DNA of 63,288 bases, the filler included, from Octopus bimaculoides (lineage: Eukaryota): NCBI RefSeq assembly GCF_001194135.2. It is 8 parts of 7 records of this genome, joined end to end, with 100 filler letters (N's around TTAATTAATTAA, not from the genome) between each part and the next. Parts side by side here need not be neighbours in the genome. Positions count along the whole stretch, not along the records: positions 38,551 to 55,518 come from NC_068983.1; 7 more parts are not named here. One strand, given 5' to 3'. Below are positions 1 to 63,288 of this stretch, piece by piece; position 1 is the stretch's first letter; each line of letters starts with the position of its first letter. Below the pieces are notes generated by a model. The model worked only from the letters and a program-made list of their open reading frames with translations. It searched no databases and had not been told where the DNA came from. The position numbers and the translations under genes are program-made.

Positions 1-339
1 ATATGCGTGAAGGCTGCCATAGTGCCCGTCTACCAAATTCACTCACAAGGTATTAATCACATTGGTCAACCAGGGGCTATATGTCTTACCGCGCAGTGGG
101 GGTCGAACCCGGAACAAATCAGGATGCAAGGCGAACTTCCTAACCACACAGCCATGCCTGCAGATGAGAAAATGTTTTAAATAAATCAGTGAAAGTCGAT
201 AAGGAGAATGGAAGAAAAATATTGCTGGTTGGCGGTAGATAATAAAAAAAGAAAATAACTGCGCCTTATGTAATGCTAGTGTAGAAGAGTGCGGTGAGAG
301 AGAGAGAGGTATAACTGGTTCGAGTGTTGAAGGGAGAAG

Positions 340-428
340 AGAGGGAAAAAACTGATGTTTTTAGAGTGTATATGTGGTGAGAGAGGGGAAAAAAACTGAT
401 GTTTTTAGAGTGTATATGTGGTGAGAGA
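340..428 (+). repeat. About 45-bp tandem duplication
   Basis: AAAAAACTGATGTTTTTAGAGTGTATATGTGGTGAGAGAG occurs twice. Confidence 0.9.
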
Positions 429-1102
429 GTGGAAAGTGTGTGAGTTTCGCAGAAGTTGCAAAGGAGAATGACGAGAAAGCCAGCAAGAAATGCAAGAAAA
501 GCAACTACAAAACGATGAATAATGGAATAATGATGGAATTACTTAGTTTTGGAAGAACACAAAAAACAGCGGTGAGAATCTTTATGGCAAGAAGGCAAAA
601 AATATATATGAACGAAAACGAAACGAAGGCACTCTCTACCCTTCTTTCAAAAAACGAGTTTCGTTCACTATACAGACATATGCCTACTATATATATATAT
701 ATATAGCATATATATANNNNNNNNNNNNNNNNNNNNNNNNNNNNNNNNNNNNNNNNNNNNNNNNNNNNNNNNNNNNNNNNNNNNNNNNNNNNNNNNNNNN
801 NNNNNNNNNNNNNNNNNNNNNNNNNNNNNNNNNNNNNNNNNNNNNNNNNNNNNNNNNNNNNNNNNNNNNNNNNNNNNNNNNNNNNNNNNNNNNNNNNNNN
901 NNNNNNNNNNNNNNNNNNNNNNNNNNNNNNNNNNNNNNNNNNNNNNNNNNNNNNNNNNNNNNNNNNNNNNNNNNNNNNNNNNNNNNNNNNNNNNNNNNNN
1001 NNNNNNNNNNNNNNNNNNNNNNNNNNNNNNNNNNNNNNNNNNNNNNNNNNNNNNNNNNNNNNNNNNNNNNNNNNNNNNNNNNNNNNNNNNNNNNNNNNNN
1101 NN

Positions 1103-1136
<34 letters not shown>

Positions 1137-2554
1137 GATTTGGGTAAGAGCCTTGTAGTATGCTATGCAAAGCTAGCCCCCAGTTATTGGCTACCTGATG
1201 TCATTATACAGTGCAAATACCCTTCTTAGTGGTTATACATCATACATCAGGAATTCGATAGTATCCGGAGAGTTTATATAGATAGATAAATAATAGAAAA
1301 TGGAATGAACGACATGCTTTATTTAAAATCACTACAATTGTTTCGGCACATTCTTACACTCGTAGTACATCGATGAGATTGTTGCGTAACCATTATTATT
1401 CCTTCAAGGTGTAAAATTCGCCTCCTCCAGTGATTGTTTAAATAAATTCTCCATAAGTCCTTAAATAAGATGATCGTTTATATAAGCTCTTCATAAGATC
1501 CTACGATCATTTCACTTGGAGTAAGAAAGCATACCTAAAGCTGTGCTATTTTAAACCGTTTATAGACAAAACTCAACCCATAGATATAGTGTCAGACAAA
1601 GTACAATTGTAATCAAAATAAAAAATGCAGAAATAAAGAAATGAACAAACAGAAAGGTCAGGTCGATTATAAATTTCAATTCTATCTTCATAGTCAGATT
1701 ATGAGGAAGAAAGTGCAGAAGAGAATAACGAATAAAATGAAGCGTTTAAAGATAATAAACTGATAAAGTGATAAATATTGACCATTTGTGTACTTATCAA
1801 CTGTTTCTTTGTTTCTTTGAAGGATCTAAGCTAGAATGTAATGAATTAACTTTAAAACAGCGGCTGATTCGAGTGTAGAATGGGATCAGTTGTTTTGTTG
1901 TGAAAGACAAGAGGGTAATTTAGATCACATAGAAACAAAGAAACAATTTAGAAACAAAGAAACAATTGATAAGTACACAGATGGTCAGACTTCGTCACGT
2001 TATCAGTCTATTATTTCTAAACGATTAATTTCATTCTTCATTTTGTCTTGCACTTTCTTCCTTATAATCTGACTATGAAAATAGAATTGTAATTTATAGT
2101 TAACCTGGTCCTTTTCTTTTCTTTTTTGTTAATTTCTTTATTTCTGTATTTTGTATTTTGATTATAATTGTAATTTTGTCTGTCACTATATCTATGGGTT
2201 TAGTTTCGTTTGTAAACTGCCTGAAAATAACACAGCTTTGGGTATGTATTATCACACCGAATGAAATGACTGGTGGACATATTTAGACAATCACTCGAAG
2301 AAGAACATTTTATGCCTTGGATGGATGATAAGGATTACCCAACATCTCCCCGATGTACTACGAGTGTAAAAATGTGTCGAAACAATTGTATTGATTTTAA
2401 ATGTGCCGAAACAATTGTAGTGATTTTAAATGTGCCGAAACAATTGTAGTGATTCCATTTTCTATCATTTACCTATTCACACATACACGCGCACGCACAC
2501 ACACTCACACACACACTCACACACTCACACACGCGCACACGCATGCACACACAC

Positions 2555-3190
2555 ACATGTATCTTCATTTTCTCATTGTCTTCGTTGGTTGTGCCAGGGA
2601 TAGATGTCTTTGGGGTTTCATGGTTCATCCCCGGTAATGTGGCTGAGACAGCTTCATTTGCTGACTCACATATTATGTCTGACATCAGCCTAGAACCAAC
2701 AACCTCCATGATTTATTGTTGACTTTGTTTTTGTTCTGGATTTTACGTATAGAAAGCTTTTAGACAGGTGTTGCTTCCACATGTATAACACCTGAGTCGT
2801 TTTCCCTGCATGCCGAATTTAAAGGTTTTCTTTTCAGCACTCTCTACAGGACACGGTCATGGTATCGTTTTGTAGTCTTGCAGGATCATGAGGACTTGTA
2901 TATTCATGATAATTCCAACCGACCACATATCACCGGATGTTATATCTGAGTTTATCACATGCCAAATATGCCCATATTGTTCCACGAGGAGGTGACATCG
3001 TCACCAGTGTTCTTGACAATGACCTTTATGGACTTCCTTTCAAAAGATTTTGTGTCTTTACTGCGCCTGGGCTTTCGCTCCGCCTACTATCTTGAAAGTA
3101 ACACATACTGGCATATTCTCCGCGCCTTCCAATGAAAGCTATTTCACTTAAAATACTTCACACGGCTGTCTCCAATCTGAGCTTGGGTGG
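2555..3190 (-). pseudogene. Decayed LINE ORF1 (gag-like, L1/Tx1-type)
   Basis: A long frame with only a few stops, containing a degenerate CCHC knuckle RCYTCGSNTCLKAFY. Confidence 0.5.
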
Positions 3191-3716
3191 GATCAGAAAA
3201 CTATTGTATATTTTCCTCAAAACATAGATATATAAGTTTTCTTTTCTCACATGCCTCCCAAATTGATTGAGGAAAGCTGATCCTAGTTCGGTGCACAAAA
3301 TTCGCCCAGCTTTTGATCTTTCAGACGACTGTTTCACATCAAGTGTTTTCCTCAGGGATAAAAAAAACACTAGCAAATGGTATTTTTTCTTTGCTTATGT
3401 TTACACCCGAAGCAATACATGCATATTGATGTTATTGTTGTTGACGACAAGATTTCCATTTCGATGGATTAAAATTATTATGTTTTCTTTCAGTGTTAAT
3501 ATTTTGCGTTGGAATTAAATTAACATTATGATTTTTTTAATTTTTTTATATATATGGGAAATGTATTGTTTTATACTTTTTCGGTTTTCTTTTTGAAGAG
3601 TCATGACTGACGTGAAATATTCGTAGCCGTTTTTTTTAAATATTTTTTTTATACTTGATGACACGAAAGCGAAAAAAAAAACTTGTCTAAAAAGGTAGTA
3701 CAACCTTTTATTATTA

Positions 3717-3795
<79 letters not shown>

Positions 3796-3802
3796 TATTA
3801 TT

Positions 3803-3840
<38 letters not shown>

Positions 3841-4043
3841 TTATTTATTTGTTGGCAGGGTGACTCCAAACTATGGGGAGAGCTGTATGCTGAAATATCT
3901 GAATAATTTTTGAAAAAACTGTTTTGTATCTACTGAGATCCTTTCGCTAAGAAGACAGATTTGTTGAAATACGTCTGCATCGTCAGCGGTGAATAATAAT
4001 AATAGTAGTTTGCTAGAAACTACCAAAAGTTTTAATAATGATG

Positions 4044-4124
<81 letters not shown>

Positions 4125-4127
<3 letters not shown>

Positions 4128-4465
4128 GCGAAACGGGCTGATTACTACCTAGCTCAGATACCAGGAAACCCCAAAATGGCTGAAGTCCAAAAGATAGTGC
4201 TCATGGGAACTGCCCATATCCTACGTAAAATACTGTCTATGTGATCTCAAATTTTAAAGCAAACATAATTTTCTTATGGTTTCTTAAACATTCACTTGAA
4301 CAAAACTGTACAAATCCAAATATATGGTACCCTAGGCATAACACCTACATGAACTTCTAACTTGTTGTCTCTTGAGGTCTCTGGGTGAGACTTGGATCCA
4401 ACTTGTACAAATGCAAAACAAAAGTCAAACATAAAATAATAATAATAATAACAACAACAACAATA
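4125..4465 (+). mobile_element. R4/Dong-like non-LTR 3' end embedded in a (TAA)n array
   Basis: IPGNPKMAEVQKIVLMGTAHILRKILSM* followed by a 3' UTR and a (TAA)n tail; preceded by (TAA)n at about 4035-4124. Confidence 0.75.
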
Positions 4466-5171
4466 AGGATAATAAATTCTTGCCTTAAAGAAAACAATAC
4501 ATAGACAGGAAAAAAAGGAAGGAAATGAGAGAAGGTTTGTAAGTCTTTAAGTATGGAATCAATATAGGTAGAAGACTATGAAACGTTCTGGAATATGGCA
4601 CAATACAAACAGAATTGGAAAATAAATGGCTCAGGCAGCTTAGCTTCCAGAATGGTGAGGAAAGGACGAAGAAAATTAAGAAATAACAGATTGTATTGCA
4701 GGGGAATGGACAGTGAAGTACCTGAAACATTGTCAGTGAAGCATGTTCTTCACTGAAGTAGGGTAGAGAGCGTTACGCAGGTATTTGGCGGAGGGGGGAG
4801 AGAGATACAAACATACATACATACATACATACATACATACATACTTACATATATANNNNNNNNNNNNNNNNNNNNNNNNNNNNNNNNNNNNNNNNNNNNN
4901 NNNNNNNNNNNNNNNNNNNNNNNNNNNNNNNNNNNNNNNNNNNNNNNNNNNNNNNNNNNNNNNNNNNNNNNNNNNNNNNNNNNNNNNNNNNNNNNNNNNN
5001 NNNNNNNNNNNNNNNNNNNNNNNNNNNNNNNNNNNNNNNNNNNNNNNNNNNNNNNNNNNNNNNNNNNNNNNNNNNNNNNNNNNNNNNNNNNNNNNNNNNN
5101 NNNNNNNNNNNNNNNNNNNNNNNNNNNNNNNNNNNNNNNNNNNNNNNNNNNNNNNNNNNNNNNNNNNNNNN

Positions 5172-5202
<31 letters not shown>

Positions 5203-5455
5203 GTATAAGTGTATATGTGTATGTGTGTGTGCGTATGTATATACGTGTATGTTTACCGATATGTGTATATCTATGTGCATGTGTTCATATATGTGTGTGC
5301 ATGTTTGTGTGTATATATGTGTGTCTGTGTGTGTTGTGAACATGCATACATACATATACACATACATATACACATACGCATATAAACATTCACACATATT
5401 TATACATACGTGTGTGCGTTTGTGCGTTTTATTGCAGATAAATGTACATATATAG

Positions 5456-5491
<36 letters not shown>

Positions 5492-6029
5492 ATACGCACA
5501 CGCAAGACAACACACTCACACACAAACACACACGCATATATAATATTCTACTATAAGATCTCTCGATGAGCACACAAGTAGGAAAGTGTGTAGAGTACAG
5601 GATACGTGTAATATAGCCGAGTACGCCAACTGCACCAACTTCACACTTCATCCAGTGGCCATTGCCAGTAACAAATTCGACTGATAACTCACTTGTGCAG
5701 CAGCGTGTAACCACGGTTAGAATATGCGTAATGCTATAATTAACCGAAAGCATATTACGCAACATGTTCCTACTCGGACACCGGTACACAGAAACACCCG
5801 TAAGTGAACGGCATATGACCGCTTAGAGACGATACTGATGCTGAAGACGACGACGACGATGATGATGATGATGATGACGAATAAGAAGATGATGATGGTG
5901 ATGATGACGATGATGATTATTTTTTTTTATTAGCCACAGGGTCGTAGATGAGGAGTACATCACAAGGACAGCTAAAGAAAGGAAGGAGAGGGGGAGAAAT
6001 GGAAAAGGCAACGAAATGCGATAAACGTG

Positions 6030-7015
6030 CAGTAATCCCTTGACTATCGCGGGTGTTACGCTCCAAAACTCTCCGCGATAGGTGAAAATCCGCGAAGTAG
6101 AAAAATACTGTACTGTATATTTTTTTAAATTATTCTTTTTAATCTGTATATATTTATTTTATTATTTTTACATATTTAAGCTTTTATAAACTCTCCCCAC
6201 ACTCATAGGAGTGCCCGTGTCTTCTCCTGTTTTCGCGGGTGAGGAACACAGTGGTGGGCAGTTGCTGGCGTTGCTTTGTCTTCTATGTCAGGAGGTTTTT
6301 ATAAACTTCCATGACTCCGTCGATTGCAATTCTGAACTGCAACGCACGAATCATCTGGGGTCCCAATCTTCCGCCCTTCTCTGAAGTCCTTTTGCCGTTT
6401 TTGCGAGAGCCTTAGAAAGTGCAGAACGTTTGGACGACATCGTAAGGCCTGAAATAAATTCACAATTTTACACACAAATGCAAAACATACAGTATGTGCG
6501 ATTCTTTGTTTACTCATCTACGGTACACAACGAATTTTCTTTTAATATAGTTTAATTAATGTGTTATACAGTGAAGTACTGTACTGTATTTTTATTTATT
6601 GATTTATTAATTTTTCGGCGTGGAAATACTTATTTTGCCACAGAAATAATTAAAATCAAAAAGAATACAAATACTTATCGGCCGCAGAAACCCGCGATAT
6701 AAATTTCCATATATTAGCCAGAAAAATCTGCGATATACTGAGGTGTCCGCGATATCAATTTTCATATATTAGCCAGAAAAATCCGCGAAATCCTGAGGAT
6801 TCTACGATAGAAATTTTCATATATTAGCCAGAAAAATCTGCGATATACTGAGGTGTCCGCGATATAAATCTTCATATATTAGCCAGAAAAATCCGCGATA
6901 TACTGAGGAGTCCGCGATATAAATTTTCATATATTAGCCAGAAAAATCCGCGATGTACGAAGGGTGCGATCGGTGAACCGCGATAGGTGAACCACGATAT
7001 AGCGAGTGATTACTG
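6030..7015 (-). mobile_element. pogo/Tigger-type internally deleted DNA transposon (MITE-like)
   Basis: TIR-like ends CAGTAATC(C/A)CT..TATCG, followed by TA on the right. The minus strand holds the transposase start MSSKRSALSKA fused to a C-terminal remnant (IRALQFRIAIDGVMEVYKNLLT*KTKQRQQLPTTVFL). Confidence 0.8.
6692..6955 (+). repeat. 55-bp minisatellite, about 4.8 copies, inside the Tigger-type element
   Basis: Unit starts at 6692, 6747, 6802, 6857 and 6912. Confidence 0.97.
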
Positions 7016-8121
7016 TATGTGTAGTCAACAAAGTATGTGATAACATGAATGATGCAGCCCTCCTGATTCAGAACAAACTCCAACTAAGGCCAATCAAGGA
7101 ACGCCACAGGTCCAACATTACCCTGACCACCAAAGGAACGAGCCCTCTCTCCTGCTCTTCAGTCAACGGGTGCATACTTGAAGTAGAGTCATTCACTCTA
7201 ACAATAATCCTTTCTGCTATAGGCACAAGGCCTGAAATCTTGTGGGTGGGGAATAATCCGTTACATCGACCCTAGTACTCTATTGGTACTTAATTTATCG
7301 AGTCCCCCGCCCCCGCGAAAGGATAAAAGGCAAAGTCGACCTCGGCAGAATTTGAACTCAGAACATAAAGACGGACGAAATACTCTAACCCTAACCGCTA
7401 AACATTTTGTCCGGCGTGTTAACGACTCTGCCAGTTCACCACCTTATTCACTCTAACAATAATGATGGCGATCATGGCGATCATGATTGTTATTAGGCCA
7501 ATATCAAAGGAGGTATCAGCATCGTTACGGCGCTGGACAAAACACTAAGCAGCATTTGGTCAGCTTCACGTTCTTCTTTATTCGAGGTTTCGGTCGACTT
7601 TGCTCAAAAACACAACGCATCACCAGGTCTAGATATAAGCGGGATTGGCCTAGTGGTTATGACGTTGTACTCACGCTCGCGAGAGCGTGGTTTCAATTTC
7701 TAGACCTGGTGATGCGCTGTATTTTTTATACACATATATATACACACACAAACACGCACACATATATATATACATTTACATATATATACATATATATATA
7801 TTTACATATATATACACATATATGCACACGCATTTATATATATACTTACTCATATGTGATGATATAACAATGCCTGTGGGTACGTATGTGCACGTGTGGT
7901 ACGTCCTGGTACGTTTGCACATGTTGGTACGTCTTGGTACCTTTGTGATTATATTCTCATGGGTGTATGTTTGTGATTCTATGTTCGTACATGTGTATGC
8001 CTGCTTTCTCGGGTGTGTCCATTTAGTCATACATGTGCATACACGCTAGCACATCTGTGAGTATATATTCCTACACGTGTCGATGTATATGTGAGTCCGT
8101 AATTATATACGCAGAGATATG

Positions 8122-8157
<36 letters not shown>

Positions 8158-8616
8158 NNNNNNNNNNNNNNNNNNNNNNNNNNNNNNNNNNNNNNNNNNN
8201 NTTAATTAATTAANNNNNNNNNNNNNNNNNNNNNNNNNNNNNNNNNNNNNNNNNNNNAAGAGAAAAAAGATGTTTTATAGGACACATTCTACCAGTGTTC
8301 CAAGTTTCAAAGTGTTTCGTTAATGAAAAATGTGGCCCCCGTTTTAAAAAAGATCCCCTGTTTCTGTTGTGCCTGTAATTCAAAGGGCCAGCCTTGTCAC
8401 ACTGTGTCACGCTGAATATCCCCCAAGAACTGCGTTAAGGGTACATGTGTCTGTGGAGTGCTCAGCCACTTGCACCTGAATTTCACGAGCAGGCTGTTCC
8501 GTAGGTCGGATCAACTGGAACCCTCGACGTCGTAAGCGACGGAGTGCCAACAACAATATGCAGTGAGAGGTATTGCCCCTCTCTGGTGGCAGTGGCTATA
8601 TATAAGGATCTCTTCC

Positions 8617-8858
8617 AGGGGCGAATGGGTTATTTCCTTCGTTTTAAAAATAAAATATATTTGATATATATATACGGATCCCTTCCAGGGGCCCTATCAT
8701 CGATTTTTTTCAACAATCTGAGTATGCCACGAGTTTTCCAGACATGAGTTTTACTCACGTGTCAAGTTTCATCAAAATCGATGAAACGATGTAGGAGGAG
8801 TTAGCTAACTACTCCACAAACACACCCACAGAGAGAATTTCCCTCATATGTAGAAGAT
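8617..8858 (+). mobile_element. Helentron-associated (HINE/DINE-like) non-autonomous element
   Basis: Starts CTATATATAAG; contains AAGTTTCATCAAAATCG..GGAGGAGTTAG and a short CA tract; ends TAGAAGAT. Confidence 0.45.
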
Positions 8859-9140
8859 ATATACTGTCAGTACATATGTATACAACTATGTGCTTTAACT
8901 ACATCATTTGAACTTTTTAGCTCTTATTTCTAGCAGTGTAGGTGTTCTCACATCTTCGGCATATTTTATGACAATCATAGTTTCCCTTTTTGGTAACACA
9001 TTGCACACAGCTATCTACATTAATTTATCCAACTATCTATATATAAACGAAAATATTATGGGTAAGAATCGAAACCATTGTATGTAAATTGTATTTAATA
9101 TTTATTATATTATATTATACATTATTATAAGAATATAATA

Positions 9141-9549
9141 TTCTTTTATTCTTTTATTTGTTTCAGTCACTTGACTGCGGCCATGCTGGAGCACCACCCT
9201 TAGTCGAGTAAATCGAACCCAGGACTTATTCTTTGTAAGCCTAGTACATATTCTAGGGCCTCTTTTGCCGAACCGCTAAGTTACGGGGACGTAAAAACAC
9301 CAGCATCGGTTGTCAAGCCCTGTTGGGGGGACAAACACAAACACACAAACACATATATATATATATACATACATATACATATATACGACGGGCTTCTTTC
9401 AGTTTCCGTCTACCAAATCCACTCACAAGGCTTTGGTCGGACCGAGGCTATAGTAGAAGACACTTGCCCAAGGTGCCACGCAGTGGGACTGAACCCAGAA
9501 TCATGTGGTTGGTAAGCAAGTTACTTACCACACAGCCACTCCTGCGCCT
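9141..9549 (-). mobile_element. tRNA-derived CORE-like SINE (family B), full length with internal microsatellite
   Basis: A/B-box head, CCTTGGGCAAGTG CORE-like block, internal (CA)/(TA) tract and A-rich tail. Partial copies at 1-161 (-), 17971-18138 (-), 21188-21290 (-), 23303-23440 (+), 32441-32506 (-), 44925-45095 (+) and 55095-55300 (-). Confidence 0.88.
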
Positions 9550-10322
9550 ATCATTTTGTCCACGTTTTCTTGCAACGTCCTGTACCCAGATATGCATCTA
9601 TATATACATGTAGATGTAGGTATGTACATACATGTACGTATATATGCATATACTCATATATTATTTGTATTANNNNNNNNNNNNNNNNNNNNNNNNNNNN
9701 NNNNNNNNNNNNNNNNNNNNNNNNNNNNNNNNNNNNNNNNNNNNNNNNNNNNNNNNNNNNNNNNNNNNNNNNNNNNNNNNNNNNNATGTATATATATATA
9801 TATTTAAATGAAATATTCAAACACTGAGATTTGAAGTTAGATGTCACTACTGTTCATATCATCTGTGGATAAATTCAAAATTTGATGATATCACCAGTAG
9901 TAGCATTGGTGGAACGCAGTTATGATAGCTTTAAGGAGCTATGAAATATCGTAATGATGCTTAATGAGCATCTAGCTGCTAGAAATAAGAGCCAAGTCTT
10001 AAATAATCCACCGTAGCGCACCAATATAACAGAGAAAAACATATATATATATATAGAGAGAGATAGATAGATAGATAGATAGATAGATATATTAGTTCCA
10101 TGACTGAACTGTATTACAGTAGAAGCGAACCAACAACCAGGTGGATTCGAACCGAAGTTGTTAAGCACATGGCTAGTAATCATTATTGTTAAAAGATATA
10201 CAAGTCTGCGCCCTCGCGCGAGTTTTTTTTAATTTTTAGATATAGATAACATCTATGTTTTTTTGGTTGGCTAAGTTTATCTTTCCCTATCTCTTTATAA
10301 TGTGAATGTGTGCATATATATC

Positions 10323-10373
<51 letters not shown>

Positions 10374-10380
10374 ATGTGAA

Positions 10381-10418
<38 letters not shown>

Positions 10419-11232
10419 ATGCGAATGTTAAATATATATTTACATATAATATATTTACACATATCTTGCTATATATAATATGCTTATATATATATATATA
10501 TATATAATGAGTGTCAAACTCCAACGAGGATGGCTGTTGACATTACTATGCATCTATTGTACGTTTGCAGTCAACTGGATCCCGCCGCCTCCTCGCTCAT
10601 TAGTTTTCACAATTTTTTGTATTTGTAGTAGGTTTTTTATTATTATTATTGTCTTTTTTTTATTGTTATATTGTTATATTGTTGATTGTTGATTGTTGTT
10701 GTTGCTTCTGTTTTGTTTTGTTTTGCTTTGCTTTCTGTTGACATGAAGAGTCAATTGGCGGAGATGTAGCACGTAATTTGATACGGCGTGAGAGGAGATG
10801 TTAGATGGGGGTGGGGGGCGTTGGAGGAGGAAGAGGAGGAGGAGGAGGAGAGTTTGCAGGTTGGCTTGTTTGCTGGCTGGCTGGCTGGTTGTCTGTGTAA
10901 GATGGCCGGGTGGCTGCCTGGGTAGCCCGGTTGGTAAGCCCGGTTGGGATTGGTGATTTAACGAACTAAGCAACTGTGAAAAACGTCTAGGGGACAGAGA
11001 GAGAGAGAGAGACAGAGTCGGAAAGAAAAATGGAAGAAGAAGAAGAAGAAGAAGAAGAAGAAGAAGAAGAAGAAGAAGAAGAAGNNNNNNNNNNNNNNNN
11101 NNNNNNNNNNNNNNNNNNNNNNNNNNNNTTAATTAATTAANNNNNNNNNNNNNNNNNNNNNNNNNNNNNNNNNNNNNNNNNNNNCTCCATTTCAATTTGA
11201 CTATTTCTTTTCTCTGCATTATTAGCAAGTAC

Positions 11233-11411
11233 CGAGCGAGATCGTTGCCAGTGCCCCTAGACTGGCTCTTGTGCGGGTGGCACATAAAATACACCATTTT
11301 GAGCATGGCCGTTGCTAGTACCGCCTGACTGGCCTTCATAGGATTTTCGAGCGATATCGTTGCCAGTGCCCCTGGACTGGCTCTTGTGCGGGTGGCACAT
11401 AAAATACACCT
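11233..11411 (+). repeat. 115-bp-period tandem duplication (about 1.55 units) of a SINE-like body
   Basis: ATCGTTGCCAGTGCCCC..GGCACATAAAATACACC at 11241 and 11356. Confidence 0.9.
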
Positions 11412-11551
11412 TGTTTTTTTTCTTTTAATACAAAACTGTGGGTGCCACCCTCTTTGAGTAATCCACCTTTTTGATGACTCCACTCTTTACGAGTGTGTCC
11501 AACTCTTTACAATTTCAATTGCTGTGAACGGTACTTGTCTGTTTGCTTTAA

Positions 11552-11770
11552 CCCTTTAACATTTGAACCGGCCATATCCGGCCCAAATATTCTACTTGTT
11601 TTATGCTCAAACCAGCCAGGTCTGGAATTTTACACCTACCTTACAATGTCAAACTAAAAATATGCAATCACATCATCAAAATTTCAAAACTTGAGGTAAT
11701 GCATGATTAATTCAAAGCAATGTGAATAAATAAGCATTACTTTTGACAGAATAGTCTGAATGCTAAAGCG
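11552..11770. mobile_element. piggyBac-type MITE
   Basis: TTAA on both sides (11548-11551, 11771-11774). Imperfect TIRs CCCTTTAACATT / ATGCTAAAGCG. Confidence 0.75.
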
Positions 11771-11784
11771 TTAAATACAGATAG

Positions 11785-12120
11785 AGCATCTTCATTTACT
11801 TCGGAATAGCCTTCCATTTTGCTCCATAGACCTAAATCCTCTGGGAACACTTACAGGAACATTTTTTTTACAATTTCTTTTCTTCAGTTCTTCTGAAGAC
11901 TTGTTTTTTAATGGGACAATCATTTATTGTTAATGCAGTTAAAGATTTACAGGAAGGTGCCATAAATTGAACAGTTCTAACCAATCTCTGCCAAGCAGAT
12001 TGTATTATCCACAACGAATAATTTTGCTTTGTGTGTCTCTCCTCAAACTTTGACAGCAATACATGTTTTGCCCATGAAATGTCATTTATCGCCCATTACA
12101 CCTCGTCCCCTTCAGTGGGG
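11785..12120 (-). mobile_element. Gypsy-like pol fragment (protease-RT junction)
   Basis: GRDWLELFNLWHLPVNL and VFPEDLGLWSK remnants with stops. Confidence 0.55.
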
Positions 12121-12299
12121 GACTGTCACATTAAGTTGACAGTATACAACTATTTCATCATATCACTACTGCATAAATCTCTCTGAGAGATTTAGAAATG
12201 TATCATTTCCTAAAAAATAATGGCTTGCTTTACAAGGACCTGGGGTTAAAAGTTTTATTTTCTGTTTATGGGCTTAAAAAATCCTGGACGACATCAAGT

Positions 12300-12720
12300 A
12301 AACACTCAGTATGAAGGAATAGGGTTAAAATTCCTGTAAATGTCTGTAGAATACAAATCTCAGGTCAATCCAACAATCGTTATGTAGAATTTTAAGAAAT
12401 TCAAAGTATTAACAAGAATCGATGATTCGTATAAAGAAAAACATATTTTTTAGATGACACCTTCATCCAAGATTTGGCCCCTGTGCTATCTGCCCAACTA
12501 CAAAAATTCAACTCGGTACACATAGCAACATTACGTCACCATTACTTTATCTCAACTGGTCCAGCTCTGTTTAATGCCATACTAAAATATGTCAAAACGG
12601 ATCCCATAAAATTCAAATGTTCACTGGACAAATTTCTTTAAAAAATCCTGGACCAACCTCCTACACCAGGATATGTCTCCAACAAAAATAACTCTTTGCT
12701 AGGGTGGGCTATGATGCCCC
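12300..12720 (+). mobile_element. CR1-group-like LINE 3' end
   Basis: HHYFISTGPALFNAILKYVKTDPIKFKCSLDKFL*KILDQPPTPGYVSNKNNSLLGWA. Confidence 0.65.
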
Positions 12721-12775
12721 ATATATGACTAAAAAACTGACCGAAACCTATCAAAGTTATACATACATATATTAC

Positions 12776-13475
12776 ATGAAAAGTAATATTCCTAAGATTA
12801 TAAACCTGGAAAAGTACAGGACAAGTGATTACACCTGGAAAAGTATAGGACAAGCTATTACTTCTAGTAAAGAATAAGAAACTTTTTACTTAAAATATTG
12901 CAGCAAAGAATGCCAGTTCTTCTAATTTATCACTCTTTACAGTTCTCATCTTTTAAATTTATTGTACAAAACCGTTCAGTTAATTTGTAAATTTGTCTAA
13001 TTAGTCACTTTTTTTTCTGTATTTAAGGTAGTAAATTAGCCAAATTCTACTTCTTCCCTGGCCTCCTCTGCATCGAAGAGGCCAGGGAATAGAAGAAAGA
13101 AGACATACACCCAACACCAGAGCTGAAGACACCTCCGAAAGGAGGGGCCCCGCCACGTCAAAACGGTAGAGGAGTAGGGGCCGAAACCGGACGTGGTTCC
13201 TCCTGATGATGTCTTGAGCTAACTGGATCCTATAAAGGAGCTGTTGTGGTAGCAGACCACGAAACATGGTTGAAATTCCTCAGTAGAGTGTTATTTGTAA
13301 ACTATAATAAAATCAGTTTTAATATTCAAATTTTAATTTTAGCTGCAATATTTTAAGTAAAAAGTTTCTTATTTTTACTTTACTTGAAGTAATAGTTTGT
13401 CCTATACTTTTCCGGGTGTAGTAGCTTGTCCTGTACTTTTCCAGGTTTATAATCTTAATGTGACTTTTCATGCTT
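12776..13475. repeat. Inverted repeat pair (about 12776-12904 and 13342-13475) flanking a GC-rich hairpin-rich core
   Basis: Arms share TAAGATTATAAACCTGGAAAAGTACAGGACAAG...AATAAGAAACTTTTTACTTAAAATATTGCAGC. Each arm has an internal subrepeat. Confidence 0.85.
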
Positions 13476-14178
13476 GCATTTTCCCATGTAATCCATGATT
13501 TTTCCAGGCATTGCAATAAGATAATTAATAATGTGTCAATTATTAATTTTTTTTCATGTTTAATTTAAATATATGTTGTATTTGAATTATTTGATATTAC
13601 CCATCCACACCAAATTAATGGCAGGAGTTTTTACCATCTTGTTGGTTGCACCACGACGCACCGAAAGTTACAAACAACAAGACCCCAGAACCATCAGTTA
13701 CCAGGCTCACCTAAAGTAAACTAGATTTTGAGTTGGTGATAGTAGCACTGACTGTTGCTAATCTAGATCTATCGATAATTATTCAATACAACAGTAATTA
13801 TAAAAGCATATCAGATATACACAAGTTAAAATTACCTACATCTCATTAATATAAATTTGATTTCCAAAAAACCCTTTTTAATTAATTTTGAAATTTAAAA
13901 AGTAAATTTAGAATATAAGCACTTTTAACCAATACCTTTTTTCGACAGCCTTACTACATGCCTTCAGGTCTGCCCATAGAGATACAGCCAAAAATGATTA
14001 TATTCCTGCCCCAATAAATTTAGATGTACATATCTGAAGCATATAAAGCATTAATGAACTAGCCTGATTAAATAATTAATTAAAAAGAAAAGGAAAAGCA
14101 AGTTAATTAAAGCTGAAAGAGAAAATTAATAATAAAAGTTAAACTTACCTTAATTCAACAGTATATTAAAAATAAACA

Positions 14179-14356
14179 GTATACCTGTTGTAACTTGGTA
14201 GACTGTAGTCCGATGATATTTCGGAATTAGAATTCCATCTTCAGATCTTATTTACTGGAATCTCTGCTATAAGACTCCAGTAAATAAGATCTGAAGAAGG
14301 AATTCTAATTCCGAAATATCATCGGACTACAGTTTACCAAGTTACAACAGGTATAC
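14179..14356. repeat. Near-perfect palindrome: 81-bp arms, 16-nt spacer, 2 mismatches; each arm contains a hammerhead-like motif (family H)
   Basis: Arms 14179-14259 and 14276-14356 compared base by base. Confidence 0.95.
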
Positions 14357-15125
14357 AGTCCATTTTTTTGTTCTATATATTGCATTGTTATACCTTCCTA
14401 AACTTTTTATTCTTTACAAACAAATACACAATGCTTCAAGTGAACTACAATACTCTCCTCTTAAAAATAACTTTTCATTTTAGAAATATATTCTTAAAAT
14501 TAATTAAAAAGGTAATTCTAAAATTAAAGAATAATTTCAAAATAAAATTAGCTTTTTAGAAATTTTGAAGAACATACAATAGCAACAAGCCCAGTAAGAA
14601 GAGAAAGAGAATGAGAAGTGAAGAATAAGAGCAATTATAACAAACAATAAATTAAATATACAACTATTTCTTTGCTTGGAGCGTGACTCCCTTTTTAACC
14701 TCATAAGTTTTGTTCTACTAATTTTTCTTAAATGCAACTAACGATTCTGAATTCCTCACACATTTTTGTACCATTTAAGCCTAAGAAAAGAATACTTTAT
14801 TTTTAAAATTAAAAAATTTATGATAATTGAAAATGAACACCTGCTTTACTACCCACCTTTAGGCCTCCCCTATTTTGATGTAACTTTTTTTCTACTGACG
14901 TAAACCTCAAACTATTTACGCCAAAATGTAGCTGAGGAGGTGTCCTCTTTAAAACTATTAACAGTTTGCAATTTAGCTGAGAACTGAATTAGTTGTGAAG
15001 TTAGGGAGCTGCTGCGATTGATGAAATGGCAGATGATAGTATATGACACTACAGTCAAGCTTCACTGGGCATAACTACAGAGTTGTCGCCACCGACTTTG
15101 GAAGGTCACATACCACGATTTTCAC

Positions 15126-15189
15126 TAGGGTGTTAGGGTTTTAGGGTCAGGGTTACGGTTAGGATTAGTGTTATGGTTTTAGGGTTGGG
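15126..15189 (+). repeat. Degenerate interstitial (TTAGGG)n-like tract
   Basis: TAGGG TGTTAGGG TTTTAGGG TCAGGG TTACGG TTAGGA TTAGTG TTATGG TTTTAGGG TTGGG. Confidence 0.75.
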
Positions 15190-15600
15190 AAAGAAAGCAA
15201 CCGGTTTAAAATGACAGCAACAGACTGCGGCAATTCACCACATTCCAGAAGCTACTTTGAACATAATGCAAAATGGTGCATCAACATCTTCTGCCCAATC
15301 TGATAGAATTCTTGGCAAAACTGTGTAGCAACAGATCGCCAGCAATTGCTTCATCACAAATTGCCGTCCTAGCTCCTCCAGAAAGGGATTACCCTGCTAT
15401 GTATAATCAGGGCAGCGCAAAAAGTTGTTTTGCACAAGCATTTCTATAGCCAATTACATGGATGAAATTTACGTACGCTTAATGTTACGCNNNNNNNNNN
15501 NNNNNNNNNNNNNNNNNNNNNNNNNNNNNNNNNNTTAATTAATTAANNNNNNNNNNNNNNNNNNNNNNNNNNNNNNNNNNNNNNNNNNNNATATATATTT

Positions 15601-15639
<39 letters not shown>

Positions 15640-15645
15640 CATACA

Positions 15646-15711
<66 letters not shown>

Positions 15712-16280
15712 ATCTAAGCATAAGATACACACTCGAACACACACATTCACACACACACAATGTATATGTATTTATATGTATGTAAGTATGTATGTATGTT
15801 CATGTATATTCTAAATATATACACGCGCATATACAAGCAGTATAAATATATACAAGCAGTATAACTGTAGTTCGTCCGACTGAGATATCTAATCGCTGAG
15901 TGTGCACAACGACTCCACGAGTATTCGCTGCCAAGATTTTATATCTATGACAAAATGGGCATCGAATATACAACATAAAAAAATATGGAATATGTGTAAC
16001 AAATTACCTCCAAGGAGAACTCTTCATTGAGCATGATTCCAAAAAGAGCCTCTTGACCACATATTTGTCTTTTGTTTCTTAGAGACAACGTATCACGAAC
16101 TATAAAATGTGCCGTTTTGTGTCTATCGAGGCGGTTCTGATTTTAGAGAGATTTAACTGCTATTTTTATTATGGCTAATGACCACATCGAAATTACATTT
16201 TGTATGACTATGGTATAGGTAGGTGCTGGTCTTAATGTAGTTTTCTGTTGCTTGTAGTACAAGTAATTGTAGTTGTTGTG

Positions 16281-16586
16281 GAAGGCGCGTGGCCTAGTGG
16301 CTAGAGTGTTCGCCTCACGAGCGTAAGGTTGTCGGTTCGATTACTTGTGGAGAGTTGCGTCCTTAAGCAAGGCACTTCATTTCACGTTGCTCCAGCCCAC
16401 TCAGCTGCCAATAATGAGTTGTGCTTGTATTCAAATGGTCAACTTTGTCACACTCTGTGTCACGCTGAATCTCTCTAAGGCTACGCGCGTCTGTGGAGTA
16501 CTCAGCCACTTGCACGTTAATTTCACGAGCGGACTGTTCGGTTGATTGGATCGACTGGAACCCTCATCGTCGTAACCTACGGAGTG
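16281..16586 (+). mobile_element. tRNA-derived CORE-like SINE (family A)
   Basis: Head GAAGGCGCGTGGCCTAGTGG..GGTTCGATT and body GTCCTTAAGCAAGGCACTT. Copies at 8345-8552 (+), 19471-19785 (+), 53647-53875 (-) and 53880-54169 (-); head only at 7640-7715. Confidence 0.88.
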
Positions 16587-17274
16587 AAAGAATAGCAGTT
16601 CTATTGTTATTTTTCTTGATGTTGTTGTTTAGCCCCTCGTCTCCATCAGCCTAGAAGATCTATAATCAAAAGCTTTGTAGACGCAGAACACGTTCCCCGT
16701 ATCAGCTGTCCGGAATCAAAGTGGAGAGAATATACTAGAAATATAAAATGGCTTCTAAGTGAGAGTATTTAGGTCTGTTGGTCAGTGCATGCCACATGGA
16801 AATTTTAACAATCTTAGCGCCATTAGTTACTTCATTGGAGCTCCACGTAGTAGAGCAAACAGGATGTTTGTTCTGCGCCAGTTTGTCAGCAATCCACAGG
16901 GTTGGTATAACAGCGACATGAGTTCTTACATTGGACGCTTCACGTGGTGGACCGGACCGGATGTTGGTATCAGTTAATCGTCATTCTGTGGCGTGCGGTA
17001 TTTCAGCTACAAGACTTACCCTTAAAGTCATTGGCTGTCATACCCGAGTAGTGTTTCATGAAGCGACTGGATGATGTGAGGGAAGTTCTATAAACCACGA
17101 GGTTTCAGGGACAGGATACTAACAGTGGGCAGTTGTTAGACAGTTCCAGGATGGAGCGTAAGTAAAGAGTATTCACACAAACTATTATTAAAAACATACA
17201 GCTTCCAACCAAATATGTTCAATGCTACTTTAATTCGTTTGCTCACCCTCTCGTATATGTAGGTGTGTATATGC

Positions 17275-17314
<40 letters not shown>

Positions 17315-17704
17315 NNNNNNNNNNNNNNNNNNNNNNNNNNNNNNNNNNNNNNNNNNNNNNNNNNNNNNNNNNNNNNNNNNNNNNNNNNNNNNNNNNNNNN
17401 NNNNNNNNNNNNNNNNNNNNNNNNNNNNNNNNNNNNNNNNNNNNNNNNNNNNNNNNNNNNNNNNNNNNNNNNNNNNNNNNNNNNNNNNNNNNNNNNNNNN
17501 NNNNNNNNNNNNNNNNNNNNNNNNNNNNNNNNNNNNNNNNNNNNNNNNNNCAGTTATCCGGCCACTGAAAATTCCTGTGAAAAAAATATCAGATACATAT
17601 ATATATATTGATAGAAAGCACAACAAAAGGAAGAAAGAGACCTCAATATTATGCAAATAGAGGAATTTATCTGTAAAAATATGTGACACTTATTCGGTAG
17701 CCAT

Positions 17705-17765
17705 GATAAAACTCCGAGTTTCGGATGCCGGGGTGGGAACCCACGCCGCCATCTCTTCAGTTATC
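17705..17765 (-). ncRNA. Type I hammerhead ribozyme motif with canonical core (family G)
   Basis: gataa-CTGAAGA-gatg..catc-c-GAAAC-tcgga-GT-T-ttatc. 5-bp stem I; quasi-palindromic stem III AACTC(G)GAGTT. Confidence 0.75.
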
Positions 17766-18707
17766 CGGCCACTGAAAATTCCTGTGAAAAAAATATCAGA
17801 TACATATATATATAAATATATATATATGTGTGTGCACACATATACATATAACTACATACATACGGGGACATAAACAAACCAACACTTTTGGTCTCTAGTA
17901 GTGCGGAACATACATAAACACAAAGGCTCGCACATATGCATACATATAATATATATATACACACATATATACAACAGGTTTCTTTTAATTTTCGTCCACC
18001 AAAATCTACTGACAAGGCTTTGGACAGGCTGGGGTTGTAGTAGAAGACATTTGCTCAAAGTACCAAGCAATGGTACTGAACCCGAAACCATGTGGTCGGC
18101 AAGCAAACTTCTTACCAGACGGCTGTACCTGCTCCCATAAGCCATACACTATCTCAAGTTAAAGCTTACAGTCGTAAAAAGGGAAAGGACACATTGGCTA
18201 ATTTAGTCCAAGGTACACAGTGTCAAAGAGAAAAAAGACGGTTTGATGGCCACGACTGGAAAGTCTTCGATCATAGGTCCGATCGGTCAAGACTGACCGA
18301 AGACCAAGTAACAACAACAACAACTTCTTCACTATAATTAACAAGCTTTCGTCCTTGATACACTACGTATAAGTCAGGGTGGTCACTGGTGGAACGGCTT
18401 TCATTACAGCTCTGTGCAGTCAGTGTTATCTTGTATGTAAACAGCAGCAGCAGTAACCTCAACAACAACAAGAACAACAACACTACTAAGGTATAAAGGA
18501 AGATCAATACGAGTGGTGGAATGAGGAAAATGTTCGTGTTTCGTCTGCGCATGCGTGTGACAACCAGTGATAGAGTCGGAGTATCAAGATGTCTCCTGCG
18601 TCAATCACCGCCACTAACGCCACCCCGGCAATCACCCGCGCCCTCCATTTTGTCTGTTCTATTCTTCTATTTTATTCTAGGAGAGATATTAACACAATGG
18701 CAACGAT

Positions 18708-18740
<33 letters not shown>

Positions 18741-18800
18741 TGTGAGGGAGAGAGAGGGAAAGAGAGAGACGGAGAGGGTGAAAGAGAACGAGAGAGAGGA

Positions 18801-18850
<50 letters not shown>

Positions 18851-19431
18851 NNNNNNNNNNNNNNNNNNNNNNNNNNNNNNNNNNNNNNNNNNNNNNNNNN
18901 NNNNNNNNNNNNNNNNNNNNNNNNNNNNNNNNNNNNNNNNNNNNNNNNNNNNNNNNNNNNNNNNNNNNNNNNNNNNNNNNNNNNNNNNNNNNNNNNNNNN
19001 NNNNNNNNNNNNNNNNNNNNNNNNNNNNNNNNNNNNNNNNNNNNNNNNNNNNNNNNNNNNNNNNNNNNNNNNNNNNNNNNNNNNNNNNNNNNNNNNNNNN
19101 NNNNNNNNNNNNNNNNNNNNNNNNNNNNNNNNNNNNNNNNNNNNNNNNNNNNNNNNNNNNNNNNNNNNNNNNNNNNNNNNNNNNNNNNNNNNNGTGTGTG
19201 TGTGTGTGTGGATATGTATATGTGTACGTACGTTACATGTGTTTCTATATTTAGCTATGAATATAGTTGGCTCGCTAAGTTTATGCAGACAACTGGAAAC
19301 AAGGCTCTCCTCTCTTTCTCTCTTTCTCTCTTTCTCTCTCTCTCTCTCTCTCACTCACTATCTCTCACACATATGCACACACATCCACACATAAACACAG
19401 GTAGATAGATGGATAATTGTGGAGGCATTAT

Positions 19432-19470
<39 letters not shown>

Positions 19471-19473
<3 letters not shown>

Positions 19474-19785
19474 GGCGAGTGGCTTAGCGGTTAGGGTATT
19501 CGGCTCACGATGGTAAGAACGTGATTTCGATTCCCGGCGGCGCATTGTGTCCTTGAGCAAGACCCTTTATTCCACGTTGCTACAGTCAATTCAACTGGCA
19601 AAAATGAGTCGTACCTGTAATTCAAAGGGCCAGCCTCGTCACACTCTGTGTCACACTGAGTCCCCTTGAGAACCACGTTACAGGTACACATGTCTGCGGA
19701 GTGCTCAGCCACTTGCACGTTAATTTCATCAGCCGGCTGTTCTGTTGAACTTAAACACTCGTCGTCGTAACTGACGGAGTGCCAA
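19471..19785 (+). mobile_element. SINE family A, full-length copy
   Basis: Colinear with 16281-16586. Confidence 0.88.
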
Positions 19786-20187
19786 TTGTATACAAATATA
19801 TACGTACATATATACATATATACATATATACATACATACATACATATATATATATGTGTATATGTACATATATATAAACATATTATACATATATATATGT
19901 ATATATATATATATTTATATACATATATATACATACATGCATATGTATATATATTTATATACATATATATACATACATGCANNNNNNNNNNNNNNNNNNN
20001 NNNNNNNNNNNNNNNNNNNNNNNNNNNNNNNNNNNNNNNNNNNNNNNNNNNNNNNNNNNNNNNNNNNNNNNNNNNNNNNNNNNNNNNNNNNNNNNNNNNN
20101 NNNNNNNNNNNNNNNNNNNNNNNNNNNNNNNNNNNNNATATATATATATATATATACATGTAATATGTGACAATTAGTTGGTTGTCA

Positions 20188-20250
20188 TAATAAAACTCAG
20201 AGTTTCAGATGCCGGGGCTGAAGTCTGCTCCGGCATCTCATCAGTTATTA
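20188..20250 (-). ncRNA. Type I hammerhead ribozyme motif with canonical core (family G, second copy)
   Basis: taataa-CTGATGA-gatgccgg..ccggcatc-t-GAAAC-tctga-GT-T-ttatta. 6-bp stem I, 8-bp stem II. Confidence 0.75.
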
Positions 20251-20829
20251 AGACAAAACGCTATGAAAAAAAAACCGTTGAATAAAAGGAAATTACTCCA
20301 ATAGGCCTGGGAATAGTAATACTTCATTCACATATATACACACACATACATGTACGCACACACACACACACACACACACATATGTATGTATATCTATATT
20401 CATACTGACACACGCGTGTACATATACATACAAACACACATATATACATATATATGTGTCTACGCATACACGCACATATACACGCATATATACCCATGCA
20501 TGCATCACTACGCACATATATACATCTCTACACGCACACACACATACATACACGGATATACAAAACGTAGTTTATACGCACATGGAAGGAGACAAGTACA
20601 ACAGGTAGAGTCTTACACTCGTATATACGTATACGCACGCACATATACACTAAGTATATACTACACGCGTATAAGATACACAATTATAAAGGGTGAATAA
20701 TAATATACAGAAAGAAATATATAAAGTAATAAAATATGTAGAAATATATAAGAGATGTTAAGACATATGAAAGGCTTGTATGTGGACATAATATAAAATG
20801 CAGGTTCTATCTGTGATCTTGGTTGGGCG

Positions 20830-21075
20830 GGAGTCCAAAAACGTAGCAAATGTTTTGCAATATGTGGACATGACCCCAAAACTTCAGTTCTTGAATTTAG
20901 AAATGTAGTGGGGTGTAAAGAACTTTCCCAGATGAGCCACCTTTCCATATGGCAAAGAGCGCACTTTCCACTGCCGTTGGTATAGGGCTTACACTTGGTC
21001 AAGATCTTCTAGTGAATCTTATAGCTGAAACCTTTTTCGTTTAAGGACCATATATAATTGGATAATAACCAAATT
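20830..21075 (-). mobile_element. PLE C-terminal fragment of a second lineage
   Basis: LSNYIWSLNEKGFSYKIH*KILTKCKPYTNGSGKCALCHMERWLI...LNSRTEVLGSCPHIAKHLL. Confidence 0.75.
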
Positions 21076-21603
21076 ATCCAGATCTTGGCCAAGTGTAAAC
21101 CACAGTATGAAGATGATCAAGGTCCTTGTTACAGCCTCCTTCACCTTCTCCTTAAGTTTTTCCATCTATTAAATTCCCTCACACGGTATTGTTCGACCCG
21201 AGGCTTTAATACAAGATATTTACCCAAGGTGCCGTGCATTGGGACTGAACACGAAACCACGTGATTGCAGAGCGAGCTACTTGACCTAAAGATATGTCTT
21301 GTTTATTATAAAACTCCACCTGTTGCTGCAGTGTCTGGCCCTGATTCTAGGACCTTTGGTACTATGCAGTGAGGGGGGATTTGGTACAGATTCCAATGTT
21401 AAAATTTGCTATTAGCCACCTAGTGTTAAGCTAACTGTGGAAATCAAAGCAATCTAATGCTGTAAACATCAGGAAGATGGCTTCGATGAGAGAGATTAGC
21501 GACAAGGTGAGAGTAGAAGAAATAAAACTATACGTCTTAGTGCGAATACAGCTAAATTATGCAGTTATACATACATACATACGTACATACATACATACAT
21601 ACA

Positions 21604-21637
<34 letters not shown>

Positions 21638-21669
21638 CATGATGTTAAACAATAAAGCTGCAGATCATT

Positions 21670-21905
21670 GAAAAAAAGAATACCTACGCTGAACTACAGA
21701 GAAATCTGCAGCTACTCATATCCAGATTACAAGTTCAGGTTTATACCTGTGATTATTGGGGCCCTGGGATATGTAACCCACTGCCTAAATACCAATCTTG
21801 AGAAAGTAGGCTTCTCAAAACCAGAAAGGAGAAAGCTAATTCGAAGACTACAGATCCAAGCCATCGATGTAAAAATCTGTAAAATTCTGCAGATGTTTAT
21901 CATTT
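21670..21905 (+). mobile_element. RLE-type non-LTR retrotransposon extreme C-terminus
   Basis: YPDYKFRFIPVIIGALGYV is similar to the 41750-41830 segment. Confidence 0.7.
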
Positions 21906-22034
21906 AAATATATATGAGCATGTATAGCTATGCAGTTGTATGCATGAGAAGACTTACATAAAGCAAAACATACAAATCTGCACGTATACATACATACATA
22001 CATACATAAAGACAGACAGACAGACAGACAGACA

Positions 22035-22071
<37 letters not shown>

Positions 22072-22249
22072 GTACATACATACGTACGGACGTATATATA
22101 TATATATATACATACATACGTACGTACATACATCATACATACATACGTACATACATATTTATATGTATAGAGATAGTGATGCAGATAAATATGCTTGGAC
22201 TTGATATATAAATCTAGATACAAACATATACACATGTAAATATATATAA

Positions 22250-22316
<67 letters not shown>

Positions 22317-22516
22317 AGAGGGAAGCAAAAGCTGAAAATATGTAGATGAACACTCGTGTATAAGCATTTTGATATTTATTCACCAAATCAAAATGTCCCT
22401 CTATATGTATATGTATATATGTATGTATATGTGTGTGTGTGCGCGTGTGTACACACACATAAATACACACACACACACACACATATACATACATACATAT
22501 ATATATATAGATATAC

Positions 22517-22587
<71 letters not shown>

Positions 22588-23444
22588 TACATTGCATATC
22601 ATCTGCTACGTCGATGCAATCTCGGATTACTTATTACTATATTACGATCGTAGTAGGAAGCGATAGTCTAGACGTCTGAGAACAACTGTCCTTCACGAGC
22701 CCGAGATTATTCTTGTCTTCTCTGATTCTGATTGATCTCATAATTCATCTGCATATCGTTTGCACATTGTTGCCAAGTTAATAATATGCGCATAGTCAAT
22801 TAATTAATGATATTGCAGTAATATATTTCAGTAATTATCTTCATTTCAAGTGTATTCAATGCACAATTAATTCATTGGCTATCTATTGTTCTATTACGCT
22901 ATACTGATGACGTACAAGATATAGAAACAGGCTCTTTACAGTTATAGGACTAATTAGGAAATATGAAATATGAAATATATGTACATTATAACGTTTTCAT
23001 TCACTTACAATGATAATTAATAGATGAGCCAATAATGAAACAGCTGATAATGATAAATAATAAGGTATGAAACCCTATACTGATAGTTTCGTGTCGAACA
23101 TTGTAGTGTGATGTGTTTAACAAGCGTTAATCCTAAAAGCATTTTGAGAAGGCTATTTATTCACATGCCTTACTCGACTTTTTATCACGTATTCACTCAT
23201 GCAAACGTACAAACGCACGCACATACACATGATGGCTGTTATTGCAAACGGCTAAACATGTAAATTTTTTGTAACACCGGAATGCATTGCTAAAACAAAT
23301 TCCCATGGCTGTATTCTGTATGGTTAAGCTGGTTAAGTTCATTTGCAACCACGTGGGTTCGGGTTCGGTCCTTGGACAAGTGTTTTCTGGACAAGTGTTT
23401 TCTGGACAAGTGCCTTGTGAGTGAATTTGGTAAATAGAAAGTGT

Positions 23445-23677
23445 GGCGAGCTGGCAGAAACGTTAGCACGCCGGGTGAAATGCTTAGCGGTATTTCGCCT
23501 GTCTTTACGTTCTGAGTTCAAATTCCGCCAAGGTCGACTTTGCCTTTGATCCTTTTGGGGTCGATTAAATAAGTACCAGTTACGCACTGGAGTTGATATA
23601 ATTGACTTAATCCGTTTGTCTGTCCTTGTTTGTCCTCTCTGTGTGTAGCCCCTTGTGGGCAGTAAAGAAATAAGAAA
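23445..23677 (+). mobile_element. tRNA-derived SINE with Meta-domain-like body (family C), tail type 2
   Basis: GGCGAGCTGGCAGAAACGTTAG..GAGTTCAAATTCC..GGTCGACTTTGCCTTT..GGGGTCGAT..AAGTACCAG. Other copies at 7206-7445 (-), 26241-26440 (-), 26441-26672 (-), 34411-34605 (+), 58680-58870 (+) and 29798-29850 (+). The Meta-domain assignment is from memory. Confidence 0.85.
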
Positions 23678-23819
23678 GTGTGTGGAAACTTGTCTTGTGT
23701 GCATACATATACACATGTGNNNNNNNNNNNNNNNNNNNNNNNNNNNNNNNNNNNNNNNNNNNNTTAATTAATTAANNNNNNNNNNNNNNNNNNNNNNNNN
23801 NNNNNNNNNNNNNNNNNNN

Positions 23820-23854
<35 letters not shown>

Positions 23855-24763
23855 TTTAAATATTTATTTGTGCCTTAATATAATATTGTTTTGAGTATAC
23901 TGAATTTTACTTTTCTTGAAGACTACACATTATGATGGAAACGATAGTATATCACTTGCACATATTCAGTAGAAGCCCTTGTGGGATTCGAACGCAGACA
24001 ATAATATATGTCGTGGTGCCTACTACTGATTGCATATCTTCCAGCACCCCAGACATTCACTTCATAGTACTTAGGTACCGAAGTTGTAAATTCATTTGAG
24101 ATAGATTAACGGATAAACCCTATCTCCAGTATTTAACTTGTACTTGGATATTGATCAAACGACTATGAAAAGGCAGGGTTAAACGGCGACAAGATTCGAA
24201 CTCGGACCTTAAATATATTATGCAATGCTCTTCACTGTCATCTTACCAATTCCATCTCAAATGCGCCGTCCCTTCACCCCAATATTATTAATACGATATT
24301 GATTTCTCACACAGACACCAGACCTCATATTTGTAGGGTAGGGATATTACCATAACTTCCTATTTGATTTATCTGTGTTAGCAGAAACCCTCTGGACCAA
24401 CGAAGAAGTTTCTTTGTGGTTAGTCGACTTGCAAAAATAGTACCCAAATTTCTCTGAAATCACAGCTAAACTATAGTCGTCATTCGCAAGCAAGTATGAC
24501 TTGGTGATGTTTAACATGGTGATTGTTTTGGACATCAATATAGTCATGACAGACAAAGACACTCTCTCAGCCCCCCACCCCCGGCAGACTATCCAGGATG
24601 TAGGAGCCGGAGTGAGAGAGGACTGCTCTTTTCTTCATCAGGAACACTAGCTCGGCGCTCATTATCAGCTGTTTACAGTTCTATATTTAAGAGATGAGGA
24701 GTTATGTACGTCATTTACATTATTTAGATTTGATGGATATTTGTCCTCATCTTCTTTGTTGTT

Positions 24764-24809
24764 AACACAACGTTTCGGCTGATATACCCTCCAGCTTTCA
24801 TCAGGTGTC
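24764..24809 (-). ncRNA. Minimal type I hammerhead motif (family E)
   Basis: gacac-CTGATGA-a-agct..agcc-GAAAC-GT-T-gtgtt. Stem I is intact; the first stem II pair is mismatched. Confidence 0.65.
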
Positions 24810-24949
24810 TTCCTTTAATACCCGTATTAAGGAAGGATAGGAAAATATTAGATTTATAGGGCCTAAAATTCACTCCAAAATTGCCCACTGGCATATGGCG
24901 TAATGGTTACGAGCGCGGTCTACTCACTCCAAGATTCCGAGTTCGATTC

Positions 24950-38845: not shown

Positions 38846-41749
38846 GTAAATTCCACCTATATATATATATATATCCTGCCACTCTCTCCAGCTAACGTGT
38901 CTCTGTAAGATCTTCCGTTGCATAAAAACGAAAGACAATATCCTAATATTACTCACAGTTTTCATAAGCATTGTTTGCGCAAAACACCTTCATATTTTTT
39001 CTATTTCCCCACGAAAAACATTAAGATCATCGACTGCACAACATTTTACCAGTAGGTAAAGCAGTAGTGTTAGGAAATCTACTCCAGAACTACGTGGTTT
39101 GGAGTTCACTTCCACTCAGCAGTACATTGAGATTTGTTTTGTTTCGTTTTTCTGTCGCCCATCGTCTCTTATTAATCAGAGAGTTCTGGCTTAAAGTTTG
39201 GTAGACGGAGACTGATTGGAAGTTGGTCATGGCAACTGTTCCTGTTCTTCAATAATCTGCCTCTCACACCGACCACAACCCGATTATTCGAGTAAATATT
39301 GTGTCATTGTGTCTCAAGAAAACTTTTCCCTCCTCTACCACTGCATTGACAGAAACCCTGTAAAGGGTGGCCGACCCAACCTCCACTGCTGCCTCAACCA
39401 TATTTAAAACAAGGTAAGTTGATAATAAAAACTGGAACGAGATACAGGATTAGGCTTTTGGGAATTTCGAAATATGACCAAAATCACATTTATATTTTTT
39501 TTATATATAGCTGTGTGTGTTTGTGTGCGTACGTAACATTTCATCTCAAGCTGCCCAGCGATCACTTCGACAACTGACGCGTGGCACACTGTGCCCCTGT
39601 TCTGACAAAGTCGATAGATTTGATGGAAGGAATGAGCTAATGTGTGGCACGAACATTTGATCACTATAATATATACACATATATATATGTACATATATAT
39701 ATATATACATACACACATACGCATACATACATATATACATGAGTAATATATGCATACATGTGTGTGAGTGTGTGTGTGTGTGAGTGTGTGTGTGTGTACA
39801 TACATTCACACACACACTGAGATTTGATGAAATTTACTTGAGAGGAGTGTGTAAGGAGATACCCAGTGATTGAATCAGATAAAACTGATATATTACTAAT
39901 TTTATCACCACTATCACCATTATCATCACCATCATCATCATCATCATCATCATCAGTAGTAGTAGTAGTAGTTTTATTAGTATCATCATTACCATTGTTC
40001 CGAATGAACAATTCCTTGTGGAGACAGTAAAAGTTTAGGAAAACAGTATAACATTGCAGAAAAAAACAGTACATTTTACGAGCGCATATGTTCTTATCTA
40101 CACGCACGCACACATATTATATATGTGTGTGAGCATGCGTGCGTGCATGTGCGTGTGTGTGTGTGTATGTATGTGTGCGTGAATGCACGCACATGTGTAT
40201 ATATCTATATATATTTACAAACGCACAGACGAGCACATATACATATTTCCCTGGATATTTAGAAGATACATATTATGTGTGTATGTTTGTGTGCGTGGGT
40301 GTATGTGTGTGCGTGTGTGTGTGTGTCTATATGTGTGTTTATATACATATGCATACACACACACTACTTTTGGCGAGATCATTAAACAGATATCTGGGTT
40401 GCTTATTTTTTCTTTTTCATTTTTCTTGTTATATTAATGGATGATAAATGATGGTTATTTTTTTTTATATATATATTTTCGCGACTGAAAGCGTAACGAA
40501 ACGGCCATAACAAACCATTCCATAATATTATACACTTCGGAATAACTTTATCGTTAATTTTCACCAGTTCTTATCTCGAAAGATTGTTATAACAATGATC
40601 TTCACAACATCTCATCTAGTTTCGACTGATAAAATTCTATATTCCCTACAAGTGGCAACACCTTTCGTTTTCATTTTGTTTCACAACCCCGGACGAATGC
40701 CAGTGGTATACATGTGTGTGTATGTGTGTGTGTGCGTCTGCATGTATTTGAGTGGTGCCCACAGAAGCGTGCACACGCACATATATATGCATACACCCAT
40801 GGACAAGAATCTATACTTGTACTTGTATCCATATCTACCTCTGTATCCATCAATCTTCAAATAAATTACATGTATATATATATATATNNNNNNNNNNNNN
40901 NNNNNNNNNNNNNNNNNNNNNNNNNNNNNNNNNNNNNNNNNNNNNNNNNNNNNNNNNNNNNNNNNNNNNNNNNNNNNNNNNNNNNNNNNNNNNNNNNNNN
41001 NNNNNNNNNNNNNNNNNNNNNNNNNNNNNNNNNNNNNNNNNNNNNNNNNNNNNNNNNNNNNNNNNNNNNNNNNNNNNNNNNNNNNNNNNNNNNNNNNNNN
41101 NNNNNNNNNNNNNNNNNNNNNNNNNNNNNNNNNNNNNNNNNNNNNNNNNNNNNNNNNNNNNNNNNNNNNNNNNNNNNNNNNNNNNNNNNNNNNNNNNNNN
41201 NNNNNNNNNNNNNNNNNNNNNNNNNNNNNNNNNNNNNNNNNNNNNNNNNNNNNNNNNNNNNNNNNNNNNNNNNNNNNNNNNNNNNNNNNNNNNNNNNNNN
41301 NNNNNNNNNNNNNNNNNNNNNNNNNNNNNNNNNNNNNNNNNNNNNNNNNNNNNNNNNNNNNNNNNNNNNNNNNNNNNNNNNNNNNNNNNNNNNNNNNNNN
41401 NNNNNNNNNNNNNNNNNNNNNNNNNNNNNNNNNNNNNNNNNNNNNNNNNNNNNNNNNNNNNNNNNNNNNNNNNNNNNNNNNNNNNNNNNNNNNNNNNNNN
41501 NNNNNNNATATATATATATATATATATATACATATATATATTCTATTATTCTATTTTTTAATTATTATAAATCTTTCACTGAGGAGGAAGCCGGTTTTCA
41601 ACAAAGATGCAAGGTTCTATCTTTGGGATGTAGTTAACACAAGCAAATTCACATTTGGAACTTTAGAAAAGTCTTGTATATTGTTATTGTTCCACTCATA
41701 GATTGCATTTGTTATGTACGAATTAGCCGGTCGATTTCTCCTTCTGAAA

Positions 41750-42300
41750 ATCCCAGTTTATCCAGATTCTCCTTTAAGCATTTACTAACAAAACCTAGTG
41801 CTCCAATTATTATAGGACTATCAATATGAATTCATAGTCTGAATATAGAAGCTGGAGGTTTCGAAGCAGTTGTACATAGACATCCTCATTTTCTTTGACT
41901 TTCAATGGGATATTTATATCTGCAGGGCACCTGACCTGCATGATTCTACATACGACTGCCTCTCCGTTCCAAACGACAATATTCGGTCTCTTATGTTTAC
42001 TTTTGACAGAAGTTTTAATAGGAATATTCCACCAGTATTCCTTGAGTAGGTGTTTATGAATGTATTCCATAACAGAGGGATTTTCTAAGTTTATTTCAGG
42101 ACAATCTTTCTTGCGGATGACATTGTAAAACGTTTTAACGACAGAATCATGCCGCATAGGGAGGTAGTACCGTGACGACGTTTTAGGACAGTTGCTAATC
42201 ACATGCGTGATGCCTTCCACAGAAACGTGATATAGCCTACACATGCGGTTGCACCTTGGGATAACAAGAGCGCCACTGTCTCTCTTGTTCACCAGGTACT
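41750..42300 (-). mobile_element. RLE-type (R4/Dong-like) non-LTR retrotransposon C-terminal fragment
   Basis: Degenerate CCHC knuckle CRLY..EGITHVISNC, RHD, and RPNIVVW..CPAD nuclease-like motif; PIIIGALG follows after a frameshift. Confidence 0.85.
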
Positions 42301-42660
42301 TTGTGGCAATCTCCTGTTCATGTATGTATGTATGTATGTTTGTATGTATGTATACATATATACATATAATTCGTGATTAGAGTATAAATATTTTGAGTAA
42401 TTTTGTTCAGCAGCATTTAATTCCCGTCATGCTTAGAAGATTTTTTCTGTCCTCTTTCCTTCTTTCGACGACATCGTTATAATGAACACCGATCTAAGTA
42501 ACCTTGGTGGCCGATATAATGAACCAAAGGAGTCTTTCAAGTCGATAACCCTACATGACCAACATTAGTTCTATACTAAAACAGTCTCATGGTTTACTAC
42601 GCTCTAATCAACTCAGCGGAATTACGGCAGTGGCACAAAATTCTACTATTTTCAAATATT

Positions 42661-42691
<31 letters not shown>

Positions 42692-43720
42692 NNNNNNNNN
42701 NNNNNNNNNNNNNNNNNNNNNNNNNNNNNNNNNNNNNNNNNNNNNNNNNNNNNNNNNNNNNNNNNNNNNNNNNNNNNNNNNNNNNNNNNNNNNNNNNNNN
42801 NNNNNNNNNNNNNNNNNNNNNNNNNNNNNNNNNNNNNNNNNNNNNNNNNNNNNNNNNNNNNNNNNNNNNNNNNNNNNNNNNNNNNNNNNNNNNNNNNNNN
42901 NNNNNNNNNNNNNNNNNNNNNNNNNNNNNNNNNNNNNNNNNNNNNNNNNNNNNNNNNNNNNNNNNNNNNNNNNNNNNNNNNNNNNNNNNNNNNNNNNNNN
43001 NNNNNNNNNNNNNNNNNNNNNNNNNNNNNNNNNNNNNNNNNNNNNNNNNNNNNNNNNNNNNNNNNNNNNNNNNNNNNNNNNNNNNNNNNNNNNNNNNNNN
43101 NNNNNNNNNNNNNNNNNNNNNNNNNNNNNNNNNNNNNNNNNNNNNNNNNNNNNNNNNNNNNNNNNNNNNNNNNNNNNNNNNNNNNNNNNNNNNNNNNNNN
43201 NNNNNNNNNNNNNNNNNNNNNNNNNNNNNNNNNNNNNNNNNNNNNNNNNNNNNNNNNNNNNNNNNNNNNNNNNNNNNNNNNNNNNNNNNNNNNNNNNNNN
43301 NNNNNNNNNNNNNNNNNNNNNNNNNNNNNNNNNNNNNNNNNNNNNNNNNNNNNNNNNNNNNNNNNNNNNNNNNNNNNNNNNNNNNNNNNNNNNNNNNNNN
43401 NNNNNNNNNNNNNNNNNNNNNNNNNNNNNNNNNNNNNNNNNNNNNNNNNNNNNNNNNNTATATATATATATATATGTATGTATATATATTACATAGTTTA
43501 TTATTCAAGCTGCCAAAGCACCACAAAAAATAACACCTATTGAGTTTTCCCGTTCGCCGACGATTCAGAATCACAACCGTCCGACAAACGGGAACGTGAA
43601 ACTCTGAGTAGCAACTTTGTGTGATGTTTCTGTAGCTTTAATAATAAAATATATTACTCTACCACCAGTATTCTAGTACTATTTTTTCTCACCTTGTTTC
43701 ACATTTATGTGCTTACTTTG

Positions 43721-43756
<36 letters not shown>

Positions 43757-44431
43757 CATTGAAGCACATAGTCTGTTTATGAATTATACACCTGGGGTCA
43801 AACATATTGTACGACATTGCAAGATTTTCATTTCGGAGAACATTTCTTGATTTTTTCGAATGTATATATTCGATAGATTGTTATCTGTTTGAATTCTATA
43901 AACTTGTACATTCTCATCTACTTTTGACTTTCTTGCATTCACACGTTTATCGTATGCGTACATATATAAAAGTACTTGCGAGTACATTTGCAGGCTAACT
44001 TGCATATATGCGCAAATATACGCCCTTAGACGAAGAAGAATAAACTAAATGCTGTTCAACATGAATTATTGATTTATTAAAATTGACTTCACCTCAGAAT
44101 GAAGTAATCAAATGCCTAACGGCAATATCCACCGATTCCGTATGTGGGGGTGAGAGTCCATTGTGAAAAATAAGCTCTCTATTATAGAAAAGACTTTTTT
44201 TTTCCTGCAGGAAAAAGCACTTCTGTGAGTATGTCATCAGCATACACACACGTATGTATGTATGTATGTATGTATGTATGTACATAAATATACAGACATA
44301 TTTATGTGGGAATACANNNNNNNNNNNNNNNNNNNNNNNNNNNNNNNNNNNNNNNNNNNNNNNNNNNNNNNNNNNNNNNNNNNNNNNNNNNNNNNNNNNN
44401 NNNNNNNNNNNNNNNNNNNNNNNNNNNNNNN

Positions 44432-44463
<32 letters not shown>

Positions 44464-47400
44464 TATGTCTATATATGTATATCGAAACATTTCTTGTAAA
44501 CCTCTGCATTCATGTCTTTCAAATATTTCACACCCTGTAGTAGACTACTAAATCACGAATCGAAACCGCATACGTAACAATAGCCATCTTTCCAATCGAC
44601 CTTGTCCCTGTACCACCAAACTACCATCAATAAATATTGACTATAAATGAAGATTGTGCTTATATACTTCAATAAAACTGCCATCTCCAGAACTTGTGTT
44701 CATTAGTTGAACTAACACCTACACAGCAACAGTTCTGTTAATTTCATTAGACTTGTCACAGTTTGTATTATATTTCCATTAGTAATTATTTCCTGCGTAG
44801 ATTCTACACGTAAAGTGGAGAGTGAGCTAAATGTTAATTGTTGAGACGTTAAGGAAATATGAAACTAGTCGCCATTAGTTCACCATTCCATGCTGGCGAA
44901 GTTGTTGTGGCTTACACAGGAAAACTACGTCTACAACAAGGTTGTAGGTTGAAGGTTTTTCGCACTCACAGGTCTCAGGTTCGACTCCATTGTGTTGTAT
45001 CTTGCCCAGATGTATTTTACTATTGCCTCCACTCAAATAAAGGTTTGTGAGTACAACTGAGTTGACGGAAATTGTCTAGAAACCCATGGAAAGGAATGAA
45101 TCAATTTGGATTGTCTCTTATTGAAAGCTATAGGCTTGGTACACATTGTGTCATATTGGTTCCACTTGAGGACAACGTTAATGGCTCTCATGTCTGTGGA
45201 ATAGTCAGCCACATAGTAACTCAATGAGGAAATAACTCAGTTTATTGAACAGTTGAATCTCGACAACGATCTATCTCTTTTAGACACACACATATATACA
45301 TACATAATACATACATACATACATACATACATACATTTTTGTATAATCACCGCAATCCTGTCCACATGACTGAGCAGTGGCCGGCGGTGACACGATAAAT
45401 ACCTGTTATCAGACAATATTTGCAAATTTACGGACAGAGCCAGTGGAGTGCTCATGTCTGTCGTTGAACAAAACCAGCCACCAGTGACCAATTAATTGTC
45501 TGGTGGTTTGCTGCTCTTCCTTTTAACAATTTAACTGTCCCACAATATTCAACAACCATCCTAGAAGACACATGGGGATTTACAACATACTGTTTCTTAA
45601 AAAGTCATTTCGGTTGTCTCCATTCACTACTCTACTACTACAGGTTTCTATAGTTCGTATAAGCTCTTTGGTCACACTGCTAGCCGAGGCATCGTTCCTG
45701 CTATACATCCACTAACTCTCTTTGGTTTCTATTATAATTAAATTTTGCTATATCAGTTGATATCATTTTAAATAATATCTATAATAAAGTCTGCACCTTA
45801 AACATTTATATGTTGTGGTATCAGTTGTCATTGTGAGAAATTACTCCAGATTGCAGCCTAGACAAAAAAATATTATTCTTCTTGCAATGTCATTTAACGT
45901 GGCTGTGAATAATTACCTTTAAGTAAAGCCTATACGATAAACATTTAATCTTGCTGTACCAGCCGATATCATTTTAAATTTATAGTAATGACAATTCAAT
46001 AAATCTCTTTCTATCCATTGGCATAGATGTAAATATACCCTATAGTGAAGACTGTACAATAAACAATTAATCTAGTTAAATCAGCCACTGTGGCTGTGAA
46101 TAATAATTGCTGTGCAATAAATCATTGTCTACGTTTTGTAGTTTAATATCGAAGCCTTCTAAATAAGTTAAAACACCAACAGAAGACGAGTGGAGTCTGG
46201 AGAGATGGATCATGGATGGAATATAATCTTGTGTGAGAGTGAAATTGGATCAAGGACTCCATGAGGTGCTGCGAGATTCTATGAGATGTCTCCCATCTTG
46301 TCGCAGTGACACCACGGAGATTTGAAAAATACAGAAAAGCTTGAAAAGAAAACAAAGACTTTGAAATGAAAAACAATTTACTTCGTATTTCAGTTTACAT
46401 GGTATTATGGGTGGAATGATCTGGTGGGGAGCAGGAGGAGGAAGAGTAAGAGTAATTGTTTGTTTATTTATTTATTTAGCTGGATTTAGGTCCAGTCAGG
46501 CAGAAGTAGGACCGTCGCACGGTCAAAGAGCAGCAGAATTATGTACCTTGTTTTGAGCGGAATACATAAATGTATAAACGTGATTATAACACCGTGGTTG
46601 ACTTAACATTTGGTGTAGATAAAATAACGTACCTTTCAGGTATCGGGATGGATTTTATCAAACTGTACACCCACCCCACCCCTGCCCTCTCCCTCAAAAT
46701 GGTGTGGCATTGTGTCTGTGTTGGTAATTAATATTGAGCAGCGATACTTCTGACCCGCTTGCCTCTAATTATATTAAAAAAAGAATCCCTACTTGAAGCC
46801 ATCTTGTTTAATTTCCTTCAACCTTCAACACCCTTTAAAAAGACAGTCGTATCACAACTTTACATTTTTTTTCACTATAAAACTAAATTGAGACTATTCG
46901 AATTTTGTTCATTACAGTTAATAATAATTAAACCATCATTGTTATTTTTATTATACTGTTTTTATTTTCATATTCTTCATTTCTTTATTGCAGCCGTTGT
47001 TTACGTGGCTCACACGCTTCAGGTTTCGTTACCAAGACCTCACCATGTCTCTCTCTGTATCCACTTCACTCAAGGAACCATCACATCATTTCTTTCTCTC
47101 ATGAACCGCAGTATCATCATTCTCTTTACGACAGTATTGTTACACGGCATTTATATATCGTCTGTTTACGGCAGTATTTTACTACCTTTTTTGCGACAGT
47201 ATTTATACTACCTTTTTTACGGCAGTATTTATACACAAAATGACTTAAAAAAAACAAAATTAAATAAGTATATAAATAAATAGATCTCAATCTTCTAGCA
47301 ACTTGATATTTCGTAGTTGTTGGCAGTAACTTTATCGCTAAAGAAAAAATAACATTCAGTGAATCTCCAAGTTTTTCGGCTGGTATCTCCGTTTCCATAA

Positions 47401-48104
47401 TAATCATTATTACCACTACTACCATCATCATCATTATCATCACTGTTATCATCACTGTTATCATCATCATCATCATCATCATCCAATGTTTGTTGTTTCA
47501 CTGCTGTCATGGGTCGGACGGATGGCCATACCAGTAAAACACCAGCAACAAAAGAACAATTTTAGAACTAAAAACCTACAACAACAAAAACAGCAAACAC
47601 GACGGTAACAATCACAACAATAAAAGAATAACAGTAATAATATTAATAATAATGATAATAATAAGTAACAACAGCAATAGAAACAACGAAAACACAAAAT
47701 TACAACAATAACGACTTCTTTTTTTTTTTCTTTTTTTCTCGTGATTTCTAATCTTAAAGTTCGCTGATAGTTTTAACACTTTTTTCTCTTTTTCTTTTCA
47801 GAAATTCTTCCCAGAATGCGATGTTGTTATATTTTCATAAAGTCTTCTCCCTAAACTTCTAAAGAAGTGCATTTAGAATTTCTAGAATTATCGACGGAAG
47901 AACTCCTACCACTAAACCCTTTCATTACACCCGGGCAGTTGAATCTTTCTCCAGCATGAAGCAAGTCTTTAAAGCAGAACGTTGCCAAACTCCGCATCTA
48001 ATAAACACAACCTTTTGTATTATGAAATAAAAAAATTCTTGAAGAGCACTGTAAATACTCACTTTCTAGCTTATGATTTAAATGTATAAATCAACAAATT
48101 ATTA

Positions 48105-48107
48105 TTA

Positions 48108-48177
<70 letters not shown>

Positions 48178-48271
48178 CATCATTATTATTATTATTATTA
48201 TTATCATTATCCTCATCATAAGTATTAGTATTAGTATTATTGTTGTTGTTGTTGTTATTATCGTTATTATT

Positions 48272-48306
<35 letters not shown>

Positions 48307-48308
48307 TC
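48105..48308 (+). repeat. Representative microsatellite, (ATT)n. Dozens of (TA)n, (CA)n, (TACA)n, (GA)n, (AAT)n, (CAA)n, (TAC)n and (GAA)n tracts occur across the window, mostly flanking gaps
   Basis: Direct reading, e.g. 3708-3845, 21570-21635, 22255-22312, 38325-38450, 48865-49005, 53385-53490. Confidence 0.99.
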
Positions 48309-48833
48309 CATAATTTTAAAGCGCATTCTCAATGCATCACCGTGGTCAGGTTGGTGTACTTCGGGTATATGCAGCGCTTTGTCTTAGTTTTGCATTATCT
48401 TTTCTATTGAACGTACTCCTCATAATACGAGTACCGATGCCTGGTGGCTTTTTGGAGTTGTAATCCTTTTGGCAAGTGACTGGATCTTAACGAGTTGTAA
48501 ACGAAGCTATCAATTCGTGGACCAGCCATTTTAGCCAATTAAAAATTCACAGAGATTACTGCATTCAACTTCTCATGCTTTACTTCGATTGTCAAATATT
48601 TCGTCACACTTCTGTCTGCACTCACAAGAGAATTCCATAAATTAGTTACTGATATTTTGATAAACATCGGGAGCAGAGGATGCTTATTTTCTTGTGCTTC
48701 CTCAATCTTTCGCCATTCAGGTATAATGCACAAATTTTGCTTGACCGCATACCATAGGACAGCTACAGTGATTTTTAGTTTTACTTATTCAGTATGTAAG
48801 ATGTAAGAGTATATATATATGTATATGTATATG

Positions 48834-48955
<122 letters not shown>

Positions 48956-48974
48956 TGTGTGTGTATGTGTGTGT

Positions 48975-49005
<31 letters not shown>

Positions 49006-49656
49006 CGCGTGAGTGAGTTTCTCTCTGTTTGTATGTCATTTTATTTATTATATCTAATTATTTGCTCCTGTTAATATAAAATGTAGTTAACTACATCAGA
49101 ATGTAATGAATCTAATTTCAATGGACATATTCTCTAGAAAAGAACTCTTAAGTATGCTTTCCATATGTCTAACAGGCTACTTCGCAGACTTTTCAAACCG
49201 AACCACCGCGACAAAAGATGGAAGAAAAAGTGGAATTGCTGTAAAGGAATTTGAAGAAATGAATCGAGTGATTGAGGGTTAACCATGTCAAAAAGTTTAA
49301 CTACAATCAAGCAGAAAGCTTGTATGTTCGAAGTTTAAACAAACGCTACAGAATTGTTTTTTTAAATCAGTTAGACAATAAAACTGACCCAGGATTAATT
49401 TTTAACTGTAGTCATGGAGATTTGACAGTCAGCAGGGTACAGATGTGCGACGAAAATATTGACATTTCAAAGATGTAAACGAAAAGTGACTGTAACGGTT
49501 TTTCTCTATTTTTAATTGTCTACAATGGTTCTTCTATCGAAACGACGGGAATTCCTATTCTAATACTTCCTGTAAGTTTTGTAGTATTTCTATAAATATT
49601 TATTTTCAACGCAACTATTATTGTAGCATTTATTAATGTTTTCTTTCGGCTTATCA

Positions 49657-49730
<74 letters not shown>

Positions 49731-50784
49731 CATTATTAACTTCGAATAAGGTGTTAAAATGGCAAGGCATTAGGTTGTACAGATAAGAGACTAAGCTCGT
49801 TCACAATTAAAAGTTTAGGTGGAATGAAATTTGCATGAATGATGATTTGGTTACATAATTTATTATGATTACGAATAATAATTAACATTATTAGAAGATA
49901 TTGTCACCTACTTAGCAATTTCATTTGATATATGATATATAATATATATATATATATANNNNNNNNNNNNNNNNNNNNNNNNNNNNNNNNNNNNNNNNNN
50001 NNNNNNNNNNNNNNNNNNNNNNNNNNNNNNNNNNNNNNNNNNNNNNNNNNNNNNNNNNNNNNNNNNNNNNNNNNNNNNNNNNNNNNNNNNNNNNNNNNNN
50101 NNNNNNNNNNNNNNNNNNNNNNNNNNNNNNNNNNNNNNNNNNNNNNNNNNNNNNNNNNNNNNNNNNNNNNNNNNNNNNNNNNNNNNNNNNNNNNNNNNNN
50201 NNNNNNNNNNNNNNNNNNNNNNNNNNNNNNNNNNNNNNNNNNNNNNNNNNNNNNNNNNNNNNNNNNNNNNNNNNNNNNNNNNNNNNNNNNNNNNNNNNNN
50301 NNNNNNNNNNNNNNNNNNNNNNNNNNNNNNNNNNNNNNNNNNNNNNNNNNNNNNNNNNNNNNNNNNNNNNNNNNNNNNNNNNNNNNNNNNNNNNNNNNNN
50401 NNNNNNNNNNNNNNNNNNNNNNNNNNNNNNNNNNNNNNNNNNNNNNNNNNNNNNNNNNNNNNNNNNNNNNNNNNNNNNNNNNNNNNNNNNNNNNNNNNNN
50501 NNNNNNNNATATATATATACATACATGTGTATGTATGTATGTATGTATGTATGTATGTATGCATATACATAGGCTTATAAATATCTTTTTGAAAGTGTAT
50601 ATTTTAAGTATGCATATATATAGGGAAATTTTCCGATATTCTGAAAATGTTATCTACTGTGGTTATGAATTTTTCTTAGCATTTCTCTTTGTATGTTTTT
50701 TTTTTTTTAATATTTTTTTGCTTTCTTTTGGTGTTCTCTTTCGAAATTTCCGTGTAGAAACTTCCAAGTTATTTGTAGACCTTT

Positions 50785-51064
50785 TCAAAAAATTGTCACC
50801 GAATTTTCTTTGAATGCTATGTTTTCAAAGATCGAACTCTCTGAACCTCTAAAACTTTCCTTCTTTCTTAACACTGTACTTTCTAGTTTTTCTAATGTGT
50901 TGTCGTTGAGAATATCTGATTTCGTTTCAGAGAAATGATCATCAGAATCCGTCAAGGAATCTGTATGAAGTAACGTAAATGTAGTCCAAGTATTCAAATC
51001 TCGGTCGTAGTTAGCTTTATAGTCTCCAACAGATGTCACCTCTATCTCGTCAACGGCTTCGATA

Positions 51065-51095
<31 letters not shown>

Positions 51096-52062
51096 TTTCG
51101 TGGATTATATCGTTGTGAATGTCTTCGTGGTCGCTACTATCGAAGCTGTCACTTAAATGTTTGGTGCTTTCTAAAGTGGTTTCCATTAGAATTTCGTAAA
51201 CGCTACAATAGCTATCACCGGTATTTTGGCAACACAAGTGGAAAATATCTATGAAAGCCAGCTGTGGACTAAAGATATCATCGCTGAGAACGCTGCTAGG
51301 TGTGGTGGACGACAAGATGGAGTGTTTGCTGCAAGAACTAGGAATGGAGTTGCATCGGCTAACATCTGTACTGGTTAGGCTCATCAAAGAAGCCTCCGAA
51401 AGGTCTTCGCAATCTTCTTGCCCTTCTTCGGTAAAATCAGGCCGGAAGTTGCCGTTATCACTCCACGCAGGAGATCGAATATATTCAAATTGTGGGGATG
51501 TGCAACATAGCAAAGGATTGTTTTGGTATGTCGCCATGGTGATGTAAGTCCAGTCGAAGTCTGGGGAAAACTGCAGACCTTCAAACGAATCAGTATTTTG
51601 TTGTTTGAAGACGGCAGCCATATTGTCAGTGGCGACCAAATCACTGGATCTTGTGTCGTAATTATTATCTTCGTTGCTACTGATGCTGCATCTGTTGCTC
51701 ATGTCGACACTGCTACAACTATTATTGTTGTTATTGTTGTTGTTATGACTATTGCTATTCACATTTTGGTTGTTGCCTTTCTTCCAGTAAACCCCATATT
51801 TTTTATCCAGTTTGTTGCTCACACACTCTATCTGGTTGACTAGCACGCGGATATCACCGACGATTCCTTGTAAATTGCCCAGAACATTCTCTAAATTTCC
51901 GACAACATTGCGAACTGATTGCTTAACTAGTCTCTTCTCATTGGCCGATCCTGTTGCCGGGCTGGGATTACAACAATTACCATTTGAACTAAATTTCACC
52001 AACGAACGACTGAAATTATCATTCAACGGTTCCAAAGTCTTTGGTCTTTCCTTCGACTCCAT
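50785..52062 (-). CDS. Uninterrupted 425-aa ORF; N-terminal coiled coil similar to the INSYN1/PRR16(Largen) family, followed by a Ser/Asp/Asn-rich low-complexity region
   Basis: Only long non-microsatellite ORF in the window: ATG at 52062 with an in-frame TGA about 100 nt upstream, TGA at 50785. Residues 46-85 (VKQSVRNVVGNLENVLGNLQGIVGDIRVLVNQIECVSNKL) align without gaps to the PRR16/INSYN1 N-terminal helix as I recall it. Additional exons cannot be excluded. Coding status is well supported; the family call is less certain. Confidence 0.8.
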
Positions 52063-52519
52063 ATTTACTCTATAATTTTTCTGCTGCTGTACTCGTTGTT
52101 CTCTTTTGTAAATGTGGTGCAGATTCTTTCATTCTAGTCTGTAAAAAGTACTTTTTTTTTCTTTCAAATCTCCCAATAAATAACAGAATAGAGAATCTCG
52201 GATGCTTCCTTTGGGTGGAAATGAAAGCATGAACCGACAAATGTCTTCTATCCTTTTCGTAGTAAAAAAAAAAAAACCAAAGCAGAATATCGAAAAGAAA
52301 GGAGTGTTGAAATGGCGTTCAGGACAGACAGCACCTTATTGATTCTCCAAGCTGGGACGTTGATGGTAATAATAGATGCTGAGGTTCAAATCATCTCTGT
52401 TATTCCTTTCAATGTAAAAACCTCACGACAGACTGAAATGGAATAAGAAAGTGAAATATTAGATTTAATGTAGACTGTGAAGAGATTAATGGTAAAAACA
52501 ACAACAAGAAGAATGATGC

Positions 52520-53100
52520 AGTAACAGGCAGTGGCTCTCATGGCATTTGATCTTAACTGATTTGAAATGTTATCACGTACATTGCTTTGCCTTGGTATAA
52601 AAAGATGGGCTACAGCAAATATTCTGCTCAATACCAAAGATTTTCTTGTCAGTTGATTGACCTTAACCAGTTGAGCACGTCTCTTGGTGGCTGACGATAT
52701 GTGCATCTCTGATCACGAGTAGAAGTAGTGGGGGAGCATCATAGCCATGTGTTGAGAGGAATTCTTTGGGGTTTGAATAATTCACCTTTGGAAATATGGG
52801 TGTTTTGTTCAAAATCCATAAACAACCCTTATTCAAGGACATTTTGAGTGGGATGGGCTACTCCACCTGAAAAAAATTATGACTGGACACCACCTGCAAC
52901 GTCATGCACTGTTTATTTTGATGAGGTCACCATGTCGCGCACATATGGCTGTGAAGCGTGTGCCTGGTGTAACCTTAGCAGACGTGCAGCCAAGATGGGT
53001 GTACAAGGCTTCGTATATTTTACCCCAGTATCACTTTGATGGCATGCACTGCTCTCTCACTCAATAATAATAATGATAATAATAATAATAATAATAATAT
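52520..53100 (+). mobile_element. Probable retroposon 3' region ending in a (TAA)n tail
   Basis: Complex sequence ending in CTCTCTCACTCAATAATAATAATG. Recognised from memory as an octopus repeat; single copy in this window. Confidence 0.4.
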
Positions 53101-53382
53101 ATGGCTGCTCAATGATAAACAAACACTCTCATATACATATAAAGTAGAGAAAAAGAGACTACAGTTATATGTGTGTAATTGTGTTTGTGCGTGTGTACGT
53201 ATGTAAATATATATATATATATATATATATATCCCGTCCCTCTTTTCGGAGTCTATGAAATAACTACTCCCTGGTTATTGAGGTCCATGTAATCGACTGA
53301 CACACAACACCAAAAACCGGTAGTCTTGTGCCAAAATTTGAAACCATTATTATAAATAATTTTACAGCTGCTGAGGCTGCTG

Positions 53383-53422
<40 letters not shown>

Positions 53423-53438
53423 GACGACGACGACGACG

Positions 53439-53493
<55 letters not shown>

Positions 53494-53646
53494 TTTCGCT
53501 ATCTGAGTTTCGTTGAGCAGACATCGCCCATCAGAATCCAATTTACTTTCAATATGTCACATTTCATGTAATCAATAATGCAATATTGCTAAAACCATTT
53601 TAATTATTTATATGTGTCCGCGCGTGCGTGTAGGTGTACCAAAGCA

Positions 53647-54169
53647 GCACTCCGTCGGTTAGGACGACGAGTGGTTCCAGTTGATCCGATCAACGCAACA
53701 GCCAAATCGCGAAACTAACTTGTAAGTAGCTGAGCGCGCCGCAGACACTCGTAGCGTAAATGTAGTTTTCAGGGAGATCTCATCGTGGCACACCGAATGT
53801 GTCAAAGCTGGCCCTTTTGAATTACAGGTACAACTTATCTTTGACTGCTGAGTGAACTAGAGCCACAAGAAATAACTAGTACTCCATCGGTTACGACCAC
53901 GACGGATCCATTTGATCCGATCAATGGAACAGCCAGCTCGTAAAATTTGCGAGCAAATGACGTAGTTTTCAGGAAGTTTCAGTGTGAAACAGAATGTGAT
54001 CAGGCTGACCCCTTGAAATACAGGTACTACTCATTTTTGCCAGCTGAGTGGACTGCAGCAACGGGAAATAAAGTATCTTGTTTAAGGGCACAACGCGCCG
54101 CCTGGAATCAAACTCACGGCCTTACACCACCGTGAACCGAACACCCTGACCTCTAAGCCACGCGCCTTC
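53647..54169 (-). mobile_element. Two tandem SINE family A copies (one full length, one 5'-truncated)
   Basis: Both are reverse complements of 16281-16586. Confidence 0.85.
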
Positions 54170-54201
54170 ACCTGTATGCATTTGCGTGAGCAGTAAAAGA
54201 G

Positions 54202-54236
<35 letters not shown>

Positions 54237-54550
54237 NNNNNNNNNNNNNNNNNNNNNNNNNNNNNNNNNNNNNNNNNNNNNNNNNNNNNNNNNNNNNNNN
54301 NNNNNNNNNNNNNNNNNNNNNNNNNNNNNNNNNNNNNNNNNNNNNNNNNNNNNNNNNNNNNNNNNNNNNNNNNNNNNNNNNNNNNNNNNNNNNNNNNNNN
54401 NNNNNNNNNNNNNNNNNNNNNNNNNNNNNNNNNNNNNNNNNNNNNNNNNNNNNNNNNNNNNNNNNNNNNNNNNNNNNNNNNNNNNNNNNNNNNNNNNNNN
54501 NNNNNNATATATTCATAACATATACATGTGTATGTCTAGCAACCCCATAG

Positions 54551-54619
<69 letters not shown>

Positions 54620-55467
54620 TTCACACTAAGACAATGCTATCATCTCCGCTGGAAAGTGACTCATATAATTAGTATTGTCTGCTATCTAAACATATATTTA
54701 AATTTCATATAAAAGTTGTTTTTTTTTCGTTTTTTTCACTTTTCGTTTGCAGATTCATAAACCTATAGAAATTAACACTTTAATAAAATAATCTATTTTT
54801 CTCGAACGTTCGTCCCTATCCCACACTCGCATCCGTAGAAATATTGCCATGATTTACGAGTTGACGGAAAGCATATATTTAATGAAAGCAGGGTTTGCTA
54901 TGGTACATTGAAAATATCGATCGCCTAGAGACGGTACAATTAAATTTACACACACACACACATACATACACACACACACATAGATACACACACATGTCAT
55001 ACACGTCATGCAGTCTTGCGATTATGAATACATGAAAAGTAGATAAATTTGTTAAAAAATTTAGACCGAAAAGAAGAATATACACAAGTGTTTTATCTGT
55101 TGCTTGTTTCACTCATTGAACAGCTGCCATTCTGGAGCACCGCTTTTGAAGAGTTTAAACCATTATATCGGACCTGGTACTTACTTTTATGTAAAAGGCT
55201 TGTACTTATTCAATCAGCCCTTTTTGCCGAATCGCTAAGGCACGGGAACGTCAAGAAACCAGCACCAGTTGTGAAACGATGGGAGACAACAAACCCACAT
55301 GCACACACACACAAATACATAGATACATATATATGCATACACACACACACACACACATACACACACACATACTTTCAATCATCCTTTTTACCATTTAATC
55401 CATACGCACACTCTAAATTACCAACTTGGACACTCTCACATATACATACGCTAACACACACACACAC

Positions 55468-55518
<51 letters not shown>

Positions 55519-56263
55519 NNNNNNNNNNNNNNNNNNNNNNNNNNNNNNNNNNNNNNNNNNNNTTAATTAATTAANNNNNNNNNNNNNNNNNNNNNNNNNN
55601 NNNNNNNNNNNNNNNNNNGCTGGGGTGGGGGCAGAAGTCTTGCCGATGTCAAATATTTTTTGCTCAACGTTCATACATACACACATACATGCTGTCTTTC
55701 TCATGCTATCCACTCCGACACATTTCTGAGTTTATTCTAGCAGAATGTTTTTCTCGAGCCTTTTCGCATCCGGCAAAAAGCTCCTTACGTGCTTTTGTCA
55801 TGCGTTTCTTCGCTGGTTTGTAGGACGCACAAACCACATCTTATTAAAGCATTTTTCTTTGCATCACATAGCGTTCCATGCATTTTCTTCCCTGGATGTC
55901 TGATCAAAACAAGTTTCTTGCATGTTCGAACTTTCGTTTGCCTTTATGGCTTGACTCGCTTCGCTAGTCACTGTTTTGCAGGCAAATTCTTGGCATTATT
56001 CATTCTCACAGCAGCCAATATTCATCTCTCATTTACCTTGATTTTTCGCATTCATGTGATTTCCACTTAGTTGGACGTAGGTCTATCACGTTTGCACATC
56101 AAGTTTTGCTGGCTACACGACTATGTTCACTTCTTCGCTACAGAAATGTCTTCCTTTTATCGTCTATTTTGTTTCCCACAAAATGACTTGTGGGGTAGGG
56201 GCTGTCTGTAGCGAACTCCAGTGAACTTCCTCTCTCTTTTATATATATATACATATGTAGCGT

Positions 56264-56332
<69 letters not shown>

Positions 56333-56335
<3 letters not shown>

Positions 56336-57231
56336 TATATATACACGAGTGCGGACGTAGTGGTTAACAGCTAGCCTTCGGCCTCACTTTTGGACCCTGT
56401 TGTGTCCACCACTGATTGGTTGGTATTGGCGCATTTTTGTCTCCTGTTTTATTTTGCGTCAGGGTGCAACCAATTACCGCCTTCAGATAAGGTCGCGTGG
56501 GACAGTCTTTCCGAATCCCTGTTTGAGCCGATAGTATCTTATAAATAGGTAGCTTTTCACCGTCAAGTCAGTCAGTCTGGCTCTAGACCTTCTGAGGTCT
56601 AGCCGCTGACTAGAGCACACAGCCAGTTCCAGCGACGACACGACACAGTCTCATGGAGAACAACACTTCGTTCAACAGCATTCAGGATACTCCATCTTCG
56701 TCGCCACCATCATCTTCTTGATTACACCAACGTCTCTACGTACATACCACCAACAGCGCTCGCATAGGTTCTCACCTCACTGTTTGTGAATTGCCTCACC
56801 ATGGTTAACAGCGAATGCAACCTTCGAAAACCCCTGTACCAAGTAACCGACCGCATCATTGAAGCCTCAACTTCTCGTGCGACAGTATCTTTTCTCGGTT
56901 CTGCATTGCCGCCATAACTTCTTGTTACAGCATCTCAACTACTGTGTACCTTGAATACGAACTGGTATTTTCCATACTTGTGTCTGGACGTTCTTCTAAC
57001 GTCCTTATAGACTCTTTTCTATGCTCTGTATTTTTCGCACACACACGCATCCATGTTTGTATAAACATACACCTTGTTTACATGGCGGCCTATCTATTAT
57101 TGTATTTATTATGTCGCACTCACACATGTACAGACATACATGTTGACATATCAATAAAATCTTCTCTTAAACCTTCTCTTAAACCTTCTCTTAAACCTTC
57201 TACCGGTTGTGTCACTCTTTTCCTTTTGGCA
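56333..57231 (+). mobile_element. LTR-like unit, copy 1
   Basis: TG...CA ends; CCAAT, TATAAAT and later AATAAA in LTR order. Homologous to about 57305-57799. Start resembles 36609. No TSD found. Confidence 0.55.
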
Positions 57232-57304
57232 TTTATACTCATTTAACCTCTTTTCGTGTTTGCTATTTGTATCGACCGTGCGATGTGCTAAAGGAGCTAT
57301 TCCT

Positions 57305-57799
57305 TGTCACCATCTCCTGATCGCACGGTCCTTACACATACATTCGAACGTAGCAGATAACAGCTAACTTTTCGGCGCTATTTGGACCCTGTTGTGTCCA
57401 CATCTCTGGTTGGTGTTGGCGCAATTTGTCTCTCACTCTATCGCGCTAATAAGCAACCCAGCCAATCGAAGTCCCTAAATAAGATCACGTGAGATAGTCT
57501 GTTCTAAACTCCAATTTGAGCCTACTGTGACTTATAAAAACTCACCTTCTCCGTCCAACAGCATCACAGCAACCTTCATCTTCGTCGCCACCATCATGTC
57601 TCTCACCAACGTCGCCAACAACGTCTCTACATACACACAGTACCAGCAACACTGCACAGGTTCTAACATAGCGCTGTTCGTGAGCTACCTCACCATGGTT
57701 AACAGCAAACATACAACCCACTCAGATGCATTTAAATATATCAATAAATCTTTTATAAGACTTCTACTCGGTTGTGTCTCTTCTCTTTTCCAACTGGCA
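57305..57799 (+). mobile_element. LTR-like unit, diverged and internally deleted copy 2
   Basis: Shares TTTGGACCCTGTTGTGTCCAC, CATCTTCGTCGCCACCATCAT, CCTCACCATGGTTAACAGC and the AATAAA...GGCA end with copy 1. The 5' boundary is approximate. Confidence 0.55.
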
Positions 57800-59479
57800 C
57801 ATTATATGTATTATTTCAGCCTTCTCATATGAGTCGTTAATAGATGGTCACACTACACACATCACCTCGACCAGCTATCATACCATTTGGCTTGCATAAG
57901 TATTCTTTTGTCGTTATTATCATCAGAAATACAATTTGTTACTGCTCAGTGGAAATCAACGGTTATGGTTCACAAAATACTTTATAAAGAAAAAATACAA
58001 CTTAAAATGTTGACTGCAGAAGTTGAGCTCTGTCCTCAGTCATCACTATTTTTCTTCAGACACAACTGCCTACTTTTCCTTGCCAAAATGTGCTATGGTG
58101 ATGTTCATGAAGGACTTGGATTCGTCTTGCTGTTACCTGACGTAACTTTGTAAGTGAGCAATGTTCAGTCACTGAACGAGTGTAGGAAGAATCTGAAAGA
58201 CACCTCCGCCTCAGAACTGTTCAACATAATCCTCAACGTAGTCCAGAGTACCAACCGGAATATCATCGTTCTTGCTCACCTTTGACCCTCTATAGACTTC
58301 GAGGGTTAATATTCCACAGACCGCAGGAGGCAGAGTTGTATTTGGTATCGATGAGTAAGTCTGCTGGCCGTTTTCGGTGTAACAAAAACCCTAACCACCG
58401 GGTGTGCATATTCTTTACCTTTACCAGTCTGCTTATCGGACGAATATGTGGTGGTGGTGATGGTGGTGACATGTTATTGTTAATGTTCTTGTCGTCGTCG
58501 TAGATGTTGTATTTGCTGATTTGGTATTGTCATCTTGTCGTCGTTGTTTATCCTCAGGTCAACAGTTTTCAAGCAAAATCGTGATCAAAAGGTTTTCCAA
58601 ATTATGACCGTTCCTTGTTTCGAGAGTTATCTGGACTTCATTACGTAATGTGTTCTGCCATTATTTAAGGTAGTTATTAGCAAGCCGGTCTAAATGCTTA
58701 GCGGTATTTCTTTCGGCTTTTTTCGTTCTGTGTTTAAATCCCACCAAGGTCGACTTTCCCTTTCACCCTCTTGGGATCAATAAAATAAGTAGTAATTGAG
58801 CACTGGGGTCGATATAATCAACTAGCACCTCCTGCCAATTTTCAGGCTTTGTGCCTATAGTAGAAAGAATTAGCAGTTATTTCTAACAGGCTAAACGACC
58901 ATATGAAGATACAATGGTACGTACAATCAAGTTAGAGAATTAGTTCCTTCGTTAGAGAGAAAAAAACTACAGACAAAAACTATTTCCATTTATTGACAAC
59001 CATACAACTTAGGTATGAACCAATTAAGGAGCCGCTAGACTGCTGCCAGACCTGTTAGAAATAGCAGCCAAATTATAGGTCGGCTGGATTTAAATTAACC
59101 TGGGATTATACTTGTAGTGGTTAAATGTGTATCATGGTGAACAGAAGTAAAAGGAATGTGTATGCCTTTGAAGTAAACAAAAGAGTGAATCGATTCATAG
59201 TTAAAATAATTTATTCACTGGGCTTAATTTGTTGTTGGTACACATAATTCTTCACTACATGCAAAATGTTGACAACTGCTACGAGTTGCTAGAAATAGAA
59301 ACAGGGTACATCTGTGGAAATGATATGTTAGAAATGAATGTGCGTGTGCGTGTGCGTGTGCGTGTGCGTGTGCGTGTGTGTGTGTGTGTGTACGAAGCTC
59401 ATCTGAGACAGTAGTCTACCGTGGAACTTCGAACATTGCTCTGGGTCTCTGCGAAAAGCTGTCGTGTCGTAGACCTTTC

Positions 59480-60600
59480 TGGTATGCCTGCTAAGCCTTT
59501 TTTTTGTCTGTCTGTTGACCACCGTATTTATAATAATCGTGGCAGCTAGAAGGACAGACATACTGCAGCAGAGTTTGTACCTAAATACGTCAGCTCCTGT
59601 CCATTTGAACTTCGCCTGACATAGCTGAGTATTTAGTGGGCAAGACAGACCGTAGGGGTCTACCACAGACGTCAACTTTCACTCTGAGTGCGATGGAGAT
59701 GCGGAGTTCATCTAGACAAAGTAGACCTCTAATATTGGCCACAGGCAAGGCATCAATCCAGTCTCCTGAAAATTTTGTACTAGTTGAAAGTAAGCGACAT
59801 CTTGAAAATTGATCAGATTGATGAAGGAGAGCGTTGAAAGTGGTACATGAACGCAGATTGTCCCATCTCACCATTTCCGTCTATTCTCCACTGTAACTGG
59901 AACTGACATACCCAGCTCTCTCCACTGTGATAGAGCTTCATTCATCACCCTGTTGGAATTAGTCCATGTGGGAGAGGAGAGGATGCTGCCTACCAAAGGG
60001 GAGCAATCGTGGATGGAGGAAAGAAAACAGGGAAGTGATAAAGACGAGCACTTGCGCAGACCTAGACTACCAAACCGTTTGGGCAAAACAGTTTGGCCGC
60101 GGGAGTTTGGGGAGAGTTTGACATTGACCAAGCATTCGAGTTTCCTGAGGATTATGTCATCAAAGTATTGGAGGGACAACAGGAATCTATATGAGGGACT
60201 AACTCTCAGAAAATACAAAAGCTTAGGAATTGACAAGTAATTCCTAAGTATAAAAAAACCTTGGTGGGACTCAGTTTACTCAAGGTTTTATAAAAGCTGT
60301 TCGAGGTTAGCTATTTTGGATCTTAAGACGGACTCGAAAGCTAAGTCAGTAATTGCGACTCCAAGGAAGCACCACGCTGATGAAGGAGAAATCGTGATTG
60401 AGGGGAGTCAACAAATAGTTCAGTAGTCTGCTCATGCAAAGCTGAGTGGTTGAGGAACCAAACCTCTCGCATTCCAAATGACTCAAACTGGAAAATCGGC
60501 GTTAAAAAACTCCAGCATTTGAATTTTTCAATGGAAATAATTTTGTGCACAATATGTAGTAGAAATTGAGACGACTGAGCATCAACATTCATTCAGGATT
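59480..60600 (-). mobile_element. CRE-clade-like non-LTR retrotransposon fragment (RT thumb to Zn finger), pseudogenised
   Basis: HQGFFILRNYLSIPKLLYFLRVSP, LPKRFGSLGLR, SGDWIDALP and ELRISIALR motifs, interrupted by stops and frameshifts. Confidence 0.75.
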
Positions 60601-60770
60601 TGTGGAAGGTTCGTTGTTTGAAAGTGTACTTGAGCTTCACTATATGCACAGTAGTTAATCATTGTGTAAGATGGCTGTCGAGCGCGAATAGTTATTACGA
60701 GGTGCGTACGAAGTCGTCAGTTTTTGTGGTGGTTCGGTCAGGATCACCGTTTTTTGTTTGAAGGTCTAGG

Positions 60771-60830
60771 GCCTTGGTTCCCAAACTGGGGTCTGCGAAG
60801 CGATTTTAGGGAGTCCACAAAAGGGTCACC
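60771..60830 (+). mobile_element. hAT (Charlie-like) terminal fragment
   Basis: TGGTTCCCAAACTGGGGTCTGCG resembles a hAT TIR. No partner end was found. Confidence 0.4.
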
Positions 60831-61048
60831 AATTTTCAGATTTTGTATATCCAAACACTAGGTCTTCCGATTTTAGCTGAAACTGGAACCATTGAACATG
60901 CACGCACTACACAGAACCCCTAATTTATGTATCAAAAAAAAAACTTACAGATAGAATGCATTTAAGGCAACGCACACAGGGCGTACACGCATGTACTTGA
61001 ATGCAGGCGTCTCTCTGCGGCTTTATCGATCGGTACAAGTCTAAACAG

Positions 61049-61676
61049 TACATTATTTACATTTGACGAATATTTGTCCTCATCTTGTTTGTTGTCAACA
61101 CAACGTTCCGGCTGATATACCCTCTAGCCTTCATCAGGTGTCTTGGAGAAATTTCGAACCTGGGTTCTCATTCCCAAAGTATTTTTCGATGTTGTTGTGT
61201 TTATTATTATTCAGCTCACTACCTGGAATCGAACTCGGAATCCTGGGGTTATGCCATATGCCCGTGGATAATTATGAAGTAAATTTTAGGGCTTATAAAT
61301 CTAATATTTTCTTATCCTTCCTTAATACCGGTTCCCATATGCTATTCATATCTGCACTCGGTCAGCTTAGGAGGTTGTTGTGTCCTAGCATATGTGCTGC
61401 TTCTTTTAGTTTCCGCATTTTCCAGTGGTGTTCTCTTCTATTGATGGTTTTACTCGAAGGACATATTTACGAAGTGTTGTATTACTCTTGAATACTGACC
61501 TGATGTCATATGGGCCGCATATCTTTTGTATCTTTTCGGAGAGGTCTTTCACATAGAGTAGACAGNNNNNNNNNNATCTTTTCGGAGAGGTCTTTCACAT
61601 AGAGTAGACAGACTGTGGACAGTTTATTGGTTTCATCCTCTCTTTTCTTCATAATTGGAGTGGATAGTATGTTTTG
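61049..61676 (-). mobile_element. Inverted partial copy of the same PLE 3' end, joined head-to-head to the plus-strand copy
   Basis: Reverse complement matches about 62348-63110. It carries internal deletions removing the endonuclease segment and part of the tRNA-like segment. Confidence 0.93.
61097..61142 (-). ncRNA. Hammerhead motif (family E) with core mutation GAAAC>GGAAC, probably inactive
   Basis: gacac-CTGATGA-a-ggct..agcc-GGAAC-GT-T-gtgtt. Confidence 0.5.
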
Positions 61677-62904
61677 AATCCAACTATATGGTGAGTCTAG
61701 ATGTGATAAGTCTGTTCACCAAAGTCCCAACTGGTAAAGCACTATCGGTGATTCAAGAAAAACTAGTGACAGACACCCGTCTAAAAGAACGCACTAGTAT
61801 ACCAATAAGAAACTTGATGGAAATGTTGACCTTCTGTGTAGAAACTACCTACTTCAGTATGGACACTGATATATATCGACAAGAAGAGGATCTAGCTATG
61901 GGTGCACCATTATCACCGATAATAGCCAATATATACATGGAATACTTTGAAAATTTGGCTTTAGGATCAACACCACTAAAACCAACCCTATGGCTGCGAT
62001 ATGTTGATGACACCTTTATACTCTGGCCCCACCAGGAAGATGTCCAAGTGCTGTTAGATCCTGTGAACTCAATAAAGCCATCCATACAGTTCACAATGGA
62101 AAAGGGAAAAGACAATCAGCTAGCATTCCTAGACGTATTAATAACACGCACCCAGTATGGATTCAGGACATCCGTATACCGCAAGCTGACCTTCACTGGA
62201 CGATACTTCAACTTCAATTCCCACCATCCATACAGTGTAAAGAGAGAGATTGTTCAGTGCTTAAAACATCGAGCAATGAATATAAGGAGCGATCGTGATA
62301 CCCACCACGTACAAAGCTCAGAAACAGTCTATTAAGCAACAACTACCCCAAAAACATACTACTCACTCCAATTATGAAGAAAAGAGAGGATGAAACCAAT
62401 AAACTGTCCACAGTCTGTCTACCCTATGTGAAAGGTCTCTCCGAAAAGATACAAAAGATATGCGACCCATATGACATCAGGACAGTATTCAAGAGTAATA
62501 CAACACTTCGCAAATATCTCCTTCGAGTAAAACCACCAATAGAAGAGAATATGACAAAAGACTGCGTGCACTCCATCCCATGCAGCTGTAGTAGGTTATA
62601 CAAAGGTGAAACATGTCGCCCCCTCAAAATAAGGATAGACGAACATCGCAAAGCTATGTGACACGATGAGATATTGATAAATCGGGTATAGCCGATCATA
62701 TATGAAAAAATGGAGACCACCTCCCCCTTTGGGATGAAGTTAAAAAATAGAGATCACCACTAGAAAATACGGAAACTAAAAGAAGCAGCACATATGCTAG
62801 GAGACAACAACCTCCTAAGCAGACCGAGTGCAGATATGAGTATTAAGGAAGGACAAGAAAATATTAGATTTATAAGCTCTAAAATTCACACCATAATTGC
62901 CCAC

Positions 62905-62977
62905 GGGCATATGGCGTAGTGGTTAAGAGCGCGGGCTACTAACCCCAAGATTCCGAGTTCGATTCCAAGTAGTGACC
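62905..62977 (+). other. tRNA-derived (tRNA-Arg(ACG)-like) segment with Pol III A and B boxes inside the PLE pseudo-LTR; not a functional tRNA
   Basis: 73 nt; A box TGGCGTAGTGG at 62912-62922 and B box GAGTTCGATTCC at 62955-62966. Acceptor and anticodon stems are decayed. The same segment occurs at 24889-24950, and a deleted form at about 61213-61266 (minus). Confidence 0.75.
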
Positions 62978-63013
62978 TGAATAATTACAACCCAGCTTCG
63001 AAATTTCCCCCAA

Positions 63014-63059
63014 GACACCTGATGAAGGCTCGAGGGTGCATCAGCCGAAACGTTGTATT
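63014..63059 (+). ncRNA. Minimal type I hammerhead ribozyme motif in PLE pseudo-LTR (family E)
   Basis: gacac-CTGATGA-a-ggct..agcc-GAAAC-GT-T-gtatt. Stem III is the palindrome AACGTT with no loop. One mismatch in stem I. Confidence 0.7.
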
Positions 63060-63288
63060 AACAACAAAAAAGATGAGGACAAATATCCATCAAATGTAAA
63101 TAATGTACATAATTCCTCATCTCTTAAATATAGAAGTGTAAGTCTAAACAGGATTGAAAATTGGCGGTATAACAGCCCAGAATATATCCCTGCCCAGAAT
63201 ATATCCCTGCCCAGACAACCAAACCAGAATATACCCCATGCTTCCGGACAAATAACACAGATGTACCTCACTTATAAAGTTGCCTCAG

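What the first reader, a model, noticed from the sequence alone, without database searches (positions are those of the whole stretch)
50785..52062. Possible invertebrate member of the INSYN1/PRR16(Largen) family
Seen: a heptad-patterned helix at aa 46-85 (nt 51808-51927) and the motif PDFDWTYIT. Against human sequences recalled from memory, it matches ungapped at 13/40 residues with PRR16 and 11/40 with INSYN1, and INSYN1 has a similar PDDWTTAT motif after the helix. The vertebrate RERVRF motif is absent. INSYN1 is an inhibitory postsynaptic protein and Largen a cell-size regulator, both known mainly from vertebrates. Inference: the family may predate the protostome-deuterostome split, and this gene may be neural.
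Basis: partly seen in the sequence, partly recalled or inferred. Interest (0 to 1): 0.7.

Follow-up and report, generated by a model that had tools for sequence, protein, structure and literature searches.

The report
Octopus relative of synaptic protein INSYN1
This octopus gene encodes a mostly disordered protein whose single long N-terminal helix is related to the helix that anchors the vertebrate inhibitory-synapse protein INSYN1 (and probably Largen) to the dystroglycan complex; it belongs to an unnamed family found across bilaterian invertebrates, so this helix module is much older than vertebrates.

Summary
Window 50785-52062 (-) is an intronless 425-aa ORF in Octopus bimaculoides with a perfect heptad helix (aa 46-85) and PDFDWTYIT (aa 167-175).

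- The protein belongs to an unnamed, Pfam-less family. Members were identified in molluscs, an annelid, echinoderms and a hemichordate.
- A 56-position helix profile built only from these proteins scores real vertebrate INSYN1 orthologues at 41-49 bits (E 3e-8 to 7e-6, scaled to 1.8 billion sequences). The match is ungapped.
- Controls: PDB best 16.4 bits; shuffled helices at most 9.7 bits; hhalign 96.8%, E 2e-10. The link survives restriction to confirmed taxa.

- The protein does not match Pfam DUF4589. That test is blind, because the model starts after most of the helix.
- RERVRF and the INSYN1 C-terminal motif are absent.
- The PDFDWTYIT/PDDWTTAT pairing fails a profile test. A weak alternative is NTWTTFT...SDILNDN versus DDWTTAT...DILSD.

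In mouse InSyn1, aa 1-60 bind alpha1-syntrophin and beta-dystrobrevin. I therefore infer that the octopus helix is a docking module for the dystroglycan complex. Neural expression was not tested.

The parts
50785..52062 (-). Complete intronless CDS, 425 aa plus stop, of an uncharacterised Octopus bimaculoides gene
   Evidence: One search lists the ORF. It is 99% identical to O. vulgaris/O. sinensis proteins, 77-80% to Argonauta hians and 61-70% to a third cephalopod-like protein of unnamed origin (P0003). It maps to GCA_001194135.2 CM046603.1 as a single called gene. Start residues M1 and E2 are invariant in the four aligned sequences.
51778..51945 (-). N-terminal amphipathic helix, aa 40-95. 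It has a perfect a/d heptad at aa 46-85, and Gly at aa 55, 62 and 69, one heptad apart
   Evidence: AlphaFold2 predicts a helix at 40-95 with pLDDT >90. This is the best-conserved block of the family.
51805..51948 (-). Segment homologous to INSYN1 residues 18-65, which lie within the aa 1-60 region that binds the dystroglycan complex in mouse InSyn1 (aa 39-86 of the octopus protein)
   Evidence: BLASTP E=1e-7. The family helix profile scores INSYN1 at 41-49 bits. hhalign gives 96.8% probability and E=2.1e-10. Function of InSyn1 aa 1-60: PMC6944460.
51709..51759 (-). Asn-rich low-complexity linker, aa 102-118; a lineage-specific insertion
   Evidence: P0003 lacks a 37-column stretch of the alignment around this tract. 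pLDDT is <50.
51538..51564 (-). PDFDWTYIT motif, aa 167-175; family consensus SPDxDWSYL
   Evidence: Invariant in cephalopods. Present in 22 of 50 family members; those of known origin are molluscs. A profile of the motif does not match INSYN1.
51265..51399 (-). Conserved Ser/Thr/Cys-rich block SEASLMSLTSTD.SRC.SIPSSCS.HSILS..TTPSSV.SDDIFSP, aa 222-266
   Evidence: Nearly invariant across the four cephalopod sequences. Predicted disordered. No counterpart found in INSYN1.
51157..51210 (-). YCSVYEILMETTLE block, a short second helix, aa 285-302; family consensus YCGxYExxMExxLE
   Evidence: Y289 is nearly invariant in the 50-sequence alignment. AlphaFold2 predicts a helix at 288-302 with pLDDT 78-88.
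51064..51096 (-). Poly-Asp tract, aa 323-333, encoded by a 9-bp tandem repeat
   Evidence: Tandem Repeats Finder row 51065-51095, period 9.
50965..51009 (-). YDRDLNTWTTFTLLH block, aa 352-366; the family signature together with SDILNDN
   Evidence: W359 is nearly invariant family-wide. The block is present in molluscs, echinoderms and a hemichordate. It aligns weakly with INSYN1 DDWTTAT.
50899..50919 (-). SDILNDN motif, aa 382-388, starting 24 residues after W359
   Evidence: Found 19-31 residues after the Trp in 26 members. It aligns with INSYN1 SDILSD, which lies 31 residues after its Trp. The match is weak: P from 1e-4 to 0.1.
50809..50853 (-). C-terminal FRGSESSIFENIAFK block, aa 404-418; seen only in the cephalopod sequences
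   Evidence: Invariant in the four cephalopod sequences. Not seen in the other members inspected.

Best explanation
This is a real, expressed-looking, intronless octopus gene. Its product is an intrinsically disordered adaptor-type protein with one long N-terminal amphipathic helix (aa 40-95), followed by a disordered tail carrying short conserved motifs. It belongs to a previously unnamed family with no Pfam model. The family is defined by the helix, YCGxYE..LE, YDRDxNTWTxY and SDILNDN, and was identified here in molluscs, an annelid, echinoderms and a hemichordate.

Shown: the helix is homologous to the N-terminal helix of vertebrate INSYN1, and of Largen/PRR16 according to a recalled sequence.

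Inferred: the family is most likely the invertebrate counterpart of the vertebrate INSYN1/PRR16 pair. That pair kept the helix, and perhaps the W-T-T...DIL block, and has a different tail (RERVRF, TQTV..KSTQT).

Inferred mechanism: in mouse InSyn1 this same region (aa 1-60) binds alpha1-syntrophin and beta-dystrobrevin and targets the protein to inhibitory synapses. The octopus helix therefore probably docks the protein onto the dystrophin/dystrobrevin/syntrophin (dystroglycan) complex, possibly by helix-helix packing against their coiled coils. The tail motifs would recruit other partners.
For: Real gene under selection: cephalopod orthologues are 61-99% identical, with invariant blocks separated by variable linkers.

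Family: an exhaustive profile search found 48 proteins that share the same ordered modules. Named members are from Haliotis, Ylistrum, Aplysia, Babylonia, Paralvinella, Diadema, Amphiura, Acanthaster and Ptychodera.

Helix homology:
- The invertebrate-only helix profile scores 120 real INSYN1 proteins. The highest scores are 45-49 bits, and six diverse orthologues from mammal to fish score 41.5-48.2 bits. E is 3e-8 to 7e-6 at Z=1.84e9, ungapped over about 47 positions, with bias 0.2-0.5 bits.
- The same profile against 177,635 PDB sequences gives at most 16.4 bits.
- hhalign of the full family against 26 INSYN1 sequences: probability 96.8%, E=2.1e-10.
- The reverse INSYN1 helix profile hits family members at E from 4e-6 to 1e-3 at Z=1.84e9.
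- Direct BLASTP: E=1e-7.
- Shuffle controls: 0 of 5000 in each class reach the real score.
- The result holds with taxonomically confirmed members only (32-44 bits) and with full-architecture members only (29-37 bits).
- Recalled PRR16 scores 43.1 bits.

Architecture: AlphaFold2 gives one confident helix plus a disordered tail. InSyn1 is described the same way: the only structural feature is a predicted coiled coil in the first 60 aa (PMC6944460).

Function of the homologous region: deleting InSyn1 aa 1-60 abolishes synaptic localisation and binding to alpha1-syntrophin and beta-dystrobrevin (PMC6944460).

Collinear weak second block: NTWTxYT...SDILND against DDWTTAT...SDILSD, in the same order and with similar spacing.
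Against: Only about 50 residues are demonstrably homologous.

The octopus protein does not match Pfam DUF4589. It lacks RERVRF and the INSYN1 C-terminal motif.

The second block is not significant on its own (hhalign P=0.17; HMM P from 1e-4 to 0.1).

Coiled-coil helices can converge. Heptad-preserving shuffles average 14.5 bits and reach 42 bits, so register composition explains part of the score.

Counterpart (orthology) status was not tested. No synteny could be obtained, because no neighbours lie within 10 kb. I could not check whether invertebrates also have true DUF4589 proteins, or whether vertebrates have a full-architecture member.

Binding to the dystroglycan complex is inferred from mouse data only. 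No expression data were available. The PRR16 helix sequence was recalled from memory and only residues 53-304 were validated.
Confidence: 0.72

Rival explanations
1. Module-level homology only. The helix is an ancient shared module, but the octopus family and INSYN1/PRR16 are separate, paralogous families, not counterparts of each other. The octopus protein may use the helix for a different partner, or simply for self-association.
For: Outside the helix nothing aligns significantly. The families' other conserved blocks are mutually exclusive. No family member reaches Pfam DUF4589. Echinoderm and hemichordate members, which are deuterostomes, look like the invertebrate family and not like intermediates towards INSYN1.
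Against: In both families the helix lies in the N-terminal part of most members and is followed by a disordered tail. The phyletic distribution appears complementary as far as it could be seen: all 120 listed INSYN1 hits are vertebrate or unnamed, and all named family hits are invertebrate. There is a weak collinear W-T-T...DIL block.
Confidence: 0.2
2. Convergence or chance. The resemblance is the generic similarity of two amphipathic heptad helices, with no common ancestry.
For: The region is short and heptad-patterned. Heptad-register-preserving shuffles of the INSYN1 helix still average 14.5 bits and reach 42.3 bits. The cephalopod-only profile gives INSYN1 only 6-14 bits.
Against: The real INSYN1 helix beats all 5000 heptad-preserving shuffles. 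The best PDB sequence, from a set rich in coiled coils, scores 16.4 bits against 41-49 bits. E is <=7e-6 on a 1.8-billion-sequence scale in one direction and down to 4e-6 in the other. Shared non-heptad features include Gly after the first hydrophobic pair, L-E, Q-I-D and T. The exhaustive cephalopod-profile search returned only 48 proteins, not a flood of coiled coils.
Confidence: 0.05
3. The ORF is not a functional gene but a chance or decayed reading frame in repeat-rich DNA.
For: The surrounding DNA is rich in microsatellites and assembly gaps. The protein contains poly-Asn and poly-Asp tracts.
Against: The full-length frame is conserved with invariant blocks across octopuses, Argonauta and a third cephalopod-like protein, and the same architecture occurs in other phyla. 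Orthologues occur on many transcript-sized contigs of 1.4-1.8 kb. RefSeq annotates the gene in O. sinensis.
Confidence: 0.01

Closest known systems
INSYN1 (inhibitory synaptic factor 1; C15orf59; Pfam DUF4589/PF15252)
   Same: Both have a homologous amphipathic helix in the N-terminal part: octopus aa 39-86 against INSYN1 18-65, ungapped, sharing hhGxLExhL..L..V...L..hV.QID..T. Both have a single helix followed by a disordered, Ser-rich and acidic tail. There may also be a collinear W-T-T-x-T...(24-31 aa)...DIL[NS]D block. The homologous segment lies within the region of mouse InSyn1 that binds alpha1-syntrophin and beta-dystrobrevin (PMC6944460).
   Different: The octopus protein does not match the Pfam DUF4589 model. 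It lacks RERVRFSDKVLYHALCCDD, PDYRLMNGG..PNGP and the C-terminal TQTVSDKSTQTVLPY. It has blocks that INSYN1 lacks (SPDxDWSYL, YCGxYE..LE, the YDRDxN context of NTWT) and is longer (425 aa against about 290). The octopus helix has Gly at three successive heptads, while INSYN1 has only the first. No functional data exist for the octopus protein.
Largen / PRR16 (Pfam DUF4589), a regulator of mammalian cell size
   Same: The helix, in a sequence recalled from memory, scores 43.1 bits against the invertebrate helix profile. Only residues 53-304 of that recalled sequence were validated, by Pfam.
   Different: As recalled, PRR16 has no W-T-T or DILSD block and a proline-rich tail with RERVRF. The octopus protein is not proline-rich.
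Unnamed bilaterian family: 'uncharacterized protein' entries such as Haliotis LOC124143732, Aplysia LOC101845368, Ylistrum LOC132543290, Acanthaster LOC110987929, Ptychodera XP_070543606 and Paralvinella KAK2141002
   Same: The architecture and module order are shared: helix, then YCGxYE..LE, YxRxxNTWTxY and SDILNDN. SPDxDWSYL is also present in 22 members; those of known origin are molluscs. The CDS is intronless in all four genomes examined.
   Different: Cephalopods add poly-Asn and poly-Asp linkers and their own C-terminal FRGSESSIFENIAFK block. Some members of other lineages instead end in a NYSWRTVIEP motif. Echinoderm members lack SPDxDWSYL and SDILNDN.

Membership tests
INSYN1/PRR16 (Pfam DUF4589, PF15252) | Score above the Pfam gathering threshold (27 bits) on the PF15252 model | tested here: not met
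   No hit at E<=10 for the full protein or for its N-terminal 148-aa segment. None of 50 family members hits it at E<=0.01. Caveat: the model starts at residue 52-53 of INSYN1/PRR16, so it omits most of the helix.
INSYN1/PRR16 (Pfam DUF4589, PF15252) | N-terminal amphipathic helix (INSYN1 aa ~20-65) with the signature hhGxLExhLxxLKxVxxxLxxVVxQIDxLT | tested here: met
   The family helix profile scores real INSYN1 at 41-49 bits, E 3e-8 to 7e-6 at Z=1.84e9. hhalign gives 96.8% probability and E=2.1e-10. BLASTP gives E=1e-7.
INSYN1/PRR16 (Pfam DUF4589, PF15252) | RERVRF[SN][DE]KV.YH motif, invariant in 26 INSYN1 orthologues | tested here: not met
   A regular-expression search finds no RERVRF-like motif in the octopus protein. 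The helix-masked profile-profile comparison aligns nothing to it. Its invariance in INSYN1 is shown.
INSYN1/PRR16 (Pfam DUF4589, PF15252) | C-terminal TQTVSDKSTQTVLPY motif (INSYN1) | tested here: not met
   Absent from the octopus sequence and from the family alignment.
INSYN1/PRR16 (Pfam DUF4589, PF15252) | Post-helix block DDWTTAT...(about 31 aa)...DILSDSWEF (INSYN1) | tested here: inconclusive
The best helix-masked alignment pairs it with NTWTTFT...SDILND, at P=0.17. A dedicated HMM gives P from 1.3e-4 to 0.14 for 25 of 26 INSYN1 orthologues, and the domains printed align at the same site.
INSYN1/PRR16 (Pfam DUF4589, PF15252) | Binding to dystroglycan-complex components through the helix, and localisation at inhibitory synapses (INSYN1); cell-size regulation (Largen) | not testable with these tools
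   These are experimental properties. The mouse data are in PMC6944460.
Unnamed bilaterian helix/NTWT/SDILNDN family | Helix with consensus VKxxVRxVVGxLENVLGELxxVVGDLxxLVxQIDxVTxKID in the N-terminal part | tested here: met
   Octopus aa 40-95. 49 of 50 members match the helix HMM.
Unnamed bilaterian helix/NTWT/SDILNDN family | YCGxYExxMExxLE block | tested here: met
   Octopus aa 285-298, YCSVYEILMETTLE. Y289 is nearly invariant family-wide.
Unnamed bilaterian helix/NTWT/SDILNDN family | Y[DN]RxxNTWTx[YF] followed 19-31 residues later by SDILNDN | tested here: met
   Octopus aa 352-366 and 382-388, spacing 24. W359 is nearly invariant.
Unnamed bilaterian helix/NTWT/SDILNDN family | Intronless coding sequence | tested here: met
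   In each of octopus, Acanthaster, Ptychodera and the unidentified organism of P0016, the called gene's length equals the CDS length.

The most novel reading that the evidence does not exclude
The INSYN1/Largen helix is an ancient, bilaterian-wide docking module for the dystrobrevin/syntrophin arm of the dystroglycan complex. The invertebrate helix/NTWT/SDILNDN proteins represent the ancestral form. Vertebrate INSYN1 and Largen would then derive from it by loss of the middle of the protein. One speculative route is a deletion joining a PDxDW-type motif to the WTTxT...DILxD block, which would produce INSYN1's PDDWTTAT...DILSD. A new RERVRF tail would have been gained as well. On this reading, the octopus protein organises the dystroglycan complex at inhibitory synapses or neuromuscular junctions of a nervous system that evolved its complexity independently.
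Probability: 0.3. Interest if true: 0.7.

Novelty: new variant of a known kind. Interest (0 to 1): 0.5.

Why it matters
InSyn1 was described as having no identifiable domain apart from a predicted N-terminal coiled coil, and its Pfam family (DUF4589) does not even model that helix. NCBI and UniProt label all the invertebrate relatives found here as uncharacterised.

This work shows that the helix is the conserved core of a family spanning molluscs, an annelid, echinoderms, a hemichordate and vertebrates. That has three consequences:
1. It gives a first functional lead for an unannotated invertebrate gene family.
2. It points to the helix as the ancient, selected part of INSYN1 and Largen. This fits the mouse result that the N-terminal region containing it mediates binding to the dystroglycan complex.
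3. It makes a specific question testable in tractable invertebrates (Aplysia, sea urchin, octopus): is coupling of an InSyn1-like adaptor to dystrobrevin or syntrophin an ancestral bilaterian feature?

It also shows a practical gap: the Pfam model boundaries hide this relationship.

Tried and rejected
1. Pfam scans of the full protein, of helix segments and of all 50 family members found nothing relevant. I do not count this as evidence against homology, because the PF15252 model starts after most of the helix.
2. A word-indexed database search with the 56-column helix alignment returned nothing, not even the family's own members. I treat it as a tool failure on a short query.
3. phmmer of the full protein against PDB gave only a poly-Asn artefact at E=0.6.
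4. Synteny: ±10 kb around the octopus, Acanthaster, Ptychodera and P0016 genes contains no annotated neighbour, so orthology could not be tested this way.
6. Literature: no paper in the library mentions DUF4589. Only one paper mentions both INSYN1 and PRR16, and its title and abstract concern a mouse dentate-gyrus transcriptome, not protein evolution; I did not open it. None cites the invertebrate gene identifiers. The PRR16-ABI2 paper has no domain mapping.
7. I did not run a structure-library search, because a single helix plus disordered regions gives meaningless fold matches.
8. Rfam and tRNA scans of the piece found nothing.
9. The 160-aa ORF at 41810-42292 has no Pfam hit.
10. I considered a C-terminal FRGSESSIFENIAF / RERVRFSDKVLYHAL resemblance by eye. 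I dropped it because that octopus block is seen only in the cephalopod sequences and nothing aligned there.
Full report
1. THE OBSERVATION

Window 50785-52062 (minus strand) is a 425-aa ATG-to-stop ORF. It is the only long ORF in the piece that is not made of assembly gaps or microsatellites.

Residues 46-85 map to nt 51808-51927. Hydrophobic residues fall at 46, 50, 53, 57, 60, 64, 67, 71, 74, 78, 81 and 85, a perfect 4-3 heptad. PDFDWTYIT is at aa 167-175. No RERVRF-like motif is present.

The gene is real. The window comes from Octopus bimaculoides assembly GCA_001194135.2, chromosome CM046603.1 (naming the species from the accession rests on my own knowledge). The protein is 99% identical to O. 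vulgaris and O. sinensis proteins, 77-80% to Argonauta hians, and 61-70% to a third cephalopod-like protein of unnamed origin (P0003) that occurs on many transcript-sized contigs. Invariant blocks are separated by variable low-complexity linkers.

2. WHAT THE PROTEIN BELONGS TO

Pfam finds nothing.

An exhaustive HMMER search of 1.84 billion representative proteins with the cephalopod alignment found 48 proteins at E<1e-3. Reading them shows one shared architecture, always in the same order:
- a helix in the N-terminal part, consensus VKxxVRxVVGxLENVLGELxxVVGDLxxLVxQIDxVTxKID;
- in 22 members, SPDxDWSYL (the members of known origin are molluscs);
- YCGxYExxMExxLE;
- Y[DN]RxxNTWTx[YF];
- 19-31 residues further on, SDILNDN.

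The members that carry names are all labelled 'uncharacterized'. They come from gastropods (Haliotis, Aplysia, Babylonia), a scallop (Ylistrum), an annelid (Paralvinella), echinoderms (Diadema, Amphiura, Acanthaster) and a hemichordate (Ptychodera). None of the 50 aligned members hits any relevant Pfam family.

So the octopus gene belongs to an unnamed family that by itself already spans protostomes and deuterostomes. The coding sequence is intronless in all four genomes I could inspect.

AlphaFold2, run with the family alignment, predicts one confident helix at aa 40-95 (pLDDT >90) and a short helix at 288-302 over the YEILME..LE block. The rest has low confidence and is probably disordered.

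3. THE INSYN1/PRR16 LINK

My recalled human PRR16 and INSYN1 match PF15252 at 260 and 338 bits. However, the model begins at residue 52-53 of both proteins, after most of the helix.

I therefore retrieved real INSYN1 orthologues. The recalled human sequence proved 98% identical over its full length to a primate INSYN1, and 120 orthologues from mammals to fish were returned.

Forward test. A 56-position HMM built only from the invertebrate helices (alignment A3) scores these real INSYN1 proteins strongly. The highest scores are 45-49 bits, and six diverse orthologues from mammal to fish score 41.5-48.2 bits. E is 3e-8 to 7e-6 even when scaled to 1.84 billion sequences. The alignment is ungapped over about 47 positions and the bias term is 0.2-0.5 bits.

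Controls:
- The same profile against 177,635 distinct PDB sequences, many of them coiled coils, reaches only 16.4 bits.
- Fully shuffled INSYN1 helices reach at most 9.7 bits.
- Shuffles that keep every residue in its heptad register average 14.5 bits and reach at most 42.3 bits. None of 5000 reaches the real 44.8 bits.
- A profile of taxonomically confirmed invertebrates only (11 sequences) still gives 32-44 bits.
- A profile of members with the full C-terminal architecture only (26 sequences) gives 29-37 bits.

Other directions:
- Reverse: an INSYN1 helix profile hits family members at E from 4e-6 to 1e-3 on the same scale.
- Profile-profile: hhalign of the full-length family against 26 INSYN1 orthologues gives 96.8% probability and E=2.1e-10 over 57 columns.
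- Direct BLASTP of octopus against primate INSYN1: 14/48 identities, 65% positives, no gaps, E=1e-7 for that single comparison.
- Recalled PRR16 scores 43.1 bits. Its helix part was not validated against a database sequence.

The octopus sequence itself is one of the more divergent members. It scores 14.9 bits with the INSYN1 profile, and a cephalopod-only profile gives INSYN1 just 6-14 bits. This explains why INSYN1 did not appear.

I conclude that the helix is homologous.

4. WHAT IS NOT SHARED

With the helix masked, nothing aligns significantly.

INSYN1's invariant blocks have no counterpart in the invertebrate family: RERVRFSDKVLYHALCCDD, PDYRLMNGG..PNGP and TQTVSDKSTQTVLPY. The reverse holds for YCGxYE..LE and SPDxDWSYL.

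A profile of the SPDxDWSYL motif gives P>=0.03 on INSYN1 and aligns elsewhere.

The best residual alignment is a different one. The family's NTWTxYT...SDILND block pairs with INSYN1's DDWTTAT...SDILSD, in the same order after the helix and with similar spacing (24 residues in octopus, 31 in INSYN1, 19-31 across the family). It is weak: hhalign P=0.17, and a dedicated HMM gives P from 1.3e-4 to 0.14 for 25 of 26 orthologues, with the printed alignments at the same site. I treat it as suggestive only.

5. HOW IT MOST LIKELY WORKS

Shown: the protein has one long amphipathic helix and a disordered tail carrying short conserved motifs. The helix is homologous to INSYN1 residues 18-65.

From the literature (PMC6944460):
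- InSyn1 has no recognisable feature except a predicted coiled coil in its first 60 residues.
- Deleting residues 1-60 abolishes its punctate localisation at inhibitory synapses.
- The same deletion abolishes its interaction with alpha1-syntrophin and beta-dystrobrevin of the dystroglycan complex.
- Gephyrin binding does not depend on this region alone.

Inferred: the octopus helix is a docking module for the dystrophin/dystrobrevin/syntrophin complex. From general knowledge, that complex is conserved across bilaterians; I did not test this here. The disordered tail motifs would recruit lineage-specific partners.

One feature is visible directly in the sequence. The hydrophobic face is wide (a, d and the residue after a), and Gly follows at aa 55, 62 and 69, one heptad apart. 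This would suit tight packing against partner helices. That reading is speculative.

My confidence is about 0.9 for helix homology, about 0.55-0.6 for counterpart (co-orthologue) status as against module-only homology, and about 0.4 for binding to the dystroglycan complex.

6. COMPARISON, NOVELTY AND VERDICT

By Pfam's definition the octopus protein is not a DUF4589 member, since three defining features were tested and not met. It does share the functionally mapped N-terminal helix of INSYN1.

I classify it as a new variant of a known kind: an invertebrate family, remote from INSYN1/Largen, that carries the same helix on a different tail.

I found no prior description. No paper in the library mentions DUF4589. 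The only paper naming both INSYN1 and PRR16 concerns, by its title and abstract, a mouse dentate-gyrus transcriptome; I did not open it. All invertebrate members are annotated as uncharacterised.

Neural expression, counterpart status and partner binding remain untested. Interest is moderate (0.5). This is a solid remote-homology result that gives a testable functional lead and pushes the origin of the INSYN1 helix back to the bilaterian ancestor. The mechanistic part is inference.

Noticed in passing
window 51778-51945 (aa 40-95): In the helix, Gly recurs exactly one heptad apart (aa 55, 62, 69), each after a pair of hydrophobic residues (VVG, VLG, IVG). The three-Gly pattern is also the consensus of the invertebrate family (VVGxLENVLGELxxVVGDL). 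INSYN1 keeps only the first Gly. This may indicate unusually tight helix-helix packing.
   Followed up: partly
window 51709-51759 and 51064-51096: The poly-Asn (aa 102-118) and poly-Asp (aa 323-333, a 9-bp tandem repeat) tracts are lineage-specific expansions in linker regions. P0003 lacks a 37-column stretch of the alignment around the Asn tract.
   Followed up: partly
window 52139-52145: About 77 nt upstream of the ATG there is a pyrimidine-rich stretch ending in ...tactttttacAG, which looks like a 3' splice site. The intronless CDS may therefore be preceded by an intron in the 5' UTR. No transcript evidence was examined.
   Followed up: no
window 41810-42292 (-): This is the only other long gap-free ORF found outside the gene and not made of simple repeats (160 aa, GTG start). 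It has no Pfam hit. It could be a degraded mobile-element fragment, but nothing supports that beyond its isolation.
   Followed up: partly
window 40888-41507, 42692-43458, 44317-44431, 49959-50508, 54237-54506: The piece contains five assembly gaps (N runs of 115-767 bases), flanked by TA/TG-type microsatellites. Long simple repeats lie elsewhere, for example (ATT)70 at 48098-48307, (TG)71 at 48864-49005 and (ACT)36 at 53385-53492. The long 'ORFs' listed across these gaps are artefacts.
   Followed up: yes
P0037, P0043, P0044, P0050, P0051 and P0058 (family members, C-termini): A subgroup of the family, including the annelid Paralvinella protein, ends in a conserved [VI]N[YF][SC]WR[TPI][VI][IV][EMK]P motif (for example VNYSWRTVIEP) that the octopus and other mollusc proteins lack. 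Its function is unknown.
   Followed up: no
P0045 (Amphiura filiformis), residues ~14-20: This brittle-star member has GRVRF immediately before the helix, reminiscent of the vertebrate RERVRF motif but in a different position. It is probably coincidence.
   Followed up: no
L001, L002, L003 and L004 (Acanthaster, unidentified ENA organism, Ptychodera, octopus): In all four genomes inspected the family's coding sequence is a single exon, with no Pfam-annotated neighbour within 10 kb. Alternative INSYN1 isoforms that match the query over only about 71% of its length suggest a split CDS in vertebrates, but I did not check this.
   Followed up: partly
Pfam PF15252 (DUF4589) model boundaries: The Pfam model for INSYN1/PRR16 begins at residue 52-53. 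It therefore excludes most of the N-terminal helix that lies in the region mapped for dystroglycan-complex binding in InSyn1. Any search based on this model will miss relatives that share only the helix.
   Followed up: yes
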